From: an uncultured Bifidobacterium sp.
GTDB lineage: Bacteria > Actinomycetota > Actinomycetes > S36-B12 > UBA5976
Reading direction: 5' to 3'
Assembly (NCBI GenBank): GCA_964655115.1
Contig: CAZZKM010000004.1
Span: forward strand, 1 to 51,342
DNA: 51,342 nucleotides
The notes under the pieces were generated by a model. That model saw only the letters and a program-made list of their open reading frames with translations, searched no databases and was not told the origin of the DNA. Shown in pieces: positions 1-51,342 of the stretch. The position numbers and the translations under genes were made by a program. Each line of letters begins with the position of its first letter. Positions within the stretch are counted from its first letter, which is position 1.

Positions 1-1195
1 CTCTTGCTGCGGGTTCTTTGATTAGAGGTAAATCTTCTGCATCAACTTCGGCCGTAATTCCAAATAATCCTAAAGCTCTTTGAATATTTTTTAAAGAATT
101 TGAATTTCTAATTATGATAAGAATTTCAGACCACTTATTAAATAAATTTTCATTTTTAAATTTACTTATTTCATTCGCTATAAAATTACCTTGCGCATTT
201 AAATTATCAAAAGTTAATAATTCTGGAACTATATTTACTTTAGCTCTATAGTTATTTTTTAAATTTATTGATTCATTCAATCCAAAATCTAATTTAAATC
301 TATCAATAGCAGCAGTGTCTGCTCCGCGAAATTTATATATACTCTCACTTTTATCTCCAACGCATAAGAGAAATTTATCTGGAGAAACCAATTTTTTTAA
401 TAATCTTATTTGTGAGGCATCGATATCTTGAAATTCGTCAACAAAAAAATGTGTAAAATTTATATTCAATTCTTTTAAATCTTTAACTTGATGTAGTAAT
501 AAATTCACTCGGTGAACTAATTCGCCGTAATCAATAGATTCAGCTGCATCTAAATTGTCCAAATACATTTCTGCAAAATGACCTATGGCTATCCAATTTT
601 CATTTTCATATTTTTGGCCTATTTCTATTAATTGATCAGGATCCATTCCTAAACTTCGCATCTTGGCAAGCAAATTTCTTACTTGTCTTACAAATCCCCG
701 AGTTTGCAAAGATGGCTTTAGATATTGCGGCCACTGGATTGAATTATCTTCAATAGAACCTTTTATCAATTCGCTAATAATCACCTCTTGCTCAGGACCA
801 GAAAGTAAACGCAATGGAGAAAGAGAGTATTTTTCTGTAATTATTCCTTGGTTTAAAGCAGATTGCATGACTGCATGAGTAAATGAGTGAAAAGTTGAAA
901 CTTGTGGAATTGATTTTTCAAATAATCTTCTAGATAAATATTTTCGCATAGATCTAACTTGATCTCTGGAAAAACAAAAAATTATGATTTTTTCGCTCGG
1001 CACTCCATCGCTTATTTGTTGAATGACATTCTCTGCTAACACGAGAGTTTTTCCAGTACCTGGATTGCCGGTTACTAGATTTTTGCCAGTTTTTAATGAA
1101 ACCGCTTTTAACTGCTCTGCATCAAATTGTGGAGTTTTTATGACCTCCAATGCAGAATTATCAAGACAAATATCGGTTAAAACATCAGGCAACAT
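1..1195 (-). CDS. UvrD-like (SF1) ATP-dependent helicase, AdnA-type subunit; 5' part only, runs off the window edge
   Basis: Not in the ORF track. Manual minus-strand translation from ATG at 1195: MLPDVLTDICLDNS..., Walker A GNPGTGKT, motif II FFVDEFQDID, motif III VGDKSESIYKFRGAD, and the actinobacterial AdnA-like segment RLLSGPEQEVII...TRGFVRQVRNLL. I saw no stop in the portion translated. Confidence 0.85.
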   Translation of the reverse strand, partial: MLPDVLTDICLDNSALEVIKTPQFDAEQLKAVSLKTGKNLVTGNPGTGKTLVLAENVIQQISDGVPSEKIIIFCFSRDQVRSMRKYLSRRLFEKSIPQVSTFHSFTHAVMQSALNQGIITEKYSLSPLRLLSGPEQEVIISELIKGSIEDNSIQWPQYLKPSLQTRGFVRQVRNLLAKMRSLGMDPDQLIEIGQKYENENWIAIGHFAEMYLDNLDAAESIDYGELVHRVNLLLHQVKDLKELNINFTHFFVDEFQDIDASQIRLLKKLVSPDKFLLCVGDKSESIYKFRGADTAAIDRFKLDFGLNESINLKNNYRAKVNIVPELLTFDNLNAQGNFIANEISKFKNENLFNKWSEILIIIRNSNSLKNIQRALGLFGITAEVDAEDLPLIKEPAAR

Positions 1196-1270
1196 AGTCC
1201 TACTTCACCAGTTACCTATGACAAGTGTCCGTTCGGCCAAAGTATTCAAGGTAATGGGACGATAGATTCA

Positions 1271-3634
1271 ATGAACTTTTTAGATAAACAAAGCAAAAGA
1301 CCCATTGCTAGGCGTCCTCGAGATTTAATCAATCTTGTTATCTCATTAGGTATCACTCTGGCTGTTGTTGGAATCGGAACACTTGCGGCACGAACTACTG
1401 CGGGGCTGGACCAAGATTTAACTCTTGCTTCTCGAGAGCTTCCTAGCTTTGTTATTTTTTTACTAAATACTATTGGTGCAACTGCAATAATTTTTGTACC
1501 TGTAATTGTTTCATTTTCGTTACTGACTAGAAATAGAACTCGACAATTAATTGATGCACTACTAGCTTCTGGTATATCAGTTTTATTCTTACTTGTTTTA
1601 TCTATCGTGATTATTCAAAGTAATTCACCACGTTTAATTCTTGCACTGACTGGTGGGTTACAAACTCAAGGAGTCACACCACTTGATCCACTTATCGCTG
1701 GTTTAATTTCATTTTTAGTTATAGCAAGAGTTCTTGATAGAGGTCGACTTGGTTTTATTGCAATAATTTCAGTATTTTCACTTGTTTTTGCATCTTTAAT
1801 TGCTGGCCAAACCACTATTGTGGCTCAAATTGCAAATATTTTAATTGGTTGGTCTGTTGGACTTGCTGTTCGTTACATTCTGGGAACTCCAATAAATAGA
1901 GCAAGTGAATCCCAAATTAAAGATGGAATTGAAGCTGATGGGTTTCAGGTTTTAAAAATGGAATTCTTAATGGAAACTACAGAGGCACGAATCTTTAAAG
2001 TAAATTTATCTAACAATAAAGAACTAAATGTTTGGGTTTTTGATTGGGAATTACAGGGATCAGGAGTAATTAGTTCATGGCTTCGAGGAGTGTTTTTAAA
2101 AACCTCTGGTGATTTCAGAGGCATGAGTATCAGAAGAAGAGTTGAAAGAACTGCCTTATTAGCACATGCAATTTCTGCAGTAGGTGTCAAAGTTCCAGAA
2201 GTGGAAATGGTTAGAGAATTAGAACCAGATTCTATATTTATTGCACTTGAAAATATACCTGGTAAGAATCTAGCTGAAATTTCAAATTACGATATTAAAA
2301 TAACTGACCAACAAATCGAACAATTTTTTCAAAATATAAATAAACTTCACAAGGCAGATATAGTCCACCGCGCATTATCTGCTGAAAACATTTTTCTAAC
2401 TGACGCGAACGACATTGCTTTGACAGCTGTTCATTCGGGCGCAATAGCTGCAACAGAAGTTCAACAAAGAATTGATTTAGCAGAATCTCTTGTCACTATT
2501 GCAAGAATTAGCTCAGTTGAAAAAAGTATTGAGATTGCAAAAAAAGTTTTCAAAATAGATGAATTAATTTCTGTAATTCCTGCGCTACAAAGAGTAGCGA
2601 TGAGTAGGAAAACTCGAAATTATCTAAAAAGTAATAAAAAGCTGCTTTTGGAACTAAGAAAAGGACTTGGAGATTTTGCTGCAACTTCAGAAATTGAACC
2701 TATTCAATTTCAAAGAGTCAATTGGCGAAATGTTTTTTTGGCCATTTTTTCTGTATTTGCCCTTTATATTTTGGTTCCCCAATTTAGCCAAGTAAATGTC
2801 TCGGAATTGATATCAAAAGCCCAATGGCAATGGGCCGCAATCGCACTTGTTAGTGCAACATTGACTTATATAGCCTCTACATCTTTATTGCTTGCATTTG
2901 TGATCAAAAAAGTAAATTGGTTAAAAACTTTGCAAGCTCAACTTGCTGCTTCTTTTGCAACTTTAGTCACCCCACCCACCTTAGGTTCAGTGGCTGTAAA
3001 TATTAGATTCTTAAATAAATCAGGCGTCAGTGCTACCTCATCTGCCACAGCAGTTGGTGTTTCACAAGTAATTATGTTTTTTATTCATGTGATTTTTCTT
3101 GTGATCACAGGAGTAATCGCAGGAGCGCAAACTGACTTATCATTTAGACCACCTAGAGTTACTTTATTAATTTTCGTTATTTTGTTTGCCATTATCATCG
3201 TGGCTTTATCAGTTCCCCGAATAAGAAATTGGGTTTTATCAAAAACTCGACCAATATTTTCCCATATTGGTCCAACTTTAGCTGTTATTGTTCAACAACC
3301 AAAACGATTACTAATAAGTTTAGTTTCTTCGATCTTAATTAATGTTTTATATATCATTTCATTTTATGCTTCATTGAAAGCATTTAATGCAGAAATTTCA
3401 TTTTTTACAATTGCATTTGTTTATTTAGCCGGAGCAACAATTGGTCAAGCTGCTCCAACCCCAGGTGGAATTGGAGCAGTTGAAGCTACGTTGGTGGCAG
3501 GACTAACTGCTACAGGTGTGCCCTCAGCACTTGCATTATCTGGAGTGTTGCTTTACCGAATAGCAACCTTCTACATTCGAGTATTACCAGGCTGGTTTGC
3601 TTTTGTTGATCTTCAAAGAAAAAATCTTATTTAA
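1271..3634 (+). CDS. Membrane protein: N-terminal TM bundle, central kinase-like domain and C-terminal lysylphosphatidylglycerol-synthase TM (flippase-like, UPF0104) domain
   Basis: 787 aa. Hydrophobic N-terminus, soluble middle with LHKADIVHRALSAENIFL, and C-terminal APTPGGIGAVEATLVAGL...LLYRIATF typical of the LPG-synthase TM family. Confidence 0.8.
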   Translation: MNFLDKQSKRPIARRPRDLINLVISLGITLAVVGIGTLAARTTAGLDQDLTLASRELPSFVIFLLNTIGATAIIFVPVIVSFSLLTRNRTRQLIDALLASGISVLFLLVLSIVIIQSNSPRLILALTGGLQTQGVTPLDPLIAGLISFLVIARVLDRGRLGFIAIISVFSLVFASLIAGQTTIVAQIANILIGWSVGLAVRYILGTPINRASESQIKDGIEADGFQVLKMEFLMETTEARIFKVNLSNNKELNVWVFDWELQGSGVISSWLRGVFLKTSGDFRGMSIRRRVERTALLAHAISAVGVKVPEVEMVRELEPDSIFIALENIPGKNLAEISNYDIKITDQQIEQFFQNINKLHKADIVHRALSAENIFLTDANDIALTAVHSGAIAATEVQQRIDLAESLVTIARISSVEKSIEIAKKVFKIDELISVIPALQRVAMSRKTRNYLKSNKKLLLELRKGLGDFAATSEIEPIQFQRVNWRNVFLAIFSVFALYILVPQFSQVNVSELISKAQWQWAAIALVSATLTYIASTSLLLAFVIKKVNWLKTLQAQLAASFATLVTPPTLGSVAVNIRFLNKSGVSATSSATAVGVSQVIMFFIHVIFLVITGVIAGAQTDLSFRPPRVTLLIFVILFAIIIVALSVPRIRNWVLSKTRPIFSHIGPTLAVIVQQPKRLLISLVSSILINVLYIISFYASLKAFNAEISFFTIAFVYLAGATIGQAAPTPGGIGAVEATLVAGLTATGVPSALALSGVLLYRIATFYIRVLPGWFAFVDLQRKNLI

Positions 3635-3950
3635 TTTTTCTTTCACGCATTGCTAAAAATAATGGAAATGTGAAAGCAATAGCTGTCACAAAAGAACCTA
3701 AAATATATAGCCAAACGTTTTTCATCTTTAGTCTTTTGCCCTCAAAATACATAAATATGCTTGCCGCACTTGCGGCAATTAATAAATCTGTGGTGGCTGA
3801 AGAAACTGCAGGACTACTGGACCAATCTGAAAAAAAATCACTACCTTGCTGAATTGCCAAAATATTGAAGTACCAAGTTCCAACTAAGCCAGCAATACTT
3901 AAAAGTAAATAAATTCTTGAGCGTGAATTCCAGTTCTTCAGCACATTCAT
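3627..3950 (-). CDS. DUF2834-like small membrane protein
   Basis: 107 aa with three hydrophobic segments and motifs DLLIAA...EGKRLKMK and AIAFTFPLFLAMRER. Confidence 0.7.
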   Translation of the reverse strand: MNVLKNWNSRSRIYLLLSIAGLVGTWYFNILAIQQGSDFFSDWSSSPAVSSATTDLLIAASAASIFMYFEGKRLKMKNVWLYILGSFVTAIAFTFPLFLAMRERKIK

Positions 3951-3979
3951 ATTTTGTCATCAAATAGATTAGTTTTACT

Positions 3980-4615
3980 ATGGTTTCCCATTCAACACAC
4001 CTGAAAAACGGAATTAATTTATTGAAACAAACTTGCCCTCATTTATATAAATTTGTAGATATTAGCGATCGTTGCAATTTAAAGCCTCAGACACACTCTG
4101 TAAATTTATATTATGAATCCTTAGTCAAATCAATTGTTGCACAACAAATTTCTACCCAGGCAGCTTTAACAATAAGCAATAGATTAAATAAATTAACACG
4201 CCAAAACATTACTCCTCGAGTTATAGTAAATAAAACTGATAAACAATTAGCCGAAATTGGATTATCTAAATCAAAAATAAAGGCTATTAAGGGTCTAGCA
4301 ATATCGCAATTAGAAAAAGAAATTGATCTTGCCTCTTTAAAAGATTTAAGTGATACAGAAGCTGTAAAAGTCTTAAGTTCACAATTTGGCATAGGTAGAT
4401 GGACCGCTGAAATGTTTTTAATGTTTACCTTGGGAAGATTAAATATATGGCCAGTAGGAGATCTAGCAGTTAGAAGAGGTTGGCAAGTTAGTCATGGCTT
4501 AAAAGAAATGCCAAATGAGAAACAGCTAGAACCACTGGGAAATCCATTTAGTCCATATCGTTCAATTGCGGCTTGGTATTGCTGGAGAGTGCTCGAACCA
4601 AAAGAACCCTGGTAA
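3980..4615 (+). CDS. alkA: DNA-3-methyladenine glycosylase II (AlkA / HhH-GPD family)
   Basis: LVKSIVAQQISTQAA, HhH motif GIGRWTAEMFLMF, WPVGDLAVRRG, PYRSIAAWYCW. Confidence 0.85.
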   Translation: MVSHSTHLKNGINLLKQTCPHLYKFVDISDRCNLKPQTHSVNLYYESLVKSIVAQQISTQAALTISNRLNKLTRQNITPRVIVNKTDKQLAEIGLSKSKIKAIKGLAISQLEKEIDLASLKDLSDTEAVKVLSSQFGIGRWTAEMFLMFTLGRLNIWPVGDLAVRRGWQVSHGLKEMPNEKQLEPLGNPFSPYRSIAAWYCWRVLEPKEPW

Positions 4616-5251
4616 TTATGAAAGTATTTTTTTTGACCAATAAAAAATAAAAGGGGTTAAAACTAATGTTGGTCCTATCCAAATTATAAATTCAGGAATT
4701 TGGCTATTCTGAATTCTTGGAACAAACTGTTGAACTAAAACGGCAGTTATGGTCGCAATTGTTCCTCCAAGCATTCTTTGTAAATGATTGGCAATTCTAT
4801 ATTTTGACTTATATAACTCAATTTTTAATGCTTTATAATCTTCCATTACAAAAGTTATCATTCCTAAACCAAAAAATATCAAAACTATCCCAATGGAATT
4901 TTTAGTAAGTAAAATAAATAATCCATAACAAAGTAATACAAAAATAATTAGCAATCCGATGAAAGTTGTGATCTTATCTATTTTATTTAAAGTAGCATTT
5001 TTGTATCTAGCTCTTCTAAAACCTGTCCAAACCAAATATCCACTAAACAAGCCAATTGCAAATAAAAAAGGGTTAGGTCTAATAACCGAAAGTACGAATG
5101 CACCTATAACCACATAGAACATAGCACCACTGTAAATTCTTCCAAAATAAACGTGCTTGCTAGAGCCTTTTTTAGTTGATAGAGCGCTAAACGCGGTAAT
5201 TAATGCAATAGAACCTGCCAAAACATGCGAAATTAAAAGGAATTGAACCAC
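4616..5251 (-). CDS. DUF2306-like membrane protein
   Basis: GTG start. Motifs HVLAGSIAL...KKGSSKHVYFGRIY and HLQRMLGGTIATITA, with multiple TM segments. Confidence 0.65.
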   Translation of the reverse strand: MVQFLLISHVLAGSIALITAFSALSTKKGSSKHVYFGRIYSGAMFYVVIGAFVLSVIRPNPFLFAIGLFSGYLVWTGFRRARYKNATLNKIDKITTFIGLLIIFVLLCYGLFILLTKNSIGIVLIFFGLGMITFVMEDYKALKIELYKSKYRIANHLQRMLGGTIATITAVLVQQFVPRIQNSQIPEFIIWIGPTLVLTPFIFYWSKKILS

Positions 5252-5257
5252 GTCTAG

Positions 5258-5289
5258 AAAATATCACAACAACTAAAGTAGATTAAGTT
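5258..5289. promoter_or_regulatory. Back-to-back -10 elements for leaderless transcripts of DUF2306 (minus) and map (plus)
   Basis: Minus: TG-a-TATTTT (5258-5263), 6 nt, then GTG. Plus: TAAGTT (5284-5289), 5 nt, then ATG 5295. Neither gene has an SD. Confidence 0.5.
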
Positions 5290-5294
5290 AAGAC

Positions 5295-6068
5295 ATGTTC
5301 AATAAAAATGACATTCAGTTAAAAACAAAAGAAGAATTTGCCATCATGCGAAAAGCTGGCAAAGTTGTAGCTTTGTGTTTGGAAGAAATAAAAAATCAAA
5401 TTAAACCTGGTATGTCCACCAAAGATTTAGACAAAATCGCTTTTTCGATCATGGAAAAAGAAAATGCTAAACCTTCTTTTCTGGGCTATCACGGTTATCC
5501 TGCAGTGATTTGTGTTTCTGTAAATGAGGAAGTTGTGCATGGAATTCCCAAAGATGACAAAATTATTCAAGACGGAGATTTAGTAAGTGTTGATTGTGGA
5601 GCAATAATTGAAGGCTGGCATGGTGATGCCGCTATAACAATTTGTGTTGGAAATGTAAAAGCCGAACACAAAAAATTAAGTGAGATCACTGAAAAAGCAC
5701 TCCAAATTGGAATAAATGCGGCAATTGCTGGAAAAAGAATCGGTGATATTGGTTTTGCTATAGAAAAATACGTTAAAACTTTTAGTGATTTAAAAATTGG
5801 AATTTTAGAAGACTATGTTGGACATGGAATTGGTACTCAAATGCATATGCCACCAAGTGTGCCTAATTATGGAAAAGCAGGAACTGGGCCTGAAATCAAA
5901 GTTGGTATGGCATTAGCAATTGAACCCATGTTGGTTTTAGGTAGTAATAAAGTGCATGTATTAGAAGATGAATGGACTGTTGTTTCAAGCCATGGACATT
6001 TTGCAAGTCATTGGGAAAACACCATTGCAATAACGGAAAATGGACCAGAAATTTTAACTAAACTTTAA
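5295..6068 (+). CDS. map: Type I methionine aminopeptidase
   Basis: CVSVNEEVVHGIP, VSVDCGA, GWHGDAA, VGHGIG, AIEPM, SHWENTIAIT. Confidence 0.95.
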   Translation: MFNKNDIQLKTKEEFAIMRKAGKVVALCLEEIKNQIKPGMSTKDLDKIAFSIMEKENAKPSFLGYHGYPAVICVSVNEEVVHGIPKDDKIIQDGDLVSVDCGAIIEGWHGDAAITICVGNVKAEHKKLSEITEKALQIGINAAIAGKRIGDIGFAIEKYVKTFSDLKIGILEDYVGHGIGTQMHMPPSVPNYGKAGTGPEIKVGMALAIEPMLVLGSNKVHVLEDEWTVVSSHGHFASHWENTIAITENGPEILTKL

Positions 6069-6620
6069 TTTTGAAAAAATTGTTTTACTAACTTCTTCCA
6101 CACTACCCATTCCATCAATTTTTTCTAAAATGCCACGTTTTTCAAACTCTGAAATTAAAGGTGAAGTTTCTTTTTTATAAACTTCTAGTCTTTTTGCAAT
6201 AACTTCCTCAGTATCATCAACTCTATTTTGCTCATTGGCTCTTTTTACTAGCCTTTCAATTACTATTTTTGTATCGACAACTAGTTCAATAACTTTATCT
6301 AGTTTTTGATTTTTCTTATTTAATAACTGATCTAAAAATTTAACTTGATCCAAAGTTCTTGGATAACCATCTAGTAAGAATCCATTCGAAACATCATCCC
6401 AAGTTAATCGATCCTCAACAATTCTGTTTGTTACATCATCTGGAACGTAAACGCCTTTATCCATATAAGATTTTGCTTCTTTACCAAGCGCAGTTTCTTT
6501 CTTTAAATTTTCTCTAAAAATGTCGCCTGTAGAAATATGTGCAATTTTAAACTCTTTTGCAATATTTAAAGCTTGAGTTCCTTTACCAGCACCTGGTGGA
6601 CCCATTATTAATAAACGCAT
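6054..6620 (-). CDS. adk: Adenylate kinase (short-lid type)
   Basis: GPPGAGKGTQA, HISTGDIFR, FLLDGYPRT. Lies downstream of secY. Confidence 0.97.
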   Translation of the reverse strand: MRLLIMGPPGAGKGTQALNIAKEFKIAHISTGDIFRENLKKETALGKEAKSYMDKGVYVPDDVTNRIVEDRLTWDDVSNGFLLDGYPRTLDQVKFLDQLLNKKNQKLDKVIELVVDTKIVIERLVKRANEQNRVDDTEEVIAKRLEVYKKETSPLISEFEKRGILEKIDGMGSVEEVSKTIFSKLKFS

Positions 6621-6626
6621 TTTTAA

Positions 6627-7946
6627 CTACAATGTTGGATTTTGTTTAGTAAAACCTTCATAATTTCTTTGTTGTAATTGGCTTTCAATTTGCTTAACTG
6701 TATCTAAACCAACTCCAACCATAATTAACAAACTTGTGCCACCAAATAGGAATCGATTTCCTACTCCCAGAGCACCAAATGCAATAAATGGAATTACAGC
6801 GATGATGGTTAGATAAGTGGATCCTGCTGCCATTAATCTTGATAAAACATATTTTAAATAATCAGATGTAGGTTTGCCGGCACGGATTCCTGGAATAAAT
6901 CCACCATATTTTTTCATATTGTCTGCAACTTCTACCGGATCAAAGGTAATTGACGAATAAAAATAAGCAAAAAATACAATTAAAATCGCATAAGTTATCA
7001 CATATGGAACTTCTGTTCCATTTTGAAAGTTTCTAGAAATCCATTGCGCCCAGCCACTTTGCGAGTTAGACAGTTGCACAAACAAAGATGGAATATAAAG
7101 CAAAGATGAAGCAAAGATAACTGGGATAACGCCTGCCATATTAACTTTCAACGGAATATAAGTTGAAGTTCCACCATAGCTTTGCCTACCCACCATTCTT
7201 TTGGCATATTGCACAGGGATTCTTCTTTGTGCTTGTTCCACAAAAACAACTCCAGCAATAATTATGATTCCAACAGCTGCTGTTGCAATGAAGATAAATA
7301 GTCCATTAATTGTCAAAATTGCAGCAAATTGTGAAGGAACGGAAGAAATAATTGAAGAAAATATTAATAACGACATACCATTACCAACTCCGCGTTGAGT
7401 TATAAGCTCACCTAACCACATCACAAGAGCTGTTCCTGCTGTCATTGTTAAAACCATAGAAATCATTACTGGAATTGATTGATTCGGAATCAAATCATTT
7501 GGACAGCCTCTTAATAGTTGTCCAGGAGTTCTAGCAAGAGCCAAAATAGATGTTGCTTGTAATAAACCAAGAGCAATAGTTACATATCTCGTGTATTGAG
7601 TAATTAAAGCTTGACCTGATTGTCCTTCTTTTTTCAACATTTCTAATCTTGGAATTACCACAGTTAAAAGTTGGATAATGATTGAAGCTGTGATGTAGGG
7701 CATGATCCCTAGAGCAAAAATGCTTAATTGTAAAAGTGCTCCACCAGAAAATAAATTGATAACTCCATACAAAGAATCACCTTGAACCAATTCAATACAT
7801 TGTTGAATTGCTGGATAATCAACTCCAGGAGTTGGCACAGTTGTACCAAGTCGATAAAACGCAATCATTCCAAGTGTGAATAATAATTTGCGACGTAAAT
7901 CAGGAGTGCGAAAAGCATCCGTTAACCAAGCAAAATTAAGATTCAA
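6627..7946 (-). CDS. secY: Preprotein translocase subunit SecY
   Basis: FALGIMPYITASII, GVGNGMSLLIF, GVIPVIFASS, GGFIPGIRAG, GGTSLLIMVGV. TTG start after SD AGGAG. Confidence 0.98.
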   Translation of the reverse strand: MNLNFAWLTDAFRTPDLRRKLLFTLGMIAFYRLGTTVPTPGVDYPAIQQCIELVQGDSLYGVINLFSGGALLQLSIFALGIMPYITASIIIQLLTVVIPRLEMLKKEGQSGQALITQYTRYVTIALGLLQATSILALARTPGQLLRGCPNDLIPNQSIPVMISMVLTMTAGTALVMWLGELITQRGVGNGMSLLIFSSIISSVPSQFAAILTINGLFIFIATAAVGIIIIAGVVFVEQAQRRIPVQYAKRMVGRQSYGGTSTYIPLKVNMAGVIPVIFASSLLYIPSLFVQLSNSQSGWAQWISRNFQNGTEVPYVITYAILIVFFAYFYSSITFDPVEVADNMKKYGGFIPGIRAGKPTSDYLKYVLSRLMAAGSTYLTIIAVIPFIAFGALGVGNRFLFGGTSLLIMVGVGLDTVKQIESQLQQRNYEGFTKQNPTL

Positions 7947-7957
7947 TTTAAAAACTC

Positions 7958-8398
7958 CTAAAGAGCTTTAATTGATCCACCAGCAGCAGATATTTTGCTT
8001 GAGGCAGATTCACTGAATTTGTCAGCCACAACAGTAACTTTCACAGAAATTTCTCCATGACCAAGCACTTTAACTGGTTGACCTTTTCTTATTGCGCCAA
8101 CTTTTACCAAACTAGCTGGAGTAACTTCGCCACCTTGAGGAAAAAGTCTTGCAATATCAGAAACATTTACTACTTGATATTTAATTTTGTTTGGTGGAGT
8201 AAAACCGCGAAGTTTTGGTAAACGCATGTGCAAAGGCATTTGACCACCTTCAAAAGCAGCAGAATAATTTCTTCTTGCTCCTGAACCTTTGGTTCCTCTA
8301 CCTGCAGTTTTACCTTTACTTGCTTCACCTCTACCTTTACGGGTTTTATCTTTCTTAGCACCTGGTGCTGGGCGAAGATGATGAACTTTAATACTCAT
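7958..8398 (-). CDS. rplO: 50S ribosomal protein L15
   Basis: [31 protein letters not shown], and operon position. Confidence 0.97.
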
Positions 8399-8401
8399 CT
8401 G

Positions 8402-8584
8402 TTACTTAACCTCCTCAACAGTTACTAAATGTGAAACAGTTCTTAACATGCCACGAAATTCTGGACGATCAGGTTTTACTGATTCTGATCCAATTTTTCC
8501 AAGGCCCAAAGTTTTCAAAGTGTCATGTTGAATCTTTGTGCCACCAATTGAAGACTTAACTTGTTTAATTTTTATGCTTGACAT
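8402..8584 (-). CDS. rpmD: 50S ribosomal protein L30
   Basis: IKQVKSSIG...TLKTLGL...RGMLRTVSHLVTVEEV; lies between rpsE and rplO. Confidence 0.95.
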   Translation of the reverse strand: MSSIKIKQVKSSIGGTKIQHDTLKTLGLGKIGSESVKPDRPEFRGMLRTVSHLVTVEEVK

Positions 8585-9198
8585 TAAACACCTGCTTTTT
8601 CTGCAGCTTGAGCTTTCAAAATTGCAGCAGGAACAACATGTTCTACTGTTAGTCCTCTTCTTGCTGCAACTTGTTCTGGTCTTTCAAGTTTCTTTAGTGC
8701 ATCAACAGTTGCATGAACTACGTTGATTGCATTTCCAGAACCTAAAGATTTAGTTAAAACATCATGAATGCCAGCAGCTTCTAGCACCGCACGAACAGGA
8801 CCGCCTGCAATAACACCGGTACCAGCAGAAGCTGGTCTTAACATAACAACTCCAGCTGAAGCTTCACCAGTAATTGGATGTGGAATGGTGCCTTGCACTC
8901 TTGGAACTTTGAAGAAATGTTTTTTAGCATCTTCAACAGCTTTTTGGATTGCTTGTGGAACTTCTCTTGCTTTTCCATAACCAACACCAACCATGCCGTT
9001 GCCATCTCCCACAACAACTAAAGCTGTGAAAGCAAAACGACGTCCACCTTTAACTACTTTGGCAACACGGTTTACAAAAACTACTCTTTCAATAAAAGCA
9101 GATTTTTCTCTTTCTTTTACTGCTTCATCGCGTTGTCTGCGTTCACGACGTCCTGGGCGTTCATCTGTGCCGTCTTGGTTTGTTAACTTTGCAGCCAT
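8584..9198 (-). CDS. rpsE: 30S ribosomal protein S5
   Basis: [32 protein letters not shown]. Confidence 0.98.
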
Positions 9199-9572
9199 TA
9201 GAAATTAAGCCCTCCTTCTCGTGCTCCATCAGCTAGTGCAGCTACTCGACCGTGATATTTACGTCCTGCACGATCAAAAACTACTTCTTTGATTCCTTTA
9301 GCATTTGCTCTTTCAGCAACTTTTTTACCAACAAGTTTTGCTTGTGCAGTTTTATCTCCACTAATTCCTTCTTCAATTGAAGATGCAAAAGCAAGAGTTT
9401 GACCTGTTAAATCATCAATTACTTGTACAGTCACATTTCTCAAAGATCTTGTTACAACCAAACGTGGTTTAGCAGTAGTTCCAGAGATTTTTTTACGCAC
9501 TCTAATATGACGACGTCTCTTTGATTGGGCATTTTTACTCAAATGCTTACTTGGCTTAGTAAAATTACTCAT
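9198..9572 (-). CDS. rplR: 50S ribosomal protein L18
   Basis: [28 protein letters not shown]. Confidence 0.97.
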
Positions 9573-9574
9573 AA

Positions 9575-10114
9575 TTACTTACCAGCCTTTCCAGCTTTAC
9601 GTCTAATAACCTCGGTATCAAAGCGCACACCTTTACCTTTGTAAGGATCTTGTTTGCGAAGTTTTCTTACTTTGGCAGCAGTTTCGCCTACCGCTTGTTT
9701 ATCAATTCCAAAGATATGAAACTTAGTTGGTGTTTCGACTTTGAATGTAATTCCTTCAGGTGCTTTAAATAAAACAGGGTGAGAATAACCTAAAGCAAAT
9801 TCCAGATCATTACCTTTTGGTGTTACTTTGTAACCAGTTCCAACAATTTCCAAAGTTTTAGAGTAACCATCAGTTACACCTTTAACCATATTTGCAACTA
9901 AAGAGCGAGCAAGACCATGTAATGCTTTGTTTTTTGTTTCATCATTTGCTCTTTCCAAAAGAAATGTTCCATCATCATTTTTCTTTATAGAAATAGTTTC
10001 TGGTAGATCAATACTTAATTGTCCCTTTGGACCTTTAACATCTACTTTTTTGCCTGAGATGTTTACTTCCACACCGTTTGGCACACTTACTAATTTTTTA
10101 CCGACTCTAGACAT
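9575..10114 (-). CDS. rplF: 50S ribosomal protein L6
   Basis: MSRVGKK..., [16 protein letters not shown]. Confidence 0.98.
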
Positions 10115-10120
10115 TTTTAG

Positions 10121-10519
10121 TTACCAAACATAGGCAAGAACTTCTCCGCCTACGCCTTTCTTTGATGCCTCTTTATCGGTTAACAATCCACCTGAAGTTG
10201 AAATGATTGCAATTCCAAGTCCACCTAAAACTTTAGGTAGATTTTCACTTTTTGCATAAACTCTTAAACCTGGACGAGAAACTCTTCTCAAACCAGAAAT
10301 TGAACGTTCTCTGCTTGGACCATATTTAAGTTCTAAAACTAAAGCTTGACCAACTTTTGCTGGCTCTTCTTTGTAGCCTTTTATATAGCCTTCTTTAGTT
10401 AAAATTTCGGCAATATTTTTCTTTATTTTAGAAAATGGCATACTCACAGATTCATGATGAGCTGTGTTTGCATTACGCAAACGAGCTAACATGTCCGCGA
10501 TCGGATCTGTCATCGTCAT
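10121..10519 (-). CDS. rpsH: 30S ribosomal protein S8
   Basis: [36 protein letters not shown]. Confidence 0.98.
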
Positions 10520-10520
10520 T

Positions 10521-10568
10521 GGCTTTTTTAGCCTTTCTCGTTGTGGTTTCCTTCGAGGACCTGCAACG
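10521..10568 (-). promoter_or_regulatory. Structured RNA element in the rpsN-rpsH spacer (candidate r-protein leader)
   Basis: Minus strand CGTTG-CA-GGT-CCT-CGA-AGG-AA-ACC-A-CAACG, followed by the SD region and a GGCT-AAAAA-AGCC hairpin abutting the ATG. Confidence 0.5.
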
Positions 10569-10579
10569 TTAGTTTTTTA

Positions 10580-10765
10580 CTACCAACTGCTCTTGGTAAT
10601 TCCTGGAAGTTCACCTTTGTGTGCTTTGTTTCTAAAACAAATGCGACATAGGTTGAATTTTCTATAAACTGCACGTTGTCTTCCACATGCTCCACAACGT
10701 GTGTAAGCGCGCACTTTGAATTTTGGAGTGCGTTGCTGTTTTTGCTTTATAGAAGTCTTTGCCAT
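10580..10765 (-). CDS. rpsN: 30S ribosomal protein S14 (type Z, zinc-binding)
   Basis: RCGACGR...CRICFR has both CxxC pairs; 61 aa. Confidence 0.97.
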
Positions 10766-10769
10766 TTAG

Positions 10770-11336
10770 TTATGCCTCCTTGAAAGGAAAACCAAGCAAT
10801 TTAAGCAATGCTCTTCCTTCATCATTATTAGTTGCAGTAGTCACAACAGTTATATCCATTCCACGAGGTCTATCAATTGAATCTTGTGGAACTTCAATAA
10901 ATACTGATTGTTCAGTTAAACCAAATGTGTAATTACCGTTTCCATCAAATTGTTTTGGAGATAATCCTCTGAAGTCTCTAATTCTTGGTAGACCAACAGC
11001 AAGAAGACGATCTAAGAATTCCCACATACGATCTCCACGCATAGTGACGTGTGCACCAATTGGTTGGTTTTCGCGAAGTTTAAAGTTTGCAATTGATTTT
11101 TTAGCTTTTGCTACAGATGGTTTTTGACCTGTGATCAAAGTTAAATCTCTAATTGCACCTTCAATAAGTTTTGAATCTTTGGCAGCTTCGCCAACACCCA
11201 TGTTCACCACGATTTTTGTTAAACGTGGAACTTGATTAACGTTTTTGAAACCGAATTCTTTTTGCAATGCTGGAGCAATATCAGTTAAATACTTTTGTTT
11301 TAAACGTGGTTTTTCACGTGTTTGAGTAGCAGTCAC
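10770..11336 (-). CDS. rplE: 50S ribosomal protein L5
   Basis: [30 protein letters not shown]. Confidence 0.98.
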
Positions 11337-11337
11337 T

Positions 11338-11700
11338 TTATAGCTCCTTTCCGGTGCGAGCAGAAACTCTTACTAATCTGGTTGAGACATAAGTTGTGCC
11401 ATCTGATCTTTTCTTTTCAACTTTGTCTCTTCTTCTTTTAACTCTGGTGGGTTTGTTATCAGTTGGATCAACCACCATTACGTTGCTTGCATCAAGTGGT
11501 GCTTCGACAGTCAAAATTCCACCCGAAGTAGCTCCACGTTCTGCTTGAGCAACTTTGGTGTGTTTCTTAACTCGATTGACACCTTCAACTGTGACTAAGC
11601 CTTGGATTGGATCAACTTTTAGAACACGTCCTGTTGTGCCACGATCTTTGCCACTAATTACTTGTACTAAATCACCTTTTTTAATGTGCATGGAAGCCAT
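11338..11700 (-). CDS. rplX: 50S ribosomal protein L24
   Basis: [35 protein letters not shown]. Confidence 0.96.
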
Positions 11701-12069
11701 TTATAAAACCTCCGGTGCTAGTGAAATAATTTTCATAAATTTTTTATCACGCAATTCTCTTCCCACAGGACCAAAAATACGGGTGCCGCGTGGTTCGTTA
11801 TCTTCTTTCAAGATAACTGCAGCGTTTTCATCAAAACGAATATAAGAACCATCTGCACGTCTTAGTTGTTTCACAATTCTTACAACAACTGCTTTGACAA
11901 CTTCACCTTTTTTGACAGTTCCACCTGGGATTGCATCTTTTACTGAACACACAATTACATCACCAATGCTTGCGTAACGTCTTTGTGAACCACCTAGCAC
12001 GCGAATACACAAAAGCTCTTTAGCTCCTGTGTTATCAGCGACTCTTAGTCGTGACTCTGCTTGAATCAT
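11701..12069 (-). CDS. rplN: 50S ribosomal protein L14
   Basis: [38 protein letters not shown]. Confidence 0.99.
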
Positions 12070-12083
12070 TTTTTAATAATCCT

Positions 12084-12350
12084 TTACTTAGCTTTTTCCA
12101 AAATGCTGACCATGCGCCAACGCTTTGTTGCTGATAGTGGTCTTGTTTCCATCAATAAAACACGATCACCAATTCCTGCTTCATTCTTTTCATCGTGAGC
12201 TTTGAATTTTTTAGAACGTGAAATTACTTTTCCATAAAGTGAGTGAGTAAATTGTTCTTCAAGTTTTACCACAATGGTTTTATCCATTTTGTTTGAAACC
12301 ACAATTCCTTCAATAGTTTTTCTTGCGTTTCGTTTTACAGAGTTACTCAT
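12084..12350 (-). CDS. rpsQ: 30S ribosomal protein S17
   Basis: [25 protein letters not shown]. Confidence 0.97.
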
Positions 12351-12580
12351 GCTGCACCTTCTGTATCAACTGGGGTAATTCCTAATTCTCTTTCACGCAA
12401 AATTGTGTAAATACGCGCAATTTCTGTTTTTACACTTCTTAAACGACCATGATTTTCCAACTGACCAGTTGCTGATTGGAAACGAAGATTAAACAATTCT
12501 TCTTTTGCTTCTTTTAATTTCTTGTTCAAATCTTCATTGGTTTGACCACGAAACTCTTGTGTTTTAGTAGCTTTAGCCAT
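12347..12580 (-). CDS. rpmC: 50S ribosomal protein L29
   Basis: [23 protein letters not shown]. Confidence 0.97.
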
Positions 12581-12582
12581 CT

Positions 12583-13002
12583 TTATCCCTCCACCACTTC
12601 ACGAGTGACGATTCGACATTTCATCGGTAATTTATGCATTGCTCTGGTTAGAGCTTCTCTTGCAACTTTTTCATCAGGAAAAGTAACTTCAAACATCACT
12701 CTGCCTGGTTTAACGTTTGCTACCCACCATTCAGGTGAACCCTTACCTGAACCCATACGAGTTTCAGCTGGTTTTTTAGTAAGTGGGCGATCTGGATAAA
12801 TATTGATCCAAACTTTTCCACCACGTTTTAAGTGTCTAGTCATTGCAATACGTGCAGCTTCAATTTGTCGGTTGGTGACATATGAACTGGTTAGTGCTTG
12901 CAATCCAAAATCACCAAATTCTATTTTTGTTGCACCTTTAGATTTACCGGCACGTTTTGGGTGATGTTGTTTTCTATGAGCAACTCTTTTTGGAATCAAC
13001 AT
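12583..13002 (-). CDS. rplP: 50S ribosomal protein L16
   Basis: [29 protein letters not shown]. Confidence 0.99.
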
Positions 13003-13005
13003 AAA

Positions 13006-13794
13006 TTACTCACCACTTCCTGATTCATTCTTTTCAGAAACTTTTTCTGCTTTTTCTTTCTTAGGTTTTCTTGATGGCTTTGTTTGTTTAGCTACTTGAA
13101 GAGCTTGTGCTTGAAGTTTTGCTTGTTGAGCTTTTGCTTCTTTTTCAGCTTTTGTTACTGGGGCATCACCTTTAAAGATCCAAACTTTGCAACCAATGCG
13201 ACCAAAAGTGGTGTGAGCTTCATGGAAACCAAATTCAATATTTGCTCTTAGAGTGTGTAAAGGAACTCTTCCTTCACGATAAAACTCTGAACGACTCATT
13301 TCTGCTCCACCTAAACGACCAGAAACTTGAACTCTAATTCCTTTTGCGCCACCTTTAAGTGCAGTTTGCATACCTTTTCTCATCGCACGTCTAAATGAAA
13401 CACGACTTGCTAATTGTTCTGCTACACCTTGAGCAACAAGTTGAGCATTAACTTCTGGGTTTTTTACTTCCAAAATGTTTAATTGAACTTGTTTACCGGT
13501 TAGTTTTTCTAAATCAATTCTGATGCGATCTGCTTCTTGTCCACGACGACCAATCACAATTCCTGGGCGTGCTGTGTGAATATCAATTCTTACTCTTTCA
13601 CGAGTTCTTTCAATATCAACATGACTAATTCCAGCTCTTTCCATACCAGCTGTTAATTTTTCACGAATTAAAATATCTTCCTTTATATAGTCTTGATATC
13701 TTTCACCTTTTTTGGTTGAGTCTGCAAACCATTTGCTGGTGTAATCAGAGGTATATCCCAAACGGAAGCCATGTGGGTTAACTTTTTGACCCAT
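13006..13794 (-). CDS. rpsC: 30S ribosomal protein S3
   Basis: [35 protein letters not shown]. Confidence 0.99.
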
Positions 13795-14342
13795 TAGTTA
13801 TTGCCTCCTTCTGTTTTCTTGGTAGTTTTTTTCGCTACAGCTTTTTTCGCAGTTTTCTTTGCAGGTGCTTTCTTTGCTGTTTCAACAACTTCAGCTGCTT
13901 TTGCAGGAGCAACTTTTGCTACTGCTTGGACTTTTTTAGTTTCAACGCTTTGTTTTGACTTTGGTTTATTTGGACGTCTGCCAGGTTTTCTTCTTGGTGC
14001 AGATCCTTGTGGTTCCAAAATTAAAGTTATGTGGGAAGTTCTTTTATCAATTCTATAAGCTCTACCTTGTGCACGAGGTCTAATTCTTTTCATTGTTGGA
14101 CCTTCGTCAACAAATGCTTCTGCTACATACAAAGTTGCAGGATCAACATTTAAATTATTTTTTGCATTTGCCATTGCAGAATTTAAAACTTTTCCAACAG
14201 TTTCACTTGCTGCTTGTTCAGCATATTTCAAAACAGCTTGGGCTTCTCTGGCAGAAAGTCCACGAATTAAATTAACCACACGACGTGCTTTCATCGGTGT
14301 GATTCGCACGAAACGTGCTGATGCTCTAGATTCCATTGTCAT
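13794..14342 (-). CDS. rplV: 50S ribosomal protein L22 with a Lys/Ala-rich C-terminal extension
   Basis: [23 protein letters not shown], then about 70 aa of K/A/P-rich tail. Confidence 0.97.
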
Positions 14343-14348
14343 AATCCT

Positions 14349-14633
14349 TTATTCGTTTGTTGCTTTCTTGTCATCGCCCTTAACGTGTCCACGAAAAGTT
14401 CTGGTTGGAGCAAATTCGCCAAGTTTATGTCCGACCATTTGTTCTGTAATAAAAACTGGAATATGTTTTTTGCCATCATGAACTGCAATGGTGTGACCAA
14501 GCATGTCAGGAATAATCATGGAACGACGTGACCAAGATTTAATAACATTTTTGGTTTTCTTTTCATTTTGATCATTCACTTTTTTCAACAAGTGAGCATC
14601 AACAAATGGACCTTTTTTCAAACTTCTAGCCAT
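14349..14633 (-). CDS. rpsS: 30S ribosomal protein S19
   Basis: [25 protein letters not shown]. Confidence 0.99.
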
Positions 14634-15478
14634 TACTTAGCACTCCTTGCTTTGTTTGCTGGACGACGTCTGACAATAAATTTTTGTGAAGCTTTGTTTG
14701 GTCTACGAGTACGACCTTCTGGTTTACCTGAAGGATTAACAGGATGACGACCACCTGAGGTTTTTCCTTCACCACCACCGTGAGGATGATCAACTGGGTT
14801 CATTACAACACCACGCACAGTTGGTCGAACACCTTTCCAACGTTTACGTCCTGCTTTACCCCAACTGATATTGGATTGTTCAGCATTGCCGACTTCGCCA
14901 ACAGTTGCACGACATCTAACATCAACGCTTCTAATTTCGCCAGATGGAAGTCGTAATTGTGCAAGTTGACCTTCTTTAGCAACTAATTGCACACTTGCTC
15001 CAGCTGAACGTGCCATCTTGGCACCTCCACCAGGACGCAATTCCACAGCGTGAATCACTGTACCTACTGGAATATTTCTAATTGGCAAATTGTTTCCTGG
15101 TTTGATATCTGCATTTGGACCAGTTTCAATTGGATCATTTTGTTTTAATTTATTTGGAGCAAGAATGTATCTTTTTTCTCCATCAGCAAAATGAATCAAA
15201 GCAATACGAGCAGTTCTGTTTGGATCGTATTCAATGTGAGCAACTTTTGCTGGAACTCCGTCTTTGTCTAAACGTTTGAAATCAACGACGCGATAAGCGC
15301 GTTTGTGTCCGCCACCTTGATGACGAGTGGTAATTCTTCCTTGATTATTTCTGCCACCTTTGGAATTAATTGGCTTTATCAAAGATTTTTCAGGTGTTGA
15401 ACGAGTCAGTTCTGAAAAGTCAGCAACACTTGCACCACGATTAGATGGTGTTGTTGGTTTTAATTTTCTAATACCCAT
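14633..15478 (-). CDS. rplB: 50S ribosomal protein L2
   Basis: [31 protein letters not shown]. Confidence 0.99.
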
Positions 15479-15496
15479 TTTTGTTCAACCTCCCTT

Positions 15497-15796
15497 TTAA
15501 GCACTTGGCGCATTAAATATGTCAATTCGATCCCCTTGCGCAAGAGAAACAATTGCTCTTTTAGTGTCAGATCTTGATCCTTCACCAAAACGAGTGCGGT
15601 AAGTTTTACCTTTTCTGTTAAGTGTGTTAACACTTAAAACTTTTACGTTGAATAATTTTTCAACAGCTTGTCTAATTTGAGTTTTATTTGCATCTTTTCT
15701 TACTAAGAAGGTGTACTTGTTTTCATCCAAAAGTGAATAACTTTTTTCTGAAACTACTGGTGCTATTAAAACTTTTCTTAAATCATTTGGATTCAT
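15497..15796 (-). CDS. rplW: 50S ribosomal protein L23
   Basis: [33 protein letters not shown]. Confidence 0.97.
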
Positions 15797-16477
15797 TTAT
15801 GCACCAACCTCTGCATCAGTTGAGCGACCTACAGCACTTGCAGATTTTCCAGTTCGTGGACCATTCAAAAATTCTTCTAAAGCTAATTTGGTAAACACAA
15901 CATCATCGGCATTTAAAACATCATAAGTATTTAATTGTCCAGGAGAAACCACGTGTAATTCTTTAACATTTCTTAAAGAAAACCAGCCAACTAATTCATT
16001 TAATGAAACGATAACTAAAACTTTTTTACCTTTTGCAACATTTCGAACTGCTTTTACACCTTGTTTTGTTGAGGGTTTGTCACCTTCGACAATTGCAGAC
16101 AAAATATGAATTTGGTTTTCTCTTGCTCTATCACTTAAAGCAGATCTAAGCGCTGCTAATTTCATTTTCTTTGGTGTTCTTTGTTCGTAATCTCTTGGTG
16201 AAATTGAGTGAACATGTCCACCACCTGTCCATTGTGGAGAACGAATAGAACCTTGACGAGCATTACCAGTTCCTTTTTGCTTATAAGGTTTCTTTCCACC
16301 ACCGGAAACATCTGAATGTGATTTAGTTTTTTGAGTACCTTGTCTTGCTGCTGCTAATTGTGCTGTGACAACTTGGTGCATTAATGGCACGTTTACTTGG
16401 CAATCAAAAATATCTGCAGGCAATTCCATATTTCCTGCACTTGTTCCTGTTGGAGAAGTAATTTGTACGCTAGGCAT
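15797..16477 (-). CDS. rplD: 50S ribosomal protein L4
   Basis: GGGKKPYKQKGTGNARQGSIRSPQWTGGG. Confidence 0.98.
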   Translation of the reverse strand: MPSVQITSPTGTSAGNMELPADIFDCQVNVPLMHQVVTAQLAAARQGTQKTKSHSDVSGGGKKPYKQKGTGNARQGSIRSPQWTGGGHVHSISPRDYEQRTPKKMKLAALRSALSDRARENQIHILSAIVEGDKPSTKQGVKAVRNVAKGKKVLVIVSLNELVGWFSLRNVKELHVVSPGQLNTYDVLNADDVVFTKLALEEFLNGPRTGKSASAVGRSTDAEVGA

Positions 16478-17142
16478 TATTTTTTACCTGCCTTAACAAT
16501 TTGAGTTTTGGCAGCAGATCTAACTAAAACTAAAGAACCAATTGGACCTGGCACTGCACCTTTAACAAGAATTAAATTATTTTCAGGATCTATTTGAGCA
16601 ATTGTCATGTTCACTGTGGTAACACGATCTGAACCCATACGTCCTGCCATTTTTAAACCTTTGAAAACTCTGCCTGGAGTTGAGTTTGCACCAACTGAAC
16701 CTGGAGATCTGTGTTTTCTTTCCACACCGTGTGATGCACGAAGTCCATGGAAACCATGACGTTTCATAACACCAGCAAAACCTTTACCTTTGCTAGTTCC
16801 AGTTACATCAACTGCTTCACCTGCTGCAAATAAATCTGCATTAATTTCTTGGCCAAGTGTGTAATTGTTTGCATCAAGAGTTCTAATTTCTACAACGTGT
16901 CTTCTAGGAGTTACACCTGCTTTTGCAAAGTGACCTTTTTCAGGTTTATTAACTTTTCTTGGATCAATTTCACCAAAAGCTAATTGCACTGCAGAGTAGC
17001 CATCTTCTTCTTTAGTTCTAACTTTGGTGACAACATTTGGACCAGCTTTAATCACAGTTACAGGAACTACTTTGTTTGCTTCATCCCATACTTGAGTCAT
17101 ACCAAGTTTTTCTCCCAATATGCCTTTTACATTACGATCCAT
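16477..17142 (-). CDS. rplC: 50S ribosomal protein L3
   Basis: [39 protein letters not shown]. Confidence 0.98.
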
Positions 17143-17162
17143 TTGTTCATCACCTCTTTTCT

Positions 17163-17471
17163 TTACAACTTAATTTCAATATCAACACCGGCTGGTAGGT
17201 CCAGACGCATTAGTGAATCAACAGTTTTTGGAGTTGGATCCAAAATGTCGATAAGTCTTTTGTGTGTTCTCATTTCAAAATGTTCGCGAGAATCTTTATA
17301 TTTAAAAGGGGAACGAATAACTACGTAAACATTTTTTTCAGTAGGAAGCGGTACAGGACCAGCAACCTTTGCACCAGTTTTAGTCACTGTTTCAACGATT
17401 TTTTTCGCTGAAGAATCAATGACCTCATGGTCGTAGGCTTTGAGCCTAATACGGATTTTTTGTCCGGCCAT
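17163..17471 (-). CDS. rpsJ: 30S ribosomal protein S10
   Basis: [32 protein letters not shown]. Confidence 0.99.
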
Positions 17472-17516
17472 TTGGTTTTGCTTCTCTACTTTCTTTTCTA
17501 GTCTCTTTTTGTTGGC

Positions 17517-17551
17517 TTCAAGCGGAGTAAGTTTTGCCCACTCCGCCTGAA
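17517..17551 (-). other. Stable RNA hairpin between tuf and rpsJ (no downstream U-tract)
   Basis: Minus strand TTCAGGCGGAGTGGGC-AAAA-CTTACTCCGCTTGAA forms about 15 bp including three G-U pairs, and is followed by an A-rich tract. Confidence 0.7.
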
Positions 17552-17569
17552 AATCAACGGGTTCGTTAA

Positions 17570-18760
17570 TTACTTAACGATTTTTGTAACTCTTCCTGCT
17601 CCTACTGTGCGGCCACCTTCACGAATTGCAAAACGAAGACCATCTTCCATTGCAATTGGTTGAATTAATTCAACTTTCATTTCAGTGTTGTCGCCTGGCA
17701 TAACCATTTCGACACCGTTTGGTAGTTGGCAAACACCAGTCACGTCAGTTGTACGGAAGTAGAACTGTGGACGGTAGTTATTGAAGAATGGAGTGTGACG
17801 TCCACCTTCGTCTTTGCTCAAAATATAAACTTGAGCTTCGAAATTTGTGTGAGGTGTTGCTGAACCTGGTTTAACAACAACCATTCCGCGCTCAACATCT
17901 TCTCTCTTGGTTCCGCGAAGTAACAAACCAACGTTTTCGCCAGCTTGACCTTCATCAAGAAGTTTGCGGAACATTTCAATTCCAGTAACGATGGTCTTTT
18001 GTGAAGTTTCACGAATACCTACGATTTCAACTTCTTCGTTAACTTTTACTTGACCACGTTCAATACGACCAGTGATAACTGTTCCACGACCAGTGATGGT
18101 GAAAACATCTTCAACTGGCATAAGGAATGGTTTATCAATTTCGCGTTTTGGTGTTGGAATGAATGAGTCAACTGCACCCATAAGTTCCATAATTGAATCT
18201 GCCCATTTTGCATCGCCTTCCAAAGCCTTTAATGCTGAGATGCGAACAATTGGAGTATCTTTTCCTGGGAATTCATACTTGTTTAGAAGTTCTCTAATTT
18301 CTTCTTCAACAAGTTCTAATAAATCTGGATCTGCTGTGTCGCACTTATTTAATGCAACAACGATTGCAGGTACACCAACTTGGCGTGCCAACAAAACGTG
18401 TTCTTTTGTTTGTGGCATTGGTCCGTCAGTTCCTGCAACTACAAGGATTGCTCCGTCCATCTGTGCTGCACCAGTAATCATGTTCTTGATGTAGTCAGCG
18501 TGTCCAGGGCAGTCAACGTGTGCATAGTGACGTGCTTCTGTTTGGTATTCGACGTGTGCAATCGAAATGGTGATACCGCGTTGACGCTCTTCAGGAGCTT
18601 TGTCAATTTGGTCGAACGGAGTAAATGGATTTACATCCGGATATTTGTCGTGTAGCACCTTGGTTATCGCCGCGGTCAATGTGGTTTTGCCGTGGTCGAT
18701 GTGGCCGATGGTGCCGATATTTACGTGCGGTTTTGTACGCTCGAATTTGGCCTTTGCCAC
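17570..18760 (-). CDS. tuf: Elongation factor Tu
   Basis: [40 protein letters not shown] start. Confidence 0.99.
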
Positions 18761-18834
18761 TTTGCTTCTCCTCTGACCTGCGTTTTTTTATTCCGAATTT
18801 TTAGCAGTTTGCTAATGATCCGGATCTTTCTTTC

Positions 18835-20934
18835 TTACTCGCCGCGAACCTTGGCAACAATTTCTTTCGAAACTGCATCTGGAACTTGCGCGTAAGAATG
18901 AAACTGCATTGTGTAACTTGCACGTCCTTGTGTTTTAGAACGTAAGTCACCTACGTAACCAAACATTTCACTTAATGGAACTAAAGCTTTAACAACTCTT
19001 GCGCCAGCTCTTTCGTCCATTGCTTGAATTTGGCCACGACGTGAATTCAAATCTCCAATTACATCTCCCATGAAATCTTCAGGAGTTACAACTTCAACAT
19101 CCATCATTGGTTCTAACAAAACTGGATGTGCTTTTCTGGCTGCTTCTTTAAATGCCATTGATCCTGCAATTTTGAATGCAAGTTCGGAAGAGTCAACATC
19201 ATGGTAAGCACCATCTTGCAAAGTTACTTTGATATCAACCATTTGATATCCAGCTAAAACTCCATTAGTCATTGCTTCTTGTGCGCCATCATCAACTGAA
19301 GGAATATATTCTCTTGGAATACGTCCACCTGTTACTTTATTAATGAATTCATAACCGCCACCTTCAGTGAGGTTTGGTTCAATATCAACAATTACGCGAG
19401 CAAATTGTCCAGCACCACCAGATTGTTTCTTATGGGTGTAATCAACTTTTTCAACTTTTTTAGTAATTGTTTCTCTGTATGCAACTTGAGGTTTACCAAC
19501 ATTTGCTTCAACTTTAAATTCTCTCTTCATGCGATCTACTAAAACTTCAAGGTGCAATTCACCCATTCCACCAATAATGGTTTGACCGGTTTCTTCATCT
19601 CCACGAACATGGAAGGTTGGATCTTCTTCTGCAAGTCTTTGAATAGCTGTGGCAAGTTTGTCTTGATCGTTCTTAGTTTTTGGTTCAATTGCTACGTGAA
19701 TAACTGGATCTGGGAAATCCATTGATTCCAGAACAACTGGTTTATCCATGTCACATAAGGTGTCTCCAGTTGTGGTGTCTTTTAGACCCATTACCGCAAC
19801 AATGGAACCTGCTGAAGCTGATTCTTTTTCATCACGCTTATTTGCGTGCATTTGATAAATTTTTCCAATTCTTTCTTTTCTATCTTTGGTGCTATTTAAT
19901 ACACCTGTGCCTGGTTCTAATTTTCCAGAATAAATTCTTATGTAAGTTAATTTTCCAAGATGAGGATCACTCATAATTTTGAAAGCTAAAGCAGAAAATG
20001 GTTCGGTATCTGATGGAGATCTTTCAATTTCAACTGAAGAATCGCCTTGTTTAAATCCTTTGATTGAACCAATATCTAATGGAGATGGAAGGTAACGAGT
20101 TACCGCATCCAACATTTGTTGCACACCTTTGTTTTTAAAGGCTGATCCCATAATTACGGGAACTACTGTGAAGTTAACTGTGCCTTTTCTAATTGCGGCA
20201 ATTATTTGTTCTGTTGAAGGTTCTTTTTCTTCCATGAACAATTCCATAATTGAATCGTCAACGTCAGCTAACTTTTCAATCATTTCTGCTCTTTTAGCTT
20301 TTGCTTCTTCCAACATGTTGGCAGGAATTTCTTCAGTTCTAAATTCATCACCTTTGTTTGCTTCTAAATCCCAAACGTAGGCTTTCATATCGATTAGATC
20401 TACGATTCCAGCAAATTCACTTTCAGTTCCAATTGGAAGTTGAAGTAAAACAACTGGAGCACTTAATCTTTCAATCAACATGTCGTAAGTGCGGGTGTAA
20501 ACAGCACCTGTTCTATCTAATTTGTTGATAAATGCAATTCTTGGAACTTTGTAACGATCAGCTTGGCGCCAAACTGTTTCAGATTGTGGTTCAACTCCAG
20601 CAACACCATCAAATACTGCAACTGCGCCGTCTAAAACTCTTAGAGATCTTTCAACTTCAACAGTGAAATCTACGTGGCCTGGGGTATCGATGATGTTAAT
20701 TGTGTGATCTTTCCAAGTACAAGTAGTTGCAGCAGAAGTAATAGTGATTCCGCGTTCTTGTTCTTGTGGCATCCAGTCCATAGTTGCTGCGCCATCATGA
20801 ACTTCACCAATTTTGTAATTAACACCTGTGTAGAAAAGAATTCTTTCAGTGGTTGTAGTTTTACCAGCATCAATGTGAGCCATGATGCCAATATTTCTGG
20901 TCTTGGCTAAATCTAATTGAGTTCCGGTTGCCAC
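18835..20934 (-). CDS. fusA: Elongation factor G
   Basis: [39 protein letters not shown]. Confidence 0.99.
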
Positions 20935-20946
20935 TTTAATTTTCCT

Positions 20947-21417
20947 TTACCAGCGATAGTGAGCAAATGCTTTATTTGCTTCAGCCATCTTGTGAGTGTC
21001 TTCGCGTTTTTTAACTGATGCACCTAAACCATTTGATGCATCTAAAATTTCATTTGTTAATCTTTCGGTCATTGATTTTTCTCTACGTTCACGTGAGTAA
21101 TCAACTAACCATCTCAATGCAAGTGCGGTTGCTCTTGCAGGTTTTACTTCAACTGGAACTTGATAAGTTGCTCCACCAACTCTTCTTGATTTAACTTCAA
21201 CTGTTGGTTTGATATTTTCTAAAGCTTTTTTCAAAATTGTTAATGCGTCAGTTCCACTTTTATCTTTTGCACCATTTAATGCACCATAAACAATTGATTC
21301 TGCAGTTGATTTTTTACCACGAGATAAAATTTTGTTAACTAATTGTGTAATTAATGGAGAATTATAAACTGGATCAGAAACTAATGGACGTTTTAAAGCA
21401 GGACCTTTACGTGGCAT
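20947..21417 (-). CDS. rpsG: 30S ribosomal protein S7
   Basis: [27 protein letters not shown]. Confidence 0.99.
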
Positions 21418-21791
21418 TAACTTTTCTCTTTCTTTGCACCATAACGGCTGCGAGCTTGCTTACGATCCTTCACACCTTGTGTATCTAGTGCGCCACGAAT
21501 AATTTTGTAACGAACACCTGGCAAATCTTTTACACGACCACCACGAACTAAAACAATTGAATGTTCTTGCAAATTATGTCCAACACCTGGAATATATGCA
21601 GTTACTTCCATTCCGGAAGATAAACGAACACGTGCAACTTTTCTTAATGCAGAATTAGGTTTTTTTGGAGTTGTTGTATAAACGCGAGTACAAACTCCTC
21701 TGCGTTGAGGTGAACCTTTTAACGCAGGAGTTTTACTCTTAGCCGATTTTTCAATACGACCTTTGCGTACGAGTTGTTGAATCGTAGGCAC
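21417..21791 (-). CDS. rpsL: 30S ribosomal protein S12
   Basis: [28 protein letters not shown] start. Confidence 0.99.
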
Positions 21792-21967
21792 GAAAGTGTT
21801 ACTCCAGTTTCTTTTTGTGTTGGTCTTTCGATCTTGCTGAAAGTTCTAGAATCAAATGTGTGAGGGAAAAATCCCTTTTTCCATTTGAGACGCGAGATAC
21901 CAATCTACGCAATAGCCACGGCGCGCCCGACATCGGGGGTCGAGTTCCCAGGCGATAGCCTCTGAAT

Positions 21968-22396
21968 GTGCTAAAGAGACTATTTATCGTAATTATGACT
22001 TTTGGGGCACTTTCAGCCTGCGTTCAGGCAGATCCTCCAGTCTGGACTCAAGCAGATACCGATATATATGTAGTCAATTGTGCGACTTTTGAACAAAAGC
22101 CAGTCGAATTAGTGCTTTATTGCGCAGACGCTGGTCAAATTTTGACCGAAATCAGCTGGTCCAGCTGGACCAGTGAAGAAGCCGTGGGCAGTGGCACCTC
22201 TACCACAAATGATTGTGAGCCAAATTGTGCTGCGGGCACCGATGTAGTCACAAAAGTAGACATCAAATTATTAAAACCTGTCGAATCAGCTGAAGGTCGA
22301 CTAGTTTTTAGTCAAATTGAAATGCAATATGAAAATCCACAACCATCTGGTGTGATGGATGAAATTTTAGACTTACCCACAGATATTTTGCGATAG
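21968..22396 (+). CDS. Hypothetical secreted lipoprotein (Cys-containing actinobacterial domain)
   Basis: Basic N-terminus, hydrophobic core and lipobox LSAC; motifs LYCADAG, WSSW and NDCEPNCAAG. TAGCCT at 21956-21961 lies 6 nt before the GTG. Confidence 0.7.
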   Translation: MLKRLFIVIMTFGALSACVQADPPVWTQADTDIYVVNCATFEQKPVELVLYCADAGQILTEISWSSWTSEEAVGSGTSTTNDCEPNCAAGTDVVTKVDIKLLKPVESAEGRLVFSQIEMQYENPQPSGVMDEILDLPTDILR

Positions 22397-22422
22397 TTAA
22401 CTAGTAACGCAATACTTAGCCC

Positions 22423-23628
22423 ATGAAAGTTGTGATTATCGGTGCTGGTTTTGCCGGATTGACTGTTGCCCAAAAACTTGCCAAGCAAAAAGATTTTGAA
22501 ATAACCATTATTGATAAAAATCCATATCAACTTTTTTCTCCTCTTTTATACCAAGTCGCTACAGGTGGATTACCAGAAGATGACATTGCATATCCCATAC
22601 GAGCTGCAATTCCTGGAGTTAAGTATCTACGAGGCGAATTAATAAAAATTAATGAGTCAGAAAATAGTATTACGTTAAAAGATCAAACAAGTCTTGAATT
22701 TGAATATTTAGTCTTAGCAACAGGAAGTACTGGAAATACTTTTGGAATTCCTGGAGTTAAAGAAAATACATTGCAAATGAAAACAATTGCAGAAGCAAGA
22801 GCAATTAAATACAGGCTTTTAAGTATGTATGAAGAAATTGAAGCAGGACATAAACCAAAAGATTCACTTAAAGTAATAGTTGTTGGGGCAGGTCCGACAG
22901 GTGTAGAAATTTCTGGCGCAGTTGCAGAATTACAAAAAAGTATGAAACATGAATTTCCAGATATTTATAAACATGCCTCAGTTACCTTAGTTGAAGCAGG
23001 TTCAAGAGTTTTGCCAATGTTTAAAGAAAAATCTTCAATGCATGCTCAGAAAGAATTAGAAGAAATTGGCGTAACTGTAAAAACTAATTCTGAAGTAGAT
23101 CGCATGTATGAATCAACAGTGCATTTAAAAAATGGTGAAATATTAATGGCGGGCACAATTATTTGGGCAGCAGGAGTTGCAGCACATTCTGAATGGGCAA
23201 AAATTGGTGAAGCTGATAGATCTAATCGAATAATCGTTGATGAATATTTAAGATCTAAACCAAATATTTTTGTTATAGGAGATGGCGCACACTTCAAATT
23301 AGACGGCAAACCTTTACCGATGGTTGCTCCAGTTGCAATGCAAATGGGAAGACATGTGGCAAAACAAATTTTGAATTTAAAAAATAACAAACCTTTAACA
23401 AAATTTAAATATAAAGATAAAGGTCAAATGGCGACTATTGGTAGAAGAAGAGCAGTTGTGGAAATGCCTAATGGGTTGAGATTTCATGGCACCCTTGCCT
23501 GGCTTACTTGGCTTGCTTTGCACGTTTTCTATTTAGCTGGGGGCAGAAATCGAATAAGTGTTATTGCAGACTGGATGTGGAATTACATTGCTTGGGGAAT
23601 TGGGCCAAGAAGAACTGTGATCGAATAA
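22423..23628 (+). CDS. ndh: Type II NADH dehydrogenase (NDH-2)
   Basis: GAGFAG, PLLYQVATG, second Rossmann VVGAGPTGVEISG, PMVAPVAMQMG, YKDKGQMATIGR. Confidence 0.9.
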   Translation: MKVVIIGAGFAGLTVAQKLAKQKDFEITIIDKNPYQLFSPLLYQVATGGLPEDDIAYPIRAAIPGVKYLRGELIKINESENSITLKDQTSLEFEYLVLATGSTGNTFGIPGVKENTLQMKTIAEARAIKYRLLSMYEEIEAGHKPKDSLKVIVVGAGPTGVEISGAVAELQKSMKHEFPDIYKHASVTLVEAGSRVLPMFKEKSSMHAQKELEEIGVTVKTNSEVDRMYESTVHLKNGEILMAGTIIWAAGVAAHSEWAKIGEADRSNRIIVDEYLRSKPNIFVIGDGAHFKLDGKPLPMVAPVAMQMGRHVAKQILNLKNNKPLTKFKYKDKGQMATIGRRRAVVEMPNGLRFHGTLAWLTWLALHVFYLAGGRNRISVIADWMWNYIAWGIGPRRTVIE

Positions 23629-23648
23629 CTAATTAAATAAAATAAAGT

Positions 23649-23990
23649 ATGTCCAAAATATTTAAAATGGCTGTAGCAGATGTCTACCCTCTTTATGTTA
23701 CAAAGATTGAAAGAAAAGGAAGAAAAAAATCTGAACTGAATAAAGTTATATTTTGGCTCACAGGTTTAGATAATGAAGGTTTAAAACTTCACTTAAAAAA
23801 TAAAACAACTTTTGAAGACTTCTTTAAAAAAGTAAAAATTAACCCAAAAGCTAAATTAATAACGGGCAATATTTGTGGGGTTAAAGTGGAAGATATTAAA
23901 GATCCCTTAATGAAAAAAGTTCGTTACTTAGATAAATTAGTGGATGAACTTGCTAAGGGTAAATCTTTAGAAAAAATTCTAAGAAGTTAG
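23649..23990 (+). CDS. DUF2200 family protein
   Basis: VYPLYVTKIERKGR...VIFWLTG, ITGNICGVKVEDI, VRYLDKLVDELAKGK. Confidence 0.85.
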   Translation: MSKIFKMAVADVYPLYVTKIERKGRKKSELNKVIFWLTGLDNEGLKLHLKNKTTFEDFFKKVKINPKAKLITGNICGVKVEDIKDPLMKKVRYLDKLVDELAKGKSLEKILRS

Positions 23991-25105
23991 ATTTGTGAAA
24001 TCTGATATTTTGAATTATTTAACCAATTTGGATTAATCTCTACTCCCCATCCTGGTTCATTGCTAATTTGAATCTTGCCATCTTCAATTTTGAATGGATC
24101 GCCTAAAAATAAATCTTTTTGCCAAGGATAATAATCTTCGCCTTCGATTGAAAATTCTAAATATTTGCCTGAATTTTTTATTGCTTTTAATAAATGCATA
24201 GTACAAATTGTTACCAGAGATAAATTTGCAGAATGCGGTGTTATCGATTTACCAACATTTTCTGCCATCTTTGCAACTTTTAGAGTGCGACTTATTCCAC
24301 CCATGTACATCACATCGGGTTGACAAATATCAACCACATTCTTTTCAATCATTTGCTTCCAAACAATAAAATCCCAATCTTGTTCACCTCCGGTGATGTC
24401 TATATCTAGTGCATCTCTAACTTTCTTGGTTTCTTCTAATTCCCAATATCGGCATGGTTCTTCAAAATGATCAATCCCAAAATCTTGTAACATCTTGCCA
24501 ATTTCAATTGCTTTTTCTGCACTAAATCCACTATTAGCATCCACTAATTTGTTTGTAGTTTGACCTAAAGATTCACTGACAGTTTTAATTATTTCTTCAG
24601 TTCTTCCAGGCCACTCATCTATGTCTCGTCCATTTTCTGCACCGATTCTCCATTTGAATGCATCAAACCCATATTTATCTTGTAATTTTAAAAATCTGTT
24701 TGCTTCATCTTGTGGTTTAATATCTCGCTTCATACTTGATGCATAAACTCTCAACTTCCCTGTTGAGCCACCCAACAATTCCACTACAGGCTTGTCAAAA
24801 AATTTTCCATACAAATCCCATATCGCTGTGTCTAATCCAGCTAATGCCCTACACCTGTAACTTCCAGGATATTTGTGCTCTTTTTCTTCAATTAAAGTAA
24901 TTAATTCTTCTAAGTTTTCTAAGTTCATTCCAATTGCCCATGGAGCGATTTGACGATGAAATATCTGGGCAGTTATATCTGCGTTATAGGTCGATGTCTG
25001 ACCCCAACCCACATTTCCACTTGTTGTAGTTAATTTAACAAAACAGACAAATTCATTTGAAAAAGTTTCTAATTTAGATATTTTTCCTAAATCTGATTTA
25101 TCCAT
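23987..25105 (-). CDS. Enolase-superfamily protein, mandelate racemase/muconate lactonizing enzyme family (acid dehydratase/racemase-like)
   Basis: LAGLDTAIWDL, FKWR (KxR), metal ligands VDAN / FEEP / GGEQ, QPD, ITPH, PGWGVEIN. Confidence 0.9.
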   Translation of the reverse strand: MDKSDLGKISKLETFSNEFVCFVKLTTTSGNVGWGQTSTYNADITAQIFHRQIAPWAIGMNLENLEELITLIEEKEHKYPGSYRCRALAGLDTAIWDLYGKFFDKPVVELLGGSTGKLRVYASSMKRDIKPQDEANRFLKLQDKYGFDAFKWRIGAENGRDIDEWPGRTEEIIKTVSESLGQTTNKLVDANSGFSAEKAIEIGKMLQDFGIDHFEEPCRYWELEETKKVRDALDIDITGGEQDWDFIVWKQMIEKNVVDICQPDVMYMGGISRTLKVAKMAENVGKSITPHSANLSLVTICTMHLLKAIKNSGKYLEFSIEGEDYYPWQKDLFLGDPFKIEDGKIQISNEPGWGVEINPNWLNNSKYQISQI

Positions 25106-25108
25106 ATA

Positions 25109-26560
25109 TTAAGGTAATTTAATCATCACGTGCTTAATTTGAGTATATTCCTCTAACGAATATATTGATCTTTCTTTCCCATAACCTGATTCTTTAAAAC
25201 CACCCCAAGGCATTTCTGCAGTAACTGCTCCGTGATCATTAATCCAAACTGTTCCAAATTTTAATCTTCGACTCGCTTCCATAGCCATTCCTACATTATT
25301 AGTAAAAATTGATGAACCAAGTCCATATTTAACATCATTTGCTAATTCAATCGCATGAAAGTCATCGTCTGCTTTTTGAATGGTCACCACTGGACCAAAA
25401 ACTTCTGATTGAATTATTTCAAAATTTTGTTCAACGTTTGAAATAATAGTCGGTTCAAATAGAAACCCTTTATTTCCAATTTTTTCTCCACCTAATTCGA
25501 TTTTTGCACCTGCTTGTTGACTTCTTTGCACAAAATTAATTACATTCTTAAAATGATTTTCATGAGTTAATGGACCCATTTCGGTCGACTGCAAGCTAGG
25601 ATCACCAACTTTTAAAGTTGAAATACTAGTTATTAAGGCATTTAATACTTTTTCATAACTTTTTTTTGTGACAATTATTCTAGTTGCAGCACTGCAATCT
25701 TGACCTGCATTCCAGAAAGAAGCCCACTTTAAACTTTCTGCAACAACCTCAGGATCAGCATCATCTAAAATAATTGAAGGCGCTTTCCCTCCTAGCTCTA
25801 AATGCACATGTTTTAAAGTTTCTGAGGCAATTTGCGCAACGATCTTACCGGTCTTTGTTCCGCCTGTTAACGAAACTATGTCGATATCTTTATTTTTTGC
25901 TAGTTGAGCTCCTGCGGTAGTTCCATAACCTGTAATTACATTGATTACACCAGGTGGAAAAATTTCATTTGCTAATTTTGCAAGTCTTAAAGTCGTTAAT
26001 GGTGTTTGCTCTGACGGTTTTAAAACAATAGTATTTCCCGCTGCTAATGCTGGACTCATTTTTGTGATTGCAGTCAAAAGTGGATAGTTCCAAGGTGTAA
26101 TTAATCCTGCAACACCTATAGGTTCTCGTCTAATTATCGATGTGTAACCCTTTGCATATTCGCCTGCTGATCTGCCTTCTAATGTTCTTCCAGCCCCAGC
26201 AAAAAATTTAAGTCGATCAGCTCCACTTTTGATTTCACCACCGACAACAGATATTGGATGGCCTGAATTTATTGTCTCTAATTGAGATAAATTTTCTATA
26301 TCTTCAAGCAACCTATTTGATAATTCAATTAATAAATCAGCTCGCTCTTTTGGTGGCATCCTCCCCCAATCAAAAGAGGCATTTTTAGCAGCAGTTGCTG
26401 CACTATCTACATCTTCTACTGTTACCGCAGGCACTTCAGCAATTATTTCCTCATTAATTGGATTTATTACTGAAATTGTTTCTTCGTTACTTGATTCAAC
26501 CCATTTACCATTAATTAAATTTTTTTCTATTATTAATTCTTTATTCAAAGACAAGGACAC
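25109..26560 (-). CDS. NAD-dependent aldehyde dehydrogenase, PatD/YdcW (aminobutyraldehyde dehydrogenase)-like
   Basis: ITPWNYP, LKPSEQTP, LTGGTKTG, LELGGKAP, NAGQDCSAATR, EVFGPV, WGGFKESGYG. The likely start is GTG 26560 (after GGAG) or TTG 26548, rather than the ORF-track ATG at 26602. Confidence 0.88.
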   Translation of the reverse strand: MSLSLNKELIIEKNLINGKWVESSNEETISVINPINEEIIAEVPAVTVEDVDSAATAAKNASFDWGRMPPKERADLLIELSNRLLEDIENLSQLETINSGHPISVVGGEIKSGADRLKFFAGAGRTLEGRSAGEYAKGYTSIIRREPIGVAGLITPWNYPLLTAITKMSPALAAGNTIVLKPSEQTPLTTLRLAKLANEIFPPGVINVITGYGTTAGAQLAKNKDIDIVSLTGGTKTGKIVAQIASETLKHVHLELGGKAPSIILDDADPEVVAESLKWASFWNAGQDCSAATRIIVTKKSYEKVLNALITSISTLKVGDPSLQSTEMGPLTHENHFKNVINFVQRSQQAGAKIELGGEKIGNKGFLFEPTIISNVEQNFEIIQSEVFGPVVTIQKADDDFHAIELANDVKYGLGSSIFTNNVGMAMEASRRLKFGTVWINDHGAVTAEMPWGGFKESGYGKERSIYSLEEYTQIKHVMIKLP

Positions 26561-27644
26561 TTCTTGCTCCCTCTCCTTTGCGTAACTGTTCAAACGCGTC
26601 ATTTAATTCATTCAAATTAATACGCCTGCTGATTAATTCATCAAGTTTTAATTCACCTGTCAGATACTTTTCCACTAAATTAGGCACGTCACGTTGAATA
26701 TCGGAAGACCCAAAATAACATCCTTTAATAGATTGTTCATTAACAAATGGTCCTGCTTCTATTGTTAATTTTGCACCATGTTTCATAAGTCCAACTAATG
26801 TTAGAGAGCCAAAAGGCCCAACGGATTTCCAGGCACTTTGAATAGTTTCTTCTTTGCCCAATGCCTCAAAAGCAAAATCAACTCCTCCATCAGTTATTTC
26901 TTTTATTATTTGTACTGGATCTGAGTTTATTGAATTAATTAAATTTGTTGCTCCAAGTTTTTTTGCTAGGCTTAATTTTTCTTCTGAAATATCAATTGCA
27001 AAAATATTTTTTGCTTTAGCAATTTTTGCTCCTTGGATTATATTTAATCCAACTCCGCCACATCCAAAGACGGCAACATTTGAATCCTCTTTAACTTTTG
27101 CAGTATTTGTCACCGCTCCAAAACCAGTTAAAACTGCACAACTTATCAAAGCTGCTCTATCTAGTGGCATTTCTTTTTTGATTTTTACTAAACCAGATGA
27201 AGGAACAACAGCATATTCTGCAAAAGAAGCGGTTGTAAGAAAGTGATTAATTTTTTTACCATCTTTGCTAAGTCGACTTGTTCCATCAAAAAGATTGCCC
27301 TCAAACATAGAGTTGCCAGCTAGTAAACAAAAATTAGGATTTCCAGATTTACAATATTTGCAGTTACCGCAATTTGGAACAATTGATAAAACTACGTGAT
27401 CTCCAGGGGAAAAGTCAGACACATTTGTGCCGCATTTTTCAACAATTCCTGCTGCCTCATGTCCAATTACAGCAGGAAATGGAACAAGATTTCTTTTGCC
27501 ATCTATTGCATTTAAATCACTGGCGCATAGTCCACTAGCCTTAATTTTGACTAGTACTTCATTTTCTTTCGGTTCAGCTAAATCTACTTCTTCAATTTTA
27601 AATTTACTTCCCACTGATTCCAATATTGCTGCTTGAATTTTCAG
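26541..27644 (-). CDS. Zinc-dependent alcohol dehydrogenase (MDR, class III-like)
   Basis: GLCASD, GHEAAG, structural Zn CGNCKYCKSGNPNFC, ISCAVLTG, FGCGGVG. The probable start is CTG at 27644 (MKIQAAIL) after SD AAAGGGG; the ORF track starts at 27683. Confidence 0.88.
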   Translation of the reverse strand: MKIQAAILESVGSKFKIEEVDLAEPKENEVLVKIKASGLCASDLNAIDGKRNLVPFPAVIGHEAAGIVEKCGTNVSDFSPGDHVVLSIVPNCGNCKYCKSGNPNFCLLAGNSMFEGNLFDGTSRLSKDGKKINHFLTTASFAEYAVVPSSGLVKIKKEMPLDRAALISCAVLTGFGAVTNTAKVKEDSNVAVFGCGGVGLNIIQGAKIAKAKNIFAIDISEEKLSLAKKLGATNLINSINSDPVQIIKEITDGGVDFAFEALGKEETIQSAWKSVGPFGSLTLVGLMKHGAKLTIEAGPFVNEQSIKGCYFGSSDIQRDVPNLVEKYLTGELKLDELISRRINLNELNDAFEQLRKGEGARSVLVFE

Positions 27645-27673
27645 AAAAACCCCTTTAAACTTTGCTTCTATCG

Positions 27674-27699
27674 TGCAACACATGTTTCATAATGTTGTA
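27674..27699. promoter_or_regulatory. Candidate IclR operator (imperfect inverted repeat) in the divergent promoter region
   Basis: TGCAACA-N12-TGTTGTA lies between the ADH start and the IclR gene. Confidence 0.5.
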
Positions 27700-27738
27700 G
27701 TCTTAAGAATACTAGATTACTAAAAAAGGCATGAGCAA

Positions 27739-28485
27739 ATGGCTAAAACTGTACAGTCTGTTGAGAGAGCGTTAAAACTCTTAGAAGTAATTTCAGAGAA
27801 TCAGATTCCTTTGACCGTTCCTCAAATGGCAAAACAAGCCGGAGTTAATCGAGCCACAGCTTGGAGGCTTTTAAATACACTCGAATTATTTGATTTGATC
27901 CAAAAAGATTCTGTAACTAATGAATACACCATCAGTTTGGGAATTTGGAGAATCGCCCAGAATACAAATTTAAATCAATTAATTAGAAAAGCTAAACCCA
28001 TATTAGAAAAAATTGTAAAAATCACCGAGGGAACAGCTTTTCTTGAAATATCTTCTAAAAATAAACTTGTTGTTTTAGATGAATGTAAATCAAAGAAATT
28101 TATTCAAGTTGATTTACTTGGGGTTGAAGTGCCACTTCATTGTGGTTCAGTCGGGAAATTATTTTTGTCATCCCTTGATGATACTGAACTGAATTTATAT
28201 ATGAAAAATAAACTAGAATCTTATACGCCATATACAATTACAGATAAAAATAAACTAAAAAAAGAAATTGAAAAAATAAGAAATAAATCAATATCTTTTA
28301 ATTACAAAGAACATGACCAACAATGGTGCGGAATAACATCTGTTGTTAAGAATACTAATGGAAATCATTTTGCCTATATCAATTTAACTTTACCAACTTA
28401 TTCAACAAGCGAGAAAAAATTGCATTCCTATTCAAATTTAATGAAGAGTGCATCGCAAGAACTAGAAAAAAAATTATTTAATTAG
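27739..28485 (+). CDS. IclR-family transcriptional regulator
   Basis: N-terminal QSVERALKLLEV, HTH AGVNRATAWRLLNTL, effector domain PLHCGSVGKLFLS and YTPYTITD. Confidence 0.92.
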   Translation: MAKTVQSVERALKLLEVISENQIPLTVPQMAKQAGVNRATAWRLLNTLELFDLIQKDSVTNEYTISLGIWRIAQNTNLNQLIRKAKPILEKIVKITEGTAFLEISSKNKLVVLDECKSKKFIQVDLLGVEVPLHCGSVGKLFLSSLDDTELNLYMKNKLESYTPYTITDKNKLKKEIEKIRNKSISFNYKEHDQQWCGITSVVKNTNGNHFAYINLTLPTYSTSEKKLHSYSNLMKSASQELEKKLFN

Positions 28486-28500
28486 ATTCTGTCTTTGTGA

Positions 28501-29349
28501 TCAAGCTATTTTAGAGAAGCGAAATAAATTTGATAAAAAATCTTTTACTTTTGTAGTTAGTGTTTTTATTGATTTAACAACTTCATTTTCAGGTTCCCCT
28601 ATATTTTCACCTTGGGAAACTAAAGCATTATCTACATCAGTCTCAATGTTATCTATAAGACCTTGAATTGATTCATATTTTAAAATTGGATCATTTTCCC
28701 AATTTGAGTATTTAACTGAAACAGTTTCATTTGATTCAAGATTTTCTTTTAAAGTGGTAACTGTAACTGAGTCAGAATTTTCAATAGTTGTGTATTGGCT
28801 TTCTTGGTTAATGATTCCGGTGTGTAGATTTTTTCCATCTGTTGCAGTTTTTTCAGGAATCAAAGTTGATTTACTAGAGATTGTGTTTCCTTTAGCATCA
28901 GTTGACTTATTTGAAATGGTGAAATTTTTCTCTTTTGCATTCCATTTCACACTTCCATCATTTGATTGAGTCGCATTTCCATTTGCATCAATGTTGGTTT
29001 GGGTTCCATGCCAACCAGCAACATTTCCATCAGCGGTTGCTCTGGTTTGAAATCGAAGATTACAGTTTGTACAACCCATATATTCTCCAGGCAATTTTCC
29101 GCCCCAAGATCCACTTGGTCCACAAACATCTGCGGTGCAAACAATTACTCCATGAACTGCTCCAGTGGTTGGATCAACTACTGCCCATCCACCAACACCT
29201 TCATTTGCTTCTGCTGGTGGAACATAACTTTCTTCAGCAGGAGTTTCAACAGGTGCAACTTCTTCACCTTCGGCATAACTTGGACTTATCAAAAATGTTG
29301 AAATAATAAATGAAATAAAAAATAGATTGATTAATCTTTTATTCTGCAC
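28501..29349 (-). CDS. Hypothetical secreted protein
   Basis: GTG start and signal peptide ending SPSYA, an acidic Pro-rich linker, a Gly/Cys-rich domain (VIVCTADVCGPSGSWGG...GCTNC) and a Thr/Ser/Asn-rich C-terminal half. Confidence 0.7.
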   Translation of the reverse strand: MQNKRLINLFFISFIISTFLISPSYAEGEEVAPVETPAEESYVPPAEANEGVGGWAVVDPTTGAVHGVIVCTADVCGPSGSWGGKLPGEYMGCTNCNLRFQTRATADGNVAGWHGTQTNIDANGNATQSNDGSVKWNAKEKNFTISNKSTDAKGNTISSKSTLIPEKTATDGKNLHTGIINQESQYTTIENSDSVTVTTLKENLESNETVSVKYSNWENDPILKYESIQGLIDNIETDVDNALVSQGENIGEPENEVVKSIKTLTTKVKDFLSNLFRFSKIA

Positions 29350-29379
29350 AATTTGATTGTAGTACTTAAATATAAATTA

Positions 29380-29410
29380 AAAAGCCCCTAAATATCATTT
29401 AGGGGCTTTT
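29380..29410 (-). terminator. Intrinsic terminator after rpoC (bidirectional shape)
   Basis: AAAAGCCCCTAAAT-ATC-ATTTAGGGGCTTTT is a perfect 14-bp inverted repeat just downstream of the rpoC stop. Confidence 0.9.
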
Positions 29411-29424
29411 GTCTGGAATTATTT

Positions 29425-32400
29425 TTATCTTTGATTAGCGCCTTGATCGTAATCTTCTAGAGGAACAGCTTGTCCTCCACCTGCACCAAAGGATGTGTAA
29501 TCAATGTCATCATATGAAGACATTGAGGCATACATTGCTTGTTTTGCTTCTTCGGTTGGTTCAACACGAACGTGACGATATCTTGGTAAACCAGTTCCTG
29601 CTGGAATTAATTTACCGATAATTACGTTTTCTTTTAGTCCTAGCAATGAATCAGATTTTTCATTGATTGCAGCATCTGTAAGAACTCTGGTGGTTTCTTG
29701 GAATGATGCAGCAGATAACCATGATTCAGTTGCAAGTGAAGCTTTAGTGATACCCATAAGTTCTGGACGACCAGATCCTGGTTTCTTACCTTCAGAAACA
29801 GTTTTTCTGTTTTCGCCTTCAAAAATTATGCGATCAACTAATTCACCAGGTAACAGATTTGCATCTCCTGATTCAATAATTGTCACTCTTCTTAACATTT
29901 GTCGAACAATTACTTCAATATGTTTATCGTGAATTGATACACCTTGGGAACGATAAACTTCTTGAACTGCGTTAACTAAATGTATTTGAACTTCTCTAGG
30001 TCCTAAAACTCTCAAAACTTGTTTTGGATCAACAGCACCAACTACAAGTTGTTGACCAACTTCAATTGCTTGACCATCTTCAACAATCAAACGTGTTCTC
30101 TTAGAAACAGGATAAGAAACTTCACTTGATCCATCATTTGGAATCACAACGATTTTTCTCATCTTTTCAGTTTCTTCAATGCGAATTCTTCCTGCTACTT
30201 CGCTAATTGGAGCAACACCTTTTGGAGTTCTTGCTTCAAATAACTCAACAACACGTGGTAGACCGTGAGTAATATCAGCACCTGCCACACCACCAGTGTG
30301 GAAAGTTCTCATTGTTAACTGAGTACCTGGTTCACCAATTGATTGCGCAGCGATAATTCCTACAGCTTCGCCCACATCAACAAGTTTTCCTGTTGCCATT
30401 GATCTTCCATAACATTTAGCGCATGTGCCAAGTTTGGATTCACAAGTTAATACTGATCTAACTTTGATATCAGTTACTCCATCTTCAATAAGTTCAGTTA
30501 TTAAACTCATTGATAATTCATCATCTCGATGAGCAAGTGTCTCTTGGTTTAATTTGACATCATCAGCTAAAACTCTTGATGCAACTGAAGTGTCAACAAA
30601 TTCAACTGGACGAACTTTTCCATCTTGTCCAACTTCGCCAATTACAACTTTTAGACCACGATCTGTTTCGCAATCTTCTTCACGAATAATTACATCTTGT
30701 GCCACGTCAACTAAACGACGAGTTAAATAACCAGAATCTGCAGTTCTTAATGCAGTATCTGCCAAACCTTTTCTGGCACCGTGTGTGGAAATGAAGTATT
30801 CCAACACTGATAATCCTTCACGGAAGTTTGACTTAATTGGTCGAGGAATGATTTCACCTTTTGGATTAGACACAAGACCGCGCATACCTGCAAGCTGTCT
30901 AATTTGCATCATGTTTCCACGAGCACCTGAGTGAGCCATCATCCAAACTGGATTTGAAATTGGGAAATTCTTTTCCATAGCTTCTGCAATTTCTGCAGTA
31001 ACTTTGGTCCAGATATCAATTAACTCTTGACGTCTTTCAGCATCTGAAATCATGCCTCGTTCAAAATTCTTTTGAACTTTAGCTGCTGTTTCTTCAGCTT
31101 TCTTCAACAAAGTATCTTTTGTTGGTGGTTCCACAACGTCATCAATAGAAATTGTGACACCAGATCTAGTAGCCCATCTAAAGCCAAGTTCTTTCAACAA
31201 ATCAAGAATTTGAGCAACTTGGATCTTTGGATATTTTTCTGTCAAATCATTAATAATTTGACCAAGACGTTTTTTATCAACTACAGAATTAATAAATGGA
31301 TAATTGTCAGGCAAGGCTTCGTTAAATAAAGCACGACCTAACGTGGTTTTGATAATTAAAGGTTTACCAAATGACCAACCTTTAGGTGTGTCATGTTCAT
31401 GTGGTGGATAAACATTCTTTAATCTAATTGTGATTTCTGCTTGAAGATCTAATTCATGTCTGTCAAAAGCCATTAATGCTTCTGCAACGGATGAAAATAT
31501 TCTTCCTTCACCCTTAACTTTTTCAGTTTGCAAGGTTAAGTAGTAAATTCCCAAAACCATATCTTGAGTTGGAGTGGTAATTGGTTTTCCAGAAGCAGGA
31601 GACAAAATATTGTTTGAAGAAAGCATCAAAATGCGTGCTTCTGCTTGAGCTTCTGCAGAAAGTGGTACGTGCACAGCCATTTGATCACCATCAAAGTCTG
31701 CGTTAAATGCAGTACAAACCAATGGGTGAATTTGAATTGCTTTTCCTTCAATCAATAAAGGTTCGAAAGCTTGAATACCTAATCTGTGCAAAGTTGGAGC
31801 ACGGTTTAGTAATACTGGATGTTCGGTAATTACTTCTTCCAAAACATCCCAAACTACTGGACGTGATCTTTCCACCATTCTTTTAGCAGATTTAATATTT
31901 TGAGCATGGTTTAAATCAACAAGTCTCTTCATAACAAATGGTTTGAAAAGTTCTAGTGCCATTTGTTTTGGCAAACCGCATTGATGAAGTTTTAATTGTG
32001 GACCAACCACAATTACGGAACGACCTGAATAATCAACACGTTTTCCAAGTAAGTTTTGACGGAAACGTCCTTGCTTACCTTTCAACATGTCTGACAAAGA
32101 TTTCAATGGTCTATTTCCTGGACCTGTTACTGGACGTCCACGACGACCGTTATCAAACAAAGCATCGACTGCTTCTTGCAACATTCTTCGTTCGTTATTA
32201 ACAATGATTTCTGGTGCGCCTAGATCTAACAATCTCTTTAAACGATTATTTCTATTAATTACACGACGATACAAATCATTTAAATCACTTGTGGCAAATC
32301 TGCCACCATCTAATTGCACCATTGGGCGTAAATCTGGTGGAATAACTGGAATAGCATCTAGCACCATTGAGGCTGGTGAATTTCTATTTGCATCAAAAGC

Positions 32401-33300
32401 ATTAATTACTTTTAATCTCTTTAATGCTCTGGTCTTTTTTTGACCTTTTCCAGAATTTGCGATTTCTTTTAAGGCTGCTTTTTCTTGGTCTAAATCAAAA
32501 GTTTCTAGGCGACGCTTGATTGCAGCAGCACCCATACCACCTGTGAAATAACGACCATATCTATCGCGCATTTCGCGGTATAAAACTTCATCGCCTTCTA
32601 AATCCTGAACTTTTAGGTTTCTAAAACGATCAAAAACAAGAGCTAAACGATCAATTTCTGCATCTGATTTTTTACGAATTGAGTTCATTTCGCGTTCTGC
32701 AGCTTCACGAACTTTACGTTTTTGATCAGACTTAGCACCGTCTTTTTCTAATACTTTTAAGTCTTCTTCTAATTTTTTATTTCTAGCATTTATATCTGCA
32801 TCTCTTCTTGAAGAAATCTTTTTCTTTTCAGATTCAAGTTTTGCTTCCAACGATGGAAGATCTTCATGTCTTGCATCAACATCGACATCGGTGATCATGT
32901 AGGCAGCAAAATAAATAACTTTTTCTAAATCTTTTGGTGCAAGATCTAATAGATATCCCAAACGAGAAGGCACACCTTTGAAATACCAAATGTGAGTCAC
33001 TGGTGCTGATAATTCAATGTGGCCCATTCTTTCGCGACGCACTTTTGCACGTGTTACTTCAACACCGCAACGTTCGCAAATGATGCCTTTGAATCGAACA
33101 CGTTTGTACTTACCGCAATAGCATTCCCAATCTCTGGTTGGACCAAAGATTTTTTCGCAGAACAAACCATCTTTTTCAGGTTTTAATGTTCTGTAATTAA
33201 TAGTTTCTGGTTTCTTAACTTCTCCATGAGACCAGCTACGAATATCGGTTGCAGAAGCTAGGCCGATACGCAATTCGTCAAAGTTATTTACATCTAACAC
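29425..33300 (-). CDS. rpoC: DNA-directed RNA polymerase subunit beta'
   Basis: CYCGKYKR zinc finger, catalytic [22 protein letters not shown]. Confidence 0.99.
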
Positions 33301-33329
33301 TTTTTCTTATCCGTCCTTTTCCTAGTTTC

Positions 33330-36300
33330 TTAAACTTCTTCTACTGAACTTGGTTCTCTTCTTGATAAATCAATGCCAAGTTCTTCAGCGGTGCGGAATA
33401 CATCTTCATCTGTATCGCGCATTTCAATTGCTTGTCCATCACCGGAAAGAACTTCCACATTTAATCCAAGTGATTGCATTTCTTTTACTAATACTTTGAA
33501 GGATTCTGGAATTCCAGGTTCTGGAATATTTTCACCCTTCACAATTGCTTCATAAACTTTTACACGACCTAATACGTCATCAGATTTAATAGTGAGAAGT
33601 TCTTGTAACGCATAAGCAGCACCGTATGCTTCCAATGCCCAAACTTCCATTTCACCAAATCTTTGACCACCAAATTGTGCTTTTCCACCTAGTGGTTGTT
33701 GAGTAATCATTGAGTATGGACCAGTTGAACGAGCGTGGATCTTGTCGTCAACTAAGTGCAAGAGTTTCAAAATGTATGAGTAACCAACTGCGATTGGCAT
33801 TGGGAATGGTTCGCCACTTCGACCATCAAACAATCTAGCTTTTCCATTTGGACCAATTAAGCGATCACCATTTGAGGAAGGCAATGTTGCTGTCATCAAA
33901 CCAGTGATTTCATCTTCTCTAGCGCCATCAAAAACAGGGGTGGCAAGTTTTGTATTTGCTGGAACTGATTTCATATTGTCTGGAATATTTTCTGCCCACT
34001 TTGGACTTCCTTCAATTTTCCAACCAGCTTTTGCAAGCCAACCCAAATGAAATTCCAAAACTTGTCCAAGGTTCATACGCCCTGGTACACCGAGTGGATT
34101 TAACACAATGTCAACTGGAGTTCCATCTTCCAAAAATGGCATATCTTCAACTGGAAGAATTTTTGCAATAACACCTTTGTTTCCGTGGCGTCCTGCTAAT
34201 TTATCTCCAGCAGTAATTTTTCTTTTTTGTGCGATGTAAACACGAACTAATTGGTTAACACCAGGTCCTAGTTCATCATCGTGTTCTTTATCAAAAACTT
34301 TGATATCAATAACAGTTCCAGATTCTCCATGTGGAACTTTTAGAGATGTATCTCTTACTTCACGAGCTTTTTCACCAAAGATTGCTCTTAACAATCTTTC
34401 TTCAGGTGTTAATTCTGTTTCACCTTTTGGGGTAACTTTTCCAACCAAAATATCTCCAGGCACAACTTCTGCACCGATTCGAATGATGCCTCGTTCATCT
34501 AAGTCAGCTAAAACTTCTTCAGAAACGTTTGGCAAATCTCTGGTAATTTCTTCAGCACCTAGTTTGGTATCGCGAGCATCGATTTCATGTTCTTCAATAT
34601 GAATTGAAGTCAACACATCATCTTGCACAAGTCTTTGGCTTAAAATAATTGCGTCTTCGTAGTTATGACCTTCCCAAGGCATATATGCCACAAGGAGGTT
34701 TTTACCCAAAGCCATTTCACCAGCATCAGTACATGGACCATCAGCCAAAACTTGTCCGGCTTTAACTTTTTCGCCTTCTTTAACGATTGGTTTTTGGTTA
34801 TAGGCAGTTCCTTGGTTTGATCTGCGGAATTTTTGTACTTTATAAGTTGTTGATGAACCATCTTCATTATTTACATCAATGGTGTCTGCGCTTACTTCTG
34901 TAACTACACCTGCTTTTTCTGAAACCACAACATCGCCTGCATCTACTGCTGCGCGATATTCCATACCAGTTCCAACAAGAGGAGCTTCAGTTCTAATTAG
35001 TGGTACAGATTGACGTTGCATGTTTGCACCCATCAACGCACGGTTTGCATCATCGTGTTCTAAGAATGGAATCATTGCTGTTGCAACTGACCAAACTTGA
35101 CGTGGAGAAACATCCATGAAGTCAACTTCTTCAGGCAAAATGAAATCTACTTCGCCACCTTTACGTCTAACTAAAACGCGATCTTCAGCAAATGTGCCGT
35201 CATCATTTAATGGTGTATTTGCTTGAGCAATAACGTGACGATCTTCTTCATCAGCTGTTAAGTAAGAAATTTGGTTGGTAACTTTTCCTTTATTTACTTT
35301 TCGGTAAGGAGTTTCAATAAATCCAAATTCATTTACGCGAGCAAATGAAGAAAGGGAGCCAATCAAACCAATGTTTGGACCTTCTGGAGTTTCAATTGGA
35401 CACATACGTCCGTAATGAGATGGATGCACGTCACGAACTTCGAAACCTGCACGTTCTCTCGAAAGTCCACCAGGACCAAGTGCAGATAGACGACGTTTGT
35501 GAGTTAAACCTGCTAGTGGATTTGTTTGATCCATAAATTGTGACAATTGGCTGGTACCAAAGAATTCTTTGATAGAAGCTACAACTGGTCGAATGTTAAT
35601 TAATGTTTGAGGAGTGATTGCTTCAACATCTTGAGTTGTCATTCTTTCTCTAACAACTCTTTCCATACGAGATAGACCGGTACGGATTTGATTTTGAATT
35701 AATTCTCCAACTGTTCTTAATCTTCTATTTCCAAAATGATCGATGTCATCAATTTCAACAACAGTTTTACCTCTGGCTTTATTTAATTCTTCAACTCCTG
35801 CATTTAATGCGGCAATATATTCAACGGTGTCACATATATCATCAAGAGTTAATGTGGTTTGTTGTAATGGAAGTTGTGAACCAAGTTTTCTTCCAACTTT
35901 GTAACGACCAACTTTTGCCAAATCATAACGTTTAGCATTGAAATAATAATTGTCCAAAAGGTTTCTTCCACCTTCAACTGTTGGTGGTTCACCTGGTCTC
36001 ATCTTGCGATAAATATCAACTAGAGCTTCTTCTTGAGTTTGTACTGTATCTTTTGCAAGTGTGTCTAACACGGCAGGATATTTTTCAAATCTTTTTGCAA
36101 TTTGTTCACTAGTCATACCTAGTGCTTTTAATAAAACTGTAGCTGATTGTTTACGTTTGCGATCTAAACGAACGCCAATTAATTCTTTTTTATCAACTTC
36201 AAATTCCAACCAGGCACCACGACTTGGAATAATTTTTGAATTAAATAATTCTTTGTCAGTTGTTTTGTCTCTTGATTTTTCAAAATAAACTCCAGGAGAT

Positions 36301-36782
36301 CTAACTAATTGTGAGACGACAACACGTTCAGTTCCATTGATAATGAAAGTACCTTTATTAGTCATGATTGGGAAATCACCCATGAAAACTGTTTGAGATT
36401 TAATTTCACCAGTTTCATTATTCATAAATTCTGCAGTTACGAATAATGGTTGGGAATAAGTTACGTCTTTATCTCTACATTGTTCAACTGTATATTTTGG
36501 TGGTTCAAATCTGTGATCTCTAAAAGATAGAGACATTGAACCTGCAAGATCTTCAATAGGAGAAATTTCTTCAAATATTTCAGTTAATCCAGAAGTTGTT
36601 GGTACATCAGTTCTTCCTGCATCTAATGCAGTCTTAACTCTTTGTTGCCACTTTTCATTTCCCATCAACCAATCGAATGATTCGATTTGGAGGTCCAACA
36701 GATTTGGAACTTCTAACGGTTCTTTAATTTTTGCAAATGATAATCTCTGATTTTTTCCTGAAGCTTTGGCTGCAGATGCCAA
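33330..36782 (-). CDS. rpoB: DNA-directed RNA polymerase subunit beta
   Basis: [54 protein letters not shown] start. Confidence 0.99.
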
Positions 36783-36844
36783 TTGGCGTCCTTTCGTCTA
36801 AAGAACACTAAAACTTAAAAAACTTTTGGTCGCAAAACAAAACG

Positions 36845-36858
36845 AGCCCTTGCGGGCT
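36845..36858 (-). promoter_or_regulatory. GNRA-capped hairpin followed by a U-rich tract in the rpoB leader
   Basis: Minus strand AGCCC-GCAA-GGGCT then CGTTTTGTTTTG, about 60 nt upstream of the rpoB start. Confidence 0.5.
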
Positions 36859-36987
36859 TTGGTTTTATGGATGCAAAATAAAAGCATACCTTTTGGGTGC
36901 TGCCTTGTAACACCCACCTACCCTTTTCGTCAAGTTTGTGAGAGGCGTGGGGCAAATTGTTATCGTGCCGAGACCAATAGCCCCAGG

Positions 36988-38559
36988 TCAGGCAAAAGGG
37001 TCACTGACCCGCCAGATGATGTTTCGATCTTCTTTATTGCCATGTCTTGCTAAAACTGGGTTGAAGTCATCTCGTCTTTGCCAATCATTTAGAGCTAAAG
37101 ATCTAGATATACCTGCCATAGTTTTGTAATCAAGTTCTTTATTTTTCCAATCCAATACTCCAGCATGATCAATCACTGTTGAAGCAATTGCAATCTGACC
37201 TTCCTCTTTTACAAATTCTAAAATTCTTGATTGTTGTGGCCAATCGATATGTGAAGCTGTAGTTAATTCCAGAAATGTTGATCCATCACTTCTGGTGTGA
37301 ATTCCTGAAGCGTGACGATGAACGTGACCTGCTATCCAAGTAATTAAGTTTTTATGTTTATAAAGTTCTTCTAATAATTCATCTTTTAAAATTCTTCTAG
37401 GTTTACCATTTGGAGCATAGCCATTAATTAATGTTGGCGATGGGTGATGAGATAAAAGTATGCAGTATTTATTTTCTACTTCCGTTAATTTTTCTTTTAT
37501 CCAAGAAAGTTGTAATTCGTCAATTGATCCTTGCCAACCTCCAAATGGATTTACGGTATCCATTGAAATTAATCGAACATTTTCTAAATCTTTAAACCAA
37601 TACGCAGTATTATTTAGAACATTTTCATTTGTAAATCCATGACCATCTGGATTGCCACCAAGATCTAAATGTGTTTTAGCAAAAGTTCCTGGAGTGTTAA
37701 ATGCTCTATCTTGATCAGGAGTGATTTTTACTCTGGGTGATTCTTTAGTATGTGGATATTTAACTGGACCAATTTCAGCAACTGCAGGAATTATTACTTC
37801 TGGAGATTTAAAATTTTCAGGAAGTCCAACAATTCTTTCGTTACCGATTGTTAATTTATTTAAATCCTCATCCGGGGCAACTGTTCCTTGTAATAATTGA
37901 TCATGATTTCCATATGTTGCAAACCAAGGAAATTTTAAACCATTTGATTTAAATTCACTTCGTGCTTTTTCTACCAAGCCTTTGATTATTGGAAAACCAA
38001 ATTTTGCAATCGGTCTATCTAATTCTTGACCACTTGGAGCACCGTCTGGATGCCAATAACAAATATCGTAATCAACATTTAATGATCCGACCCATTCCGA
38101 TTTTTCTTTGTTTCCAGAAACTGGATTTACCAGACCTCCATTTAAGGTATTGATATACCAATTTGCTTCATTTTTTTGAGCATTATCAGTCATATCTCCT
38201 GTCACCACTACTGCTTCAATTTTTGAATTTGTGACAGGACCTTTTTCTAATTCATTTACTGCATCAACCATTGAAGCTAAAACTTGCGTAGTCAAAATTT
38301 CTTGAGCGCGATATGTGCCGATGTAGCCCACCACATCTCGCATCGGATTATCCGGATCGGAATATCTATCTAAATATTCAATTCGTGATGGAGACTCAGC
38401 ATCACAAACATGTAAATCTGAAAAATGACCTAAGACAGTTAAAACTTTTCCTGTAGGTAAATCATTGATGTGTGATTCGCCAGGATTTTCAACTAATTCT
38501 TTCCAACCTAATTCATTAGCTTTAGTTGGAGCAATTGTTACTTTGTCAGTTCTTGACAC
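36988..38559 (-). CDS. Calcineurin-like metallophosphoesterase (actinobacterial TIGR03767/PPA1498-like family), no signal peptide
   Basis: HFSDLHVCDAESPSR, VTGDMTDNAQ, YGNHD, LLSHH, AGHVH, TASHIDWPQQSRILE. Confidence 0.85.
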   Translation of the reverse strand: MSRTDKVTIAPTKANELGWKELVENPGESHINDLPTGKVLTVLGHFSDLHVCDAESPSRIEYLDRYSDPDNPMRDVVGYIGTYRAQEILTTQVLASMVDAVNELEKGPVTNSKIEAVVVTGDMTDNAQKNEANWYINTLNGGLVNPVSGNKEKSEWVGSLNVDYDICYWHPDGAPSGQELDRPIAKFGFPIIKGLVEKARSEFKSNGLKFPWFATYGNHDQLLQGTVAPDEDLNKLTIGNERIVGLPENFKSPEVIIPAVAEIGPVKYPHTKESPRVKITPDQDRAFNTPGTFAKTHLDLGGNPDGHGFTNENVLNNTAYWFKDLENVRLISMDTVNPFGGWQGSIDELQLSWIKEKLTEVENKYCILLSHHPSPTLINGYAPNGKPRRILKDELLEELYKHKNLITWIAGHVHRHASGIHTRSDGSTFLELTTASHIDWPQQSRILEFVKEEGQIAIASTVIDHAGVLDWKNKELDYKTMAGISRSLALNDWQRRDDFNPVLARHGNKEDRNIIWRVSDPFA

Positions 38560-39610
38560 GGTAATCAGTTAGAAGTGTTTGTGCAACAATTTTTAAATCC
38601 ACCAAAGTTCCTGGTGCAAATGGACCTGCTTCAGAACTTGGCAAATCAACATGAATATTTGTTTTTGTTTCACTTGTCACAATTGTTAAACGAGTTTGTG
38701 GGCCTAAGAAAGATCTTGCTAAAACTGAGCCAGTTTTAGCACCACTTGATTTGGACAGACTTACTTCAATTGATTCTGGTCTAATCAAAGCAACTAAATC
38801 TGAACCTGATGCTCCACCACCATGAGCAATACTTTGTCCTAATGTGTGCACTTTGTTTGCATCTAATTTGGCAGGTAGTCGATTCATTGCTCCAACAAAG
38901 GATGCGACGAAAGCACTTGTTGGACTTGAATAAACAATGTTTGGTCTATCAATTTGTTCTAATTTTCCATTTGACATAACACCTACACGATCAGCCATTG
39001 CCATTGCTTCTTCTTGATCGTGAGTAACAAACAATGTAGTTGTACCAACTTCAATTTGAATTCTTCTAATTTCATCTCTTAATTGAGTTCTAACTTTGGC
39101 ATCAAGTGCTGATAGTGGTTCATCTAATAGAAGTACTTTTGGTTCAATTGCTAAAGCTCTAGCCAATGCAACTCTTTGTTGCTGCCCACCTGACATTTGG
39201 TGTGAAAATCTATTTGCTTGTGAGGACAATCCAACAAGTTCTAGAAGTTCGTTGGCTTTTTTCAAACGAGTGTTGGAATCTTGACCTCTGACTTTTAATC
39301 CAAATGCCACATTTTCGATTGCAGTTAAATTTGGAAATAATGAATAAGCTTGGAAAACCATGCCCATCTCTCGTTTATTTGCTGGCAGGCTAGTTATATC
39401 TTTTCCATCTACATAAATTTTTCCACCATCTGGCATATCTAAACCCGCTAGTAAACGAAGTGCAGTTGTTTTACCGCAACCAGAAGGTCCAAGTAGTGCA
39501 ACTAGTTCACCGGTTTGAATTTGTAAGTCAAATCCATCTAGGGCTTTAACTTCGCCAAAAAATCTTTGTAAACCTTGCATGTCTACATATTTGTTATTTG
39601 ACAATGACAT
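38546..39610 (-). CDS. ABC transporter ATP-binding subunit (PotA/FbpC-like)
   Basis: GPSGCGKTT, MSGGQQQRVALARAL, LLLDEPLSALD, VTHDQEEA, and a C-terminal TOBE-like region. Confidence 0.95.
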   Translation of the reverse strand: MSLSNNKYVDMQGLQRFFGEVKALDGFDLQIQTGELVALLGPSGCGKTTALRLLAGLDMPDGGKIYVDGKDITSLPANKREMGMVFQAYSLFPNLTAIENVAFGLKVRGQDSNTRLKKANELLELVGLSSQANRFSHQMSGGQQQRVALARALAIEPKVLLLDEPLSALDAKVRTQLRDEIRRIQIEVGTTTLFVTHDQEEAMAMADRVGVMSNGKLEQIDRPNIVYSSPTSAFVASFVGAMNRLPAKLDANKVHTLGQSIAHGGGASGSDLVALIRPESIEVSLSKSSGAKTGSVLARSFLGPQTRLTIVTSETKTNIHVDLPSSEAGPFAPGTLVDLKIVAQTLLTDYRVKN

Positions 39611-40417
39611 TTAGGAAACTCCTCCAATATCTATGCGAACTTTTCGCTTTCTATCAAAACTTGATAACAACATCAAAAGTAACCAAACAAAAACAAGACT
39701 CATAACACTTAGCGCTACAGCCCCTTCAGGATCTGCCATTCCAACTAGTGCCATCCAGACAGGAAGTGTTGACCAAAGTAAAAGATTTGAAATTACAAAT
39801 TCTCCTAATACAAGTGCAACTGCTAAGAACACTGCACCATAAATAGAACTTTTCACATTTGGTCCAATAATTGAAACTAACACTTGTCTCCAACTTGCAC
39901 CTAAACCTCGAGCTGCATCAACTAAAGTTTTAACATCGATTGCATTTAAACCATTATCTAAAGATCTGAAAACATAAGGAAGAGTTAAGACTGCATATGC
40001 AAAGACCAACATATAAATACTGTCCTTCATCCAAAGTGGCATTGAACCAAGAAATCCAAGTGCAATTACTACAGGCGGAATGATTAAGGGTAAGAGAGTA
40101 ATAAACTCGACAACTCGTTTTAATTTTTGAGCTCTAATATGAAGCCAGGTCACTGTTGGAAGCATTAACCCAATTGAAAGTATTACAGTAAATATTGCTA
40201 AGCGAGCAGAAATCCAAACTGCTTCTCCAAAACCTGGGTCGGAAAGCATTCTTTGGTACGCACCAAGGGTGTACGTGCCATCTCCTAGTTGAATTGAAAA
40301 TAAAAATGCTGAAAACATTGGAACAATAAAGAATAAAAATCCTGCAATTAACCAAGCGTTTAATCCAAGACCATTTTTTGGAGCAACTGTTGAAGTTCTA
40401 AAATTCTTCCTACTCAT
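39611..40417 (-). CDS. ABC transporter permease
   Basis: Six TM segments and EAA-loop variant LVDAARGLGAS. Confidence 0.92.
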   Translation of the reverse strand: MSRKNFRTSTVAPKNGLGLNAWLIAGFLFFIVPMFSAFLFSIQLGDGTYTLGAYQRMLSDPGFGEAVWISARLAIFTVILSIGLMLPTVTWLHIRAQKLKRVVEFITLLPLIIPPVVIALGFLGSMPLWMKDSIYMLVFAYAVLTLPYVFRSLDNGLNAIDVKTLVDAARGLGASWRQVLVSIIGPNVKSSIYGAVFLAVALVLGEFVISNLLLWSTLPVWMALVGMADPEGAVALSVMSLVFVWLLLMLLSSFDRKRKVRIDIGGVS

Positions 40418-41346
40418 CTTTTACGCCACCTTGATGCTTTTTTATCCAAATAGGTATACAAAGACATTGCAATGGCAACTACCACAATCATTTCAAATCC
40501 CATTGCGTATCCAACATTAGATTGATCAGCCACCACATCACCACTAACTAATGTTCCAACTTGCAAAGGTAACAAAGGTATGGTTCCTTGAGTGAGCACA
40601 TTTGCAGTTGCATAGGCGGCGAAAGCGCTAGCAAATAAAAGAAAAAAGGAACCTAAAACTGGTGGGAAAAGAATTGGGATTCCAATGTATCGCCAATAAG
40701 AAAACTTACTAGCTCCTAAATTTGAAGCTGCTTCTCTCCATTCATTTTTTATACCCTCCAGTGCGGGATAAACCACAATTATCATCAATGGAATTTGAAA
40801 ATATAAATAAACTAATACAAGCCCAGAAAAGCCAAACAAAGTAAAAGTTCCCGCATAAATATCAATACCAATTTTTTGTAAAGCAATTGTTACTAATCCA
40901 TAATTTCCAATTGCTGCAATAAAGAAAAAAGCTAATGGAACACCACCAGTATTTGCAAAAACTCCACTGGCTGTAGCCACGACTTTTTGAAGTCTTTTCA
41001 TTCCAGAAACAAAAACTGCATAGGCGATCATTAAACCAATGAAAACACCACTTACAGCAGATGCTAATCCTAATTTTAAAGAACTAATTAAACTTAAATA
41101 ATAAACATCAGTAAATGCAAGTTGCACATTTGAAAGAGTAAAATTTCCTTCATTTGTTTTAAATGCATTAAAAATAACAGCAAAAGTTGGTAACCCTATA
41201 AAAAGAATCGCAAATATAAAGAAAGGAAACAAACCGCTGTAATCAAATATGATTTTTTTAAATTTTGAATGCTGATCACGATAACGATAGTCGCCATCAT
41301 TATTCATGATGGCGACTTCGCTAAGTGACTGATTTGAGTCAGTCAT
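40414..41346 (-). CDS. ABC transporter permease
   Basis: TM segments and EAA loop WREAASNLGAS. Confidence 0.92.
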   Translation of the reverse strand: MTDSNQSLSEVAIMNNDGDYRYRDQHSKFKKIIFDYSGLFPFFIFAILFIGLPTFAVIFNAFKTNEGNFTLSNVQLAFTDVYYLSLISSLKLGLASAVSGVFIGLMIAYAVFVSGMKRLQKVVATASGVFANTGGVPLAFFFIAAIGNYGLVTIALQKIGIDIYAGTFTLFGFSGLVLVYLYFQIPLMIIVVYPALEGIKNEWREAASNLGASKFSYWRYIGIPILFPPVLGSFFLLFASAFAAYATANVLTQGTIPLLPLQVGTLVSGDVVADQSNVGYAMGFEMIVVVAIAMSLYTYLDKKASRWRKR

Positions 41347-41363
41347 TAATTATTTATCAACAA

Positions 41364-42497
41364 CTAGTTCAACTTGCCCCAGAGCGTAGCTAATTTAGCT
41401 GTCGCATCTGTTTGTTGTTTTAGTGTTGGGTAAACAACTGTTACACCAGCTGGCAGTTTAGGAAGGTTTGCAAGATATTTCTTATTTGCAGTTCCTGCCT
41501 TTTGCATAGCATCCAATCTGATTGGACGTGCTCCGCCTGCTAACCACAAGTTTTGTGCTTGATCGCTATATAGATATTCCATCCATAAACGAGCACATGC
41601 TGGGTTTGGTGCAGTCTTTACAACTGCTTGTTGGTAGTAACCACCAATTGCAACTTCACTTGGGATTACTTTTTTCCATTTAACCTTTGTACTTGATTTG
41701 GCATATTTATCTTGTAAATAATCCCAATCAAGAGTTATTGGAGTTTGACCATTTGCCACTGTTGCACTTGAAGCTTGAACTGGAAGGAATGTTCCAGCTT
41801 TTTTCCAAGCTTTAATTGCATCTACACCGTATTTAATATCGTCCAAACCTTTTTTACCACCGGCATATGCGTAAGAGATTGCGAACAATCCGTTACGTGC
41901 AGCAGATGCAGAACTTGGGTTACCGTTCAAAGCAACTTGGTTCTTATAAATTGGATTTGCAAGATCTTTAATTGATTTTGGTGCAACTTTTACTTTGTTT
42001 GCATCATAACCAATTGCAATCACACCACCGTAATCTGAAAAATAAAGACCGGTTTTTTCTTTTGCACCAGCAGGAATGGTATCCCATGTTGCAACTTTGT
42101 ATGGAGCAAATAATCCTTCAGCTGCACCTGCAACTGCGAATGGCAAACCAACATCCACGACATCTGGTGAACGGTTAGAACCTTTTAGCTGACGTACAGC
42201 AGCAAGTTCTTGTGCACTAGATCCCTCTGGATTCTGGCTATCAATGTTTACTCCAGGGTATTTTCTTAAGAAAGTATCAATTACTTCGCCATAGTTTGCC
42301 CAGTCGCGAGGCAAAGCAATTACGTTTAATTGACCTTCTGCTTTACATTTTGCTTCTAATCCTGCAAGACCACCAAAGTCTGCAAGAGAAGTTGCGGTAC
42401 TGCTATCGGCTGCTTGTACTGGTGCCAACATCACTGATGCTGCTAGTGCTGTTGCAATACCAGAAACAAGAAGACCTGAGCGACGACTAATTCGCAC
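41364..42497 (-). CDS. ABC transporter substrate-binding protein (PotD/AfuA-like fold; substrate unknown)
   Basis: GTG at 42497 after SD GGAGG gives signal peptide MRISRRSGLL...PVQA; motifs PDVVDVG, GLFAPYKVATW, PNPACARLWMEYLYSD. The ORF-track start at 42665 appears over-extended. Confidence 0.9.
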   Translation of the reverse strand: MRISRRSGLLVSGIATALAASVMLAPVQAADSSTATSLADFGGLAGLEAKCKAEGQLNVIALPRDWANYGEVIDTFLRKYPGVNIDSQNPEGSSAQELAAVRQLKGSNRSPDVVDVGLPFAVAGAAEGLFAPYKVATWDTIPAGAKEKTGLYFSDYGGVIAIGYDANKVKVAPKSIKDLANPIYKNQVALNGNPSSASAARNGLFAISYAYAGGKKGLDDIKYGVDAIKAWKKAGTFLPVQASSATVANGQTPITLDWDYLQDKYAKSSTKVKWKKVIPSEVAIGGYYQQAVVKTAPNPACARLWMEYLYSDQAQNLWLAGGARPIRLDAMQKAGTANKKYLANLPKLPAGVTVVYPTLKQQTDATAKLATLWGKLN

Positions 42498-42653
42498 AGC
42501 GAACCTCCATATGGTTTTGGGTAGGTTTACCCACCAGTAAGAATGCCACTTTCTAGAAAATTTTTCTACAATTTTCATGAAACAAATCAATAAATTTTTG
42601 CCACGATTTAGGCAGATATATAGTGAAATTTTGAACTTATGTCCCACAAATAA

Positions 42654-42687
42654 CAACAGCCCCAAGGAAAATTCCTTGGGGCTGTTG
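42654..42687 (-). terminator. Intrinsic terminator after the DoxX gene
   Basis: 16-bp inverted repeat CAACAGCCCCAAGGAA / TTCCTTGGGGCTGTTG, followed by TTATTT on the minus strand. Confidence 0.85.
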
Positions 42688-42704
42688 GGGGAGCTTTTGT
42701 TGAT

Positions 42705-43118
42705 TTAGAACAAGGTTGTGTTGCTTAAAACCAAACCAACGCTTTCGCCATGCTTTGCAAAAATGTAGAAGAATGCAAGTGCTGCACCTGCAAGTGCAAT
42801 GTCTTTATTAAATGCAATCATTTCATTCATCTTTGCCATCGCATCAGATTCTTTCCAATATGGATGCATTAAAAATGCAGTTGGAACTAAGAAAATGAAG
42901 ATTAATAGTGCACCAAGATCGCCATAGAAACCTAAAGCAATTAATGCTGCGCCAACTAAAATCATTAACCCGCTTATTACTGTTGAAGCTTTTGCTGCGG
43001 GCACACCTTTAGATGCTGCATATCCTGCCATTGCTGCTGTTTGACGGAGGTGACCAATTCCTGAACCGATAAACAACAATGCAAAAAATAATCTTCCAAC
43101 TAATAACAATATTTCCAT
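42705..43118 (-). CDS. DoxX family membrane protein
   Basis: GRLFFALLFIGSGIGHL, AFLMHPYWKE, FNKDIALAGAAL. Confidence 0.88.
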   Translation of the reverse strand: MEILLLVGRLFFALLFIGSGIGHLRQTAAMAGYAASKGVPAAKASTVISGLMILVGAALIALGFYGDLGALLIFIFLVPTAFLMHPYWKESDAMAKMNEMIAFNKDIALAGAALAFFYIFAKHGESVGLVLSNTTLF

Positions 43119-43237
43119 CTATTTTTTCCTAACCTAATCTTTCTTTGATGATCTATTTGACCATCTGGTCAAGAATAAACCCAACTTTTAAAATCTGCTT
43201 GTTAAAAAGTGGATTTTTTAATGTGTGTCTAATAGAA

Positions 43238-43273
43238 AATTCCCCTCAAGGAAATAAATCCTTGAGGGGAATT
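43238..43273 (-). terminator. Intrinsic terminator after rplL
   Basis: AATTCCCCTCAAGGA-N6-TCCTTGAGGGGAATT; a T-rich tail follows on the minus strand. Confidence 0.88.
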
Positions 43274-43291
43274 CTTGCAATTATTTTGCAA

Positions 43292-43681
43292 TTACTTGAT
43301 AGTTACTTTTCCGCCCGCAGCTTCGATTAATTCTTTAGCTTTGGTTGCTGCTTCCTTGTTAACTTTTTCAAGTACTGGTTTTGGTGCACCTTCAACTAAA
43401 TCTTTTGCTTCTTTCAAACCAAGATTTGTTAAGGTACGAACTTCTTTAATAACTTGGATTTTCTTATCTCCACCATCTTCCAAGATGACATCAAATTCAT
43501 CTTGTCCTGAAGCTGCTGCATCTGCGCCTGCTCCACCTGCTGCTGGTGCTGCTGCAACTGCAACTGGTGCTGCTGCTGTTACGCCAAATGTTTCTTCGAA
43601 TTGCTTAACAAAATCTGCTAGTTCAATCAAAGTCATTTCTTTGAAAGCACTTAACAAATCTTCATTTGCTATTTTTGCCAT
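43292..43681 (-). CDS. rplL: 50S ribosomal protein L7/L12
   Basis: [33 protein letters not shown]. Confidence 0.98.
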
Positions 43682-43702
43682 TTTTATTTTCCTTTTCTTT
43701 TC

Positions 43703-44224
43703 TTAGTTCTCTTGTGACTTCTGTTGCTGCAAAGCTCCAAGTGCTCTTGCGGTCTTTGACAATGGTGCAGCAAATAAATACACAGCTTGTGAAAGTGATG
43801 CATTCATCGCACCTGCCAATTTGGCAAGGAGTACTTCTCTTGATTCAAGATCTGCTAGACGAAGAATTTCTTGGCTTGATAAAACTTTGCCATCCATGTA
43901 AGCACCTTTAATAACAAGTGCAGGATTTTCTTTTGCAAAGTTTTTTAAGCCTTTTGCAGATTCAACTGCGTCGCCTTCAATGAATGCAATGGCGCTTGGG
44001 CCTTTAAGCATTTCATCAATTCCTTCAACTCCAGCAGCTTTTGCAGCCAAACGTGACAAAGTATTTTTTACAACCGCATAAGTTGTTTTAGGACCCAATG
44101 CACGACGCAATTCTTTTAATTGCGTCACGGTTAGTCCGCGGTACTCGGTCATCACAGTTGCAGATGATTTACGAAAGTTTTCCGTCATCTCTGCAATAAC
44201 TGAGGACTTTTCAGCACTCGCCAT
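43703..44224 (-). CDS. rplJ: 50S ribosomal protein L10
   Basis: [38 protein letters not shown]. Confidence 0.98.
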
Positions 44225-44277
44225 TGAGACTTCCTTTTCTTTTATCAGGCTGATTTTTAAGATTTCAATTTAGAAAT

Positions 44278-44431
44278 AAAAAAACCTGGATGCACAAATG
44301 CTCCAGGTAATTTAGAAACAAATTTAATTTGCTTCTAACACTTACTTTTCACACCTGCGCGGGCTCTCAAATTTCTTTTGAGTCTTAGTTTTCTTCTAGT
44401 TTTATCTAGTTGAAAAACCAGCGGTCTTCGG
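44278..44431 (-). promoter_or_regulatory. L10 leader with attenuator-like terminator
   Basis: Minus strand CCGAAGACCGCTGG (44418-44431)...CCCGCGCAGGTG (44352-44363) match the L10(L12)4-binding leader core. They are followed by CCTGGAGCATTTGTGCATCCAGG plus poly-T (44285-44307) before rplJ. Confidence 0.8.
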
Positions 44432-44440
44432 CTTCTTGCT

Positions 44441-44502
44441 TTCTTAAAGATTACCTAACTTGCAAATATGGGTAACTTCCAGGCTAGGTAATCTTTCAAG
44501 AA
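44441..44502 (-). other. Long inverted repeat just downstream of rplA
   Basis: AAAGATTACCTA (44446-44457) / TAGGTAATCTTT (44485-44496), extendable via TTCTT/AAGAA with a one-base bulge; 27-nt loop. Confidence 0.65.
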
Positions 44503-44508
44503 ATCTAA

Positions 44509-45216
44509 TTAGTCTTCTGAGTCAGCTGCTCCAGAAGCGCCTACTTCTACAGGAATTCCAGGTCCCATAGCTGAAGACATAATGGCTTTCTTTATATAAC
44601 GACCCTTTGCTGAAGCTGGTTTAGAACGACCAATTTCATCAAGAGCTGCTAAATAGTTTTCAGCCAATTGTTGTTCACTAAATGAAGATCTTCCAATTGG
44701 AAAATGTAAATTTGAATTTTTATCAATTCTAAATTCGATTTTTCCACCTTTAATGTCTTGGACAGCTTTTGCGACATCCATAGTTACAGTTCCTGTTTTT
44801 GGATTTGGCATTAAACCTCTTGGTCCAAGCACTTTACCTAAACGACCAACTTTTCCCATCAAATCTGGAGTTGATACGCATGAATCAAAATCTGTGTAAC
44901 CGTTGGCAACTTTTTCAATTAAGTCATCGCCTCCGACTTCATCTGCTCCTGCAGCTCTTGCTTCTGCAGCTTTATCTGCATTTGCAAAAACAATTACGCG
45001 GGCAGTTTTACCTGTTCCGTGTGGCAAGTTAACTGTGCCTCGAACCATTTGATCAGCTTTTTTAGGGTCAACACCTAATGCCATGGAAACTTCAACTGTG
45101 GCATCGAATTTAACTGTGGTGGTTTTTTTCGCTAATGTTGCTGCATCAAGTGCTGAATAAACTTTTGATTTATCAACTAACTTTTCTGCTTCTCTATATT
45201 TCTTGCTGCGTTTCAT
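44509..45216 (-). CDS. rplA: 50S ribosomal protein L1
   Basis: [28 protein letters not shown]. Confidence 0.99.
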
Positions 45217-45242
45217 ACTTGCTGCTCCTTAACTATGCAGTT

Positions 45243-45305
45243 TGTGGTTTTACTGAGCTCGCAGAAGCTCTCCCACTCTTGAAAAACTGATTTAGTTTTT
45301 CAAGA
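45243..45305 (-). promoter_or_regulatory. Candidate L1-binding site plus upstream hairpin in the rplK-rplA spacer
   Basis: Minus strand TCTTGAAAAACT-AAATC-AGTTTTTCAAGA (perfect 12-bp stem), then GTGG-GAG-AGCT...AGCTC-AGTAAAA-CCAC, which resembles the L1 operator (GGAG internal loop with an A-rich opposite strand). Confidence 0.6.
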
Positions 45306-45313
45306 AATCTTTT

Positions 45314-45745
45314 TTAGTCAACGACTGTTATACCCATGGAACGTGCAGTTCCTTCAATAATGCGAGATGCTGCTTCGACATCATTTGCGTTTAGATCAGC
45401 CATTTTTGTTGTTGCTATTTCTTTTACTTGAGCTTTGGTAACTTTGCCAACCTTATTTAGAAGTGGGTTGTCAGTTCCTTTTTCAATTCCTGCTGCCTTT
45501 AGTAACAATCTTGAAGCAGGAGGAGTTTTAGTTACAAAAGTAAAAGATCTATCTTCATAAACCGTAATTTCAACTGGAATTACTTGACCTTTATGTTGTT
45601 CGGTTGCTGCGTTGTAAGCCTTGCAAAATTCCATGATGTTTACACCATGTTGACCAAGGGCTGGGCCTACTGGAGGTGCTGGGTTTGCTTGACCTGCCAC
45701 GATTTGTAATTTAATAAATCCAGATACTTTTTTCTTTGGTGCCAT
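45314..45745 (-). CDS. rplK: 50S ribosomal protein L11
   Basis: [32 protein letters not shown]. Confidence 0.99.
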
Positions 45746-45760
45746 TATCTTTTCCTTTTA

Positions 45761-46534
45761 CTAGTTCTTCTGAATCTGACTAAATCCGAGTTCAACTGGA
45801 GTTTCACGTCCAAATATTTCAACCAAACCGGTGACTTTTTGTGAATCGGTATTGATTTCTGAAATTGTTGCTTGCAAAGTAGCAAATGGACCATCTACCA
45901 CTGTTACTGAATCTCCGACTGCAAAATCCAAAACTTGTACTTCGCGAACTGTAGTTGTTTGACCAGTTGTTGGAGAAACAATTCTTTTTTCAATTCGTGG
46001 AGCAAGAATTGCTACAACTTCTTCAAGTTTTAATGGTGAAGGTGTGTGAGCATGACCTACGAAACCAGTAACACCTGGAGTATGTCTTACTGCACCCCAT
46101 GATTCATCAGTTAATTCCATTCTTACTAAAACATAGCCTGGGAATTTATTTCTTTTAATTTGTTTTCTGTTACCACCTTTAATTTCGGTGATTTCTTCAA
46201 CTGGAACTTCTACTTGGTAAATGTAATCTTCCATATTCAAAGATTGAATACGGTTTTCCAAATTTGTTTTAACTCTATTTTCTAAACCTGCATAAGAGTG
46301 GATTACATACCAGTCTCCTGCTTGAAGTCTTAAAGATTCTGCAAATGCAGTTACTGGATCAACATCTTCTGCAACTGGAGTTGATGTTTCAGAAGTTTCT
46401 TCTGGTTTGGTTTCAACTAACTCCACATTTTCAGCTGGTGTAGTTTCTGCAACATCTGCTAAAGCCACAGTTGTGTTTTCTGTTTGAGCAGGTTGAGTTA
46501 CATCTTCAGCATGTGAGAATGGTGATTCAGTCAC
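45761..46534 (-). CDS. nusG: Transcription termination/antitermination factor NusG, with an acidic N-terminal extension
   Basis: [36 protein letters not shown] region [17 protein letters not shown]. Confidence 0.98.
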
Positions 46535-46548
46535 TATTTATCCTTTTC

Positions 46549-46785
46549 CTAGTTTCCAAATATTCTGATTGTGATTTGGGTGAAACCGAAATCAAAAGCG
46601 GCGATAATTAAAGCAACGATTACGACGAAAACTAAAACAATAATTGTGTAATTAATTAATTGGCGTTGAGTTGGCCAAATTACTTTTTTTAATTCTGAAA
46701 TTACTTCACGAATAAAGTTACGAGCTCTGACAAAAGGATTTTGACGCACAGCATCCAATGACACATTGGCAGTCTTTTCAGTCAT
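46549..46785 (-). CDS. secE: Preprotein translocase subunit SecE
   Basis: ELKKVIWPT followed by one TM helix; lies between tRNA-Trp and nusG. Confidence 0.95.
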   Translation of the reverse strand: MTEKTANVSLDAVRQNPFVRARNFIREVISELKKVIWPTQRQLINYTIIVLVFVVIVALIIAAFDFGFTQITIRIFGN

Positions 46786-46826
46786 ACTTCGTCCTTTTTT
46801 ATTTTTTTGCTAGAAGTTTCTTTTTG

Positions 46827-46899
46827 CAGGGGCGACAGGATTTGAACCTGCAACCGCCGGTTTTGGAGACCGGTACGCTACCAGTTGCGCCACACCCCT
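46827..46899 (-). tRNA. tRNA-Trp (anticodon CCA)
   Basis: AGGGGTG acceptor stem, anticodon arm CCGGT-CTCCAAA-ACCGG, T-loop TTCAAAT. No encoded 3' CCA. Confidence 0.97.
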
Positions 46900-47043
46900 A
46901 AGCGCACCAAAAGCTGCCGATCACGCTAAAGATTGGCATTCTTCGCACAGCGTCTTCACGCTTGAATAACTTTACGGGGACACAATATTAATCAGTCCTA
47001 CTGGGTGAAACCTTGAGAAGAACATCCTGACAACATTGGCTAT

Positions 47044-48237
47044 ATGGCCAAAGAAATCTCAGACCGCGTTTTAGCAATTGCCGAATCAGCCACCCTGGCA
47101 GTTGATGCCAAAGCCAAAGCGCTTAAGGCACAAGGTCGTTCGGTAATTGGTTTTGGCGCAGGTGAACCAGATTTTCCAACTCCAGTACACATCGTGGAAG
47201 CTGCACAAAAAGCAGCAAGTGAAGTTTCTAATCACAGATATTCTCCAACTCCAGGTTTAGCAAATTTAAGAGAAGCAATTGCAAATGCTGCAACTAAAGA
47301 TGACGGTTTGGAATTTAAAGCTGATGAAGTAGTTGTAACAAATGGTGGTAAACAAGCAATTTTTAATACTATGGCTACTTTAATTAACCCTGGTGATGAA
47401 GTTTTACTACAAGCCCCATATTGGGTTACCTATCCTGAAGCTGTTCAAATTTTTGGTGGCAAACCAGTTGTAATTAATTCTAATGAAACTACAAACTACA
47501 AAATAAATGTAAATGATTTAGAAAAAGCTTACACAAATAAAACAAAAATGCTTATTTTTGTTTCTCCATCAAATCCAACTGGCACTGTTTACACACCGCA
47601 AGAAGTTAAAGAAATTGGCCAATGGGCAAAAAGTAAAAATATTTGGGTAATGACTGATGAAATTTATCAACATTTAATTTATGAAGGTTCACAATTTTCT
47701 TCAATAGTTGGTTTAGTTCCTGAATTAAAAGACAAATGTGTCATTGTTAATGGTGTGGCAAAAACCTATGCGATGACTGGTTGGCGAGTTGGTTGGACAA
47801 TTGGGCCAAAAGAATTTACAAAAGCATCAATCAATCTGCAATCTCACATGACAAGTAACGTAAACAATATTTCTCAACAGGCAGCATTTGCAGCTTTAAC
47901 CGGCCCGCAAGATATTTTAAAAACAATGTTAAATGCATTTAATAATAGAAGAAAAACAATTGTGAAAATGCTCAATGAAATAAATGGATTTATGTGCCCT
48001 GAACCAGGTGGTGCTTTCTATGTTTATCCATCTGTAAAAAATGTTTTAGGAAAAACAATTAATGGCAAAACGATTAATTCATCCCTTGATCTTGCAAATA
48101 TTGCCTTAGAAGAATCTGATGTGGCATTAGTTCCAGGCGAAGCTTTTGGAACTCCAGGTTATATAAGAATGAGTTATGCCTTAAGTGACAAAGACTTAAT
48201 TGAAGGTGTAACCAGATTACAAAAATTATTTAACTAA
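47044..48237 (+). CDS. aspC: PLP-dependent aminotransferase class I/II (aspartate aminotransferase-like)
   Basis: [40 protein letters not shown]. Conserved position divergent from tRNA-Trp. Confidence 0.9.
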
Positions 48238-49255
48238 TTTTAAGTATTTTTGGTTCTATTTGTAATTCAATTTTAAATTTAGCTAAGACATCACTTCTGA
48301 TTTTTTCGGCTAGAGCAATAATTTCTTGAGCACTAGCATTTCCAGAATTACAAATTGCCAAAGTATGTTTATTCGAGATGTAGGCATTATTAAATTTATA
48401 TCCTTTGTTGAATCCAGCTTGTTCGATCAACCATGCTGCACTTGTTTTAAATTTTCCATCTGGTGCATCATATGTAGGTGCATTTTCTGGAATTTCTTCT
48501 TTTGGCATTACGGGATTTATAAAAAATGAACCAACACTATAGGTATCTGAATCCAAAGGATTTAGAACCATTCCTTTAGATTTTCTTATCTCTAAAATTG
48601 CTTTTCTCAATTCTTTTATTGGTACTAAACTTCCAGGATTTACATTTAGAAAGTTAGCGACCTCAGGATAATTAGTTAAATTTGATTCTTTGGTTTTTTT
48701 AAATCTAAAAGTTACATTTTCAATTATAAATTTTGATTGCATATTTTTTAAACGTGAAGTTCTGTATCCAAATTTAAGTTCTTCATTTGTAAGTTGTCTT
48801 ATTTTGCCAGTTGACCCATCGACAATTTGAAGTGATTTGATTGTGGACTTAACTTCACTTCCATAAGCTCCAACATTTTGAATAGGAGTAGCGCCAATAG
48901 TTCCTGGAATTCCTGAAAGTGTTTCAATTCCTGCAAAACCTTGATCCACGACATCTTCAACAAATTCATCCCAACTAATTCCTGCTCCAGCAGTTATTTC
49001 TATATAGTCATTATCAAGTTTGGTTGTTTGCTTAACTATTTTCATTAATGCAATTGGTGTATTTATTTCATGATCTGGGGCAAGAATATTTGATCCCCCG
49101 CCAAGAACAAAAAAATCTTTATTGCCAAATTCTAAAATGAAATCTTGAATATCAACAGGACTGGTAATTTCGCAAACTGTATGGGCGATTCCGCCTATTC
49201 TTAAACTCGTATGATCTGCAAGTTTAAAATTTTTTAACTTCTTCACATTTGACAT
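48230..49255 (-). CDS. murB: UDP-N-acetylmuramate dehydrogenase
   Basis: [66 protein letters not shown]. The start could be 49255 or 49264. Confidence 0.95.
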
Positions 49256-49268
49256 GTTAATCAATCAT

Positions 49269-50192
49269 TTATCTTCTAGGACTTAAAATTTCAGTTTTTC
49301 CTCTGAAATTTTGAAGTATTCGATCATAAGTTTTCCTGGACTCTTTATCTCGGTATTCAATATCAGAATCATGGTAACCATGATGTCTTTTTTGCTCAAT
49401 CTTTAAATCCTTTGAATAAGCAATTAATTTGTAACCTTCTGTTCTTAGTGAAAGGGACCACTCTAGATCTGCATTTCGATAAAATTTAGCTTTTGAGTTA
49501 GCTGGAATTTGTTTAGCAATTTCTGTTTTGATTATGAAAAAGTAACTTAAAAGTATGTCGACTTCGCCATCGCCTTTATCTTCGACGCTTCTCCATTGAT
49601 CTTCGAGATTTACTAAAGCACCTTTCCAGCCCACCGCTGCAACTTTTTCATCAAATTTTTCTAATAGTTTAGTAAAAACATCTTCAGCGATAATTGAAGA
49701 TAAATCCATAATCACACTGTATGGATTTTCATTAATTTCAATTAGTTTATTTATTGAATTAGCCCAGCCAGCTTCTTGTACAGATTGGCTAAGGTGAATA
49801 ACTTCTATTTGATTTTGGGATTTTGCCTCTTCATTTAAATAGTTTCCGACTTTTTCTTTATTAGCAAATTCAAGAATCAGGATTGAAGTTTCTTCATTTA
49901 AATATTTTAATAAGGATTGCAGGCACTCTTTAGTGTCTTCTAGCCAACCATCTACCAAAAGTAAAACTGTAACTTGGCATTTATTTTTTTGCTTATATTT
50001 AATTGAATTTAAATTTTCAAACACTTCAAACTCAGGTTTTTCAACTAAATCAAAACCAGTGGCAGTATCTTTTACTAAGTATCCTTTTTTCGCAATCTCA
50101 TCCCGTAATTGATCTGATAGTGAATAGTCTTTATTTTTTCTTGCTTCAACTCTTTTTTGTGCTAAATCAATTACTTCTTGAGGAATACTCAT
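49269..50192 (-). CDS. Fusion protein: CysRS C-terminal (anticodon-binding)-like helical domain and GT2/GT-A-like domain
   Basis: Residues 1-50 (LAQKRVEARKNKDYSLSDQLRDEIAKKGYLVKDTATG) match the CysRS C-terminal pattern. The rest has GT-A features (VTVLLLV...ECLQSL, GWANSIN, VIMDLS, FFIIK, NADLEWSLSLRTEGYK). Confidence 0.7.
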   Translation of the reverse strand: MSIPQEVIDLAQKRVEARKNKDYSLSDQLRDEIAKKGYLVKDTATGFDLVEKPEFEVFENLNSIKYKQKNKCQVTVLLLVDGWLEDTKECLQSLLKYLNEETSILILEFANKEKVGNYLNEEAKSQNQIEVIHLSQSVQEAGWANSINKLIEINENPYSVIMDLSSIIAEDVFTKLLEKFDEKVAAVGWKGALVNLEDQWRSVEDKGDGEVDILLSYFFIIKTEIAKQIPANSKAKFYRNADLEWSLSLRTEGYKLIAYSKDLKIEQKRHHGYHDSDIEYRDKESRKTYDRILQNFRGKTEILSPRR

Positions 50193-50195
50193 AAG

Positions 50196-50627
50196 TTATG
50201 AAAGTTGAGCAATAATGATTGAACGACCCAAAACTTTTACACCTTGGCATCTTGCTTCTAATCCAATTTTTATTTGTTTATTATCAATTTTTTCTTCAAT
50301 TTTTCCACTAAATTCTACAAGTGTTCCTTCACTGTTATTTGGAACTACCACTGGAGAAGAAAATTTTACGGAAAAACTTTTTATGGCATTTATATCTTTT
50401 AGCCAATTTGTCACAACATTTCCAGCTATAGCCATAGTTAACATTCCATGCGCTATGACATCTGGAAGTCCAACTGATTTTGCAAATTCTTCGTCCAAAT
50501 GAATTCTATTTTGATCCCCGGATGCATTTGCATAATCTACTAAATCTTGGCGCTTATAAGTATGAGTCAGTTTTGGTAATTCAAACCCCACTTCAACTTC
50601 ATCGAATTTAATAATTGTCATGATCAA
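50196..50627 (-). CDS. MaoC-family (hotdog) dehydratase, HadB-like
   Basis: Hydratase-2 motif YANASGDQNRIHLDEEFA...IAHGMLTM. Confidence 0.88.
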   Translation of the reverse strand: MIMTIIKFDEVEVGFELPKLTHTYKRQDLVDYANASGDQNRIHLDEEFAKSVGLPDVIAHGMLTMAIAGNVVTNWLKDINAIKSFSVKFSSPVVVPNNSEGTLVEFSGKIEEKIDNKQIKIGLEARCQGVKVLGRSIIIAQLS

Positions 50628-51037
50628 CCAGTTCCGCGAGCAATAAGAGTAGCTCTTAGTGTTGCAACATCTTTATTATTTAAATCTTTAACATCACTTC
50701 TAATAGTGATGAAATCATTTCCAACTTTCGTCTTTATATCCTCAATAGTTGAAATGAAAGAAAGTTCGTCTCCTACTTTTACTGGTTTTTTATATTCAAA
50801 ACTTTGCTCACCATGGACAACTTTGTTCCAATCAAGACCAAGTTCGGGATCAAAAAGTGCTACTTGCATTGCACCCATTTGTATTGAAATTAAAAAAGTA
50901 GGACTGGCAAATCCTTCAGAGATATATAAATTTGAATCCCCAATAGATTTCGCAAAATTATCTATCTGATCTTTGGTAACTTTAAAAGTTTCTTTCGAAG
51001 GATAAGACCTATTTAGAAACGCTTGGTTTAGAGCCAC
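50624..51037 (-). CDS. MaoC-family dehydratase N-terminal-domain protein, HadA-like
   Basis: ASPTF...VVHGEQSFEYKKPVKVGDEL. GTG start, directly after rpmG. Confidence 0.85.
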   Translation of the reverse strand: MALNQAFLNRSYPSKETFKVTKDQIDNFAKSIGDSNLYISEGFASPTFLISIQMGAMQVALFDPELGLDWNKVVHGEQSFEYKKPVKVGDELSFISTIEDIKTKVGNDFITIRSDVKDLNNKDVATLRATLIARGTG

Positions 51038-51064
51038 GTTTGAGACTTAGTTAATCTTTTTTTC

Positions 51065-51229
51065 TTAACGAGTTTCTTTGTGTTCAGTGTGCTTATTGCA
51101 ACGTGGACAAAACTTTTTAACTTCTAAACGATCTGGATCGTTTCTTCTATTTTTTCTTGTAATGTAATTGCGTTCTTTGCAATCAGCACAAGCCATAGTA
51201 ATTTTTGGACGTACATCGCTTTTTGCCAT
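51065..51229 (-). CDS. rpmG: 50S ribosomal protein L33 (zinc-binding form)
   Basis: Not in the ORF track (54 aa). Manual translation: [54 protein letters not shown]. Confidence 0.97.
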
Positions 51230-51264
51230 TTCACTATCCTTTCGTATTCAAGTTTCTTACCTTG

Positions 51265-51337
51265 TAGCGGAGGCGGGAGTTGAACCCGCGACACAGCGAT
51301 TATGAGCCGCTTGCTCTGCCACCTGAGCTACTCCGCT
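51265..51337 (-). tRNA. tRNA with CAT anticodon, most likely elongator tRNA-Met
   Basis: Acceptor AGCGGAG/CTCCGCT with a paired 1:72 (so not initiator), anticodon arm AGCGG-CTCATAA-TCGCT, T-loop TTCAACT. Sits upstream of rpmG as in other actinobacteria. Ile2 is not excluded. Confidence 0.92.
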
Positions 51338-51342
51338 TTATT

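Follow-up and report, generated by a model that had tools for sequence, protein, structure and literature searches.

The window analysed here is the whole stretch of DNA, 51,342 nucleotides long. One of its open reading frames, on the minus strand, was predicted to encode a soluble two-domain protein of 307 amino acids in which the C-terminal domain of cysteinyl-tRNA synthetase (CysRS) is joined to a GT-A glycosyltransferase (GT) domain (Table 1). No transmembrane segment was found in the 307 residues, the maximum Kyte–Doolittle mean over 19 residues being 1.17. The genes of the locus, all on the minus strand, follow the order tRNA-Met, rpmG, hadA-like, hadB-like, GT and murB. A preliminary description made from the letters alone had placed the GT gene between gaps of 3–4 nt in a unit headed by tRNA-Met and rpmG, and the coordinates agreed with it. 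The hadB-like stop codon (50196–50198) is followed by 3 nt and the ATG of the GT gene at 50192, and the GT stop codon (49269–49271) is followed by 4 nt and a murB TTG at 49264, with an ATG at 49255 as an alternative murB start. No terminator-like site was found on the minus strand from rpmG to murB, and both gene junctions were covered by metatranscriptome contigs.

Table 1. Coordinates of the genes, domains and motifs discussed in the text (positions of the window)
Feature	Position	Strand	Basis or remark
Whole GT gene	49269..50192	-	ORF; AF2 full model pLDDT 93.7, pTM 0.86
tRNA-Met (51264–51337) and rpmG (51065–51229)	51065..51337	-	Start of the gene string
hadA-like (50624–51037) and hadB-like (50196–50627), MaoC dehydratase pair	50196..51037	-	Pfam, NCBIfam; directly upstream of GT
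murB	48230..49264	-	Pfam MurB_C and FAD_binding_4; directly downstream of GT, lineage-specific neighbour
N-terminal domain, residues 4–51	50040..50183	-	Two helices and a beta-hairpin; CysRS C-terminal anticodon-binding domain
Linker, residues 52–73, conserved K-P-P/E-F-E motif packing on the GT domain in the model	49974..50039	-	P53 invariant and F55 at least 90% in A1; pLDDT 85–91
GT-A (GT2-like) domain, residues 74–307	49272..49973	-	Foldseek; Pfam GT2 match at residues 88–187; collinear with C-termini of CysRS–GT fusions
D163-L-S165 at the DXD position, variant metal/nucleotide-sugar motif	49698..49706	-	Aligned to D-A-D of GT2 structure 6yv7
Y238-R-N-A-D242-L-E-W family signature, D242 putative catalytic acid	49458..49481	-	Y238, R239, A241 and D242 invariant across classes
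H270 in the R-H-H-G-Y-H-D stretch, candidate third metal ligand	49383..49385	-	Invariant in A2; K/R-H-x-H-R in fusions

The two domains of the protein

The N-terminus had been read from sequence as the helical C-terminal module of CysRS, and the profile searches and the fold model agreed on this assignment. Pfam CysS_C (PF23493) matched residues 4–44 with E = 5.5e-5 and 23.6 bits against a cutoff of 23. When family profiles were compared with the PDB, the N-terminal part matched CysRS C-termini only (3tqo, E = 4.4e-8; 1li5 and 1u0b, E = 3.8e-7). For the AF2 model of residues 1–58 (pLDDT 85), the best match in the whole PDB was 1u0b_B, from the complex of E. coli CysRS with tRNACys, with probability 1.00, TM 0.75 and RMSD 1.2 Å over 47 columns at 34% identity; the second was Borrelia CysRS (3sp1), and no other fold match was comparable. 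The domain shares with its counterpart in CysRS (about residues 410–461 in E. coli; 1u0b; PF23493) the pattern R..AR..KD(W/F/Y)..(A/S)D.(L/I)RD....G....D...G together with the residues that read G34. Unlike in CysRS, it is N-terminal and detached from the synthetase catalytic domain.

In E. coli CysRS, G34 is contacted through hydrogen bonds from R427 and D436, stacking of W432 and a water network at R423 (PMC12684709), and R439 is counted within the anticodon site (PMC13449415). R14, R18, Y23, D27 and R30 of the window protein align with R423, R427, W432, D436 and R439, respectively. In the cross-class alignment (A2), R14, D27, R30, G37 and D42 were invariant, R18 and D22 were conserved at 90% or more, and position 23, the W432 equivalent, was aromatic. 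That is, the G34-reading residues were invariant or nearly so across classes despite an overall identity of 20–24%. The same residues also define the domain family, and structural constraints could account for some of their conservation. The proteins of the family were acidic overall, with a median pI of about 5 and net charges of -12 to -17; this gives no hint of an extended surface for binding the RNA backbone, and overall charge, considered as an indicator of RNA binding, gave no support. In addition, the N-terminal domain is missing from the GT proteins of one actinobacterial family (f18), in which the targeting module is thus dispensable.

Searching the GT domain against the PDB with Foldseek returned SpsA, WrtF, TarP, RmlT and K4CP at E values of about 1e-9 and probability 1.0 (SpsA 1h7q, E = 6.6e-10), and MftF, a mycofactocin glycosyltransferase, was weakly matched in NCBIfam (E about 1e-12). 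The window protein scored 21.4 bits with Pfam GT2 (PF00535), below the gathering cutoff of 23.3, which its relatives exceeded (31.4 bits for the homologue L096; 53–72 bits for the CysRS–GT fusions described below). AF2 models, which the preliminary description had proposed as a check, confirmed both folds. The GT-A hallmarks recognised in that description, with the DXD position read as D-L-S, were borne out by the modelled fold and by the alignment of D163-L-S165 with D-A-D of 6yv7, and the late acidic motif was found intact as YRNADLEW at residues 238–245.

The DXD position is non-canonical: most members of the family have D-x-S, clade f16 has D-P-H, and 110 of the 117 fusions have D-T-S. D163 and S165 were invariant in both alignments (A1 and A2). 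The YRNADLEW signature, on which the sequence pattern for our genome scan was built, takes the form FYRxxD in the fusions. H270 may act as a third metal ligand, by analogy with the D-x-H...H sites of other GT-A enzymes. The domain resembles inverting GT-A enzymes of family 2 (SpsA, TarP, WrtF, RmlT and DPMS-like) in its fold, in the acid after beta-2, in an N-G-x-A-x-x-N-like helix and probably in the acid of a late 'xED'-type helix. Unlike those enzymes, the family has D-x-S/H for DXD, an N-terminal domain of tRNA-recognition type, no membrane or lipid-carrier anchor and a C-terminal segment of the form R-H-H-G-Y-H-D...S-(K/R)-x-x-Y-x-R. Because the GT-A model is highly confident and the active-site-like residues are invariant, the GT domain is probably catalytic.

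Distribution and gene neighbourhood

We found 825 close homologues of the protein, and the family comprised 228 clusters at 50% identity (E ≤ 1e-30). At least 559 species genomes encode an anticodon-domain–GT protein, and about 15% of the sampled Actinomycetota species do so. Among the homologues is WP_203990466.1 from a cultured organism, Sphaerisporangium rufum, a form of 447 amino acids with a long linker. The family is large and old. The gene is therefore not a degraded cysS remnant of one genome, an outcome that had been named as fatal to the original proposal, and the survey of the architecture across Actinomycetota, which had also been suggested, found it conserved there and beyond that phylum.

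A further reading would leave the protein without tRNA-directed catalytic meaning: either the N-terminal domain is a leftover from the fission of a cysS–GT fusion, or the GT domain serves as a scaffold that has lost catalysis. The non-canonical D-x-S at the DXD position, the Pfam GT2 score of the window protein below threshold and the loss of the N-terminal domain in f18 are consistent with it. However, the domain is kept in thousands of sequences with invariant surface residues at 20–24% identity across classes, and the invariance of D163, S165, D242 and H270 is unlike a dead enzyme. We consider this reading very improbable.

The synteny rpmG–hadA–hadB–GT was seen in all Nanopelagicales-like loci whose contig extends upstream, as well as in three families of other classes (f16, f19 and f55). 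No other neighbour of the GT gene was conserved as widely as the hadA–hadB pair. The GT gene is part of an ancient string of translation genes, rpmG...secE-nusG, and comes after hadB in four families or more, of which three belong to classes different from the window's own. This order speaks against the earlier view of the GT gene as inserted between the hadB-like gene and murB. Because GT follows hadB across classes, ancestral presence with loss in most Actinomycetes is favoured, and, judging from gene order, the gene is probably ancestral at the hadB position. The common actinobacterial order against which the insertion had been proposed, MaoC/hadB directly next to murB in genomes without GT, was present in four of nine sampled actinomycete genomes.

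Downstream of GT, murB was found in Nanopelagicales-like loci wherever the contig reaches that far, and in none of the loci of other classes. Therefore, the murB adjacency is weak evidence for a role in the cell envelope. In one other class, the GT gene lies near sigH/sigR-rsrA, a thiol-stress sigma/anti-sigma pair.

Two further assignments were considered and rejected. The first was that of an alternative mycothiol ligase. Over-cutoff MshC was found in none of 31 GT-positive genomes; MshC-like genes scoring 360–410 bits are present in several of these, the window genome among them (C9:10457-11551, 359 bits), and there is therefore no clean complementary distribution with MshC. The window protein lacks a CysRS-like catalytic domain of the MshC type, which ligates Cys to GlcN-Ins. 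The second was the NCBI name 'CysS/YqeB C-terminal domain-containing protein'; E. coli YqeB gave no CysS_C match.

Fusions with complete cysteinyl-tRNA synthetase

In Chloroflexota (SAR202, Ktedonobacteria and Kouleothrix) and in Dormibacteria, the unit of anticodon domain and GT forms the C-terminus of a complete CysRS. These proteins are about 725–840 amino acids long with the domain order tRNA-synt_1e, CysS_C and GT2, and they exceed the cysS equivalog cutoff (357–439 bits against 340). The catalytic motifs of the synthetase are intact in nearly all, HxGN in 113 and KM[SA]KS in 115 of 117 fusions. Their C-terminal 300 or so residues are collinear with the entire window protein (BLASTP, E = 1e-22 to P0512; hhalign, E = 1.6e-41 to P0494) and share with it the D-x-S, YRxxD and H-x-H-R motifs; unlike the window protein, they have the complete CysRS upstream. 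With the C-terminal part of one fusion as query, 538 proteins were matched at E ≤ 0.001. Among the 120 matches listed of these 538, nearly all were fusions, either full-length or truncated, and the annotated ones bore the NCBI name 'cysteine--tRNA ligase'. MBM24660.1, MQG05471.1 and MHB1501512.1 are examples, and the taxa include SAR202, Ktedonobacteraceae, Kouleothrix, Oscillochloris and Candidatus Dormibacteria. Many of the short forms are labelled 'cysteinyl-tRNA synthetase' by JGI.

The CysRS–GT architecture in Chloroflexota and Dormibacteria is newly recognised here. The link to CysRS and its tRNA is stronger than the preliminary description could know, because the unit is the C-terminal extension of a complete CysRS.

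A synthetase with intact catalytic motifs would also fit substrate channelling of Cys-tRNA-Cys to an enzyme that acts on the aminoacyl moiety, glycosylating the cysteine or transferring to or from it, in analogy with other tRNA-dependent amino-acid modifications. GT2 S-glycosyltransferases that act on cysteine thiols, such as SunS, exist. Tying an aminoacyl-tRNA synthetase to a second enzyme that is linked to its tRNA product has a precedent in LysX, the LysRS–MprF fusion, in which the synthetase supplies its fused partner (PMC5388404). Unlike in LysX, the partner here is a GT-A domain and not an aminoacyl-lipid synthase, and the window protein keeps the anticodon domain only. The geometry, as judged from 1u0b and the compact model (pTM 0.86), argues against action on the aminoacyl group, with the GT domain adjoining the anticodon domain and far from the CCA end. 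In addition, if Cys-tRNA were modified in bulk, every cysteine codon would be affected, and we know of no GT-A enzyme that uses an aminoacyl-tRNA. Such an activity is therefore quite unlikely in our judgement.

A proposed tRNA-Cys-directed activity

Our leading explanation is that the gene encodes a cytoplasmic glycosyltransferase directed to tRNA-Cys, to which we give a probability of roughly 45%. The N-terminal domain would dock on the GCA anticodon of tRNA-Cys, as in CysRS, and the GT domain would then move a sugar from a nucleotide-sugar onto an acceptor on the same tRNA. In the AF2 full model (pTM 0.86), the N-terminal domain is held rigidly against the GT-A domain. Because the GT domain adjoins the anticodon domain and the acceptor end of tRNA lies about 70 Å from the anticodon, the acceptor would most likely be a nucleoside in or beside the anticodon loop (positions 32–38), for example A37 or a derivative of A37. 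The cysteinyl group of Cys-tRNA-Cys would be a less likely acceptor, since a dimer or a flexible arrangement would be needed to reach it. The short actinobacterial form may have arisen from a cysS–GT fusion by fission or by partial duplication, with only the targeting module of the synthetase retained.

We compared the tRNA-Cys genes of genomes with and without the enzyme and found them alike, with the anticodon loop CUGCAAA in all compared. The 27:43 pair was G:C in four GT-positive examples but also in one genome without GT, whose tRNA-Cys was 100% identical to that of the window genome. No tRNA-Cys feature specific to GT-positive genomes was found in this comparison, which counts against the leading explanation, as does the non-canonical DXD position.

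The enzyme could instead glycosylate an acceptor other than RNA, namely a small molecule such as a low-molecular-weight thiol precursor, a protein cysteine or an envelope intermediate, with the CysRS domain as a sensor or docking module. In that case, the domain could tie activity to the availability of cysteine by binding uncharged tRNA-Cys; alternatively, CysRS could be its docking partner. GT2 enzymes overwhelmingly use sugars, lipids and peptides, and SpsA, TarP, WrtF and RmlT are the closest folds; SunS-like transfer to cysteine thiols and the weak resemblance to MftF point in the same direction. The acidic character of the protein and the existence of f18 without the N-terminal domain would also fit. 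As for gene context, murB lies directly downstream in the Nanopelagicales-like lineage and sigH/sigR-rsrA near the GT gene in another class. However, the murB linkage is limited to that one lineage, and the sigH block and the GT gene differ in orientation and are separated by ftsH, which is convergent with the GT gene. The protein has no membrane anchor, and, as the window genome carries an MshC-like gene as well, there is no distribution complementary to the mycothiol ligase. Moreover, an acceptor other than RNA would leave unexplained why the anticodon-reading residues are invariant and why, in the fusions, the GT domain is in every case attached to a complete CysRS at its anticodon-domain end. 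We regard this alternative as doubtful, and glycosylation of tRNA-Cys remains the reading that we prefer.

For a tRNA glycosyltransferase with a GT2/GT-A fold, only one kind of example is known to us. QTGAL/B3GNTL1, an animal galactosyltransferase of the GT2 family, reportedly glycosylates queuosine-34 of tRNA-Tyr; it and the LysRS–MprF fusion serve as precedents for the leading explanation. The window protein is like it in having a GT2-type catalytic domain. Unlike the substrate of QTGAL, tRNA-Cys (GCA) carries no queuosine, and we know of no CysRS-type anticodon domain in QTGAL. Nor are we aware of a glycosylated nucleoside in bacterial tRNA-Cys. Our literature searches on the architecture, on hadAB-linked glycosyltransferases and on tRNA glycosyltransferases found nothing on the family or the fusions, and the earlier statement that no protein of this architecture had been characterised holds for the literature searched. 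It is possible, and we propose it tentatively, that this is the first bacterial tRNA glycosyltransferase, placing a sugar on an anticodon-loop nucleoside or the cysteinyl group of tRNA-Cys by means of a borrowed CysRS module.

To our knowledge, glycosylated tRNA nucleosides have so far come only from animals, as galactosyl- and mannosyl-queuosine. If the leading explanation is true, bacteria would possess a kind of enzyme not previously known from them, a glycosyltransferase directed to tRNA-Cys, and the anticodon domain of an aminoacyl-tRNA synthetase would be reusable to aim another enzyme at one tRNA. A new tRNA modification would then be expected in abundant freshwater and marine bacteria, that is, in acI/Nanopelagicales-like and other classes of Actinomycetota, in SAR202 and other Chloroflexota and in Dormibacteria; in the latter two phyla, CysRS itself would install it in cis. 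The labels 'cysteine--tRNA ligase' and 'cysteinyl-tRNA synthetase' hide this putative second activity. Should the acceptor prove not to be RNA, the conserved coupling of CysRS to a glycosyltransferase would nonetheless connect translation with glycosylation in a way that has yet to be explained. Because the family occurs in the dominant lineages of lakes and of the deep ocean, any influence on thiol metabolism or on the decoding of cysteine codons would be ecologically important.

Gene string and domains of the 307-aa protein

The string from tRNA-Met to murB lies within 46.5–51.3 kb on the minus strand, and past it are a convergent aspartate aminotransferase gene, tRNA-Trp, secE and nusG. The 3-nt and 4-nt gaps described earlier on either side of the 307-aa ORF were recovered, and no terminator-like site was found within the string on the minus strand. 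One freshwater metatranscriptome contig bridged the junction of the glycosyltransferase (GT) gene and murB (49241-49421) and two bridged the hadB/GT junction (50065-50212 and 50193-50342); these contigs are of low depth, and DNA carry-over is possible. The murB start is ambiguous (window 49255-49264), being either TTG 49264, 4 nt past the GT stop, or the in-frame ATG 49255, three codons downstream.

Genes of the string and their coordinates in the window
Feature	Coordinates	Strand	Place in string
tRNA-Met	51264-51337	-	first
rpmG	51065-51229	-	after tRNA-Met
hadA-like MaoC protein	50624-51037	-	after rpmG
hadB-like MaoC protein	50196-50627	-	after hadA-like gene
307-aa GT ORF	49269-50192	-	between hadB-like gene and murB
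murB	48230-49264	-	last, after 307-aa ORF

Both domains of the protein are real, and each belongs to a known family, CysS_C and GT-A/GT2, respectively; the preliminary description of an anticodon-domain–glycosyltransferase fusion was confirmed by both sequence and model. CysS_C (PF23493) matched residues 4-44 with a Pfam score at the gathering threshold. When family profiles were compared with the PDB, the only matches of the N-terminal part were CysRS C-termini (3tqo, E=4.4e-8; E. coli 1li5/1u0b, E=3.8e-7). Modeled alone, residues 1-58 (pLDDT 85) formed a helix (5-19), a second helix (23-35) and a hairpin (38-51). The top match in the whole PDB was chain B of 1u0b, the E. coli CysRS–tRNA-Cys complex (probability 1.00, TM 0.75, RMSD 1.2 Å over 47 columns, 34% identity), followed by Borrelia CysRS, with no other match comparable. 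Because residues 1-58 model as the CysRS C-terminal domain, the earlier assignment withstood the structural check proposed for it.

The full-length model (pLDDT 93.7, pTM 0.86) matched GT-A/GT2 enzymes (SpsA, WrtF, TarP, RmlT and K4CP) over its C-terminal 235 residues. Pfam GT2 was weak by sequence in this AT-rich protein (21.4 bits vs the cutoff of 23.3) and clear in relatives; no hydrophobic segment was found in the protein. The DXD position reads D-x-S, as first noticed, because D163-L-S165 aligns with D-A-D of a GT2 structure; one clade has D-P-H there. Deep invariants of the GT domain are D163, S165, Y238, R239, A241, D242, H270, R281, S285, R291 and R297. The D-x-[S/H] motif with an invariant downstream histidine may resemble metal sites of the D-x-H...H type that occur in some GT-A families.

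We aligned the family within the Nanopelagicales-like lineage (A1) and together with a second actinobacterial class with 20-24% identity to the window protein (A2). In A2, R14, D27, R30, G37 and D42 were invariant in the N-domain, and R18 and D22 were at least 90% conserved. According to HMMER alignments, R14, R18, Y23, D27 and R30 are equivalent to R423, R427, W432, D436 and R439 of E. coli CysRS, respectively. In the 1u0b complex, as PMC12684709 (citing Hauenstein 2004) describes it, G34 of tRNA-Cys receives hydrogen bonds from R427 and D436, stacks on W432 and is linked through water to R423 and D436. R427, W432, D436 and R439 are the positions targeted by mutagenesis for altered anticodon specificity (PMC13449415). 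Given these equivalences and contacts, the residues with which CysRS reads the anticodon are exactly those kept in the N-domain.

Tandem CysS_C repeats occur in some database proteins (P0320/P0370 entry), with 11 matched stretches in a 990-aa Gymnodinium smaydae (dinoflagellate transcriptome) protein and 8 in a 679-aa metagenomic protein, indicating that the module also serves, in repeated copies, as a unit of its own.

Fusion to complete CysRS in other phyla

The key new result is a CysRS-GT fusion. The whole 307-aa unit was matched at the C-terminus of cluster representatives of about 722-818 aa, in which Pfam found tRNA-synt_1e (about 15-325), CysS_C (about 450-494) and GT2, in that order. 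Against the NCBIfam cysS equivalog, matched along the full model, the fusions scored 357-439 bits, above the cutoff of 340, and they carried the CysRS motifs HxGN (113/117) and KM[SA]KS (115/117); their GT part had D-T-S (110/117), FYRxxD and K/R-H-x-H-R. The window protein was collinear with residues 436-731 of the SAR202-type database protein P0512 (E=1e-22), and profile A2 aligned to residues 423-749 of another, P0494 (hhalign E=1.6e-41). With the C-terminal part of one fusion as the query, 538 proteins matched at E<=0.001; among the 120 matches listed, nearly all were full-length fusions or truncated pieces thereof, and those with named sources (Ktedonobacteraceae, Kouleothrix, Oscillochloris, SAR202, other Chloroflexota and Candidatus Dormibacteria) were all annotated 'cysteine--tRNA ligase'. 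The collinear match indicates that the actinobacterial protein corresponds to the C-terminal part of a CysRS-GT enzyme intact in other phyla. The fusions tie the GT domain to CysRS/tRNA-Cys in the classical Rosetta-stone manner.

The window's own streamlined 1.36-Mb genome has three CysRS-superfamily genes, on contigs C11 (L093:271-1656), C1 (L094:1483-2901, minus) and C9 (10457-11551). The first two (461 and 472 aa) are complete cysS genes that include the anticodon domain and score above the TIGR00435 cutoff; the third, a 410-aa MshC-like frame, reaches 359 bits against TIGR03447, whose cutoff is 485. The HVGN motif is common to the second cysS and the CysRS part of the fusions.

Distribution and neighborhood

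The window protein has 825 close homologues, nearly all of 305-317 aa; relatives are encoded in at least 559 species-level genomes, the best 80 being Nanopelagicales- or Sporichthyaceae-like MAGs. Among 401 evenly sampled Actinomycetota genomes, a full-length match at E<=1e-32 was present in 60, which belong to the window's own family and to several families in other classes; another 13 had matches that were partial or GT-only. Family f18 consistently had a GT-only form of roughly 250 aa, and cysS was the only match in the large Streptomyces-like and Mycobacterium-like genomes. A second actinobacterial class alone holds >2,700 sequences, many named 'cysteinyl-tRNA synthetase' and others 'GT2 family glycosyltransferase' by JGI. 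When 1.84 billion cluster representatives were searched exhaustively with a profile, 228 matched at E<=1e-30; at E<=1e-10 there were 1,460. Sphaerisporangium rufum is a cultured carrier (WP_203990466.1, a 447-aa long-linker form). At one locus (L102, G116:C4:482036-482909), the two domains lie in different frames 67 nt apart, because of either a frameshift in this copy or an error in sequencing. The record titles 'Bifidobacterium breve' and 'Rubrivirga sp.' on freshwater MAG contigs with acI/Nanopelagicales-type synteny (L007, L017, L029, L050, L056 and others) are apparent taxonomy mislabels.

In 80 Nanopelagicales-like loci, the order was rpmG-hadA-hadB-GT-murB-(aspC)-secE-nusG as far as the contig extends. 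In three families outside the window's class (f16, f19 and f55), GT also followed rpmG-hadA-hadB, without murB, and an ECF sigma factor or secE-nusG directly came next. In two actinobacterial families other than the window's, a non-SigH-type ECF sigma factor (L105:7931-8527 and L104:7975-8541) lies directly 3' of the GT homologue, in murB's place in the window.

The gene had been described as inserted between hadB and murB; hadB-murB adjacency was indeed seen in 4 of 9 sampled GT-less Actinomycetes, but the others had hadB(-hadC)-secE-nusG. Because the position after hadB is shared across classes, the data argue for an old resident gene, lost in most Actinomycetes, and against a recent insertion. 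The murB gene adjoins GT in the Nanopelagicales-like loci but not in f16, f19 and f55; its adjacency is a lineage-specific consequence and weak functional evidence. The earlier interpretation is thus supported in part; the CysRS-GT fusions strengthen it, and it is corrected on these two points.

In four further families, GT lies elsewhere, tail-to-tail with ftsH, which is divergent from a sigH/sigR-rsrA-like pair. This block is conserved in other-class Actinomycetota (L096:7007-11457, L106:6997-11575, L095 and L097), where the sigma factor is an ECF protein of the sigH/sigR type (TIGR02947, 272 bits) and the anti-sigma factor is RsrA-like (TIGR03988, 61 bits); in L096 a PAS protein follows. 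It may reflect a thiol-stress link or plain synteny.

Predicted targeting to tRNA-Cys

The best-supported reading is a glycosyltransferase that the retained anticodon-reading module would target to tRNA-Cys, because the short form selectively keeps exactly this module, the G34-contact residues are invariant and, in complete CysRS, GT is attached at the end that bears the anticodon domain; together, these three points are hard to explain otherwise. Against this reading, the family is acidic, f18 lacks the N-domain and the DXD motif is atypical. The main rival, a GT with a non-RNA acceptor and the CysRS domain as a sensor or docking module, still has a substantial probability. Also counting against tRNA-Cys targeting, no difference in tRNA-Cys genes was found between the carrier and non-carrier genomes compared. 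A GT-less 4.1-Mb genome (G165) has a tRNA-Cys with 100% identity to the one in the window's genome, and a tRNA-Gly/tRNA-Cys/tRNA-Val cluster is conserved across the phylum (own genome C6:1076-1147; L110-L124).

For the tRNA-Cys-targeted glycosyltransferase, an acceptor within or close to the anticodon loop would be favored over the cysteinyl moiety, because the model packs both domains into a single compact body (pTM 0.86) and, in tRNA, the anticodon is far from the acceptor end. The nearest functional analogy is QTGAL, an animal GT2 enzyme acting on Q34 of tRNA-Tyr, together with aminoacyl-tRNA synthetase fusions such as LysRS-MprF. As the preliminary description had stated, no characterized protein is known to have the CysS_C and GT-A/GT2 combination, and our literature search found no paper on it. 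With a probability of about 0.4, the family would represent the first bacterial tRNA glycosyltransferase.
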